Shown here: piece by piece, positions 1-64,000 of the stretch | How positions within the stretch are numbered: position 1 is the stretch's first letter | Layout: each line of letters begins with the position of its first letter | From: Squalus acanthias | Taxonomy: Eukaryota | Length of the DNA stretch: 64,000 nt | Reading direction: 5' to 3' | NCBI GenBank assembly: GCA_030390025.1 | Contig: CM059432.1 | Coordinates: 21,020,001 to 21,084,000 of the forward strand | Position numbers and translations under genes: made by a program | Notes under the pieces: generated by a model | The model's database searches: none | Told to the model about the DNA's origin: nothing | The model's input: only the letters and a program-made list of their open reading frames with translations

Positions 1-975
1 TTAATATTGTGGGATTGTATTTATAGTAGCAGTGTTATTTAAGGTTAATGAGAATTTTGTTCCTCTCTCACCTCACTTAAACGGGATATCATCACCAGCC
101 CTTGCTCAAGTGGCCATTTCTGATGTTTGAACTGAGATAGTTAATATCAGTGGGCTATTCAATCATAGGGGGCATGGTGACTGACCCTGACCCAGTTCTC
201 TCACAACAATCACGTACACACATTTTTATGCAGGGATCATGGAGTAACCATCAAGGTGGGAATCCTAGCTGCATTTTTTTTCTCCTTCCCTTGGGGAGCA
301 AGGACAACTATGGCACCCTAACTTCTGCCCTGACAGATATAACTCAACACAAAACTGTGTCGGTGGACCAGGGACATATTGCTACTGTATGGCTAAGCAT
401 CACACCACAAAGTATATTTACCCACTAAGCCATTGGACTTTAATGACATAAATATTTTTAGCTAAAGTGGGTTTTTTCCACCCATTTTTCTTTCCTGACT
501 ATAAATCTTCCTTTGCCACATATTATTCAATTGACAGAAAAGCCAAGGGGAGTTTAACTGTCCCCAGGTTTCTATAGATGCTGACGTTAGTTGGCTATGA
601 TAGGGTGTATGAGGTGTGCCTCTGGTGTTGACCTCTTACTGGCCATTGCTTAGCATGCCCCCAAAGGTATGGCTGAGATTTGGAACTTACGATGTGAGGA
701 ATCTGTGGATGTGAATCTTTATCTTATGTCGTAATACATCTAACAAGCTCTTCACTTGTAGCCTTCGGAATGCTTGCTGCTAGATGTGCCTCTGGCTCTC
801 CATTCCTGGCCTGTCTGACTGTGGGATGTTGACTTAGCTGAATTCAAAGTTGTTATTTTCTTGCTCTTAAGCAAAAGAAAGCAAAGCAATGTTGTTCGGG
901 GGCAGGTTTATCCCAGCATCCAAGTGCCTATTCTCCATGTGTGAGCCTAAGTATTGAATGAATGACAGCTGGGAG

Positions 976-2840
976 GGACAGAAAAAGCTTTTATAAATAT
1001 GTGAAGAGAAAAAGATTGGTGAAGTCAAGCGTAGGTCCCTTGCAGTCAGAATCAGGGGAATTTATAATGGGGAACAAAGAAATGGCAGACCAATTAAATA
1101 CATACTTTGGCTCTGTCTTCACAAAGGAGAACACAAATAACCTCCCAGAGATGTCGGGGAACATAGGGTCTAATGAGAGGGAGGAACTGAATGAAATCAG
1201 TATTTGTAGGGAAATGGTGTTAGGGAAATTGATGGCATTAAAGGCCGATACATCCCCAGGGCCTGATAATCTACATCATGGGTACTTAAGGAAGTGGCCC
1301 TAGAAATAGTAGATGCATTGCTGGTCATCTTCCAAAATTCTATAGACTCTGGAACAGTTCCCATGGATTGGAGGGTAGCTAATGTTACCCCACTGTTCAA
1401 AAAAGGTGGTAAAGAAAAAACGGGGAATTATAGACCGGTAAACCTGACATCGGTTGTGGGGAAAAGGCTAGAGTCCATTATAAAAGATGTAATAGCAGAG
1501 CACTTGGAAAACAGTGACAGGATTGGACAAAGTCAACATGGATTTACAAAAGGTAAATCGTGCTTGACTAATCTACTGGAATTTTTTGAGGATGTAACTG
1601 ATAGAATAGATAAGGGAGAACCAGTGGATGTGGTGTATTTGGACTTTCAGAAGGCTTTTGATAAGGTCCCGCATAAGAGATTAGCGTGAAAAGTTAAGGC
1701 ACATGGGATTGGGGGGCAAGGTACTGACTTGGATAGAGAACTGGTTGGCAGACAGGAAGCAAAGAGTTGGAATAAATGGGTCTTTTTCCAAGTGGCAGGC
1801 AGTGACTAGTGGGGTTCCGCAGGGATCGGTCCTAGGACCCCAGCTATTCACTATATATATTAATGATCTAGACGAGGGAACTAGATGTAATATCTTCAAG
1901 TTTGCAGATGACACAAAGCTGGGTGGGCGTGTGTGCTGCGAGGAGGATGCCGAGAAACTCCAGTATGATTTGGACAGGTTGGGTGATTGGGCAGAAGCAT
2001 GGCAGATGCAGTATAATGTGGATAAATGCGAGGTTATCCACTTTGGTGGCAAAAACAGAAAGACAGATTATTATCTGAACAGCAATAGATTGGGAGAAGG
2101 GGAAGTGCAACGAGACCTGGGTGTCCTTGTGCACCAGTCGCTGAAGGTAAGCATGCAGGTGCAGCAGGCGGTTAAGAAGGCAAATGGTATGTTGGCCTTC
2201 GTAGCGAGAGGGTTTGAGTACAGGAACAAGGATGTCTTGCTGCAGCTGTACAGGGCCTTGGTGAGACCACACCTTGAGTATTGTGTGCAGTTTAGGTCGC
2301 CTTATCTGAGGAAGGATGTTCTTGCCATGGAGGGTGTGCAGCGAAGATTCACCAGACTGATACCTGGGATGGCAGGAATGACGTACGAGGAGAGATTGGG
2401 TCGATTGGGCTTATACTCGCTGGAGTTTAGAAGAATGAGAGGAGATCTCATTGAAACTTATAAAATTCTAACAGGGCTAGACAGACTGGATGCAGGAAGG
2501 ATGTTCCCAATGGCGGGGGAGTCCAGAACAAGAGGTCACAGTCTAAAGATAAGGGGTAAGCCATTTAGGACAGAGATGAGGAGGAATTTCTTCACCCAGA
2601 GAGTGGTGAACCTGTGGAATTCTCTACCACAGAAGGCAGTTGAGGCCAAGTCAGTAAATATATTCAAGAAGGAGTTAGATATATTTCTTAAGGCTAAAGG
2701 TATCAAGGGATATGGGGAGAAGGCAGGGACAGGGTACTGAGTTTGGATGATCAGCCATGATCTCATCGAATGGCGGAGCAGGCTCGAGGGGCCGAATGGC
2801 CTACTCCTGCTCCTATCTTCTATGTTTCTATGTTTCTATG
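976..2840 (+). mobile_element. CR1 LINE, 5'-truncated, relatively young (ORF2 RT and 3' tail)
   Basis: ORFs 962/1294/1703 give CR1 RT motifs (GNYRPVNLTS, YLDFQKAFDKVPH, GVPQGSVLGP, KFADDTK) broken by frameshifts and a stop; TTTCTATG-type tandem tail at about 2818-2840. It interrupts an older SINE. Confidence 0.95.
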
Positions 2841-4593
2841 AAAAAGTTGAGCTTAAACCTGATCCTCTCTCTACACATACATATCCTCCAGCTCTAACTG
2901 TAGGGGGGCAGTTGCAACAATCTCATTACTGCTCTGGCTGAGATCAGCCAGCTTTTACACTCCAAAAATTGTATGGGGAGCCCTGAAACATTTTGACAAC
3001 ATGATATGGCATTATATAAATCCAAATAGTCTTTCCAAGAATCAAAATGCACCCACCCTGTTTAGTAGGATTCAGCCACATAGTGCTTTTACCCATTGGG
3101 CTATTTGTACAGCACCGATCCACTTCTTATTTTGTAATACTCATTGAATGAGCTGAACCGTATTAAAATTTGAATTTGCTACTGAAATGCTTCTGCAATA
3201 AAGAGTTAAATAGGCTGCATGCTGTAGCTGCAGTGATATTGGTATAGAGGTAGTATTATTGCGATTCTCCCACCAACAATCTGTCAAATATAAAAGTCTA
3301 GTTAAAAATCAAATCTAAAAAAGATTTGCACTCTGCCACCCCACCGGCACTACCATTTTGCATGTGGGTGTGCTGATCCGAGTGCAGTTGTACATTCCCA
3401 CCCACTAGCAGTCTGACTCAGCTTCTCACGCAGCATGTAGTAAAGTGACAGATAAGAGATCCGTTACTGAGGCTGACCTGGGGAGAGTAGAGGAGGTGTG
3501 ATCTGTTGGATCGTTGGGATAAAATGAAATCAATGAGTATACATAAACAGTAGGATTTACAAAACAAATTAGAAAGGGTACATAAGCGCCTTTCATGCAC
3601 CACTTTAATGGCGCATCATTACCTTGGACATAAGTGGTGAATGTTGATAGAGGCACTATGAAAAATACCCCAGTTGGCCAAAGAATCACCTACTCTTCAA
3701 GGTTAAACCAAGAGAAATTATTTAAAATCCGATCCCCGTTTCTGGTCCACCGCCAGCACCAACAGTAGCCCCCATATAAGTCACACGTCAAACACCAGAT
3801 GCACACTCCACTCCTCACCTTTCGGCCCCTCCTTATGGTAACTGTCATAGACCTGTAGACATAAGCGAAACCCACCAGACAATGGCACAGTGAGTGACCA
3901 CATCAGCACACTCGCAACACTTTCACTCCCTGAAACAGTTCTCCAAGGTTGTCCACGGCCCTAGTCACTAAGTAAAGCTCACTTACTACCACAATGCACC
4001 ACATATATTATATTAAGTACTTTGTAACGGTGTGTGCTATAGAAATCAAATCTTGTGACCAAAGAACAATTGCAATAAAGACAGTGGGCAGTGACTCATT
4101 TGGTGATGCACCAATGCCATCATGTTATCTATTGTGTCTGCTACTAAAATATTTTAACTTTACAAAACGTTTGTTCCAAAATTGAGAAATCATTGCAAAA
4201 ATCGAATGGTAGTAATACCGTTCTAACATCTATATGGCAGCTTCGAGGTAAAGTTGTCAGACAAGATTGTTTTGACAACTGAACCTACATCAACACCTTG
4301 ACAATGCCGCTTTAAGGTGTTGGTCTTCTGTGCTTTTTATTCATTTGCAAGTCTGACCTTGGCTCACCAATACTGTCCGTAACACAACATATCTACCATC
4401 ATTTTATCTGTTACTGTGTGGGGATAAATCTTTGGGATTTTTTTTTTACGGCTTTTGCTCTATGGTTGCCAGTTTTCATCCATATGGTATGTTTTTTTTA
4501 ATGGACGATCCAGAAATTTCAACGGTGTGAACCAGGCATTGTCTTATGGCATGAAGCTGTCACTCATTAAGACTAATAAGGTTTCAATGAACA

Positions 4594-5108
4594 GTTCTGG
4601 TCACCACATTACAGGAAAGATGTGATTGCACTAGAGAGGGTACAGAGGCGATTTACGAGGATGTTGCCAGGACTGGAGAATTTTAGCTATGAGGAAAGAT
4701 TGGATAGGCTGGGGTTGTTTTCTTTGGAACAGAGGAGGTGGAGGGGAGACCTAAGTGAGGTGTATAAAATTGTGAAGGGCCCAGATAGAGTGGATAGGAA
4801 GGACCTATTTCCCTTAGCAGGGAGGTCAATAACCAGGGGACATAGATTTAAAGTAATTGGTAGAAGGATTAGAGGAGAGTTGAGAAGAACTTTTTTCACC
4901 CAGAGGGTGGTGGGGGTCTGGAACTCACTGCCTGAAAGGGTGGTAGAGGCAGAAACCCTCAACACATTTAAAAAGTACTTGGATATGCACTTGAAGTGCT
5001 GTAACCTACAGGGCTACGGACCAAGAGCTGGAAAGTGGGATGAGGCTGGATAGCTCTTTTTTGGCTGAATGGCCTCCTTCTGTGCCATAAATCTCTATGA
5101 TTCTATGA
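4594..5108 (+). mobile_element. CR1 LINE 3' fragment
   Basis: LERVQRRFTRMLPGL...FFTQRVVGVWNSLP; tail ctatgattctatga. Confidence 0.92.
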
Positions 5109-6879
5109 CTTATCAGTAACAAGGAAAACCTCAGAACTCAAGCTATAATCGCTCTCCCCTACCCTCCCTTTCACTGCGCTAAACCTGTCCAGTTTTGGAC
5201 AGCAATAGGTGGGAGCCTTGTTAAGCATACATGTTTAGGTATTAATGAAGCTGAAGGTTGATGCTGTAAATAAATCCTTCAAAGACCGCTGAGGACACAT
5301 GCACACTAGGCTACCATGGAACATGGGTTCAGATACTCCCTGCAAGATTTGCAAGAATCAGACACATTTCCCTAACCACAACTCAAAACACATGCACGTA
5401 TGTGTACACGATTGTTTGAGACTGAATGCGTATCTTCCCCACTATACAAATTTTGAAAACAAAAAGTTTATAAAATTTAATTTTTTCAAAAACCTATCTT
5501 TATTGTTATGGCTTCAGGCATATTGAACATGATAATTGTATCTGGCACAGAGGAACAATGTGTCCCACTGAATATTCACACAGCTATTTCAGGAGAGACA
5601 GGTGCCATTAAACCCAAAATTTGTTCTCACAGGAACAATTTGGATCTGAGAAACTGCAGCAATTTTAATTTGAATTCATTGATGAACATCCCTAAAGTGC
5701 AATGTGACATTTTTAAATTTTCAGTTTTGCGCTGTTACTGTCGTTTAAGACTTAAAATAATGTGTTAAGTTAATTATTTATATAAAGAAATCATGTATAC
5801 TCGATAAAGTTAAGCTTGAAAGCCTCTTTGCCATGGGTTGTTGCCAAATCTGTCACCAGCTCTTTGACTCATCACTTTAATGATGGCATACTTGCTTTTT
5901 TCCAGTGCATTTTCTCCCCCCACCCTCCCCTCTCCTTTCATTGCTTCCTTTTCTGTGTAGCTCCCAAACCCTTGGAACACTGTTTCAGTGTGTGCATTTC
6001 TGCTTTAAGTCTGTGCTATTGGGATTGGAGCTGTAGTTCTCTTGTTTTGGAAGCAGGTTTGGTGTGCACTTTTTTTTTGTTTGTTTGTTGCATTGGTGAC
6101 TGTACAATACTTAAATTATTTGGCATGTTTACAGATGAGCATTCTTTAGGCAATGCAAATTGCCATTTGATGCTGCGAAGAGCTGTTTATTTAATAATCG
6201 CCAAAAGGACAGATATCTTAGTATTGCCCGGACAACCTGTGGGGGCCAAAGTAAACCGAAAGCCCGGCTCTCAGGTAGCGAGCCGCTGCTATTTTTGTTG
6301 GGTTATTTTCTGTTGGTATGAATCGTCTACCCTTTTTGATATTATTATTTGGCATGCCTTTTAATGTTTTGGTACCGTTTCTTTTGGAGAGAGCTGTCCT
6401 CCCGATATCATTATATTATTATAGACAATTAGTGCAATTTTTATTCCGAAAACATCCGAACCTGTTATTAAGAGAGATTTGCAGGACCGGAATTGTTTGC
6501 AATTTCCGTACATATATTGCCTTATAATGTTACTTTTTTGAAAAAATCTTTCCTGTGCAGAATGTGGGGAATTTAGTGTTGACTTGCAATTTGCTCCGGG
6601 AAGGGGGTTATTGTTGTTGGTATGTGTGTGTGTGTGTGAGGGGGGGTGGTGGTGTGGAGAGGAATTGCCGTACAAGTAGTTGCAAGCATTCCGTACGTGG
6701 CAGAAAACTTCTTTTATTATTAAATGTTTCTGGTGCATTGCAAAGCTGATGCATCGCCCTGTTTTTTGTTTTTGTTTTGGTTGCATTTTATCGGATTGGT
6801 TGCATTTATATATTTTTTGCTCTCCATTTAGATATGTGTGTTTTTTTTTTCCCCCCCCCTCTCTCTTGGGAATTGTCAG

Positions 6880-7006
6880 CTTTGCCGTACAGGGGGTCTG
6901 GTCGAGCCGCGGCTGCAAGACGTTCCCCATTGACTCGGCGCGTACAAAATGCCAGTGTGACCGACTCTCCAGGTTCGCCATTTTGGCTCAGCTCTCTTCA
7001 GATTCG
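6880..7006 (+). CDS. ADGRB1: Adhesion GPCR B1 (BAI1) coding exon, GAIN/GPS motif
   Basis: Translates [42 protein letters not shown], matching the BAI-family GPS (W..GC...C.CDRLS.FAILAQ). Pyrimidine tract and AG at 6878-6879, donor GTAAGT at 7007 (phase 0). A second possible acceptor would start the exon at 6893. Confidence 0.93.
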
Positions 7007-8769
7007 GTAAGTCCTTTTTATATATATATTTTTTTGGGGGGGGAGGAAATGTTGCATTAGTCTCTGGGAAAAAAATATATAAAACATGCAGGTAAATTCA
7101 TTGCAACTCAATGCAACAAAGCAAGGGACATGCTAGCTGTGATTGGAGGCTGACATTTCATTTTTTTTTATATATGTGTATGACTGCTGCATCTATTAAG
7201 AAGCTAGAATTTACCATGGCTCCTGGCATTGGAATGAATTGCAATCAGAATTTATTAAAACGTTCTATCCAGATGCTTTCACGTGATATTAGGCTGAATT
7301 GTTATTTTCTGTGGTCACTGTCTTCAAATATATATAGGAGTAAAATGGTTAAACACACACAAATATTGGCAAATGCAAATCTGTTTTATGCATAAAGTAA
7401 ATATGTTCGAATGGTGGGTGATATCAGTGCACACCTTCCAGAATATTAAATTTCTTATGTGACTATAAATGTATTACACATGTCATCCAGAGCATTTCTA
7501 AACTAGGTATAAACTGATTGTCAAAATTAAATTCTTATTTGGTTGCACAATATTCTCATCAGAATGTTCTTTAATGTTATTGTGAGTATTAATACTTCAT
7601 GTGATTTGGTGCGTTGTATACACAAATCAATTGCTTATTTATAATCAATGCAAATGGACTTGATAGTAAATATAATTGATATTTATTCAATAAGTCAGTG
7701 TTGATCTAGAAAAAAAGTCATTTGACACCAGGATGGTAAACAGTGACACAGTTATAAGATAAACGTCTTCTAAATGTTGGACCATATGTGTGTGTTTCTC
7801 TTTCTACCGAATTTAAATGAACAGCTAACAAAACAATTGTGAGTTTGGGCATCACATGTGTCAAGCACAAGCTCATTCTTTCTTCAAGTGCTATACATTA
7901 TAATAGCGCACAGGGAAGTGAAACTTTTGTGGTCAGCTGTACATGTTAAATGTAGACAAATGATTCTCAATTACATCAACTCTGACGCCAATATAAAGAA
8001 AAAGTGTAAAACTATTTAAATTCTCTTTGGCTGTCTATTGCTAATGGCATTGGCCATTTATGTGAATGGATGTGTCATGCACGAAGAATAAGATGGATGC
8101 TGGTCATGATGTCAGATAGATGCTGCTTAAATAGCATCTAAAATATAAGTTAAATGCACTATAATGTTTCAGAATATTGCCTTGAATTATTATTTATTAT
8201 ATAAATTTATTATTTATTGGTGAGGGATCATGAGATACTGCAGCAAAGGAATATTGTTTTGGTTTTATAAACAAGTGATTGTCACACTTTATATAATTAT
8301 TAATGTTAGCTATTAATGCTTCTGATACTAACTAGACTTAAATGGTGTTGCATTTAGATACATTTTAATTAATGATTCTTGTGTAATTGAGTCTCCAGTT
8401 TATCAATGTTTGCTTATGTATGTTTGTATCTGTATTTTTCTGTGACCTACAGCAATGACAGTTATCCTAATAGTTGTCATATGGTGACTTGTATATTGAA
8501 AAATGGCAATTTTTTTATGCACGTGATACCAAAATGTAATTAATATATATGTAATTATATATATCTATATAGAAACAAATAGACATTTTAAATGAATAGA
8601 AAAGAATGAGTATTGGACCGGAACAAGGCATTTTCTTATGTGGAATCTGCCAGTTGGTATATGCTAATGTGAATGTGGAATATTGTGACTCTAGCGTCAA
8701 GCAGACAAATTAGTTTGTGCATTCAGAAGACAGATTTTTTGTGTATGAGAAATGAGTAATAGTATAAAT

Positions 8770-8960
8770 AAGGACAGGAAATGCAAAGCAGGTCAGGCAG
8801 CATCTGAAAGAGAAAGATGAATTATAATTTTAGGTACGACCTGAAGTTCTGTTGAAGGCTCAGACCTGAAATGCTAACCCATGTCTTCCACTTCAGATGC
8901 TGATCAACCTGCTGTATATTTCCAGTTTTTTCAGCTCTTGCTTAAGACTTCCAGCCTTTG
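8770..8960. mobile_element. Inverted (palindromic) pair of Penelope-like ends, old
   Basis: agcaggtcaggcagcatctgaa...ttcagatgctgatcaacctgct arms are related to 46500-46600 in both orientations. Confidence 0.65.
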
Positions 8961-9907
8961 AGGGTTTTCCTTTTTATCTCTACCAGTATAATAGGCAGTA
9001 TTGGCAGTTCATTTTCATAGCAAACGTGTGTTTGACTCTATTAATTATTGCTTGCCTAAGTGGCCTATAACTCTGTGGAACAAATTATGATTACAATCAG
9101 CTTGGCTTTTTGCAAAGTTATTGATTGTGAGAGGAAAATGATTCCGTCAAAGGAACAACATTACTTCACTGCCATTGTTGGTACTAATCAGTTTTTGATA
9201 CCAATGATCTTTTGGTACATTAAAAATATATAGGCAGTAAGGGTCCTGAGTAAAATGTCTCAATCCAGCTCCCAGTGAGCATGGGCCAACAGCACAAAAC
9301 TGCTCCTAATTTGACATAATTGACAATGTCACTCAGAGAGGCCACAGGAGATAGAAGTATCACATTAGTACAATAGGGATGAATTTCTGAAGTTATGGGG
9401 ATAGGGCGGGAAAGTGGAGTTGATGTAGAAGTTCAGCCATGATCTTATTGAATGGCGGAGCAGGCTCGAGGGGCCGCTTGGCCTACTCATGCTCCTATTT
9501 CTTATGTTATTATGTTCTTAAGGCTGAGGCCCATTATTGGGGTAGAGCAGAAGGAATTTTACTTTGTAACTAACTGCTACACGGACCTCTGAATGCTTGA
9601 TGTTTAAAGTGAGAGGGTGCTTCATTCCCTATACTAATATCCCTCAACTTGTTTCCACAAAATCTACAAAATAAACTATGTATATATTTGTCTCCCCAGG
9701 CATTTCATAGGCTGCCCCATGAGACAGACATGATCAAAATCATGGTTGAGTTTGTTGTCAGGGTTACACAGTAGGGGGTTAGGACAGAAATGTACTGAAC
9801 ACCAAAAACAAATCCAGTATTTTTCATTATTTAAAAAAATATATTCTTTAGCGGACCTGGCAAAATAGATCACTTGCAGTTACTGCTTGGTATTCTTCAT
9901 AGTATTC

Positions 9908-10363
9908 TGTCACCATGTCTCAGTTGGTAGTCCTCTCCGTTCTAGACCCAAAGATTGCTGGTTTGAGTGCCACAGCAGGACTTGAGTGCATGATTTAAGT
10001 TGACAATCTAGTGCAGTGCTGATGGAGTGTTACCAGGTGGAAGACAGAGTCTTTTGGATGAGATGTTAAGTGGAGGTTTTAACCTGTTCAAGGGAGCATT
10101 GAAGATCTCATTCTTTGAAGAAGAGCAGGGAGTTCTCTTGGTGCCCTGACTAACATTTCTCCCTACTTCAATAACAGCAAGAAAACAGAATAACTGATGT
10201 TTGTCTCACTGTTGTTTTGGTGAAATTGCTGGTGCAGAATAGGTGCTGCCTTTGCCTACATTACAACAGTGACTACACTTCATAAGTACCTCATTGGCTA
10301 TGAAGTGCTTTGGGAGGTCTTGAGGTCATAAAAGGTGCTATATAAATGCAAGTTCTTTCTTTC
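9908..10363 (+). mobile_element. DeuSINE (SacSINE1-like), decayed
   Basis: Collinear with 51728-52162. Confidence 0.8.
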
Positions 10364-10604
10364 TATAACAGCAGTCATTCCATTCTGAAAGTGATTCATA
10401 GTGTGAAGTGCTTTGAGATGTTTCAATGGTATGGTAAGGATCTTGATGAGTGCTAGTATTTTGTTTTGTACATATTTAAAATCAATGTAGGGCTGTAGGT
10501 TCTCGTGTCAGACCTATCATCTTGGACCTAAGGTGGACAGGACGCTGCAACTGTGCATTCTTTCGAACTGCATGACACAGTTTCCCCAATAGTAGTAAGC
10601 ATAA

Positions 10605-11037
10605 AACTTGCATTTATATTGTGCCGTTCGTGTTTTCAGCATATCCAAAAGTGTTTAATGGCCAATTAATTATTTTTGACGTGTAGTCTGAACAACGTGC
10701 AGATGTTATGTATGCACACATGGCAGCCAAGTTGCATGCAGGAAGGTCCCACAAACACCAAATGAGATAAATGATTAGTTAATTCTGTTTTGGTGTTTTT
10801 GGTTGATGGATAAGTATTGGCCAGGACACTGGTAGTACTCCCTGCTCTTCTTCAAATAGTACCATGAGATCTTTTTTGTCCACCTGACCAGGCAGACTCT
10901 GTTTTACATTTCATCCAGATGGCAGCACCTCTGATGGTGCAGCACTCCCTTGGTACTGCATTGACGTGTCATCCTAGATTAGATACTCAAGTGCGGTTTG
11001 ACTCAGAGGTGAGAGTGCTACCACTAAGCCAAGCTGA
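10605..11037 (-). mobile_element. DeuSINE (SacSINE1-like), decayed
   Basis: Reverse complement collinear with 51728-52162. Confidence 0.8.
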
Positions 11038-11634
11038 GACTGTAGGTGTCATCCATACACAAATGCGTTGGGCTCATTACTACTTTTGACCCTACACAAA
11101 ATTAGGAATTTGGTGGACCAATGGTGAAGAAAAATAAAGAAGAAGTTATTTATTTTGATTTGCACTATCCGGAGTTTGAAGGACAAGACACCTCTGCTGC
11201 TTGGTGAAACTATTGGGAAAGAATGCTGGATCTATGTGGGAGGTGGACTCCTTCCCCGTCTCAGCCAGGTTTTGCTCTCTAGGGTTAATCTGGCAAATAG
11301 GCAAACCAGCAAACTTTTTTGTTCAAAGAATTCCGAGTGGTGACATCAGTCAATCTTGAGAAGTTAGATCCCTTAGCTGAAATTCCAGCATTTTAGTGTT
11401 GAGGATACCAGCTTTTTAAAAAGTAAAATAATAAATAAATAATGAAAATACAATATTCATATTTTCCAGTAATAAAATACATAGACGCACAGCCAGCATG
11501 CTACAGACATCAAATTGGCTTGGTGCCAAGACTGAATGTGTTCTTGCTACTTATATTTAAAAAAATATTTTGATATGGTATGTTACAGATGAATATTTCA
11601 GGACTGGCCATATGAGTCCCAGGTATTATTTGGG

Positions 11635-12450
11635 AAATGCAATAAACAGTGAGGAGGATAGTAACAGACTTCAGGAGAATATAGACAGAATGGTGAAATG
11701 GGCAGACACATGGCAAATGCAATTTAACGCAGAGAAGTATGAAGTGCTGCATTTTGGTAGGTAGAATAAGGAGAGGCAATATAACCTAAATGGTACAATT
11801 TTAAAGGGGGTACAGGAACAGAGAGACCTGGGGGGTTTACAAATCTTTGAAGGTGGCAGGACAAGTTGAGAAAGCTGTTATAAAAGCAAACGGGATCCTT
11901 TTAAGTACAAAAGCAATGAAGTTATGCTAAAGCTTTATAAATCGCTGGTTAGGCACCACACTTTAGGAAGGAGGCCTTGGAGAGGGTGCAGAAGAGATTT
12001 ACGAGAATGGTACCAGGGATGCAGGACTTCAGTTACACGGAGAAACTAGAGAAGCTGGGTTTGTTCTCCTTGGAGCAGAGAAGGTTAATGGGAGATTTAA
12101 TAGCGGTGTTCCAAATCATGAGCAGATAAGGAGAAACTGTTTCCAGTGGCAGAAGGGTCGGTAACCAAAGCACGCAGATTAGGGTAATTGGTAAAAGAAC
12201 CAGAGGTGAGATGACGATAACTTTTTTACACAGCAGGTTGTTATGATCTGAAATGCACTGCCTGAAAGAAGTGGTGGAAGCAGATTCAGTAACAACTTTC
12301 GAAAGTGAATTGGATAAATACTTGAAGGGGGAAACGTTGCAGGGCTGTGGGGAATAGGCAGGTGAGTGGGACTAATTGGATAGCTCTTTCAAAGAACCAG
12401 CACAGGCATGATGGGCTGAATGGCCTCCTTCTGTGCTCTATGATTGTATG
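11635..12450 (+). mobile_element. CR1 LINE 3' fragment, decayed
   Basis: WADTWQMQFNAEKYEVLHFG and a CR1 3' UTR ending ctatgattgtatga. Confidence 0.9.
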
Positions 12451-14859
12451 ATTTGTACAATACTGTCTGGCGCTCCTAATCAAGTCATTGCTGTAATAGA
12501 CTTTGCCTTGTTTCAAACCGATCCCACACTGATGCAGTGAATGCCTCTGCCTACTGGCATCACACAAACATGCCCCTGTCTTGGCATTAATTGGCATTAG
12601 AGAGGCCACAGGATGACTGGTGCAGGAAATGGAAAAAAATACTACATTAGTGAATTAGGGCTACTTTACCAAGGATGGGGTGAGGCTAATTGTTAGGACA
12701 ATGTAGGGGTAGCTTCACTCTCCATTTAGCCATGCCATACCTGACCTGGCAATGCTTCATGCTGGCATCCTAGAATGGGGTATGCCATTTTCCAGTGCTA
12801 ACATCCTTGGCCTTGGTGAGCACAAAAATAGCATTTAGTTAGCTTTGTAAACAGAAGTGTACAGTGGCGTTATTGATGTGGCATCACTGACTGATCTAGA
12901 ACGTTGGGTTCTCTGAGGTTGTCCTCCTCTTTAAACTATGTTGCAGTACTTCATGCTGCGGTAAGTGTAGCATTTGTTGTGGCATAAATGTGCCCAGCAG
13001 CAAATATGAAGCAGAATTTTTGTGGCAATCTTACTGACTGATCTGGAAGCTGAGCCTGTCTGAAAACTCATAAAAATAAGATGTATCCCTTTTATAAAAG
13101 ACGGCCAGTAGGACAACCATTTTCAGATAGATTGAGACATCTTAGCTTTGCAATGACTGCAATATTAGCTAGAAACACTTAACACATTGACATGCTATTC
13201 CTTTATTTTAATGTGGCGTTAACTGATTTATTTTAAGTGGGTTGATGCCTCCTTCAGTAGAACAGGCAAAGAATGTCATATGAAAACTTAGCGCATTCAT
13301 ACGTTGATATTGCAGACAGTAATTTTTAGGATCTTCTAGATCACTTGTTTAATTACATTGAAACCTGTCTTAAGGGCCATCTGCTGAGAAATCTGTAATC
13401 TGATTAATCAAACTTGAACTTCGGTATGGCGTCTATTTTTGGAGACTCTATGAAGTTGTTCTTGAAGATGATCATTGTTGGCATCTTTTGTTGTTATCAA
13501 GTAAGAACTGAATACCGTGTAAATTTCAATAGAATTATAACGTAATTAGAATTTATTAGAGAATGTATATCAACTATTGTAGAATAAACATATACTGAAA
13601 TGTTTTGCAAAAGGTAGAGGAATGTGGAGGGTTATGGAGTGTGAGATAGATCGCATCTTCCTAACTTGTGGAGAAAATGGACAGGGTTTTTTTCCATAAA
13701 CTGAAGTATTTGTATTTACTGATGATTGGAAGCCCCATTACTAAAGGAAGATATATGACAATAAGGACAAAGTGAGAGGGGGGAGGTAAAGAGAAGAAGG
13801 GAGGCGACATTAAAATAGAAAAATGCAGGGATCCAGAAGGTTGATATTTGCCTGCTATTCCACCCATTGTGCATTTTTGATCTTGGCTTTTGATTGGAGT
13901 GGAAGGAAGGTAATTCTGCACAAGTAGGGGAGAATAACAATATGAGTAGGTTTAAGGGTGGTTTTTCTGTTGAAAAATGTTGGGTGCTATGGTCAAAGGT
14001 GATGTGAAGAAACATAAAGGGAAAAGTTACGTACAAGTATACTGTTTTTACAGCATAGTGGATTGAAGTACAGATCCACAGCAGTCTTGAGACACAGAAT
14101 TGATCCCACCACACTGTTGAGTTCCTGATCTTGGCTGTGCCACTGTGGTAAAGTAGATGCGAGGCAATTTCCCACTCTTCTCCCCGCCCCTCCCCCTTCA
14201 CCACTGACATGGAAAATGTGAAGGAGCCATGCTGTCATATCTCTCCAAGCAGTTGCCTTGTAACAGCAGAAACTTGGGAGTAGACCCCTCAACCTCCTAA
14301 GCATAGTCTTTACATGTCCCAGTGATTACCTGTCCCAGGGACAGGGAAAGAAACAGAGCGGAAAAATGAAACTACCAGGTAGAACTGATTTGACTGTTAG
14401 TTTAAGCTGTTCAACTCAGTGGTTTTCTATGCTGTTGATCACTTTGAAAACAAAGACCGTGTAATAAGGAGTGTATCAAAACAGTTGTTTTCCATCTTCA
14501 AATCCTTGAACTCACAATATTATGAAATTGCGCTTTGAGCCTTGGCACTCATTATTGGTGCCAGATCATACACTACACACACCTAACTGTGTCTGTCAGG
14601 TACAGACGTTGATGTCAATACAGTGTTCTCTCACTAACATATTTCTACAGAAAACCAATAATTAAACTTCCTTTCTATCACTTAAAGGACATTGTACACA
14701 TATATCCAACACAATCACTTACTTAACTGTGATGTGATAGTGAAAGCAACACCATTGTTGAGAACTCTAACATGGGGAGTGTTTGTTATTTTTTTAACTG
14801 TAGATCTTTTTTCCTTCAGTCCCTAGTTGACCAGGTAAAGCTTTGAGGCCCCAAAGTAC

Positions 14860-16510
14860 ATAGGAGGACAGGAACAAGTGTAGGCCATGCAGCTGCTTGA
14901 GCCTGTTCCGCCATTCAATTCGATTATTGCTGATCTGTATCTCACCTCCATTTACCTGTCTTTGCTCCATATCCCTTGATACCCTTACCTAATGTAAATA
15001 TATCATTCAGAGTCTTGAAAGTTTCAATCAACTGAGCATCCACAGACTTTTGGGAAGAGAGTTCCAGATTGCCACTACGCTTTGCGTAAACATGTGCTTC
15101 CTGATTTTGATCCTAAATAGCTTAGCTCTAAGCTCAAGATTATACCCCCTTTCACTGTATTTCCTCGCCAGAAGAAATAGTTTCTCTGTATTTATCCTAT
15201 CAAATCCTTTTATCATGTTAAAGATCTCGATTAGATCCCTTCTCAACCTTTTAAACTCAAGGAAATACAAACCAAGTTTATGCAGCCTGTACCCATAATT
15301 TAACCCTTTAAGCCCTAGTATCATTCTGCTGAATTTGCGCTGAAACCCCTTAAAGGGTAATACTGTATACCTTTCCTGAGATTCGGTGCCAAAAGCTGAA
15401 CACACTACTCCAGATGGGGTCTGTTCGAGGCGATGTACAACTAATGCCTTTTGACAGCCTTGGCTCAGAGGTAGCACGCCCCCTTCTGAGTCAGGCCCCA
15501 CTCAAGAGACTTGAGCATATAATCCAAGCTGACACTTCAATGCAGTACTGAGGGACTATTGCAGTGTTGGAGATGCTGTCTTTCGGATGAGGCCCCGTCT
15601 GTCCTCTCAGGTTTAAAAGATCCCGTGGCTGTATTTGAAGTAGAGCAGGGAACTACTCCCGGTGTCCTGGCCAACATTGCTCCCTCAACCAACACCATTA
15701 AAACAAAACAGATTATCTGATCATTAATCGCATTGCTGTTTGTGGGATCTTGCTGTGCGTAAATTGACTGCCGCGTTTCCCTACATTACAACAGTAACTA
15801 CACTTCAAAAGTACTTAATTGGCTGATAAACGTTTTGGAATGTCCTGAAGTTCTGAAAGGCACTATATAAATGCAAGTTCTTCTCTTAAAGCATCACTTA
15901 CTCACCTTTGCATTCCAAACCCCTTGAGATAAAGGTCAAAATACCATTAGCCTTTTTGATGACTTTTTGTACATGTGCACTAGCTTTTAGTGATTTGTGT
16001 ACTTGGACACCGAAATCCCTTTGGTCCTCCCCAGCTACCAGTCTCACCATTAAGAAAATATTGTGATTTTATCTTTTTCGGATCCAAAGTGGATGACCTT
16101 GCATTTCTCCACATGGAACGCCAGGTGCCTTAGTTTTTCCCACTCAGTCTGCCGATATTTCTTTGTAACTTCCTGCTCTCCTCTTCACATACTTCTAACA
16201 GTGCCATCTGCAAACTTGGATATACAACTCTCTATTCCTTCGTCCAAGTAATTAATATATATTGTGAAAGGCTGAGGCCCCAACACAGATCCCCGAGGAA
16301 CACTTCTTGTTACATCCCGCTAATCAGAGAATGAGCCTATTATCTCTACTCTGTCTCCTGCTTCCCAACCAGTTATCGACCCATGCCACAAGGTTACCTC
16401 CAATTCCATGAGCTCTCATTTTTGCTCATAAAATTTTGTGCGGAACCTTATCAAATGCTTTCTCAAGGTCCATGTAGACACTGCCCTATTCACCACACTA
16501 GTGACTCCTA
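14860..16510 (-). mobile_element. CR1 LINE fragment, decayed, interrupted by a SINE at about 15451-15885
   Basis: Minus-strand CR1 C-terminal motifs (RLRRDLIEIF, FTQSVVAIWNSLP) and RT remnants (gcatttgataaggttccgca on the minus strand). Confidence 0.85.
15451..15885 (+). mobile_element. DeuSINE (SacSINE1-like)
   Basis: Collinear with 51728-52162; inserted in a CR1. Confidence 0.85.
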
Positions 16511-16696
16511 CGTGTAGCTGAGATTGGGAACTCAGTGGCGTATTTGGTACGCGTCTCACCAATTCCGAGATGACTGTACCGATGCTCTTAACAAGTTACA
16601 CTAGAATATCACTTTTATCACACCAGTAATTATTTTGGCACTCTGCTTCCCTTAAGTTAAACATAATCCTTATCATGGTAACCCTCTTGGTATCAA

Positions 16697-18640
16697 CGAA
16701 TCATAGAATGATACAGCACAGAAGGAGGCCATTCGGCCTATCCTGCCTGTGCCGGCTGTTTGGTAAGCTATCCAACTAGTCTTACTCCCCGCTCTTTCCC
16801 CATAGCCCTGCACATTTTTTCCCTTCAAGAAGTTACCCAATTCCCTTTCAAAAGTTACTATTGAATCTGCTTCCACCATCCTTTCAGGCAGTGCATTCCG
16901 GATCACAACAACTCGCTGCGTAAAAAATAAAGTTTCCTCACGTCACCTCTGGTTCTTTTGCCATTCACCTTAAATCTGGGTCCTCTGGTTACCGACGCTT
17001 CTGCCACTGGAAACAGTTTCTCCTTATTTACTCCATCAAAACCGTTCATGATTTTGAACACCTCTATCAAATCTCCTCTTAACCTTCTCTGCTCTAAGGA
17101 GACCAACCCCAGCTTCTCCAGTCTCTCCATGTAACTGAAGTCCCTCATCCCTGGAGCCATTCTAGTAAATCTCTTCTGCACCCTCTCCAAGGCCTTGATA
17201 TCCTTCCTGAAGTGTGGTGCCGAGAATTGAACACAATACTCCAGCTGGGGCTTAAATGTGTTTTATAAAGGTTTAGTACAATGTCCTTGCTTTTGTACTC
17301 TATGCCTCTATTAATAAAGCTAAGGATCCCATATGCTTTTTTAACAGCCTTCTCAACTTGTCCTGCCACCTTCAAAGATTTGTGTACATACACCCCCAGG
17401 TCTCTCTGCTCTTGCACCCACTTAAAATTGTATAATTTAGTTTATATTAACCCTCATCATTCTTCTTACTGAAATGTATCACTTCATACTTCTCTGCGTT
17501 AAATTTCATCTGCCATGTGTCTGCCCCTTTCACCAGTCTGTCAATGTCTTCCTGAAGTCTGTTACTATCCTCCTCATTGCTACTACATTTCCGTGTTTTA
17601 TGTCATCTGCAAACTTTGAAATGATGCCCTATATATCTAAGTCCACATATATATATCAATATATATCAAAGAGATCAGTGGTCCTAATATCGACCCCTGG
17701 GGAACATCGCTGTATACTTCCCTCCATTTTGAAAAACAACCGTTCACCGCTACTCTCTGCTTTCTGTCCCTTAGCCAATTTCGTATCCACACTGTCTCTG
17801 GCCCTTTAATCCCACGGGCTTCAATTTTTCTAACATGTCTATTATGTGGTACTTTGTCAAACGCCTTTTGAAAGTCCATATACGCAACATCAACCGCACT
17901 ACCCTCATCAATCCTATCCGTTTGTTCATCAAAGAACTCAATCAAGTTAGTCAAACACGATTTGCCTTTAACAAATTCGTACTGACTGTCATTTATTAGC
18001 CCATACTTTTCCAAATGCCAATTGGGCTTGTCCCACATTATTGTCTCTAAAAGTTTCCCCACCACCGACGTTAAGCTGACGGGCTTGTAGTTGCCGGGTT
18101 TATCCCTCTCCCCTTTTTTATAAAGGGGTGTAACATTTGCATTACTCCAGTACTCTGGCACCTCCCCCAAATCAAAGCAGGATTGGAAGATTGTGGTCCG
18201 AGCCTACGCAATTTCCAACCTTGCTTCTCTCAGTAACCTAGGATGCATCCTATCCTGACCGGGTGACTTTTCTACTTTGAGGACTGCCAACCTTAAAGTA
18301 CCTCCTCTTCATCTATTTTTATCCTATCCTCTATCGCTATTACCTCCTCCTTTACTGCTACATTGGCAGCATCCTCTTCTCTAGTGAAGACTGATGCAAC
18401 GTACTCATTTAGCACCTCAGCCATGCCCTCTGCCTCTACTAGAAGATCTCCTTTTTGGTCCCTAATTGACCACATCCTTCCTTTGATTACCTTTTTACTA
18501 TTTATATGTTTATGAAAGACTTTTGGGTTCCCGTTTATGTTAGCCACTAATCTATTCTCATACTCTCTCTTTGCCCCTCTTATTCCCTTTCTTAGATCTC
18601 CTCTCTACTTTATATATTCAGCTTGGCTCTCTACTGCATT
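16697..18640 (-). mobile_element. CR1 LINE, 5'-truncated
   Basis: Minus-strand ORFs with GNYKPVSLTSVVGK, YMDFQKAFDKVPH, VPQGSILGP, ERVQKRFTRM; tail at about 16697. Confidence 0.94.
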
Positions 18641-19179
18641 ACGTACCTTACATTGTGAGCAGATTTTCATTTGATATTCCAGAAACATAATCAACACCAA
18701 AACATCAGTAAAGCACATACTTCTGAGCAGCTTGGGTTATTATCAGATGCTGGAATGGAGCTTATATGCATTTCAGTCATAATTTATGCAAATAAAAATC
18801 CGACGCATTAAATCTTTGCTGAGGGACCAGCTTTATTTTCTTTTTTAATAATTAGATGCAATTTTGCAGATATTAGCTATGAAAACAGTAACTGTATATC
18901 TTCTCATTTGAATTGAAGTAAAATTATATTTGGGCATAATTGTACTGTGTAGAATAATAATCACAGAAAATTTTAAGGCAGATGTTACTTCAGTTACAAT
19001 TGTAATGTTAATAGTCGAGTGGGCCTCCACTTTGAGTCTCTAGATGCAGACAATGGTAAATCTGACACTGAAATCATCTTTAGAAAATTGTTTGAAAACG
19101 TACCATTTATCTTGCTGTTCCTTTTAGAGGGATGTTAGAGTAAATGACAGTAGCATCTTCAAAGTGCATATCAGGCACA

Positions 19180-19868
19180 GTCACATAATTTGCGACCCCT
19201 ACGGGTGTGTACGATTGCTCACGCGCCTGTAAGGACTGCGCAACTTCCGGGTTTAGGCATGCGAAGCACATGCGCGAAAACCCAGAACTTGCGATCTGTC
19301 AAGACAGATCACCTGCGTCCCCGGGAAAAGGGCCTCCGCGGGCAGAGAGTTGCGCTATTTGCCCAACTTCTGCCCAGCAAATGCCCTTGAAATTCTTACG
19401 CCTGGTAAAAGCAGCTGTAAAGCGATTTAAAAAATAGAAAAATAAAATGTTATCACTCATTTATACATTAACAACCCTGTCCAATAAGGCAAGTTTATTT
19501 TTCGCCCCGTTAAAACATATACTTTTTTTTTCAAAAAATTAAATTTTTGTTTAAAATATTTAATTAAATGGCATTTTAATTAATTTTAAATAAGTAATCT
19601 TAAAAATGTGTTTTTTAAGTGATCCCCACTCAAACTTCCGTATGTACGGAACTCCCATAATTATGAATGGGATTCCCCTTCTTTCATTGGTTGGGCAGGC
19701 CCACGTGATCCCAGGGGCGCTTGCAAACCGCCTGCGCCCCTGGGATATGTGGGCCTCTATCTGCGGGTACCCAGAGAGGCCCAGGAGTGCGAACCAGGTA
19801 AATTCGTAGATCTTTTGCCGGTCGGAGGCTTCCACCCGCGGGAAGCCTCCGACCGCAAATTTTGGGTC
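19180..19868. mobile_element. Non-autonomous DNA transposon (probably Harbinger-type MITE)
   Basis: Imperfect terminal inversion (aatttgcg / cgcaaatt), CpG-rich ends, AT-rich core, subterminal hairpin at 19819-19855. Confidence 0.6.
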
Positions 19869-20109
19869 ATTGTTTTCTTAACCTAAGCAAATCAAAGCAA
19901 GAAATTAGAAAAATGAGCATTGAGATTCGCAGCCATCTTTCAGCGTGTGCATGTACACAGGGACTGTTGTCTCCACTTTCAGTGAAATGGCTACTCATGC
20001 ATTATCTAACTGATTTGGTTTGAGATAAAATCAGAAAATGCTAGAATTGCATTGGAGGCCCTTCTAAATTGAAAATAGAAAAAAACACAGGTTAATGTTT
20101 CGGACAAAG

Positions 20110-21245
20110 AGCATGTGCTGTCTTCCCCATCTCACTAGCCACCCCTCACACTCACCCTCATCCTTGTCCAATCATGCCAATTAACAACACACAAGGGTAG
20201 GCACTTCGGTGTTTTATGCAATGTTCATGTAAAGTTTCTGTTAATGTGGTGTGAAACATTGAAACCTTTATTTTCAACACTTTACCTTCTTGGACAGATT
20301 TGTGTGCACCTTTGGAAGTGTCTTAGTCAGTTCCGGTGAATGGTGAGACATAACGTCCCTTCCCCCCAGTGGTGATGAGTGTGAAAGGAATGGCTTGGAC
20401 ATTGTAGGGATGGTTTATGGTGTTGGTGTGGGCTGGTGCCAACCTGGCACATCATGTGGCAGCCAGGGTGTACAGCGCCAAGTGAAGTAAATCTGGCCAT
20501 GGTGAGGTCATCGCTGGCGTCCCGGGCAGCAAAGTGGTCGGGTGCTGATGCCCTGTGCCCTGTGCAGCATCAGGTGATTGTGGAGAAGGTTTGTGTTGTT
20601 GTTGGTGCTGCTGGTGTGCCTGGTGATGTTGGTGTTGGAGCTGATTGTGATGGGATTCTGAGGATCAAGGTGAGATTTTTTCAAGAGCACCGATGCTAAT
20701 GGAATAGATGGCAGCTGAAGTTGAGATGACAGAAGCAATCTGTCAATGGTGAGAGAGGTTGCTCCAAGGAGGTGACAGTGGATAGAGAGATTACTCCAAA
20801 CACTTCCAAACTGCATACAGCTCAAAAGTGCCTTCCAAATCCTGATGGCTCAAGCTTCTGACATTGGAAAGTAAACAGCTGTGAAATGGTAGCTTTTATA
20901 CCACTTTTGCAGCTGTCACCTATTCACAGCAATGGAGGGTCATTGAGAACCCAACACACTTACCTGATGTGCTCCCCGAGCGACGGGAACCTCATGGAAA
21001 AGTTGGAAAAATGACTAGAAGGTTGTAAAATGCTGTTCAACTGCCTTTAAAGACCCTCTTAACTATCTCAATTGGCTGACCCGCCACGTAGTGCCGGATC
21101 TACAAAGCGCAGGCAGACCCCGCACTTGGGAAAATGACACGGAGACGGGTTCAGAGTGGGATCCCGACCCGCTGTCAACCTTTTAGATTTTTGACAGCGG
21201 ACCCGCCTCCGAACCCGCCCTCTGAGCGCCGGCAAAATTCCGGCC
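20110..21245 (-). mobile_element. Harbinger internal-deletion derivative related to the 55372-57873 element
   Basis: Terminus ggcaaaattccggcc; the minus strand retains the transposase N-terminus (Q/H-rich, PDAAQG) fused to the C-terminus (DHFAARDASDDLTMARF). Left boundary uncertain. Confidence 0.75.
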
Positions 21246-21431
21246 AGAGTGTGTGATGTCTGAATGTGATGGATGCATACTGGACGCAAGATTTTATTTT
21301 AATATTGGTCATTGTACTGTGGCATTGCAGACAGGGAGGATTAGACCAAGTGTAGTCTTCAGATAAAGCAGGGTTCCAGAGTGGGGGATAGTTGGACCAG
21401 GGCACACAGATGTATCCATTTTAAAGTCTTA

Positions 21432-22203
21432 GGCCGTGATTTTTGCAAATGGATGCGGCCTGGGAGCGGGTCAGCTGGTTTCCGGGTTCCAGTCCCGCCC
21501 CCAACTGCATCCGGCCCACGGATGTGATTTTACGTCGATTGGCCTTGTTAAGCCCGCCCTGCGGGCTTGCCGACCAATTAAGAAGAAGCCGGTCAGATGA
21601 CGTCATTTGATGACATGTCATCTGCCGGTTTTCTTAAAGTGAACCACGCACAATTTTTTTGACAGCTCATTTCTCAGTGTTTGACAGCATTGAGATAATG
21701 AGGCTGCAGGTGAGGTTACAGAAGCGATCTGTCACTGGTGAGAGAGGTTCTCCCAATTCAAAACCTGTTACCTACAGAAAAGTGTAAATACATTAAAAAT
21801 GATTTTCCCAACATTTTCTTACCTCTGAAACTTACCAGTGCACCATTGATCCTTCACACCACTTCTGCAGCTGTCATCAATGCAGAAACATTACAGCAGA
21901 CTCACAACACGCCACACTTACCTGGCGTGGTGTCTGGATGTCGGGAAACCCCAGCCAGAAGCGGCAACATTGAAAAAGAGCCTGTTAACAAGTATCAAGT
22001 ACCTGTTAACAGGCAGGTAAGTGGCTATAATCCTCTTCCCGCCGCTAGGTGTTGGGTGCATGCGCAAATCGGGGACCCGACACTTGGGAAGATTGTTTGG
22101 AGGCGGGTTGACGGGGGGTTTCCTACCCGCTGTCAATCTTTGCGATTTTGACAGAGGTCCCGCCTCCGATCCTGCACTCTTGAGGACCGGCAGAATTCCG
22201 GCC
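21432..22203. mobile_element. Harbinger-type MITE
   Basis: TIR ggccgtgatttttgc / gcagaattccggcc; flanks TTA and ATA; right end shared with 20960-21245. Confidence 0.75.
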
Positions 22204-22821
22204 ATACATTCTGTCCTTATTTTTGTATTTCCATGATAAATTCCTGTGTCCGCATTTATTATATAAACTTGCCACACTGTAATTACACAACCCTGACAAT
22301 GCTGGCATTGCAGTACCGCCACTGAAGGGGCGTTGGTGCGTGGGGGGAGAGCGCAATCACAGCCTAATAAGTTTTACATAGGCAGTTTCCATTATAAATG
22401 TGCACATACAAATTTATAATGAACAAAATTGACAGGAAGTGTGCATAGATGTAAGATTCTTATATTAGTAATAGATATAGATTTACAGTGCATTGATCAG
22501 ACAATTACACAGTCACCTCTTCTGTTACTAGATTGTCACTTTTATTTTTATTCAAGCATCATTTAGTGGTGACAGCACGGGCAGATATCCAACTTTATGT
22601 CTGCCCGATGTTACTCTGAAAGTGCCCACAGGAAGAGGCAGTTTTCTGTCTGGTTTTCCCTCTCTGCTCACGAAGAAGCGATTTATCTCTCCGATGCTTC
22701 CTAATGGTCGCATGGATGTGACTGGGATTCAGAAAGTGGGGGACTGCAAAGTGTGTAGAGGTGTGTACCTCCACTCTGCTGGGTGGTATTGTTAGCTTTG
22801 TTTTAATTTAAAAAGGCGCCC

Positions 22822-23190
22822 ACGGGGCTCATTGGACACGTGCACTAACCGGCTTGGTACTAAGCTATACTAGGCAAGAAGGTCCTAGTTTTGATCCCCA
22901 TTCGGTGTTGAATAAGTTGACCTCAGCTGGGATAGCAGTTGGGGTGCTACGGTTGACCACAGTACCCTGGATGAGGAGGAGAAAAAGTCGGCCAGGGTTC
23001 CCGCATCTGATTCAACCCTTGCTGGAAGATGCACTTGCGTGGATATTGGAAGGAAAAGGGATCAAGCTTGGTGATGACGCATTTCATGGTTGAATATCTT
23101 GATAATACTAACTAGGCTTATGCATGAAGAATGTCAATTTGAACAAAGTAATGGAAGGCTGCTGGCATGAGTCAATACCTTGAGGAGAAG
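22822..23190 (+). mobile_element. Ancient tRNA-derived SINE, family unassigned (other copies on the minus strand at about 90-435, 900-975 plus 2850-3100, 28770-29110, 29850-30180, 34190-34320 plus 34772-34900)
   Basis: Shared motifs among copies (gtgagcctagacagtgagtgttggcag; cagctgagatcagc.aactcagcaca) and a degenerate B box. Confidence 0.65.
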
Positions 23191-23580
23191 GGATAAAACT
23201 GGAAACAAAAATGGAATTTAGTCAGTTTGGTAGCTTCTGCAACAAGAACCTTCTGTGAGCATGTTCAAGAACCAAGCCTGTCTGAAAACCCTCCACTGTG
23301 ACAAGAACTTATCTTTAGAGGAACTTTGTCTTTCTCGTCAAGTACCACGTCAGACACTTTACGATGTTTATAACTCGCGGGGCAAGTTATGATATCAAGT
23401 ACTGTACTATAATATTAAACAGGAGTAATTGCCCCAGACGAGTCAGTAGTTTAAGTTGCTATGGAAAAATAAACTTGCATTGCACCTTGTTTTAAAACAT
23501 GATAGTGATAATTCATTGCATGAAAATGTTCACTGATTGCGCTGACTTCTAACAGTTTCCTTATTCTGGCTTTCTCATAG

Positions 23581-23684
23581 AACATGGACAAAGTGATCCT
23601 GCCTTCGGTCACTCTAATCGTTGGTTGTGGAGTTTCCTCATTGACTCTCCTGCTGTTAATCATTATTTATGTATCTGTCTGGAG
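23581..23684 (+). CDS. ADGRB1: ADGRB1 coding exon, TM1
   Basis: tttctcatag|AAC ATG GAC...; [34 protein letters not shown](R); donor GTAATG at 23685 (phase 2). [19 protein letters not shown] is BAI1-type rather than BAI2/3-type. Not in the ORF track. Confidence 0.95.
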
Positions 23685-24334
23685 GTAATGATATACAATA
23701 TCATTTTTTTAATTGAACTGAATTGCAACTTATATTCAAAGCGTGATATATCAGCTGATATGCAGTCACAAGGCCTGAAATAATTACCAGCTTTTGATCC
23801 AGTGGAGAATAGTCTTTAAGAAATGACCTACTTGATGCAGCATATTTCTCGATGACCTTGACTAAAGAGGTCATTATAAAGAATTTAAATCAATTAACGC
23901 TCTATAAATGTCTCGGATATTTTCCAAATCACATTTTTTAATTACTTTTTTTGTTTTTAATTTGTTTTCAACTCTTCGCCCCTCCCCCCCATCAAAAAGT
24001 CTCACTTCTGTCTTGGTGGTTTTTGTGACATGCTGTTCCATAGACGGGAAGATGAACAAGCAACTTGCTCCGATCCCCCAAACAGTACCACTCTTGAGTT
24101 GATCACTTTGGTCATCTTCATATATCCAGAGGTATTCACCATCTAATTTCCCCCCCACCCCCCCCGCCCTTCTTCGTAAAGAAGTGTGGTGTCCATTTGG
24201 CACATCGTTTGAGAGACCAAAAAGTCTAAATTTGCTACTGTACTTTCTTCAAAATGTTGCTACTTGTTTTATTTTTATATTTATTCCCCTTCAGTTGTTG
24301 TTAAAATGAGCAGGCAATAGAGACGTAATGCTGC

Positions 24335-24720
24335 ATCACACTGGCTCACTATCCTTCGAGGAATATGGTTGAAATTCATTCCAGGCTAATAGGATGCAGA
24401 TCTCCTCTCTTTGCTGGCAGTAAGGGTCCCATGTTAAATTAACTTGGCCAATCTAAACCCAGTTGCTACTAGATGTGAACTTCTTGCATAAAACTAAATT
24501 GACAATCTCACTCAGATAGGCCCCAAGGATGGCTAGTGTCAGAAATAGGAGATGCTCTTTTTTGATTGAAATTAGAAGGTAAATTGTTGGGACAGTGTAG
24601 AGCGAGCTTTATTCTGTATTTTCCCTATGCTGTATCTAACCTGAATTTGCCTAATATCGATACTGAATGCCCAAAATGGAAAGGTCCATCATTTCTAGCA
24701 CTAATATTTTTCTTCTTTAG
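24335..24720 (+). mobile_element. Ancient LF-SINE-like repeat (other copies at about 9230-9660 and 12520-12830)
   Basis: Shared motifs ggcagtaagggtcc, ttgacaat.tcactcaga.aggcc, gggacagtgtagag..agcttta; resemblance to LF-SINE is from recall only. Confidence 0.5.
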
Positions 24721-26139
24721 GAGTAGAAAAACTCACACAAAACTAAAGAATAAAACAGAGTGAGCAACCTGAGTCAAACACAGTAAAACTTTGTTATAAT
24801 AAATTCTATTGATAGAAGTCTTCTTCTAAAATAACAAGTAGGATTTTGTTCTTGGTCTGGTAAAGCCAGTATAGGAGCTCTCCGGATTGGTTGTTTTTTT
24901 TGTACATTGTTGTGAAAAGGATGACTTACGAAGTGCTCTTGCAGAGAGCCGGCACGGGCTCGATGGGGCGAATGGCCTCATTCGGTGCTGTATACATTCT
25001 ATGATTCTACAAAATTTGTTATTACAGTAATTGTAAAATTTTCTAAATTTTGAATTAATTAAAATAGGAGGAAAGGTTTTTTTGTATATTATCCATATTG
25101 ATTATAACATAATTAATAGCTACTTCCTGGCTTACTAGGCTGTAATTTTTAGAACAGCAGAAAGACCAATAGAGTTAAGAGGGACCCTAGGGTCCAGGAA
25201 GATTAACCGCACTGTTATGCTGCTACTGCTTCACGTGTTGGTAGAAGACTTACACAACAAAACATAACGTGCTGTTCACATTAATATTTTAAAAAGAAAA
25301 AAAATGGCATTACAATTATATTCTGTTGATTGATTTTACCAAAACACGTTCACTACACCAATTTATATGTATTGAATTTAAAAGAGGTAGGGTCAGCAGT
25401 GTGCGGTGAGTTTCTGATGTCAGCTAGGCTGCTTACATAGAGAGGCGCTGAGAGGAGGATGAGATTAACTAAGCATGCATATCACCCAGTCAAGCTACAG
25501 AGTAGCATTGACAGAGGCCTGAGAATAGTTTGTCTGCTCTCACGATCTGAAGATTGCATAGCATGGAAGAGCACTTAACAGAGGGAACGGGGCGGGGGGT
25601 GGGGGAATAGTTTTTTACTTTACTAACTTAAATTAACAGCCTTCCTTTGTAACCAACCTGGTACCACAGACTTGTTACTGTACTTGATTTGGTTCAAATT
25701 CATTTTTGTACTTGCTCTCGTTCTTCAGTTGGCCTTAGTTTTAATATTTTGTTTTAATTGCAGCCGATCTGGACATTCCAGGAGTGGGCTAATTCACAAA
25801 TTGCTCATTTTGGCTCAGTGTGTTGAAATATGTTTTCATTTGGCTACAGGTCTGTGTCACAGTGACATCCTATTTAATAGAATGCCACATGAGCTTTAAA
25901 TCTTACTAATACATTTTCAGGCTGATAGTTGAGGAATAAAATCCATGCCCAGCTCTGAAATAGGACACATTTCTTCATAAATGCCATTTCTTGTGGTGAC
26001 TTATTTCCCAGCCCTGGAAAACTCAACATGTTTGAAACCGAAACACAATACTAAAGTGTACAATGTTAATATCTTTTGTTGGGTGACCAAAGTGGGACAT
26101 CTAGATTTTTTATTTAAAAAAAACCCCACATTTAGCAAC

Positions 26140-26950
26140 AACTTGAATTTATGCAGAACCTTTAACTTGCTAAAACATCCCAGGGTGTTTTCCAGAGGCG
26201 TAGGCAAAAATAGACACTGAGCCAATGGAGGAAAGATTAGGAAGGGTGACCAAAGGCTTGACCAAAGAGATGGGTCTTAAAGAAGGAAAGGTGGAGGGAT
26301 TTAGGGAGAGAAGTCCAGAATTTGGAACCTCGGTGTCTGAAGGTGTGGAATGATGGTGGCATGGAAGGATGGGGGAATGCGCAAGAGACTAGAGTCAGAG
26401 GAACAGAGATTCTGAGGGAGGGGGGATGAGTCTAGAGATGAGCGAGACAATGGAGGGATTGAAACACAAGGATGAGAATTTTAAGTGCGAGGCCTTGGGA
26501 GTCAAGGAACCAATCTAAGTCAGTGAAGTCAAGGATTTGGTGTGGAATAGGGTATGGGGAATAGAGTTTTGGATAAGCTGAAGTTTATGGAGTGTGCAAA
26601 CTGGGAGGCTGGCCAGATGAACATTGGATTAATCGAGTCTTGAGGTGACAAAGGCATGAATGAGGGTTTCAGTGGTTGATGGGCTGAGGTAGGGGCAGAA
26701 GTGGCCACTGTTGCGGAGGTGGAAGTAGGTGGCCTTTATAATGGGGAATATATCAGCTTAGGTCGAACAATATATTAAAGTTGCAAATAATTTAGTTCAC
26801 CTTGAGATGGTGGCCAGGGAGGGAGAATGCAGTTGATGGCAAAGTCACATAGTTTATAGTGGGGGGCCAGAGACAATTGCTTTGCTCTTCCCAGTGTTTA
26901 GCTGGAGAAATTACAAATGATCTAAGACTGGATGCCAGGCAAGCAGTCTG
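26140..26950 (-). mobile_element. L2-type LINE 3' fragment, old
   Basis: Purine-rich strand pattern; the minus strand encodes a HAFVTSRLD-like motif at about 26630-26660, typical of the L2 ORF2 C-terminus; tail resembles the DeuSINE/L2 tail. Confidence 0.7.
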
Positions 26951-29900
26951 ATATTCATTAATAGGAATATTTTCAAGCTGCAGTTGTTGAATCTCAAGCA
27001 GGAAATGTATGCTCAGATCACAGTCTCAACTTGCCTTGTGGAGTGTGTATGACATTATTAACCTGATTGTGTAGGAGCGGAGCGAAACTCAATTGTGGGC
27101 AGCGATCCCTTTCTGAAGCACACGGGTGTATGCTGGATTGATCAAGCATTAGCATTAAAAACACTTGTGGACATGCCTTTGGTGGGCTGGATTATCCTGC
27201 CCTCACACTCAAGGAGAGTACAGCCGGAAGGGGTAGCATGGAGAATACAGCATAAGGAAAGGGTGAAAAGGAAATAAAGAACTACAAAAAATCTTAATTA
27301 GAAAATAGATAAGAGTATTAGTTATTTTTACTTGGACAAACATAAAACAGTTTTAATTGGAAATTTGATAACAATACTAGTTTTTTACTTAGATTAACAC
27401 AAAAAATAATCACCTTTAAAGGAATGCTTGGAAGAATGATTGCTAGTAATGTAATTCGACTACTAATAGTCTGCCCAATAAAAATCTAAAATAAAAGTTT
27501 TCCTTTAATTTCAAAGTAACATTTTTGCTCCCCTCCGGGGCCTCTATTGTCCATCCAACTGGAGCTTGTAGGCAGGTTTTTGGACTGGCAGGATTGGTTT
27601 TGTGTTTTGCCTGTCACTCAAGCCCATCTAATTTGAGGTGTGAGCAGCTGGCTAAATACTTGTGGGGGTTCAAGAAACTTAGCCTGTGGAGGAGTGAGTG
27701 TACAACATACCCTTCACTGGGGAGGTGAGGAGGCAGGAGGAACACCCCCTCTGCCCCAAATCAAAACATGGCAGTCTTTTAAGTTTCAAATATATCTCTG
27801 GCATAGCAATTGCATATTTTGATAGATTGACGTCCTGTTGGTCTCGACAAGCCAGGGATAGCTCAACGGGTGAAACAGTGGTTAATCAAGTGAGGCCGGG
27901 GTTGGGAGGCTCCAACACAGATTGGTATTGATTTTAATACTCGCACAAAGGTCACAGTTACATTGATCCAGGCAGGAGACATAGGAGTGAGATTATGAGT
28001 ATCAAGGATTAGACCAGAAAGGCAGAAAATTGATTTGGAAATAGGAAAAAAAACTGGCTGCAGGAGCAGTGAGAGTCTGCTGAACCAATATATGTCCTTG
28101 AGCTCCTAAATTGGAGCGATGGTTTCAGTTAGGTATTTTGGGGAAGAGGAGCTGAAACGGAGACAGATTATTGATATAATTATACTGTGGGAAGTGGTGT
28201 GAGCTACAAAACAGTCCTGGCTATGAGTGGCCTATAATTATGTCATAGGCAACCTGCAGTACAACAAACCCTATTGCCCTATTAAATAGCTGTATCTATA
28301 TATGTTGTAGATGAACTTGTTCAAGAATGCATTTTTTATACGGATGTTTTATGAAACACATGACTATTGTTAAATTATACTTATTTGTGATAATTAAAAT
28401 AAATAAAAATACAGAGTATTGTAGGGTCATACAGTAGTATCAGGCGCTCCATAACACTGTGACTATTAATTATGATGTAACTTGTTTTTAAATATTTGTT
28501 ACTTGGGACCATTTAAAATCACAGTGGCTTTCCATTATCCTTACTTCAAAGAAATAGGATGCTATTTGGTCTGTAAATATTTAAATGATGATTTAAATAC
28601 ATAAACATTACAATTGACATATTCGGGAAAAAATGTAACTGGAAATGGTCACCTTTCTATTTTATTACTCAGTCATTCATCTATTAAAAGTGAATTATTA
28701 TTAGTTCTTATTGCTACGGTCAGGACGCTTCATGCTTATTTATTTGGACACTTGGTTTGTCATTACATCCAGTGTGCTGCACACCAAGTGGCCATACTTC
28801 CGAGTGTGAGCCTAGACAGTGAGTGTTGGCAGACTGATCAGTAGTGGGGTTGGGGTGGAGTTGGGGAGGGGCATCACAGCCATACTCTACCTTATCTTCA
28901 CTCCTCACCTATCACACGAACTGCCCCATTTCCTTCAGGGTCATTGAATGGCAGTCAGGAGCGGAAACCCTGATTTCCCATCCCCTAGCCTGAGCCTAGC
29001 GGCCCCTGCACCTGCCTTGGTCAAAGGTCTCGTAACTCAGCACAGCTGCGAGATTGCACCTCGAGTCTCCTAGTCGTTATGGCTTCAAACCAATGCATTT
29101 AGCCACTGAATCATCGCTTCTTACTCCTTTAACAAAATACCCATAATATATTCTAAATAAATATTTTTAATGAAAGGTATGATGTTTCATATCTGTAAAA
29201 GTTCGGAGTACAAAAACTAACTACTTAAACACCTAGGCATTCTTGAGTGTTTCTTTCTACTTCAGTGAATAGTACACTGCCCATTGATTGAAAACCTGAT
29301 CCATGTTCATGAAAGCTGAGGGTCAGTCACCGACCCCTGGATTAAAGCCCTTGACTCTGCATGTTTATTACTTTCAAGATCAGTTTTAGTAGACATTTAT
29401 TCTGTATAATCAGCAAATCAATCACTTATTTGGAAGTCAAATCCATCATGATTGAAACCAATATAGAGTTAGATCAACCCGAGATTAACCAGTTTATTTC
29501 TTTTTAACTGACGTTGAATTAAAGTGAAAAGGTCATTTGTAATCCATTGTTAGGCCTAATATGTCCATTAGAAGCTGCAGATTTTGGAATTATCCTCAAC
29601 CAACCATGTTTGTGATATTCATGGCAGCATAGCTTTCATTGGAGATTGTTTTTACGGGCTTCAGAGGGAGAAAATTACACTCTCTGGTCCAAGTGAATGC
29701 ATCTTGTGATACTGTACTTCAAATACATTGCGAATACCCCTCTTTCTGCCAATTTTCTTCCCCCCCCCCCCCCCCAATCCATCTTCCTTTCCTGTGGAAG
29801 TTGACTTCTTGCTGGAATATGATTGCATGGGCACTGATCACCCTCTGATCCATTGATAAATGAAATGGCCATTTTTCACGGGTGAGCCTGGCGAGTGTCA

Positions 29901-30560
29901 ACAGGCTATTTGACTACAGGGAGAATCACATCTGAGCCTGATCCTGTCCGCACCCAACATTCACATGTGCGTACTTGTAGTAAATTAGGATTGGGAATTC
30001 TGACCAATTTTTTTTTTCTTCTTCTCCCTAACTCAAAGACACTGAGGTCAGTTGTAGCACCTTCGTCGTCACCCCAGCTCAGATCAGACAATACAGCACA
30101 GACACGGGGTCAAACTTGGGGCCTTCCTAAGTTGTATGGTTTATATGGCACTGATTGCCTTGTCCATCTGAGTCATTGGGAGTCAAGTATATTTTTAATT
30201 TCACCCACTTGTGTTGCCATGGCAGAACTTCTACACAGTATTGCACACCATTGAGGTAAAGGACAATGCGTCCAGATTTGTATGAAAGAACTCAGCTGAG
30301 ATGAGGCAAACTGACGCTCTAGGAAAAACCTTCGGTTAAAACTCTGATCCTCCTGGTTAGGAGTCAAATATTTTAGCTACTAGGCCAATACCCGAGAAGC
30401 TCTTGCGCTATCCCCTGGCACACTTTATTGGACTTTACTCTGAAGAGGGTGTACATGGGCAGAATTGTTGAGATATTATGCTAACTATTGGCCACCTGGC
30501 TAGTGATCCTTCATAAGTAATGTCTTGGATTATAACTTTTGTTTCTAATGTACATTGCAG

Positions 30561-30663
30561 GTACATTCGGTCAGAACGGTCGGTAATTTTAATAAACTTC
30601 TGCCTGTCAATCATTTCATCAAATGCTCTCATCCTGATAGGACAAACTCAGACAAGAAATAAG
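30561..30663 (+). CDS. ADGRB1: ADGRB1 coding exon, ICL1-TM2
   Basis: ttgcag|G TAC ATT...; (R)[34 protein letters not shown]; donor GTAAGT at 30664; phase matches the previous exon. Confidence 0.96.
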
Positions 30664-30840
30664 GTAAGTGATTTAGTTTTAACTGAAAACTACATGTGCA
30701 TGTGAGAAGTGGGGATGCATCTAGATGTTTTAACTTGAACACTTTTACTCTATTTAATTTAAAGAGATTCAAGATAAAATGGAAGACCGTTAGGAAACCG
30801 AAATCTGAGCAAATAATTGTGGTTTATTAATAACTGCAGG

Positions 30841-31130
30841 TGTCATCCTTGGCTCAGAAGGTTGTGGGTTCAAGACCCACTCCAGAGACTCAGGCACATA
30901 ATCTAGACTGGCACTTGAGTGCAGTACTGAGGGAGTGCTGCACTGATGGACGTGCTGTCTTTCTGATGAGACGTTAAGCCGAGGCCCTGTCTTCCCTCTC
31001 AGGCGGATGTAAAAGATCCCACGGCACTAGTTGAAGTGACTGCACTTCAAAAAGTAGTTCATTGGCTGTGAAGCACTTTGGGATGTCCTGAGGTCATGAA
31101 AGGCGCTACATAAATGCAAGTTCTTTCTTT
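30841..31130 (+). mobile_element. DeuSINE (SacSINE1-like), internally deleted
   Basis: Head and tail present; central part missing. Confidence 0.85.
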
Positions 31131-31218
31131 AGTTTCCTTTGAAAAGAAAGGCTTGCATTTGCAAAGTGCTTTATCACGACTCAGAAACACTTGACGCATA
31201 CTGAATTACTTGGAAGTA

Positions 31219-31582
31219 CAGGAAACTCTTTATTAACCGGCGCCGACGGGACCGGCGTGGTGCCGGTTAATCAAAAAGTCCGGATAACGGAGAGTTATAT
31301 CTCCCAACGTACGAGAGCCCCGTACACACTGACATGCGCCTGCATTCGGAGCTCCGTCTCCCCGGGGACCGCCAGCTGACCATCTGTCGTGTCCGCTGCC
31401 TACCCGGGCTGCACATTCCCCTCCCAATCTACACGCTCCGATACAAGGCAAACGCCTCGGGGTTTTTTTAAAAGTTATTTTTAAAGGAGAGATGAAGGAA
31501 AACCCCGGTTACCTACTCAAGAATTTTGCCGGTTAAGAGAGATTTCTGGTTATTTGGGTGCCGGTTAAAAGAGAGTTTCCTG
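31219..31582. mobile_element. Tc1/mariner (pogo/Tigger-like) MITE
   Basis: TIR caggaaactct...aaccggc, TA duplication at 31217-18 and 31583-84. Confidence 0.88.
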
Positions 31583-31607
31583 TAGTACAATAACTGTTCT
31601 TATCGTG

Positions 31608-31750
31608 GCACTGTGGGAGTACCCTCATCACACGGGCTGCAGCGGTTCAAGAAGGCGGTTCACCACCACCTTCTCAAGAGCAACTAGGGATGGGCAATAA
31701 ATGCTGGCCTTGCCAGCGACGCCCACATCCCATGAATGAATAAAAAAAAA
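31608..31750 (+). mobile_element. 3' tail fragment of the 40948-44379 LINE family
   Basis: gcagcggttcaagaaggcgg...cccacatcccatgaatgaataaaaaaaaaa matches about 44240-44379. Confidence 0.85.
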
Positions 31751-31839
31751 ATGTGGAACACATTTTTTCATGCAACAAGATTACATAACAGCAATTAAAT
31801 AAATCTTCATTAATCATTTTTTATTAATGTTGCTTGCGG

Positions 31840-32050
31840 GAGGGTGGTTGGAATCTGGAGCTCACTGCCTGAAAGGGTGGTAGAGGCAGGAACCCTCACA
31901 ACATTCAAGAAGCATTTAGATGAGCACTTGAAATGCCATAGCATACAAGGCTACGGACCAAGTGCTGGAAAATGGGATTAGAATAGACAGGGCTTGATGG
32001 CCGGCGCGGACACGAAGGGCCTCTTTCTGTGCTGTATAACTCTATGACTC
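31840..32050 (+). mobile_element. CR1 3' end fragment
   Basis: Matches the end of the 4594-5108 copy. Confidence 0.85.
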
Positions 32051-32788
32051 TATAAGTACCATTGGGCCTTTCACTTCTACCTGAATCAGCAGAACACGGC
32101 TTTAGTTTGATATCTGTTTCAAAGGACAGCGCATTTGACAATATGATACACTGGAGTGTTCTCTTAGTTTATGTGCTCCAGTCCTGGATTACATCTTTCT
32201 TAGTTCAAGCCAGCTGAGCCAGGCTGACACTTTTAATGCCATTGGCTTCCTTTGTTGTGTAATTTAAACTTGATACTGCAAAAATATAGCAAATATATAC
32301 TGTAAGTATTCAGCATTGGCCAAATTCTAAAAAGATAGGTTATCATTTTAGGTAGAGACTCAATAAGAATTGGAAACGATAGGTATGTAAAATCCTTTTT
32401 AGGACTTCCCAAAATAAAGAAGGAGAGAGCAACAAGTAAAGATCCACCAATCAAACATTCAAAATCCAAAAACAAAGAGAATGTTCGGTTTTTATTTCAG
32501 ATTTTCAGTAATTGCAGAATTTTTCTTAGCTACTCATTAAATATTTTTGAACATGTGTAAAGAGATAACCATTTTTAAAAGTTTTCAGTTTGCATGCTAT
32601 AATCCTGAAACAAATATGACAGTAATTCTGGGCATGATAATCTAAATAGATTGCATAATATAACGTAACATAATATGAAACTACTCCAATGTTGCAAACT
32701 TGGTTTTTTACTTCAGTATTAAGCATATGATCAGTAAAAAAAACACAAAAAAATAAATCTGAATCGAAGCACTAAGTTTTAAACATTT

Positions 32789-33440
32789 GGGCCGAGACAT
32801 TGGATTGCTCAGCGCCCGTTTTCCAGGCAAAGAAAGGGGGCTGATGGGTCCGATATCACGTGCCGGGATCTCACACCCGATATACGGCAGTGACATGTCC
32901 ACCAGTATATTAGACTGTGCTGCTTTCCTACATCCCTCCCAGCTGCCTGAAAGCCCTGCTGGCCCAATTTAATTATACAATGAAGGGTCCAGTGTCCGGA
33001 GCCTTCTGCCATGTTGGACATAAACTCGTCGGAGCCTGTGCAGCAGAAGCTCCGACAGTTTTTTTTTCCTGATTCCGCAGTGGCCTAACCAGTGATCCGT
33101 AAAGTGATTGCTGGAAGTTGTGGAAGAAACGCATGGGTAAGTACCACAGTTTCCACCTGATGACTCAAAAGAACCCATGTCGCGTGGGCCCCTCGCCCGT
33201 CAATTTAGGCGCCATGGTTGCTGCCGTTGCTCTGTTTGCACCCGAATACGTGCGCAAACGTAGAAACATAGAAAAATAGGAGCAGGAGTAGGCCATTCGG
33301 CTCTTCGAGCCTGCTCCGCCATTCAATATGATCATGACTGATCCTCTATCTCAATACCATATTCCCGCTCTCTCCCCATACCCCTTGATGCCTTTTGTGT
33401 CTAGAAATCTATCTATCTCCTTCTTAAATATTTCCAGGCC
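32789..33440. mobile_element. Harbinger-type MITE carrying a CR1 tail insertion
   Basis: Ends gggccgagacatt / atttccaggcc; CpG-rich. Confidence 0.55.
33262..33432 (-). mobile_element. CR1 3' tail inserted in a MITE
   Basis: Reverse complement of the CR1 tail at about 2680-2840. Confidence 0.85.
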
Positions 33441-34334
33441 TTGATTTCTGCTTATTCTTCCTTCCCTATTCTTTCATTCTCTCATCTAGCTGTATTATTT
33501 GAACTACTTTTTATTTTTAACTAATGAATATACATCATTTGTTCTATTTTTTTTAAAGTTTTAAATACTTTTGCACCTGCTTTCTTTGGTATCTCTGATC
33601 CCACTGTCCGCCTGGGAGATGGAACTTGGATTGAAAAAATTGGGCTTTGATTGCCCGAAAACCAGCTCTGGCGATCATTTTGTCGACTGATTGAGTGTTG
33701 GAATCTGACAAGTTTTGATGAGCTAAATTGAAATTGCAATTTTCGAGAGTGAAATTGAAATTGAAGTTGTCTCGTCTGCAATACTGGTAACCCAGTCGTG
33801 TTTGGACGAGCTAACTCATACACAGCACAGTAAGGGTTATTATATACTATATGTATATTATATGACTTGTTTGTCAAACACATCCAAGTTATATACAAGG
33901 GGTGATTCTGCACACCCAATGGCATAGATGTGCAACAAGGAACATAGGTTTGTAATCTTATCTCCATCTGCTCTCATGAATGAAGGGTTTCAGCCTCAAA
34001 AAGTCAATAACCTGCCCTCTCTTTGCAAATATTAACTGATCTGCTGTGCATTTCCAGTAGAATGCCTTCAAGCCTGTTTATGCCGTTCCTTGCTACTTAG
34101 TAGCTGATTTCACTCTCGAAGATTGCAATCTCACATTCCGTCTTTCAAATTTCTGCCCTTTTTCCTCTTTCAAAGGTGCCGAGGGTACTGGCAGTCCTCT
34201 AGTACCCAGTCTTCATATATGAGCAAAGATGGTGAATGTTAGCAGATTATTCGGCTGTTGGGAGTATTGCCCTCACCCAATATCTGCGTGCGTGCTTTCC
34301 AGCAGAGGCCCTGTGAATGAAAGAAAGAGAGAGA

Positions 34335-34771
34335 GAACTTGCACTTATAAAGTGCCTTTCACAACCTCAGGATGTCCAAAAGTGCTTTAAGGCCAATGAA
34401 GTACTTTTTGAAGTGCAGTCACTATTGGAATGTAGGGAACCACGGTAACCAATTTGTGCACAGCAAGGTCCCAAACAAACCCATGAAATAAATGACCAAT
34501 TAAAACTGTTTTAGTTGGTTAAATGATAACTGTTGCTCAGAACACCAGGAGAACTTCCCTGCTCCTCTTTGAATACTGCATTGGGATCTTTTACATCCAC
34601 CTGAGAGGGTAGACAGTGCTTCAGTTCAACGTCTCATGCGAAAGGCAGCACCTCCAACAGTGCAGCACTGAAGTGCCAGTCTTGATTATGTGCTTAAGTC
34701 TCTGGAGGTGGGGCTTGAACACATGACCTTTTGACACAGAGGTGAGGGTGCTACTGAGCCAAGGCTGACAC
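34335..34771 (-). mobile_element. DeuSINE (SacSINE1-like)
   Basis: Reverse complement of 51728-52162; inserted in an older SINE. Confidence 0.85.
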
Positions 34772-36562
34772 CTGTGGCCAATTGTAGCACCCACTGCTGT
34801 CCAAGGTGAGATCAACTAACTTAACACAAAATGCAAATTGTACCCGACCTTTACTGGCTTTCATGGCTGAGTATCACTCAGGGGTGCACTTATCTGCTGA
34901 GCTATTGGGGAGAATTTTTAAACCTGAAATTTCAACGTCTATGAAGGGAAGAGTGATAATGTACCTGCAAGGACTGAGTTATTGTAAGATTGGTGTCGAT
35001 GGTAAAATATGGCCACCATATTGAAAGTCCTGGTGGATAAAACTAATTGTAACCATATCCTGATAATCCCAAACCATGACAATCGAGATAACAGATGGGT
35101 TAAGAGGATCAGAGGATATTACATGTGCTTTACTTGGACAGAAAAGCTTTTATTTACCCAAAGAGCACATCTTTGAAATTTTTGATGCAATTTTAAATCT
35201 GGAAATGTCATCCAGGAAAATTCAGGGTCTAGTCAGCAAGCCATGTCCCATTTGCTCCCATTTTACAGAATACTTGCTCCATTTCATGCCACATAATTGT
35301 AAAACCCTGATCCAACTGCTCACTGTTGCCCAAATAATCCAGTTTCCAATGCCTAATGCACTGAATGGAGCCAATCGGCTGCCAATTTCACCTTGAGACA
35401 GCTGTTTTTTTGTGAATGAGTGATTTAAATTGGCTGTGGTACAAAGCCAACTGGCCAGTGTTGTCTGCAATTCAGCGTGCCTCAGCCAAGCGTAATATTT
35501 CTTGGCAAATTGATGATGTGTTTGTCAGGATTCAGCCGTGTAAGCAGACCTTTACCAAGTTCTAATTTTTTTCTAATTTAGTACCGGTAAAATTACTGCT
35601 GATGAATGAAAGTCTGATTTGAAGCACTTGACTTAATGTGTGCAACAGGACTCTCGACTCTGCAACACTCGTCAATTTTGTATTTCACTCCCTCCATTCA
35701 CCCCCTACCCGTCTCATTTTAATTCTCTTGCTAATTTCTGTGTTTCACGCCAGTATTCACATCATTATTCTGGATTTTGTTGTCCAATTTTCCACAGAAA
35801 GGATTTCTTTTAAAGATTGGGTTTTTAAAGAAAGTATTAACACAATCTTAAGACTGTGCATATGCTGATGAAAATTGTTTTCCTGAAAGACTGTAAACAA
35901 TGAGCAATTTGTTCGTCTGTCTCAATAATCAATAAACACCTCACACACATTGTATTTGGAGGCCCCTTGTCCTGGGTGCTGGCCAGAGATTGGCTGGAAT
36001 TGGCTCTCCCCTTTGGTTGTGAACAGGGAGAGATAATAACACAGACATGGGCAGCCAGTCAAGTCCAGCAAAGACCGTGAAGTTAGTCAGACTTAAAACA
36101 GAAAAATGCAAGGGCAAGCTTTGACCAGGCTCGGAAGCAGAATTTAGGTGGGTAGTTTATCAAATTACTTGGTTTGACAAACCACTGATGTGAGGAAGCA
36201 CAGCGTGTTTGTTATTTTGTTTTCTAAGTTAACTTTCCAAAAGATTGAAGAAGCACACTAATATCCAGTTCAGATCACAATGGAATGATATTGTTACACT
36301 CTAAGGTTATGCTTAGATATTGGGAAGTATGGGGGCAACCCTAAATGTAAGGTGCATCAATCACTTATGGGAGTGACCAGCACTGCTGTACCTGAGAGAA
36401 CATTTGAGGCAGCACTTTAAACTTTATACATTCTGTGGCAGAAATAGCAGGCAGGTAACTTGCTCCCAGGGTTTTTGCTGTTGCTGTGCTGTCATCGAGT
36501 GGAAGGAGGTACTCGATTGCAATTCAATCTGTTCGGCAACCTCTGGAAAAATGCCGTTCTTT

Positions 36563-36720
36563 CATAAGAACATAAGACGTAAGACATAGGAGCAGGAGTA
36601 GGTCATTTGGCCCCTCGAGCCTGCTCCGCCATTCAGTAAGATCATGGCTGATCTGATCTTGGCCTCAACTCCACTTCCCCGCCCGCTCCCCATAACCCTT
36701 GACTCCCTTATCGTTCAAAA
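36563..36720 (-). mobile_element. CR1 3' tail
   Basis: cataagaacataag...ggagcaggagtaggtcatttggcccctcgagcc, reverse complement of the CR1 3' UTR. Confidence 0.85.
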
Positions 36721-37659
36721 TAAGTTCTGCTTCTTCCCACCCCGATGATCTGGTGGAAATTGGGAACTGACACTGTGGGGAAATTTGCAGGGAAAGATCT
36801 GCCTCAGTCCTCTGCAGGAGCAGTGCAGTGGTACATCAATACCTAGTGTCAACAGGTTGATTGTTGTGAGATCATTTAAAAAAAAAAAATCACAGGTTGC
36901 CTCACTTCAGAGCAATTCCGTCTGCTGAACCAATTTTAATGAATTAGCATTATTTAAACAAACCCCGAACCTAACAGAAAAGTCAAGCCGGTCAAAGGCA
37001 ATTCAATCTTGTGGTAATTCCCATTTGCAATCAAGGACATTTTATAATCGAGGTTTTTTTGGGATGGCAGGGCTGAAATTCCTGCATTTAAATGATCCAG
37101 TCAGCGAATCTATATTGTAGCTTTGAAACTGTTCAGAGGAATAATGGCGCTGAATGTTTCTGCAGACTTGCATAGCTGCTGCCATTTTCCAGCACCCTCC
37201 GACTCGGCACCTGCTAACTGTAGAGACTGCGGCACACAGTGCGCCATTGAAAGGAATTAACTCTTATTATCACACAGCTGCAAAATGACATTGATCAAAT
37301 GCATGTAGCCCTTGTGCATTGGGCAGATTTGCCGCCGAGGGCTTTGACTTTTTAAAAAAAAACAACCAATTCACTGCATTAGTTGATGTGCTGGCAAAGA
37401 GTGTGACTGAAAACTCTGTTGCGCCGACAAGAGTGGGAAATGTTGAAAGTTAATGTCGATTTAAAACAAAAAAGTGCAAATTGGTTCAGTGTGGCAAACT
37501 GTTTTCTACCTCGCACGAGGTAAGCTGCTTCAGAATACTTTTGGTTCAGTTCTCAGAGATTTGAAGACAGTCAGGTTTCAGAATATCTCTTTAACAGCAA
37601 TTGAATTCGAGTGTTTGACTTATTATCGATATACACCAAAACCAGAAATCACCCTTATA

Positions 37660-38300
37660 ACGCTTTGGCGGGAATTGAATAGCTTTCTGTGCATGGGGAG
37701 TGTTCATAGGGACTTTGTAATGACAAATCCTGTACCATGGGATTTAGCGGGAGTCGTGAACAGATTCTGTACGAGAACTCGGCAAGAGCAGATGCTTCAG
37801 TTCCGGGGTTTAAGTAGGAACAATGCGGTGAGAGATATTCTGTATAAGGGTTTTGTTAGGAATTGAGCAGTGAGCACCTCCTTCTTCATGGAAGGCTTTA
37901 GTGGGAACTAAGCAAAGAGTAGATCTTTCTGTATGTAGGGCTTGAATAGGGGCTGCATAATGATGTCTGTATACGAGGCTTTATTGGCAATTAGCCAGTC
38001 AACAGATATTTCTGCATGGAGGGCTTCGTGGGGACTAAGCAAAGGGCAGATCCTTCTGTCTGGGGTTTTACGCAGGGACTGTACAGTGACAGGATACTCT
38101 GTATAGAGCACTTTAGTGGGAATTTAACTGTCACTAGATCTTTCTGTAAATGGGCTTCAGTGGAGACTAATTGGTCCTTCCGTAGGAGAGGCTTCAGTGG
38201 AGACTGAACAATGAGCCGAACCTTTTATAGGTGTGGCTTTAGTGGGGACTGCACAGTGAGCAGAAGCTTCTGGAGGAGGGGCTTCAATGGGGCAAATCTT
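37660..38300. repeat. Decayed minisatellite, about 40-45 bp period
   Basis: Recurring ggctt(t/c)agtgg(g/a)gact...gagcagat.cttctgta units. Confidence 0.7.
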
Positions 38301-38492
38301 TTTCTGATTTAAAAAAAAAACCTGAATACTGCAGTTTATGAAATAACTAAAACTGCAGCAATCGCACCGCAGATTAATTGGCGTCTGAAAGACAAAGTCA
38401 GGGCTAAGTGTTAACGTCATTGGAACACCGCGATTTTATTGATCCAGTTAAGGAGCTTACTAATCAATGTTTCTTTACTTTCTTTTTGACAG

Positions 38493-38643
38493 GTGATCTG
38501 TACTCTTGTGGCTGCGTTTCTGCATTTCTTCTTCCTGTCGTCATTCTGCTGGGTGCTGACAGAGGCCTGGCAGTCATACATGGCTGTCACAGGAAGATTG
38601 CGAAATCGAATCATTCGGAAACGTTTTCTTTGTCTTGGATGGG
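38493..38643 (+). CDS. ADGRB1: ADGRB1 coding exon, TM3-ICL2
   Basis: tttttgacag|GTG ATC...; [50 protein letters not shown](G); donor GTTAGT at 38644 (phase 1). Confidence 0.96.
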
Positions 38644-38924
38644 GTTAGTAGATAGCATCTTATACGTCCTGTAGCCATGGAAAATATTGCTGATTTAATT
38701 ATCAGTTTGCAACTCCACTTCTATTTTGTCACGGTGGCCCCACCCTTTCCATCCCCTCCTTTCCTGTAAAGCGCCTTGGGACGTTTTACTACTGTTGTTG
38801 GGCAGTAAAGTTAATGTGATCATCTGCACAGGTTCTGTTTAATTCATCAGGAGCCACAGCTTTGAGCAGTGTAGAGTGGATCTTCTCACAGCTGGTATCG
38901 CCTCAGAAGATGTCACAAGCTCCC

Positions 38925-38964
38925 AAGATAACTGTGGATGAGGATAACCATCCACAGTTATCTT
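38925..38964. repeat. Perfect 16-bp inverted repeat with 8-nt loop
   Basis: aagataactgtggatg-aggataac-catccacagttatctt. Confidence 0.93.
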
Positions 38965-39194
38965 ATTTTAGCTTATCTTTCTAAAATAAAACCGACACTC
39001 CTCCATCATTGCACAGTGATTCAAGGCTTCTGTCTCCATCTGCAAAAGCTCATTAGTGTTGGGGAAATAAGAGAGTGAGCATGAGACAGTAGATGTTAGC
39101 TTTTCTGGCTTTGTGCTCCTGCTAGATGTGGGCAAGTTTTGGCACTGAGCATTATTTCTAGATATATTGTCAGGTTGAAAACATCAATTGGTCA

Positions 39195-39940
39195 GTAGAA
39201 TATAAACTGAAGGGTACAATCCTAAAAGGGGTGCAGGAACTGAGTGTCCTGGGGGTTTATGTGCACAAATCGTTGAAGGTGGCAGGGCAGGTTGAAAAAG
39301 CGGTTAAAAAAGCATACGGGATCCTGGGCTTTATAAATAGAGGTATAGAGTACATAAGCAAGGAAGTTATGATGAACCTTTATAAAACACTGGTTCGGCC
39401 TCAACTGGAGTATTGTGTCCAATTCTGGGCACCGTACTTTAGGAAGGATGTGAAGGCCTTAGGGTGCAGAAAAGATTTATGAGAATGGTTCCAGGGATGA
39501 GGGACTTCAGTTGCGTGGATAGACTGGAGAAGCTAGGGTTGTTCTCCTTAGAGCAAAGAAGGTTGAGAGGGGATTTGATAGAGGTGTTCAAAATCATGAG
39601 GGGTCTAGACAGAGTAGATAGAGAGAAACTGTTCCCATTGGTGGAAGGGTCGGGAACCAGAGGACACAGGTTTAAGGTGATTGGCAAAAGAACTAAAGGC
39701 GACATGAGGAAAAACATTTTTACTCAGCGTGTGGTTAGGATCTGGAATGCACGGCCTGAAAGGGTGGTGGAGGCAGACTCAATCATGGCTTTCAAAAGGG
39801 AATTGGATAAGTATCTGAAGGAAAGAAAATAGCAGGGCTACGGGGAAAGAGCGGGGGAGTGGGACTAGCTGAAGTGCTCTTGCTCTGGCTCAACGGGCCG
39901 AATGGCCGCCTCCTGTGCTGTAACCATTCCATGATTCTAA
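39195..39940 (+). mobile_element. CR1 LINE 3' fragment
   Basis: LYKTLVRPQLEYCVQFWAP, FTQRVVRIWN; CR1 tail. Confidence 0.93.
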
Positions 39941-40947
39941 TATCTGAAAAAATGCTAACTAATCCACATTGGTTTAAAACTGGTTGATTTAAAACAAATT
40001 GTTGATTCCATGTAAATTTAGCTATTGTATTTCTTCAACCCTGATTCGTGGGGGACCGTGCTGCAACATGGCCAGGTGGAATTGCAGGAAGAGCAGTTCT
40101 GAACTGATTTATCTTCCGATCTTCCCCTTTGGGGAAGTACCTGTCTGCCACTGATGTTACAGCAGAGGTTAGAGAAATACAATCCTCTATGCTACCACCC
40201 TGTGGGACAGTCCATTGGAGCCACCCCTCAGCTCTTGAGATGTATGTCTTTTCGGAAATTATTTTTATTTTGGTTACTTCTGGGCTCTGTGTCAAACTAG
40301 CAGTTGAGAGCTTGTGCTGTGACATTAAAAGGAGGAAATTAAAGCATTCATAATGCCATTTCTGGTGCTTTATGAAGAAATACCATGCATTGATTTCATA
40401 GGAATTCTACATCCAATATATAATAATCTATACTTTAGACCTTGGCCTTCAGTTTTCATTGCCCATTTAGGTTTAACTGCAATATTCCGAGTCGAGTGGG
40501 TAGAGAGGAAGCTCCACAGTTGGCTGTCAGAAGATTTGTAGAATAGGTCACTTACCCCACAATATTTTACTGTCTGGCTTTGAGAGAAGCATCTGATTTT
40601 CACTAGGTTCTCTGCTAACATTCAAACTTAGATCATCCATCCTTTCATTAATGGTACAGCTCCAACAACACTCAAGAATCTCTACACTATCTAGGACAAA
40701 GCAGTCCACTTTATCGGCACCTCATCTACTGGCTTAAATGTCCACTCTCTCCACCATTGGTGTACCGTGGCTGCAGTGTGTATTATCTGCAGGATGCACT
40801 GCAGCAACTCGCCATAGCTTCTTAGTCAGCACCTCCCAAACCCACAACCTCCACCACCTGGAAGGACAAGGGCAGCAGGTGCATGACAGCACCATCACCT
40901 CCAAGTTCCCCTCCAAGTCACACACCATCCTGGACATATATTGCCGT

Positions 40948-43900
40948 GGGGGTACGGGAGCACAGTGGTTATGTTACTGGATGAGTAATCCAGAGGGCTG
41001 GACGGATGATCCAGAGACGTGAGTTCAAATCCCACCACTGCAGCTGGGGAATTTAAATTCAGTTAATTAAATAAATCTGGAATTAAAAAGCTAGTAATGG
41101 TGACCGTGAAACTACCAGATTGTTGGAAAAATCCATATGTTTCACTAATGTCCTTACCCGGTCTGGCCTATATTTGAGTCCAACCCAGAGCAGTGTAGTT
41201 GACTCTTAACTGCCCTCTGAAATGGCCTAGTCGTTCAGTTGTACCAAACCGCTACGAAAAAAAGTAAGAACCACCGCTGCATCGACTGAGGCAGCGGCTT
41301 TGGGCATGACAAAGACACACCCAGTCGACCCTGCAAAGTCCTCCTCACTAACATTTGGGGACTTGTGCCAAAATTGAAAGTCATACTCACAGGAACAGCC
41401 AATTTCAGCCAATCTCTCAGACTCCTCCATTACCATCTGTAGGTAGGACAGTCAGGAGGTAGTGGCCCTGGGAGTACTCAAGATTGACTCCGGACCCCAT
41501 GAAGTCTCATGGCTTCAGGTCAAGCATGGGCATGGCAAGGCTGCTGATTACCACCTACCGTCCTCCCTCAGCTGATGACTCCTCCATGTTGAACACCACT
41601 TGGAAGAAGCGCTGAGGATAGCAAGGGCACAGAATGAGGGACTTCAATGTCCATCACCAAGAGTGGCTCGGTAGCACCACTACTGACCGAGCTGGCCAAG
41701 CCCTGACGGACATAGTTGCCTGACTGGGCCTCTGGCAGGTGGCGAGAGAACCAACACGAGGGAATAACCTACTTGACCTCGTTCTCACCAATCTAACTAT
41801 CGCAGATGCATCTGTCCATGACAGTATTGGTAGGAGTGACCACCGCACAGTCCTTGTGGAGACGAAGTCCCGTCTTCACACTGAGGACACCCTTCATCGT
41901 GTTGTATGGCACTACCACCGTGCTAAACAGGATAGATTCAGAACAGATCTAGCAGCTCAAAACTGGGCATCCATGAAGCGCTGTGGGCCATCAACAGCAG
42001 CAGAATTGTATTCCACCACAATCTCTAACCTCATGGCCTGGCATATCCCTCACTCTACCATTACCATCAAGCTAGGGGACCAACCCTGGTTCAATGAGGA
42101 GTGTGGAAGAGCATGCCAGGAACAGCACCAGGCGTACCTAAAAATGAGGTGCCAACCTGGGGAAGTTGCAACACAGGACTACATGCATGCTAAACAGTGG
42201 AAGCAACATGCTATAGACAGAGCTAAGCAATCCCACAGTCAACGGATCAGATAAAAGCTCTGCAGACCTGCCACATCGATTCGTGAATGGTGGTGGACAA
42301 TTAAACAACTAACGGGAGGAGGAGGCTCCATGAACATCCCCATCCTCATTGAGTGCAAAAGACAAGGCTGAAGCATTTGCAACCATCTTCAGCCGGAAGT
42401 GCCGAGTGGATGATCTATCTCGGTCTCCTCCTGCGGTCCCCACCATCACAGAAGCCAGTCTTCAGACAATTCGATTCACTCCATGTGATACCAAGAAGTG
42501 GCTGAGCACACTGGATACAGCAAAGGCTATGGGCCCTGACAACATCCCGGCTATCGTGCTGAAGACTTGTGCTCCAGAACTAGCCGCGCCTCAAACTAAG
42601 CTGTTCCAGTACAGCTACAACACTGGCATCTACCCAACAATATGGAAAACTGGCCAGGTGTGTCCTGTCCACAAAAAGCAGGCAAATCCAGTCCGGCCAG
42701 TTAGCGTCCCATCAGTTACTCTCAATCATCAGCAAAGTGATGGACGATGTTGTCGACAGTGCTATCAAGCGGCACTTACCAATAACCTGCTCACCGAAGC
42801 TCAGTTTGGGTTCTGCCAGGAACACTTGGCTCCAGACTTCATTACAGCCTTGGTCCAGACATGGACAAAAGAGCTGAATTCCAGAGGTAAGGTGAGAGTG
42901 ATTGCCCTTGAAATCAAGCAGCATTTGACCGAGTTTTTTAAAATTTGTTTATGGGATGTAGGCGTTGCTGGCAAGGCCAGCATTTATTGCCCATCCCTAA
43001 TTGCCCTTAAGAAGGTGATGGTGGGCCGCCTTCTTGTACCGCTGCAGTCTGTGTGGTGAAGGTACTTCCACAGTGCTGTTAGGGAGGGAGTTCCATGATT
43101 TTGACCCAGCGACGATGAAGGATCGGCGATATACTTCTAAGTCAGGATCGTGTGTTACTTGGAGGGGAACTTGGAGGTGGTGGTGTTCCCATGCGCCTGC
43201 TGCCCTTGTTCTTCTAGGTGGAAGAGGTTGTGGGTTTGGGAGTGTGGCATCAAAGAGCCTTAGTGAAATTGAAGTCAGTGGGAATCGGGGGAAAACTCTC
43301 CACTGGCTGGAGTCATACCTAGCACAAAGAAAGAAATTTGTGATTTTTGTAGGCCAAGCATCTCAGCCACAGGACATCACTGCAGGGGTTCCTCTGGGCA
43401 GTGTCCAAGGCCCAACTATCTTTAGCTGCTTCATCAATGACCTTCCCTCCATCATAAGGTCAGAAGTGGGGATGTTCGCTGATGATTGCACAGTGTTCAG
43501 TTCCATTTGCAACTCCTCAGATAATGAAACAGTCCATGCCCGCATGCAGCAAGACCTGGATGACATTGAGGTTTGGGCTTACAAGTGGCAAGTAACATTC
43601 GCGCCACACAAGTGCCAGGCAATGACTATTTCCAACAAGAGAGAGTCTAACCACCGCCCCTTGACATTCAACAGCATTACCATTACCGAATCCCCCACCA
43701 TCAACATCCTGGGGGTCACCATTGACCAGAAACTCACTGGACCAGCTACATAAATACTGTGGCTACAAGAGCAGGTCAGAGGCTGGGTATTCTGCGGCGA
43801 GTGTCTCACCTCCTGACTCCCCAAAGCCTTTCCACCATCTACAAGGCACAAGTAAGGAGTGTGATGAAATACTCTCCTCTTGCCTGGATGAGTGCAGCTC

Positions 43901-44379
43901 CAACAACACTTAAGAAGCTCGACACCATCCAAGACAAAGCAGCCCGCTTGATTGGCACCCCATCCACCACCTTAAACATTCACTCCCTCCACCACCGGCG
44001 CACCGTGGCTGCAGTGTGTACCATCTACAAGATGCACTGCAGCAACTCGCCAAGGCTTCTTAGACAGCACCTCCTAAACCCGCGACCTCTACCACCTAGA
44101 AGGACAAGGGCAGCAGGCGCATGGGAACACCATCACCTCCCAGTTCCCCTCCAAGTCACGCACCATCCTGACTTGGAAATATATCGCCATTCCTTCATCG
44201 TCGCTGGGTCAAAATCCTGGCACTCCCTCCCTAGCAGCACTGTGGGAGTACCTTCGTCTCACAGAATGCAGCGGTTCAAGAAGGCGGCTCACCACCACCT
44301 TCTCAAGGGCATTTAGGGATGGGCAATAAATGTTGGTCTTGCCAGCGATGCCCACATCCCATGAATGAATATAAAAAAA
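40948..44379 (+). mobile_element. Near full-length non-LTR retrotransposon (CR1-group, APE+RT, no apparent ORF1, tRNA-like 5' head), decayed
   Basis: APE motifs (LLTNIWGL about 41340; EPTRGNNLLDLVLTN; GRSDH); RT motifs (KAMGPDNIP, GVPLGSVQGP, MFADDCT); A/B-box-like head; ends atgaatgaatataaaaaaa. Confidence 0.88.
42935..43239 (-). mobile_element. Inverted 3' fragment of the same LINE family inserted into the RT domain
   Basis: Reverse complement of about 44075-44379; flanked by GAGT duplication (42931-42934 and 43240-43243); removing it restores AFDRVWHQ. Confidence 0.9.
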
Positions 44380-46224
44380 TATTCATTGTCGCTGGGTCAA
44401 AATCCTGGTTACTCCCTACCTAACAGCATTGTGGGAGCACCTTCACCACACAGAGTGCAGTGGTCCAAGAAGAAAGCCTATCACCACCTTCTCAAGGGTA
44501 ACTAGGGATAGGCAATAAATGCCGGTTTTAACAGTGACATCCACATCCCGAGAATGAATAAACAAAGAATCAAATGTGAAGAACTCCTCTGATAATCCTA
44601 TGGCAGTATGGACGCAGGAACCAAGTGGTTTGCTGCAAATGTAATATCTTCGATTTAGGTCTGCAAATGAGAAAAATTGCTTTGACGCCGAGTGCTTAGC
44701 TTTCAGGTTCTCTCTGATTCCTGAATTTTCCTGTAAAATAACCTGCATTCTAAACAGTAATGTTCTGTAACACAATAAACAAGTGCACTTCCCTTAAGGG
44801 TACAAAAAAAGATTGCTCCTCGACTGTAACAAGGAGGCAGTAAAGGAGAAAGGACATACAAATGGTGCTAGTTTAAATAGGGAGCAATATCTCATTGCAC
44901 TTCTATTATGTGTTGCGTGCATTTCAGTTTTGCTTAAATTGTGATAAATTATTACACAATTTTTTTTAGATAACATGCAAAGCACAGTTTGAAAATGAAT
45001 AACAAAATCCCATCGATGCAGCTTTGTTTCATCACTGGTGATTCAAGCAGTTTTTCCAGATATTTAAAATGCATGGCTGGCAACGATATTGATTATTATG
45101 CAGTATCTGTCTACTTTTTTCCCAGAGCACTGTAAAGAATAGTTCTGATATAGAGAGCTATAGATACAGATATATACAGAGCTATTAACATTGTATACAG
45201 GTAGGTATATTCAAATCAAACATCTTTTCTTGCAAAATGCTGCTGTTTAAAGTACAATCGTAAAAAAAAAATGTGGATTTTGAATCTTTAATTTTTTTTT
45301 TAGAAAAGCCTGAGTTTGTATAAAATGGAGTCATCTTTTTGCTATTATATAATCATTTTTGGTTGCTTGTTTTTTTCTAGGTTGTGTAATTTTTACAGCG
45401 TTGTCATGTCCTGGAATTGCTTTTGTCAGTGCGGTGTGCTGGGCTTGTGTATTTGAGACAAGCAGAACCAAAAAAAACTGATTGTCTGTTTGTTGTGACC
45501 AGGAGAAAAAGAACTGATTTCGCACTCATTTCAACACCTTTCCTCTTGCGAGGGATTCCTTATTTCAGGCTGCCACTGTTTAAATTTTAAACGGCTGACA
45601 CAAACCCGAGTTCACAGCTTCAGAGCTATTAGTTCATTCCCCCCCACTTCAATTATGGAAGCACTTCTGCAGTATAATGCAGCGGCCCATTTTTACTTTC
45701 GAGCAGATTCAAAGCTCCACCTACAAATTATCCCCTAAGTTGGGGGAAAGTCCATACACCTCTGCAACCGTACCCCAGCAGCGATCCGGAGAGGAAGGGA
45801 GAAATTGGGAAAACAAAATAAATTTACTACGATTGCCAATTTCTCTAACTCTCTTGGATTTACTCCAAATACTGAGTCCATTCTTTTACAGCTCCCAACG
45901 CAACAGGAACTTGTGCCAAAATTAGAATAGAAATTAACATAATCAATTCTCTTCAGTAAATGAACGAGTGCATAAGGAAAGATGGAGCAATAAAAGACCA
46001 TTCATCCCATTGAACATGGTCCATCTATACCATGTGTATAATCTACTCTGTCAGTGATTCTACCCATTAATCTCCAAGGAATGGTTTTGAGAAATTTATT
46101 TTTACCTTTCTCTTCTTGCCCACCCCCCCCCTCACCATGGAAACCAAGCAAGACTCGGGAATACCTTGTTACATGCAGGCTTTTCCCTAACACTTGCTCT
46201 CATGTTCACAGTTTGCATAAGCAA

Positions 46225-46635
46225 ACTGAACCTCATGAAGCTCAACGTAAGCTCGAGGAACAGCACCTCATCTTTGATTAGGCACTTCACAGCCTTCTGG
46301 ACTCAACATTGAGTTCAACAATTTCAGACTATAACACCTGCCCCCATTTTTCAGGCTGTTTATGATTCTGCCATCCCCATTTGCAACATTTTTATCTCTC
46401 CTGCCTCCTACCCTAGTTCCTTCAGATCCTCTCCTCCCTTCCCCCCCCCCCATCCTGCCTCTGCACCTGCTTAAAATCTGTTACATTTCCTGCTTTTTCC
46501 AGTTCTGACGAAGGGTCCCAGACATGAAACGTTAACTCTGTTTCTCTCTCCACGGATGCTGCCTGGCCTGCTGAGTATTTCCAGCATTTTCTGTTGTTAT
46601 TTCAGATTTCCAGCATCCGCAGTATTTTGCTATTG
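46225..46635 (+). mobile_element. Penelope-like element 3' end (GIY-YIG C-terminus plus pLTR)
   Basis: EAQRKLEEQHLIF/(R)LGTSQPSGLNIEFNNF, typical of PLE endonuclease ends, followed by a pyrimidine tract and a hammerhead-like core. Confidence 0.8.
46501..46537 (+). ncRNA. Minimal type I hammerhead ribozyme motif (Penelope-associated), probably degenerate
   Basis: agtt-CTGACGA-agggtc cca gacat-GAAAC-gtt-aact: both conserved core boxes, short stem II with a mismatch, stem I agtt/aact. Confidence 0.6.
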
Positions 46636-46883
46636 TCTCTTACGAACTGAAACTTGCGCCTCACTCATTGGTGTGGATGGAAAAGTGAGCCCAAAATTAA
46701 CTGTTACCTCCTAGACATGGTTTCTTACTCACTGGAGATTATCTGGGATAACCAGTACTTTCTATCTCACTTGCAGAGGTGGGAAATAAAAAGTCGTCCG
46801 ACCAATGCATACAATTAAAACTACTTGTTCCAAGGGACATCGGAAAGATACTGAAGTAGCACAATAATCAAACTTACACAATA

Positions 46884-47238
46884 CAGGAAACTCTTTGGTA
46901 TCCGGCACCGACGGGACCGGGATGGTGCCGGTTGATTAAAAATTCCGGATAACGGAGAGGTATATCTACCGAGGCTATTTTTAACAAACAAAAATAAAAA
47001 AATCAAGAAATGTACAGTATAATTGGTTACTCCCCTACAGAATGTTGTGTTAAATGGATGGTGGAAGATGCTTGATTAAGTACAGTAATGCCAGTTGAGG
47101 GTAATCCATAACTATTTAATTACTTAACAGTAAAACAAAACTTATAAACGACTGTATACTGTAGTTTTCGGAGTATGAATTCTGCCGGTTATTAGAGAAT
47201 TCCGGATATTTAGGTGCCGTTTAAACGAGAGTTTCCTG
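46884..47238. mobile_element. Tc1/mariner (pogo/Tigger-like) MITE
   Basis: Same TIR, TA duplication at 46882-83 and 47239-40. Confidence 0.88.
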
Positions 47239-48154
47239 TATATGAACAGTTTAAAAACAAAAGAATAGTCCACAATCCATAAAGGTCTTTTCAGTAGCTT
47301 CTGTGTGGATAGAGGCAGCAACATCGGGCTTTTCGGGTAGGCGTGGAAAGGCAGAGCGTTGGGAACCAGATGGGTGGACGAGACGCAGTGTTTTATCTAT
47401 GATTGGATGAATTATTGAACACAAAGGGAGCCAGTCAGAAACTGGGGTTTCCATTTGTATTCCAATACCTACTAAAGTTAGGGAATGAGTTGACCAATCA
47501 GGCAGCTTAGCTTGTTGTTTGACCAGCTTTACTTGTAACTCGTGCTCTCGTCATGCATATTTCTTACTGTCTTGTTCACAGAAGCGATAGAGGTGTTGGA
47601 TGCCATGAAATCGTCCTCACTACTTTCAGGCACTCTCAGGAGCTAGTGAAGCAACTTTGGGTGTGAATAGCCAGTCGTGTTGAAAGCTTGAAAACTGATT
47701 GATTTGCACAAAATACTTCTGTTAAAATGCAAAAAAAACCTCACTGTAAGAGAAATCCAACAGGGTTAAAGCATTCTATAACAAAGAGCCAGCATATATA
47801 TAATGGGTCGAATAGCCTCCTTCTGTGCTTCTGAAGGAAAAAAAAATTGCAGGGCTGCGGGGAAAGGGCAGGGGGAGTGGGACTAGCTGAAGTGCTCTTG
47901 CAGAGAGCTGGCACGGGCTCGATGGGCCGAATGGCCTCCTTCTGTGCTGTAACCATTCTATGATTTATGGTTCCTTAGAATAATTTTAAAACAGTGATAC
48001 ATTGATCACCAAAACTCCCCACCGTACCATGCATATGGCTATCTAATATATATTTAAAGAAATAGACTGAACTATTTTGGCACATAAGTGATTTATTTTT
48101 GAAAAACACTGCATTAATATACATGTACCCCTTTTTGCCTTTAATTTATTTTAG

Positions 48155-48224
48155 GACTTCCAGCCCTTGTTGTGGCAACATCTGTTGGATTCACCAAATC
48201 AAAGGGATATGGAACAGTAAACTA
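48155..48224 (+). CDS. ADGRB1: ADGRB1 coding exon, TM4-ECL2
   Basis: ttattttag|GA CTT CCA...; (G)LPALVVATSVGFTKSKGYGTVN(Y); donor GTAAGT at 48225 (phase 2). I did not find the next exon in the window. Confidence 0.95.
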
Positions 48225-49118
48225 GTAAGTAGGCCATAGCACTCCTTAATGGTTTGTTTAATACAGTAAATGTATGATTATCCTTTTACTGATGTTTTCA
48301 TTACAAAGTGATTCATTGCAGTCTTTCAGCTCACCGCGAGTCTTATCTGTTGTGAGTAATTCATGCAGGCTGTTCCTGCCTCTCATAATCTGCCCAGACC
48401 ACTGCCTTTTGGTGATCCTTCAATCCTCTAGCATCAGGCTGTGCTGTACTCCAGAGAGAAAAATAATACAAAATCAAATCTCAGTGGCTTCTTTCCTTTA
48501 GCTTTTTCCCAATGACCTCTCGTAGTTTATTACTTCATCACTTGTATGCATGGCCGTGCATTGTTTGTTCTATCCGTTTTTTTTTTACTGTAAATCATTG
48601 CAATAATACAATATTTATAACACTGTTATTCAGTCAGGGCTGTCAGTTTGAAAAATACTGTATTCTACAGGTCTCTGACATGTATCGTATCTATTGTTTA
48701 TGGGAGATAGTTGGCTGGGAGGAAAATACTCATTCAGACAAGTGTTTCGATAACATCTTAAACGCTAACAGTGATGCTTGAGCAATTTTCAAACGTTGGT
48801 AGAATCTCAAAATCACATCACATGTCTTAAAATCACTGCCAGTTACTTCTTATTCTATAAAGTATAATATATGGCGTGTATATTTATTTTTAAAATAACT
48901 TACTGATCTGTGGTAGGTATGCTGAGCAGAGGAGATGTGTGTCATGAAGAGAAAAATATTGTAAGAGCTGAAGACACCTGACATCACATACCTTATACTA
49001 TAGTATTACACAAGTTTTTTCCCCACCAGAAATAGGTTTTTCACCACACTCTGTTTAAAGCAGAGTGACTGCGCACTGTACAGTTTGAATGAAGAGTGTA
49101 AGTGGGGCTATTGAAGTA

Positions 49119-49371
49119 CAGGAAACTCTTTCGTATCCGGCACCGACAGGACCGGGATGGTGCCGGTTGATTAAAAATTCCGGATAACAGAGAGGTAGGC
49201 AATTTTTAACACAAAAAAAATAAAAACCAGTGACTAACTCGGCCACCGCGGGAAACTCGGACTCGGAAAAAAACGAAAAATGGATGGATTCGGCAAGATT
49301 ACCGGCTATCTATTTTGCCGGTTATTCAAGAATTCCGGTTGATTAGGTGCCGTTTAAACAAGAGTTTACTG
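49119..49371. mobile_element. Tc1/mariner (pogo/Tigger-like) MITE
   Basis: Same TIR (one mismatch at the right end), TA duplication at 49117-18 and 49372-73. Confidence 0.88.
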
Positions 49372-49743
49372 TAGTATTATGGGGACATACCATTGTGATC
49401 AACTTACTTTACCCAACCAGGGACTCCTCAGTAGATGTGACTAGGTGCGGAGTTCAGAAAGGCTAATGATCATTGGTGTGATATTTTCCACTGATTTTTA
49501 ATGTGAGTGAAAAGGTTGGTGCAAATATAAAGTGAGAGACTGAGAAGAGTCACTTGAGGGATCTAGTTGAGAAACATTGCCAATGAAATTGAACATTAAC
49601 TACTTAAAAATGGTTGTATTCAACATGGAGGAAAGGTCTCTTTCTGGGAAATCTAAAAAGATAGAATGTGTCTTTAAAATATTGTGGCGGAGGTTAGGAG
49701 GCTACATTTTATCAAGGCTTTGCCGCTGGTGTCGTGCCTCACT

Positions 49744-50103
49744 CATAAGCATAAGAAATAGGAGCAGGAGTAGGCCATACGGCCCCTTGCGTCTGCTCTG
49801 CCATTCAATAAGATCATGGCTGATCCTCGATCTCAACTCCACTTTCCCGCCCGATCCCCATATCCCTTGATTCCCCTAGAGTCCAAAAATCTATCCATCT
49901 CAGCCTTGAATATAGTCAACGATTCAGTATCCATAGCCTTCTGGGGTAGAAAATTCCAAAGATTCACAACCCTCTGAGTGAAGAAATTTCTCCTAATCTC
50001 AGTCCTAAATGACCGACCCCTTATCCTGAGAGTAAGACCCCTAGCTCTAGACTCTCCAGCCAGAGGAAACAGCCTCTCAGCATCTACCCTGTCAAGCCCT
50101 CTT
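49744..50103 (-). mobile_element. CR1 3' fragment
   Basis: GLDRVDAERLFPLAGESR...FFTQRVVNLWN. Confidence 0.9.
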
Positions 50104-50477
50104 AATGGGATTTTGATCGGTGAATCAGGTGCCAAGGGCTGCTCTGGATTTTCAATTAATCATTGGAAAATTGATGTCTGTGCCCAATTCTATGATCAGC
50201 ACTCCTTTTGAATAAAGCTCCCGCCAGGAAACTTGTCTTGCAAAATTTACCTTAGAGGGTAAGCTTTAGTGATTTGCTTTTTGAATTGTTGGGTGTTACC
50301 TTTAAAAGGTGAATTGCCATCAGAATTCTTATTTAAGAATGAAAACTGCTGTGCATAAACAGGGAAAAAGCTTCCCTGTCTCTGGGGAGACCAGAAAATC
50401 AGGGACACCAGCATTAAAAATCAGGGTCAGATGACCAAAATTAAGACCGCTTTAGTTTACGATGTGTTACACCAATA

Positions 50478-51265
50478 GAACAATGAAAGTTTATAGCACA
50501 GAACGAGGGCATTCTGCTTATTATGTTGGTATCAGCTTATTGCTGGAGCAATCCAAAACTAATCCAACTGCCCCATTTTCTCCTTATAGCCTTGCATCTT
50601 CCTCGACTTCCAATAATTATTCAATTTTCCTTTAAAGAATACAGTGGTCTTTGCCTCAACAACTCCCTGTGGAACAACATTCCACACGACAAAAACCCTC
50701 TGTGTAAAGGACATTTACTAATATCTCCACTCGCTCTCTTATTGATTATTTTAAACTGATGACCGCTTGTCACTTATTCCCAGCCAGTGAAAATAGTCTT
50801 TTCTATTCACACTATCAGAATTATGCATAATTTAAAAAACCTGTATTAAATCTACACAGCCTTCTCTGTCCCAATAGAAATAGTCCCAGTATCTCAAGTC
50901 ACTCCTTATAATATACTTCCCATTCCTGGCATTATCCTGGTGAATCTATGCTGTTCACTCTATGCCTTTAATGTCGTTTCTATAATAGGGTGCCTGAAGC
51001 TACACACAGCGGCCTAACCAATGCTTTGTATAATAAAAACAGAAAATGCTGGAAATACTCAGCAGGTCAGGCAGCACCTGTGGATAGAGAAACAGATTTA
51101 TCGTTTCAGGTCTGTGACTCTTCGTCAGTAAATTGGTAATTACTTTTTTACTCTCGTATCTTATGCCCCCATTTATAAATCCCAAAATGCTGTTGGCCTT
51201 TTTTTATTGCTTTTACTACCTACGTATTTTCAGGGAGTTATGTATTTGAACCTCTAGCTCTCTCT
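50478..51265 (-). mobile_element. CR1 3' fragment, old, with a Penelope end inserted at about 51033-51128
   Basis: Degenerate CR1 3' region on the minus strand. Confidence 0.75.
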
Positions 51266-51325
51266 AAGAACTAAGAATTAAGGAGGAAAAAGATAAGATT
51301 TCTGGCCTTCGGAGCTGAAGACTTC

Positions 51326-51731
51326 ATAAGAACAATTCATAACTGGATAAGCCGTGACAAAGTCCCAGGCATGGTTAGGGTGGTATTTTCTCATGCTGAT
51401 AAAATTCTGTTGATGCCCTTGTTTACCTTATGACAGTTACAGATTCGGTTTAATTCTTGGGAAAGCCAGAACTTTTTGGCCAGAAATCTAATTTGTTTAT
51501 GCGGTTTGACCTTTGGAGTACGCCCACGGGAGAGATATTAGACAACCTGAGGTAAGGAATTTTGGAAGCTGACCAAATGTCACTTTGGTGAGGCATTTTT
51601 AAAAATCAGGATTGCAATTCTGGAATGAACAGAGTGGGACACCTTCCAAATCATCCTGATAAGAACAATTCATAACTGGGTAAGCCGTGACTAAGTCCCA
51701 GGCATGGTTAGGGTGGTATTTTCTCATGCTG
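51326..51731. repeat. 73-bp direct repeat pair (51326-51398 and 51659-51731)
   Basis: Two mismatches in 73 bp; starts 333 bp apart. Confidence 0.93.
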
Positions 51732-52162
51732 TGGCTCAGTGGGTAGCACACTCGCCTCTGAGTGTGAAGGTTGTGGGTTCAAGTCCCACGCCAGGGACTT
51801 GAGCACATAAAGCTAGGCTGACACTCCAGTGCAGTGCTGAGGGAGTGCTGCACTGTCAGAGGTGCTGTCTTTCGGATGAGACATTAAACCGAGGCCCTGT
51901 CTGCTCTCTCAGGTGGATGTAAAAGATCCCATGGCACTATTTCGAAGAAGAGCAGGGGAGCTATCCCCGGTGTCCTGGCCAATATTTATCCCTCAACCAA
52001 CATAACAAAAACAGATTATCTGGCCAATCTGTGCGCAAATTGGCTGCCACGTTTCCCACATTACAACAGTGATTCCATTCCAAAAGTACTTCATTGGCTG
52101 TAAAGCGCTTTAAGACATCCGATGGTGGTGAAAAGTGCTATATAAATGCAAGTCTTTCTTTC
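51728..52162 (+). mobile_element. tRNA-derived DeuSINE (SacSINE1-like), best-preserved copy
   Basis: A box tggctcagtgg, B box ggttcaagtcc, Deu-domain core (gatcccatggcactatttcgaagaagagcagggg...gtcctggccaatatttatccctcaacc), L2-type tail ataaatgcaagtctttctt. Family name is from recall, not a search. Confidence 0.85.
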
Positions 52163-53284
52163 TAAAAATCGGATGGAGCACTTCAGAGCTCTGGTGGCGA
52201 TAATGGACTGCAAATTTGCAGCAATATTTTAACAGCTGTAAATTTAAAGAGGTACAGATTGTGACCATGAAATTAAAGTCAATGCGTCTTGAAATCCTGA
52301 AAGAAATTCTGTGCATTGTCTCGCTTGCTTACATTTTTGTTGTCCATCAGCAGTTGGGATGAGAATTGTCAGCACAGAGCAGAACCAATTTGCAGAGTTA
52401 ATGGGCTGTCTGCTGCTTGGTTATAGAGGGCATTGGAAGTGGCAAATCGCATCAGGTTCCCTTTTGTCACAACTGTCTGTGGTGTCTGAAATTGACAGGT
52501 GCCCCTGGTAACCAAGGATTATGTACAGATAAAATCTGAAAAAGCTTTGGCAGTCAGATGGCATAGATATTGGTATAAGTTTGATTTTCAGCTGCGGAGG
52601 CTTCACTTTAACTCTTCACTCACAAGGATCCCGATCAGTCCAGCCTGACAGCTGTTTGAGGATGCGTTGGTTGGCTTTATGTCCTTTTTTAACAGTCTGG
52701 AGCTTTGAGGTCGGCATGGACCTCTCGAATATCGCATTTAAATGCAACTAAGTACTTAATACTGTTTGCTATGGGCTGTGCTGAATGAACAAATAGAATC
52801 GTGTAATTGGTTAAGAATTGGTAAAAACGTATTTTTTTTAAATCGCATGATCTAAGCAGCTAGCAAGCAGGTATCATTCTTTAAGTTCCTTGAAGGGAAG
52901 AGTCCAACATCTGGCCAAAATTATTTTATATTTAAAAAAACTGATTTAAAAAATATTTTCTCCCTCTCTCCATCAATGTTTTTTCCTACTACCCTTATCC
53001 GTTGAATGCTTGTAACACACTGCATCCTGCACATTATCTGATATTTATTCAGTGGCCGTTGTTTAGTATTTCTCTGCTCAATCCTGAAAATCAATTGCAA
53101 TGTAGTCAAACAATAACATAATGTAAGAAGGTTTATAAAATGGAGCAGATATATTTTAAAGTCAAGCAAAAGTGGTTCTAGTTTTTTGTATGATTGAATT
53201 CAAACAGAAGGGCCAGAGTATCTCAGCTTGGTGGATTTAACTATCACTCTGTATTTCATATTCCAAGACGGTGTTTTAACATTA

Positions 53285-53640
53285 AAAACAAAAGCGAAAT
53301 ACTGCGGATGCTGGAAATCTGAAATAAAGACAGAAAATGCTTGAAACACTCAGCAGGTCAGGCAGCATCTGTGGAGAGAGAAACAGAGTTAACGTTTCAG
53401 GTCGATGACCTTGCATCAGAACTGGAAGGTGTTAGAGATGAACAGCTTTTAAGCAAGTACAGAGGCAGTGAATAGGTGCGGGGCGGGCGGGGAGGAAAGG
53501 AACAAAAGGAGAGGTCTCTAATAAGGTGGCGGGCAGGAGTGATTAAATGACAAAAGTGATGATAGTACAAAGCAAAATTAGGTGGTTATGAGACAAGTAT
53601 AGAAAAAATGATGGGTCAGAGGCAGTGTAAATGGTATGAG
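53285..53640 (-). mobile_element. Penelope-like element 3' end
   Basis: Reverse complement of about 46380-46635. Confidence 0.8.
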
Positions 53641-55884
53641 CAGCATAGCAGAGGAGGAGGGAAGCAGGATAAATCTGGCAAAGAGAAGGCTCCCATGGCC
53701 CAGGAACGTGACGGAAGAATGGCAGGTAGACCCCAGTGGTGCGGAGTAGCCCGCCGACAGTGTAGCCATAGCGGATCTCCACCCCAAGCACCAGCCCACA
53801 CATCCTCCACTTCCAGTGGCTGTGCTGCAGCCATCGTCCATTACCAGCACCTGCTGTCTGAGAGGAAATGGGGATGGTTGTTAAGATCTAAAGTTGCTCG
53901 TGTTTTAATATTGTTGGAAGCTCAATGAGAATAAATTGAAAGGACATGCAAAGGATTTTTTTACTTGTGCCAATATTCTTTGGGTCTTCCATGCTAGTGT
54001 GAAGGAACCATTCTAATGCACGATCAGTCATTTGATATCCTGCACAGAATGGAGGTCTACTGATTAAAGCCATACAGTACTCAGTACCTTCTCGATTTAT
54101 TCTGTATTTGATTATATCAAACTTTAACATCTGAATGTAGATTCCGATTCAGATGATGATCTAACAAGCAGCTGCCGTACCCCAGGTAGTTCTTGGCTCT
54201 TTGTGCCTCAGCTAATTGTGACAGTTGACAGCCTGGGGCAAGGTTTCAGCCATCTATTTACCACTGAGGAGGATCCTGGCAGCCGGCCATTTTGTTAGTC
54301 TGCTCTCTCCAGACTCTCTGCAGCGATGACAGAAATAGACTTGGATTTGCTGATAGCAGAGGAGAAGGGCTGATGGAAGTCATCTCTCTTTAGTCAAAGA
54401 AACTCTGCCCTGAAAAATGAGTTCCCCGTGGCAGTAAAATCACAGGGTTACCACAGGAGTAAAGTGGATTTCATTGTTTATAATCGCACTTGCAGGGTCC
54501 TTGCTCAGATTTTATAGATGTAAAAGGGCTAGAAAGGGTCAGGTTATCTCATAGAATGTAACTGCCCTGTAGCCGTTTTTTTTTCGATGTCATGTTTATT
54601 TTGTGTATATAATTGTCGCGACTTCAAAGATAATTCATTGGATGTGAAGCCATTGCTGACCTCCTGAGGACCCGATAAGATGCTAAATAAATGCAGGTTT
54701 CTTTGTTCATTCTTTATATAGGTTTTCCACCAACTCGTGGAGCCGGAGTCTTAACTGACTTAGCCAACTTCTGTTTGAGCCTGAGCAGTAGACACGCTGA
54801 CTTTCTTTGTTGGTTGGCAGCCCTGAATGCTTGCTCATGTTGAGCCTTGAACACCTCAAGACTTTCATGCAGGTGACAAGCACATAGGTTGTACAGTAGT
54901 ATAATTTCATTATTAAGGACTTGAATATTTGCAGAGTTTTTATCTACACGACCATACCACTTGAGGTATCAATCACTCTGTGAGTGAAGACGTGCTTCTT
55001 GACATCAGTCCTGAACTTGTCTTTTACCAGTTTGTACCCATGTCTGTTTGTCTTGCAAACACAGCATAACTTGAAATAGGGCTCTGGATGAACCTTTTCC
55101 ATTCTACTTCATACCTTTTATAAACCTGTATAACATCCCTTCATAGTTGTTTCCTTTCAAGACTTAAGAATCTGAAGGGGCGATTTTTTAACTCTGCCCA
55201 CCCGGCAGAAACCAAGCAGGCAGTTAAAATCGCCCAGGAGACTTACCCGCCAATGTCATCGAGACCTGACTGCTATTTTAACCAGTGCCCTGAGCGAGGC
55301 GAATGTGGTTTCTTCACTAGGTCAACCTAGCGGAAAGAAAAGCTGGAGCCAGAAGATGCCCAGACATCCAAGGGGGCGATTTTCTGCCGTCGGAGGAGGC
55401 GGGTTTGGCGGCTGGAAAGGTGTTAAATCAGATTCAATGAGGGCGGGTTCGGAACCCGCCTCCGTGGGATTTTGCCGGTGCCGGTTTTGGAGGTCGGGAA
55501 ACGGTCCCGCCTCTAGCTGGCCGTAGCGATAATTATGATCATTAAATGCTCATTAAGGGCCTCTCTAAGCCTATTTTGAGAGGCCCTCGTGATTTTTCAA
55601 GCATTTCGGCGTGCTTCACGCACCTCCTAAACCACGCCAGGTAAACCTGGCGGGTTGATTCGTGGGTGGCCTCCTCACAGCTGCAGGTCCAACAAGACAT
55701 CGTTTATTGCCTCAAGGAATACTTGCAGGTGCCAGACCTTTGCTTTAAAAGGTCTCTGAGCACTTTTAGAAGGCCTTGCGAAGTAGGAGGTGCTGCAGCT
55801 TGAATCTATCAACTGTGGGACCTCCTTGGAAGACCCTCTCCGCTTACAATGAGCGCTTCCCCAAAGGAGGCATCTACAAGCAGC

Positions 55885-57161
55885 ATGGGAACCATTCATT
55901 TTCTGTCACCATGGACCTCAGATGAGGATGAGGACCATCCAGGGCAGCAGCAGAACCAAGCAGCTCAGGAGCAACAGCAGCAGGAGCCCCAACCTCCTGC
56001 TCAGCCATCTGATGCTGCACAGGGCAGAAGGCGCCAGCGCATCGAGGCACCTAACCGCAGGAGATACCCCCAACAGAGAGTTTACAGACAAAGGATGAGC
56101 TACCTCAACATGAGTAAGCAGCAGTGCCAAAGGAGGCTGAGACTTTCAGGAGAGGTTGTCCGAGAGATTGCGGACTGCTGCAGCAAGACCTTGTGCCCAG
56201 AGGAACGGGTGGACACCCCTTACCAGTGGCCGTCAAAGTCACCACCGCACTCAACTTCTTTGTCTCAGGCTCCTTCCAGGGATCATCAGCAGACAACAGC
56301 GGCATCTCCCAGTCGACCGCCCACAGTTGCATCACACAGGTTACCGATGCCCTTTTTGCTAAGGCCCACAATTACATCCAGTTCACAAGGGATCAAGCAA
56401 GTATAACCGCCCGTTTTGTTGGCTTTGCTAATATGGCAGGCATGCCAATGGTGCAGGACGTCATAGACTGCACACATGTGGCCCTTAGGGCAACCCATCA
56501 CAACCCAGCTATCTTTGTCAACCGAAAGGGCTTCCACTCCCTCAATGTACAGCTGGTGTGTAACCACAGGAAGGAGTTCTTGCATCTTTGCGCCAAGTTC
56601 TGTGGTGGTTGCCATGACTCTTTCATCCTGCGGCACTCTAGTGTCCCTCCGCTTTTCAATCCATCAAACCAACTTAACGGATGGCTCCTTGGTGACAAAG
56701 GCTACCCCCTGAAGAAGTGGCTAATGACGCCGATCAGGAGGCCAGCTAATGAGGCTGAAGAGCTCTACAACGCCAGCCACACTTCGACCAGGTCCATCAT
56801 CGAGCAAATCATTGGGTTGTTGAAGATGCGCTTCCGTTGCCTTGATCGATCAGGTGGAGCCCTGCAGTATACACCATACAGGGTCTCCAGAATGGTTGTG
56901 GTCTGCTGTGCACTGCACAACATCGCACCGTGTTGTGGCTTGCAGCTTCCTGATGAGCAAGTGGCTCAGTTCCAGCCCTCCTCAGATGAGGAGGAGGAGG
57001 AGGAGGAGGAGGAGGATCTGGAAGAGGAGGAGGAGGAGGAGGAGGAGGAGGAGCAGGAGGAGGTCAGAGTGCCAGTGTATTCACCACCAGCAGCGACAGC
57101 ACGCGAACACATGGCTTCCCGGGATGCAAGGGATGAACTTATGCTGGCCAAATTTGCATAG
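55885..57161 (+). pseudogene. H1 Harbinger DDE transposase with a 1-bp frameshift near 56169
   Basis: RVYRQRMSYLNMS..RRLRLS.EVVREI joins CGLLQQDL...; motifs [50 protein letters not shown]; poly-E tail. Confidence 0.92.
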
Positions 57162-57342
57162 GTTGCCCAAGTTGGCACATGTCCTTGGCTCCATCCTAGG
57201 ACATCATTGACAATGGACATGACTCTCTGGCCTCCTTTCACTCAGGCCACCAACCTGACATCGCAAGTGTGGCGGAGCCCGCAATGTGGAGCTGCCTAAG
57301 GCGAAAGAACAGATGCCATAACGCCAACATTTTGGCTTCAAA

Positions 57343-57588
57343 TCATTTTAATGCTTTCCAACAGGGATGGCATTTCATCAATACACATAAACATTCTCCC
57401 AATCTGCACACAGATCTGGAGGTTATATCCCTTGCCAGCTGTACCCACACAGCCTTGGTTTCTTTGGCAGGCCTCTTCCTCCCAGATGAGTGGAAGAGCA
57501 CCTCCATGCTAGCTGTCACCCCCTCAAACAACATTTGCAGCGCCTCATCCGAGAGCCTCGGGGAGGCCCTTGGCTTGGAATTGGACAT
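57343..57588 (-). pseudogene. H1 Myb/SANT-like DNA-binding protein, truncated by internal deletion
   Basis: PRLSDEALQMLFEGV....VLF...GRKRP.....W.QLA..ITSRS aligns to the N-terminus of the H2 Myb domain; homology stops after ITSRSV. Confidence 0.8.
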
Positions 57589-58228
57589 TGTGGTTTCTCA
57601 GAATATGTTGCAGGTGGTGCAGCATAGGCAGAAATGCTGTGGAATGAGCCAAGGCAGCAAGAAGCCATAAAATCAGACTGGAAAAGTGCTGTCAACAGAG
57701 GCGAGTTTCAGTCCCAAAACACTAATTGACCAAGGGCATCCCACACCTCTGAAATCAAGTGGCCAATCAAGGGAAAAATCGCAAATTCTTGAAAACTATC
57801 AGTGGAGGCGGGTTTCAAACCCACCCAAACTGAAACCTACCTCCATCTTGCCTCCAGTGAGAAAATCGCCCCCTAAGATTTTAAACTTTATTTATTACTT
57901 TGCTTGTGGAGCAGGAGTTCCCGGCGGTGGCTTCCTGTCACCCAAGATTCAACTCCCACCCTACAGCGAGCTGCCACTACCCCCCCCCCCCCCCAGTTTT
58001 GAGATGCAGCCCAGAAGTCACACTGCCACCAGTTGTGGCCTCCACACGCCCGAGTTAAAATTGGGGCTTCATTCATCTTTCTCGCCTTTCCTCATTACTA
58101 AGTCCTTAGCCTTCAGACAGTTTCTGTGGCTTGGAAGTTTTCTTTGTTGACCAGAACTGACCGCAGTACTCAATGTGTGGCCTGACCACAGCATTCTAGC
58201 AGCTTCAGCATGCTGTCTTCAGACTTAT

Positions 58229-58763
58229 AGATCCTGATCTTGACAGGGGCAGGCTGCGTAGGCTGGGGTGGGGGTGGTGGGGTGGAGAAAGTGGAGGGTT
58301 TCCCTGCATGGTTAACTCCACAGCATGCGTAGTATTTTTTTGGTAAGATCCCCTCCCGGAAGTCAGCCTGATTGACAGGCTTGGCTTCCAGTTGGGCGGG
58401 GAGCACTCCGGAGCAGGCCGCAGCCCCAGGTGAGGAGCCTGCTGTTGCTAGTGGGGGGGGGGGGGTCTGATCCCCAACCCCTGGGTAGGTCCGACCCCCG
58501 ACCCGGGGGACTGGGCGGGGCTGTATCGGGGAGCTTATGGGGGCCGGAGGGAAGCACTTGCCTTCTCCCCGAAACTGTCTTCACCTCTCTTCAGCTGTTG
58601 GGTTTCCCGAGGCCTTGGAACCCGGCCGGGTAGGGTTAAACCTCCAAAGCAGGATAAATCGGAGGCTGCCAGCGTCATTAAAATATTTAATTGGCCATCC
58701 CGCCTCCTGGCCTTGCATCTCACCCGACCCCAACCCATCAGATTTCGGGGGTTAAGATTCAGC
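58229..58763. mobile_element. Harbinger-type MITE
   Basis: Ends cctgatcttgac / gttaagattcagcc; GC-rich with cccgcc/cccgacc motifs; interrupts the old CR1. Confidence 0.55.
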
Positions 58764-59743
58764 CTGTGCTCTGTTCATTTTGTAATATAGCTCATCGTTC
58801 TGTTTGCTTTATTGTTACAGTTGGACAATGGCAAGGTGTGGTAAGCATTGGGTCTCCTTCCAGGCCCTGATCTCCTTCACCCCTTTCTCTAGCTAGTTGA
58901 ACACCATATATTAAATATGTCTTCCAGTGTGTAGTATCTTACACTTGACTGTATTAAATTTCATTTGCTATTGTTCTGTCCATTTTATATTTTATCTGGG
59001 TATTTCTGTCGGTCCTTGGCTGCTTCATCAGATCAACTACCCCGACTTTAGTCCTCAAATTGTATTGTACTGCAACTTTGAATCCAGCTTGTTTATGTAC
59101 ATTAGAAATGATAGGCACGCCAACAGTGATGTGTGGGGCACTCCACTCAGTACATCTGCCCAGACTGACAGGACAGTTCCAAAGGGCTAGAAATTAGTTA
59201 TCGCCAAGAAATGGGCAGTGTTTAGACTAAAAGGGGTAAAAATTCAGTTGGTTGCGCCTCCCGTTAGCGCCTTAAGAGGGCACTAATGGGGCGCAAAGCC
59301 GCTAACGCCCGGGCGCAGCGATGTTTGCGCCGCTCGAGAACTTAACTAGAGATTGTGCGGCGGCGCTAAAACTTACCGCTGCGACCACCTGCGCGCGCAG
59401 ATTGTGACGTCATTCCATGGTGCAACGCCCTTGTGGCGCCCCGGAGCAGAAATTGAGTGGCGCCCCCTGCCTTACCGCCTGGCGCATCCAACGACCAGAA
59501 GACTGGAACGCTATCAATCGCTGTGGGGCTGGGGGGGGCGCTATTTAAAGGGGGCCTCTTCCTGTCTTTTTCTGTGGTCGACATTTATGCACCACTCGTT
59601 CTGAGAGAGAGAGAGAGATTCGGAGAGAGAGAGAGAGAGACTTCTACATTGACTCAACGCTTTGTGAGGTAGTTTTGCCTATTGATCCTAACTTTGTTGC
59701 TACTTTAGTTGCTGTCCCTCATTACTTTGCTTGCAAAGAGACT

Positions 59744-60897
59744 ATGGGGGCTGCACTGATTGGGGGCGTCGTCCTGCTCCAGCTGAATCGGAGGATACAG
59801 AGACGCAGAGAGAGAGAGTGGCAATGATGGGCAGACGGAGGAGGGCCATCAGGCGTCTGTACAGGAGAGCTGACCCTCCCATGGTATATCGTGAACAGCT
59901 CTCCTACATCCATATGTCCGAGGAGCTGTGTTTGCGAAGGCTGCGATTCAGCAAGGAGGTGGTCACTGAGCTCTGCCACCTGCTGCAGCCAGATCTGCAG
60001 CCTCAACTGAGGTCCAGGACGTCTCTGTCGGTGGCAGTGAAGGTCACAGTGGCTTTGAACTTTTACGCCACTGGCTCATTCCAAGCTGCTGTTGGGGACC
60101 TCGCCAATATCTCCCAGTTCGCGGTGCATTGCTGCATCCGGCAGGTCACAAATGCCCTCTTCAGAAGGAGACGAGAGTTCATCTCTTTCCCTATGACCCC
60201 AGACAAGCAGCGTGACCGCGCTCTGGGCTTTGCGAGGGTAGCGGGCTTCCCCATGGTGCAGGGCGCCATTGACTGCACGCATGTGGCTTTGCGTGCTCCG
60301 CGTGAGAATGCAGAGGAATTCAGGAACAGAAAGGGGTTCCATTCCTTGAATGTCCAGTTGGTCTGTGACCACAGACAGCTGATACTCGCTGTCAATGCCC
60401 ACTATCCTGGCAGCTGCCACGATGCTTTTATCCTGCGCCAGACTACTGTGGCAGAAGTTTTCGAGGCACCGCATCAGCCAGTTGGTTGGCTTCTCTGGGA
60501 CAAGGGGTATGCATTGAGCACCTGGCTGATGACACCGCTCCGTACGCCCAACACCCCTGCTGAGCTGCGGTACAATGAAAGCCATCAAGCAACCAGGAAC
60601 ATTATTGAGCGCACAATTGGCGTGCTGAAACAACGGTTCCGCTGTCTGGACCAATCTGGAGGAGCCCTGCAGTACTCGCCTGAGCAAGTATCGAACTTCG
60701 TAGTCGTGTGCTGCATGTTGCATAACATGGCAATCCTCAGGACCCAGCCAATGCCACCAGGCCTTGGAGCACCACCAGAGGAGGAGGAGGAAGAGGCCGA
60801 GGACGATGATCATCAGCAGCACTAAGGCGGGAGGGCGGCCCACAATGGTCAAACTGCAAGGGCCGTCCGTCAACGGCTAATAGCAAGCCGCTTCTAG
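59744..60897 (+). pseudogene. H2 Harbinger DDE transposase, nearly intact
   Basis: [57 protein letters not shown]. Inferred ATG 59744 is out of frame across an (AG)6 run; in-frame ATG at 59824; TAA at 60823-25 lies 23 codons before the likely natural end RQRLIASRF-TAG. Confidence 0.9.
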
Positions 60898-61191
60898 GGC
60901 CCCTGCCATTGCTACCAACATTAATCAACCCAGCACGCAACCCCTAAGCCGGCCAAGGCACCAATAATTCCAACCACCAGCCATGTATATTTTGAATACA
61001 GAAACTTATTTATTTTACAAACTCTGTGTGTGTCAATTCCTCATGACAAACTCATAGAAATAAACACAAAAAAACAGTCAATAACATAACTGGTTCTCAC
61101 AACCTGGAGATAATGTCCAAAACACTAAACAAAAGTTGGACCATGAACCTCGGCCTTCAATAAAAAAATGACCAGCATTTTGTCACACCTC

Positions 61192-63176
61192 CTACTTTTT
61201 GCCCTTTGAGGGTGATCTCCTTCCCTTGCGCACTTCCCCCCTTCTAACCCTACTGCTCCTCCGTAATGGGACCTCAGTGGCTGCAGCAAGGCTGGTGGAA
61301 GGCTGCTGCTCGTCAGACCCTGACACTGCAGATGCCCCTGAAGGACGGCCTCGACCACTTCTGGGCCTGGAGGGCCCGGCTGCAGACTGCACCAACTCTG
61401 CATGGGCGGCAGCAGTCTGTCCTACAGGCGGTGGCAAGTGCAGTGGAGAAGTGACAATGTTGGCAGCAGGAATGCTGTCATCATGAGAGAGGACAGCAAC
61501 TCCCTGCTCGCCCGACACACTGGCACTCCCACGGGGCAGCACTTCAGCATCCGGAGCAATCTGCCGGAGAACAGATTGCTGGCCTGCTGCGGCGCGGTGA
61601 CAGCCCCGGGGACATGTGCACGAACCATCGAGGTTGGCAGCAGTCTGTGCTCGCGTGGCCTCAATCTGAGTCTGTATGAGAGCAGTCAAAGATGGGATCA
61701 CGGCAGCCAGTGACTGAATTGCAGCACTAAGCATTAGTGTGGCATCCGCCTGTGCTACAGCGAAGTGCTCCACACTCCTTGCCAGTGACTCAATGCATTC
61801 GGGCACCCTTCCCACTGCACCCATGAGCTCAGTGTGCATGCCCACCGCCTGGGTGTTCATTTCTGTGATCAGCCGCTCCTCCTCTGCATCCATTGCAGTA
61901 GGAGTGTCTGGCATACTCTCCCTCTGGGGAGAAGGCGCCCGTTCTTCCCTACCCCCCCCATGGCGTTGCTGCAGCCCGCTGGGTCCTGGAGCTTCACCCT
62001 CATCAGCCCCTTCCCCCCTGCTCCCCTCCGGGAAAGGCGTGTTCCCAGTGTGGGCATGGGCTTCCTCGGGAGAGGGTGGCACTGATGCTCCGGCTTCCTC
62101 TTCCTCCTCAGCTGCAGCATCACTCCCAGTGGCAGCTTCAGGGCCCGTCTCCTCAGCTGGTGAATCACCATCTGAAAGCAGGGAGGTACAAGAGTGGCTT
62201 TAGCGTGAGGACAGGGTGGCAGTAAGGGAGGAATAAGTGCAGCGAGTTAGCAAGTTGGATTGAAAGTGTCAAAGGCTGGTGTTGTGAGGGACAAGTGGAA
62301 GGACAGAGGACAAAAAGGTGATGATCTTACCATTGCTGTCCAGAACGGGGTCGGCGTCTCCAGTGGCGAAGGGACCGATCTCCCGGCTTGCCACAATCCT
62401 GTGGACGCGCTCCTCCAGATCGCTGAGGGGTTGCAGCTGAGGCCGCCCTCCACCTGTCCGTTGCTGCTGTCTCCTATTATGAGCCAGCTTGGCCTGCAAG
62501 AAAAAGGACAGCATCTGAGTAAATATACAGCCATGGTCTTGCCTGATGTGCCTCCCATAGGTGACTAGCCCTTACAATATACAGCCATGGTCTTGCCTGA
62601 TGTGCCTCCCATAGGTGAATAGCCCTTACAATATACAGCCATGGTCTTGCCTGATGTGCCTCCCATAGCTGAATAGCCCTTACAATATACAGCCATGGTC
62701 TTGCCTGATGTGCCTCCCATAGGTGAATAGCCCTTACAATATACAGCCATGGTCTTGCCTGATGTGCCTCCCATAGGTGAATAGCCCTTACTGTATGCAA
62801 AGTGTGGAATGTGTGTGTGTGTTTGATGAAAGGGCCATAGGTGTTGGATGAGTGTTGTGCATTGGGGTTTTAAGACCCTCTGGCCATAGAGTGAGGTTGA
62901 GATGGAGGGATGGAGAGGTATTGAGAAAAAGCCACTCACCCTGACGACCCGAGTGAGGTCGTTGAACTTTTTGCGGCATTGAGTATGGGTCCTGGGCACC
63001 ATGCTCCTGGAGGAGACGCTCTGAGCCACCTCCCTCCACATTCTTCTGAACTCGCGTGGCAAAGGCCTCCTGCCACTCTCAGGGAAGAGCATACATCGTC
63101 TGCGCTCCACTGCGCCAACCAGAGCATCCAAGGCCCGCTCGGTGAAGCGATGAGCGCGTTCTCTCACCCTCTCCAT
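61192..63176 (-). CDS. H2 Myb/SANT-like (Myb_DNA-bind_5/NAIF1-type) protein, 3 exons (63176-62940, 62493-62331, 62171-61192), 459 aa, open
   Basis: MERVRERAHRFTERALDALV...WREVA..VSSRSMVPRTHTQCRKKFNDL; GTGAGT/CAG and GTAAG/CAG introns in compatible phases (0 and 1); exon 2 AKLAHNRRQQQRTGGG; 1380 nt with no internal stop. Confidence 0.88.
62522..62791. repeat. Minisatellite, 5 x 54 bp, in intron 1 of the H2 Myb gene
   Basis: Unit aatatacagccatggtcttgcctgatgtgcctcccataggtgaatagcccttac starting at 62522, 62576, 62630, 62684, 62738; only single-base variants. Confidence 0.97.
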
Positions 63177-63843
63177 GCTTGGCAGCAAAATGGATTCACA
63201 GGTCTCTCCAGGCTGAGATTCAAGGCTGCAATGAGCAGGGTGTGGCTGGGGAGCAAGTGGCCCCCCCTGCTTTAAGAAGTGGCCGGCGCCGGTGTGTCTG
63301 TGTTCCCTCGCTAACTGGCAGCAGCTGTGCTGCGCTCGCGCGCTGAGTTAGCGCCTCACTCCTTGGCCTTTGCACCTTAAGACAGGTGTGCAGCGCCTGC
63401 TTTAGCGCTCCACTCACCTCCCGGGGCGGTAAAAGTGAAGTTTCCAGTCAGTGCCGATAATTAGCGCCAGGCGCTAATTTTTGCGTCCAGACGATATTTG
63501 CGCCCCAAGTGGGGCGCGACCTAATTTCTACCCCAAAATGTTTAAGTAGCCAGTTGAAAATCATCTAGGATGCACATAAAATTCGTCCTGACTCCTCATT
63601 AAAACGATTGCAGTCATGATTCTAGTCTAAAAAGCTCAAGCTCATTGACGTTACACTGAATAGATGGACCAATATCGGGGGCAGTCTAAACGCAAGTAAT
63701 GATTGCCGCAGACTTTTTTCACTACTTAAAGGGGAGTTTCATTGATGCTGCAGCACCTCATTCTCAGCATTGTTGGGTGTGCAGCTGCCTCAACAACAAT
63801 AAGAAGAAGGACAAGGAGAAGGAGCACTTATTTACAAATCCTG

Positions 63844-64000
63844 ATGGCAGATCGCCGCCCCAGGGTGAGATTCCGGAGGTTTTCCGATGAAGATTTGGAG
63901 GCATTGGTTTTAGTGGTGGAGAGAAGGCGGGCGGTCCTGTACCCGTCAACTGGCAGGAGGCCCTCGCCACAAGTCTGCCGGACTATGTGGAGGGAGGTGG
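63844..64000 (+). CDS. H3 Myb/SANT-like protein, N-terminus (runs off the window)
   Basis: MADRRPRVRFRRFSDEDLEALVLVVERRRAVLYPSTGRRPSPQVCRTMWREV, clearly homologous to H2 Myb exon 1; not in the ORF track. Confidence 0.85.
   Translation, partial: MADRRPRVRFRRFSDEDLEALVLVVERRRAVLYPSTGRRPSPQVCRTMWREV

Follow-up and report, generated by a model that had tools for sequence, protein, structure and literature searches.

The window (the whole stretch of DNA analysed, 64,000 nucleotides) carries five Harbinger-type insertions which, nested or side by side, interrupt an old LINE within an intron of about 41 kb (Table 1). The host is likely a shark or ray. The anatomy given in an initial annotation of this DNA, with five such insertions in 9 kb, is confirmed, as are the two nestings described there, of H1 in a MITE and of H2 49 bp inside H3, relatives reading across both sites. 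The intron had been assigned to ADGRB1; that it is an adhesion-GPCR intron stands, the host gene having the 7TM region, with flanking exons near 48160 and some 25 kb past the window end, while the paralogue is ADGRB1 only putatively, a PDB search for naming the host paralogue having returned no ADGRB 7TM match. Three ORF2 pieces of the LINE are collinear on the minus strand, as expected of the old element said to be split by the insertions; its clade is presumably CR1. In two related organisms there is an additional Harbinger-type end at 59080 and in one sample an additional repeat tail at 59129, and the contigs of public runs stop at or before the H2 junction.

Table 1. Features of the insertion cluster and its surroundings (window coordinates)
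Feature	Position	Strand	Details
ADGRB-type adhesion-GPCR exon	48157..48222	+	upstream of cluster-bearing intron; ends approximate
Old CR1-type LINE, ORF2 C-terminal piece	54920..55168	-	tblastn E 3.8e-6 to LINE ORF from another locus (L031)
MITE-A left part, old, probably Harbinger-type MITE	55177..55371	+	relatives 74-89% over short pieces; alignment
H1, Harbinger deletion derivative, 2,502 bp	55372..57873	+	TIR GGGGGCGATTTT both ends; relatives 90-93%
H1 transposase	55849..57161	+	PF13359 E 1.4e-35; frameshifted near 56168
H1 Myb/SANT remnant	57409..57588	-	PF13873 E 0.0015, profile positions 3-54 of 78; cut mid-domain
MITE-A right part	57877..58067	+	matches relatives over their 3' half and right TIR
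Old CR1-type LINE, middle piece	58151..58219	-	blastn E 3.4e-6; tblastn E 0.001
MITE-B, old, probably Harbinger-type MITE	about 58230..58765	+	relatives 572-609 bp with TIR GGGCTGAATCTT
Old CR1-type LINE, reverse-transcriptase piece	58920..59162	-	tblastn E 4e-10
H3 left end, 49 bp	59184..59232	+	closes with left half of target site and AAA triplet
H2, two-gene Harbinger, 4,302 bp	59233..63534	+	TIR GGGGTA(A/G)AAATT; TSD AAA/AAA
H2 transposase	59744..60897	+	PF13359 E 9.5e-38; 386 aa in intact copies
H2 Myb/SANT gene	61192..63176	-	PF13873 E 1.1e-7; three predicted exons 63176-62937, 62493-62331, 62171-61192
54-bp tandem repeat, H2 Myb intron 1	62522..62799		sequence repeat
H3 continuation	63538..64000	+	has T at +4 completing target palindrome; Myb exon 1 from ATG 63844

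The PIF/Harbinger identity proposed earlier is borne out by the DDE_Tnp_4-type transposase, the Myb/SANT gene, the TIRs and the 3-bp TSD of H2, and the description as two-gene transposons applies to H2, the only member of the cluster with both genes present, and not to H1 and H3, which are deletion derivatives. Set against 29 copies, the transposase of the window H2 has a frameshift in a GA run near 59810, a G-to-W change beside the second catalytic D and a premature stop at 60823, and so from its sequence this copy is predicted to be unable now to supply normal transposase; intact sister copies exist. Its Myb/SANT gene gives an open 460-aa frame after predicted splicing. Elsewhere in the family the three transposase motif blocks are complete in 8 of 30 copies, both genes are intact in 2 of 19 complete copies, and identical flanking triplets are found for 45 of the 59 short copies and 17 of the 19 long ones. 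With a median identity of 98.7%, 7,802 left ends that are exact and two-gene copies that are intact, H2 is by these measures a young family. Repeated motifs of the TAGCGCC/GGCGCAA type mark its ends (five left, four right, none in the middle 3 kb). A domesticated single-copy host gene of the HARBI1/NAIF1 type, lacking TIRs, was considered and ruled out by the thousands of TIR-bounded copies. Among the 120 protein matches listed the closest come from sharks and rays and bear the name 'putative nuclease HARBI1' (70% at best), with the first named non-elasmobranch at rank 75, and horizontal transfer is not suggested by the listed matches.

H1 and H3 hold Harbinger gene remnants between TIRs and both are non-autonomous PIF/Harbinger derivatives. 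The triplets flanking H1 differ by one mismatch (CAA/TAA), related contigs have one extra base at 56168 relative to its transposase, and the exons that would follow its truncated Myb/SANT exon are absent. Relatives of the surrounding MITE-A (55177 to about 58067) continue through the H1 site and close in the same TIR-like motif. The further MITE placed by the initial annotation at about 58229-58763 is MITE-B, in which the left TIR is decayed and the TSD not recoverable in the window, and the triplets match exactly in one of four relatives. Both MITEs, probably of Harbinger type, are multi-copy, with TIRs in their relatives that start GGG, and no autonomous partner was tied to either. The H3 family is 1.4-1.9 kb long and consists of Myb exon 1 and little else; its copy in the window runs on to contig coordinate G000:C8:21084804, where it abuts a LINE fragment. 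Beyond the window no H3 right TIR was found by pattern and BLAST searches over the next ~29-30 kb downstream, although a right end is visible in 17 of 29 other H3 copies. Copies of H3 uninterrupted at the H2 site do exist: most of 29 other copies read straight through, so that the left end, of 46-49 bp, is followed directly by the sequence that begins here at 63535, and 11 of the 29 have the exact 22-bp empty site.

Insertion sites of H2 share a palindrome of about 19 bp, TTAAACAC-TWA-GTGTTTAA, with A at −4 and T at +4 in about 90% of sites, an information content of 7.9-8.6 bits (119 left and 59 right flanks in the logo) and a variable central triplet (T 56%, W 94%, A 53%). On the target matrix the window H2 site scores 9,000, as against 280 with the usual H3 base, and all six two-sided nested H2 sites score 942-16,244; the H1 insertion site scores only about 22, and so the nesting of H1 may be plain chance. 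Non-Harbinger repeats too are hit recurrently, with 23 of 90 H2 sites at three repeat positions and one recurrent position filled 681 times.

In 20 blind 10-kb samples Harbinger-type DNA makes up 29,968 of 200,000 bp, or 15.0% (bootstrap 8-23%), by a library of de novo TIR scans which was built for this analysis and is incomplete; transposase matches occur at 4 of these loci and Myb matches at 6. Pruning three poorly supported library candidates, and a fourth with fragmentary matches, brought this background down from 15.9% to 15.0%, and masking 120 bp of one member, a Myb gene end, as LINE tail had a negligible effect. Among 90 H2 sites, taken from the initial 40 Mb of a single contig and including a few near-duplicate loci, 7 are nested in Harbinger-type DNA, against a background of 13-18% (binomial P 0.08-0.004). 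Library matches near the junction were seen at 14 of the 90, namely these 7, 5 adjacent ones and 2 in a LINE-tail stub within Harbinger, and adding the last two gives 9 of 90, still under background. Motif weighting predicts 5.7-6.5% nesting, with which the observed 7 agrees. In best-match samples junctions in Harbinger DNA number 0 of 29 for H2, 0 of 29 for H3 and 1 of 29 for H1, the single one being to a library member later removed. Nesting is thus in no excess over random when set against genome fraction, and the homing to related elements that had been proposed is unsupported, because Harbinger DNA is about 15% of the samples and so few H2 insertions are nested. The nesting here likely reflects the abundance of Harbingers together with recognition of a short palindromic target, and not attraction to relatives.

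The same background bears on whether this segment of the intron is open to or tolerant of insertion, such that elements of any type pile up there. Harbinger cover is 90% inside the cluster and 3.8% outside it, the maximum among the 20 samples being 55%; the blind loci are themselves uneven, 9 of 20 lying at or below 1% while others reach 20-55%; and the extra end at 59080 and the extra tail at 59129 fit such a tolerance. However most of the cluster cover is two long elements, the window was chosen for its density, cover at control points placed 0.5-0.9 kb away from H2 sites is 18.5%, only slightly above the 15.0%, and the reuse of one nucleotide described below is left unexplained. A regional effect seems quite unlikely, and it can operate jointly with the motif-based explanation.

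The hotspot suspected for this region turns out sharper than proposed, being a single nucleotide of H3; a hotspot spanning the 9 kb as such is not needed but may exist. Position +49 of H3 is occupied at 32 or more loci, by different inserts in both orientations, and is within H3 the best match to the H2 target palindrome. All 12 right-junction and all 19 left-junction matches fetched are H3 copies. T at +4 is present in 12 of 19 resolved filled sites, picked without regard to this base, and in 3 of 382 empty ones (odds ratio 217, P 7e-16; odds ratio 180 without the window copy and one degraded junction), 4 of 23 left-junction sites without a resolvable right junction having been excluded and 2 of 15 right-junction sites falling outside the set. 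H3 sites with the usual base, G, are filled to about 1.2% where the motif predicts 0.5-1.2%, T-variant sites to about 72% where it predicts 16-32%, and a non-Harbinger control site to 1.2% where it predicts 3.5-7.6%. It is at this position, filled at dozens of other loci, that the window H2, probably the youngest insertion of the cluster, lies; what drew it there was most likely a change of one base that brought the site into agreement with the short palindrome preferred by H2.

An identical junction at many loci would also be seen if one H3::H2 composite had been copied round the genome, the repeated junction then being a single event. The inserts nevertheless belong to different subfamilies (72-98% to H2 or its short forms), differ in orientation and range in length over about 0.6-4.3 kb, and the host H3 copies of filled sites are scattered over a star-like tree, on long separate branches interspersed with empty copies (topology alone was used). 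Insert diversity and tree topology together largely refute composite copying, to which we attach almost no weight.

A subtler possibility is that Myb protein sitting at the subterminal motifs of resident Harbingers pulls insertions to nearby target-like sites, on top of the sequence preference. Use of the H3 site, relative to its motif score, is several-fold that of the non-Harbinger control. Of the 90 insertions, 5 are no more than 20 bp from the end of another Harbinger (one a tandem copy) and 2 fall inside H3-like left ends; motifs of the type found at the ends of H2 include one in H3, 12 bp from the hotspot, and the Myb protein of Harbinger3_DR is reported to bind subterminal motifs (PMC9710019). 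Against this, nesting at or under the genome fraction equals the motif-only expectation, and the neighbouring candidate motif, through which the suggested Myb route to homing would run, is preserved at 10 of 26 filled sites as compared with 15 of 29 empty ones (P 0.42, a weak test) and is damaged in the window H3 copy; differences in age between host repeats could account for those in fill. Such tethering we hold to be improbable. Myb guidance to resident Harbinger ends, itself doubtful, would make the H3 position a safe landing pad, with ~70% of best-match copies filled, and would amount to a eukaryotic DNA transposon homing on its relatives. Under the favoured explanation, of abundance and target recognition, a transposase-Myb complex would read the palindromic target at integration, as reported for Harbinger3_DR, and T at +4 would have arisen in the window H3 copy before H2 inserted. 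The order of arrival was probably CR1, MITE-A and MITE-B, H3 and H1, then H2.

Overall the cluster itself is the expected product of a Harbinger-rich genome, and it is the hundreds of H3 copies that form a natural saturation experiment, in which sites that are seldom used and sites that are mostly filled differ at one base, 4 bp from the cut. The +4 contrast supports sequence readout by vertebrate Harbingers, and it is suggested that the zebrafish target motif is common to cartilaginous fish. As a young family in which some copies keep both genes intact and the preferred target is long, H2 is a candidate tool for site-biased integration, with no need of reconstruction. Given recurrent insertion at the same site, Harbinger insertions that lie in repeats and are shared should not be taken as free of homoplasy when used as markers.

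PIF/Harbinger elements occur in whale shark and grey reef shark, and reported Harbinger loads are 0.002-0.14% in teleosts and none in elephant shark, with all DNA transposons at 1.58% in grey reef shark (PMC9179366, PMC12498223, PMC8455134). If true, ~15% of Harbinger-type DNA is far above these fish-paper figures, which describe Harbingers as scarce or lost in cartilaginous fish, although the method used here is different and looser and the published figures are those of main texts. No study of where shark Harbingers insert, or of repeated nesting at one site, came up in a literature search whose coverage left most subscription journals and Repbase Reports outside. Tourist-like PIF/Harbinger MITEs, for example the Medicago MtPH families (PMC2213677), are likewise short and non-autonomous, with TIRs, 3-bp TSDs and nesting in older copies; unlike for the H3 hotspot, repeated use of one nucleotide is not mentioned in the accessible parts of that paper.

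The NuwaII group of the PHIS superfamily (PMC4482050) resembles H2 in having two ORFs within 4-5 kb, TIRs that begin with GG and the target C|TNA|G, and cartilaginous fish are not among the hosts reported in the available portion of that source. The likeness is one of target and structure with variable triplets: at H2 sites the base at −1 is C in 62% of flanks on the left and 75% on the right, and the commonest triplet is TWA, while the CWG duplication of the NuwaI/Harbinger3_DR type is not the rule (first base C 18%, last base G 13% of 119 sites). Zebrafish Harbinger3_DR (PMC3016246, PMC9710019) also pairs a DDE transposase with a Myb-like partner and has a long palindromic target, published as AAACACCWGGTCTTT (PMC3016246), so that AAACAC-CWG-GTCTTT is to be set beside (T)AAACAC-TWA-GTGTTT(A) for H2. 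The central triplets differ, CWG as against TWA-like, and the likeness rests on gene content and target. In contrast to Harbinger3_DR, as far as the accessible text of those papers goes, the preference of H2 is read from natural insertions, in a far larger family by its count of exact left ends, and with a one-base natural contrast.

The cluster of nested Harbinger elements is real but largely ordinary. Both nestings hold, because relatives of MITE-A, an old Harbinger-type MITE, run through the point now occupied by the element H1, and other H3 copies are uninterrupted where H2 sits, the exact 22-bp empty site being present in 11 of 29. The initial annotation's reading of these as two-gene Harbingers stands for H2, with its transposase and Myb gene, and fails for H1, whose transposase is frameshifted and Myb domain halved, and for H3, whose family (1.4-1.9 kb) carries Myb exon 1 plus a transposase tail. 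The right end is present in 17 of 29 other H3 copies and the window copy ends 804 bp beyond the window; the matching right TIR sought past the window was not found within 30 kb. An old LINE, presumably CR1-type by its motifs, is interrupted by MITE-A, by a similar MITE-B and, at its 5' side, by H3, and identities to nearest relatives (MITE-A and MITE-B about 70-85%, H3 91-92%, H1 90-93%, H2 98-99%) give the order of insertion events. The last exon in the window and the next beyond it place the cluster inside an intron of about 41 kb, in an assembly of 3.7 Gb; the host gene, an adhesion GPCR, is putatively ADGRB1, by its fit to the human proteins.

Features of the cluster and its host gene (window positions)
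Feature	Position	Notes
Adhesion GPCR exons	~6750, 23611, 30565, 38490, 48160	next exon ~25 kb past window end
Old LINE, 3 collinear pieces	59162-58920, 58219-58151, 55168-54920	minus strand
MITE-A	55177 to ~58067	cuts old LINE
MITE-B	~58230-58765	cuts old LINE
H1	55372-57873	within MITE-A
H2	59233-63534	AAA/AAA flanks; within H3

Harbinger-type matches form a second patch at 19486-22167, in a preceding intron of the host gene, and the cluster intron holds one more H2-type right end about 6.5 kb past the window end (L031:7495-7506). Public sequencing runs X6 and X7, from two related organisms, hold an extra Harbinger-type end at 59079-59080 in the same presumed CR1, 100 bp from H3, which the window lacks. 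One sample (runs X2 and X4) carries an additional short-repeat tail at 59129-59130, apparently a retroelement presence/absence difference, with unique flanks 1-2% different from the window. Most close relatives of H1 (L065-L093) have lost H1 positions of about 563-1609, giving a 1.35-1.5-kb form.

Judged from its sequences, H2 is a young, large family. The transposase matches PF13359, the convergent three-exon Myb gene (predicted 460 aa) matches PF13873, and every PIF/Harbinger feature tested is present. Among the transposase relatives listed, sharks and rays come foremost (best 70% identity) and the first named non-elasmobranch is at rank 75 of 120, which makes a shark or ray the likely host. 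The exact 26 bp of the left end occur 7,802 times in the genome. Ninety copies were sampled in position order from 100 listed, all from the opening 40 Mb of contig C1, and 59 of them belong to short forms, 726-898 bp long (45 with a perfect triplet duplication); 19 of 20 long copies traced to the right end measure 4.1-4.4 kb, with a median pairwise identity of 98.7%. The transposase frame is complete, all three motif blocks included, in 8 of 30 copies; the copies at L045 (with L275) and L050 (with L280), in which the predicted Myb frame of three exons is open as well as that of the transposase, are candidate autonomous elements. The window H2 has an open Myb frame and a transposase with a frameshift, a G-to-W change beside the second D and an early stop.

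Homing of Harbingers to related elements, as had been proposed for the cluster, is not supported, nesting being not enriched: 7 of 90 H2 junctions lie within Harbinger DNA (our own scoring of 14 rows; 9 on the most generous count) against 15.0% in a blind background and 18.5% of 368 control points 500-900 bp from H2 junctions. The binomial P for seven or fewer is 0.08, 0.03 and 0.004 at backgrounds of 13.3%, 15% and 18.5% respectively. The blind background consisted of 20 content-blind stretches of 10 kb (L234-L253) at round coordinates on 15 contigs, searched with a Harbinger library assembled from the window and fetched loci, self-matches excluded; Harbinger-type DNA covers 29,968 of 200,000 bp (bootstrap 8-23%; 13.3% without young H2). 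This cover is patchy, at most 1% in 9 of the 20, with transposase matches in 4 and Myb matches in 6, three transposase remnants in one stretch and another with its own Harbinger-in-Harbinger nesting. Counted against non-enrichment are the 90% cover of the cluster, above all 20 blind samples (remainder of the window 3.8%), and the 5 of 90 H2 insertions that sit no more than 20 bp from the end of another Harbinger. The motif-weighted expectation for H2 inside Harbingers is 5.7-6.5%, so low because Harbinger interiors score poorly, and agrees with the seven seen. A single family of 764-bp Harbinger-type MITEs received three nested H2 insertions (L155, L180, L206), all in its AT-rich centre, and a blind sample holds a two-gene Harbinger, 4,260 bp long, that belongs to a different family (L242:473-4733; TIR GGGCTGGATTTT; about 78% to H1).

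The flank logo of H2 is symmetric, with A at −4 in 92% of 119 left ends and 88% of 59 right ends, and the target matrix has the consensus TTAAACAC-TAA-GTGTTTAA at 7.9-8.6 bits. Through this preference H2 reuses fixed positions in other repeats, with 11 of the 90 sites in what we take to be an octamer LINE tail, 7 at a LINE ORF start and 5 in a SINE-like tail, all three labels being presumptive; the last site is filled at 681 loci and empty at 56,448. The H1 site in MITE-A agrees with the motif in its right half and poorly in its left, scoring about 22 with the H2 matrix, and H1 has a flank logo of its own (28 flanks) that resembles that of H2; chance suffices here because Harbinger DNA is so common.

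Repeated H2 insertion in the tail of CR1-type LINEs, made up of 8-bp repeats, was seen at L148, L158, L169, L170, L176, L188, L191, L199, L202, L219 and L226, and further at L036, L041, L043, L051 and L055; at L148 and L219 the next tail unit is taken by a second Harbinger family. The LINE ORF2 start position is common to seven insertions in both orientations (L150, L174, L189, L190, L209, L212, L227). SINE-like tails are frequently in inverted pairs spaced 50-250 bp (L172/L173, and pattern matches on C1), and both members of the L172/L173 pair hold an H2 short form.

The proposal of a hotspot is borne out at position +49 of H3, where H2 sits in the window. This position is filled at no fewer than 32 loci (15 by right-junction pattern, 23 by left-junction pattern, 6 shared), the fetched hosts all being H3 copies (12/12 and 19/19), and since inserts vary in length, subfamily and orientation and hosts fall on scattered tree branches, the insertions are independent events. 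Of the 10 H3 copies in the library, 6 have their highest-scoring target at +49. The usual base at +4 is G, which disrupts the motif where it is most conserved; T stands there in the window copy, for a motif score of 9,000 versus 280 with G. T is found at 12 of 19 resolved left-selected filled sites, chosen regardless of the +4 base, versus 3 of 382 exact empty sites (367 G, 11 A, 1 C), an odds ratio of 217 (P 7e-16), and after scaling for pattern length fill is about 1.2% at G sites and 72% at T sites. From 27 ends in 456 kb some 72,000-160,000 insertion events are estimated, which with the matrix predict fills of 0.5-1.2% (G) and 16-32% (T), as against 0.003% under uniform insertion. The prediction fits G sites well, falls short for T sites and overshoots at the SINE-like control (3.5-7.6%, seen 1.2%), misfits that could reflect repeat age, matrix error or, less probably, an added tethering term. 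A candidate subterminal motif by the hotspot is no better kept when the site is filled (intact in 10/26) than when empty (15/29). These natural H3/H2 insertions show target-sequence choice cleanly.

According to PMC9710019, Harbinger transposition requires both proteins and the Myb protein binds donor subterminal motifs. Abundance, target logo, recurrent site and one-base enrichment are direct observations. Mechanistically, the transpososome would read the target palindrome, the T at +4 would have predated the insertion, and enzyme would be supplied by sister copies, the window H2 having been mobilised by them or having decayed after arrival.

Our literature search found no paper on same-site nesting in shark Harbingers. 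As reported in PMC9179366, Harbingers make up 0.002-0.14% in teleosts with none in elephant shark; PMC8455134 records them in whale shark and PMC12498223 gives DNA transposons as 1.58% in grey reef shark. These fish figures are far below the approximately 15% (8-23%) here, a provisional value obtained over 200 kb with a library of our own making. The H2 target fits the NuwaII signature, given as C|TNA|G in PMC4482050. Targeting by H2 is alike to that of zebrafish Harbinger3_DR, for which PMC3016246 gives AAACACCWGGTCTTT, although the CWG feature of the latter is absent in H2.
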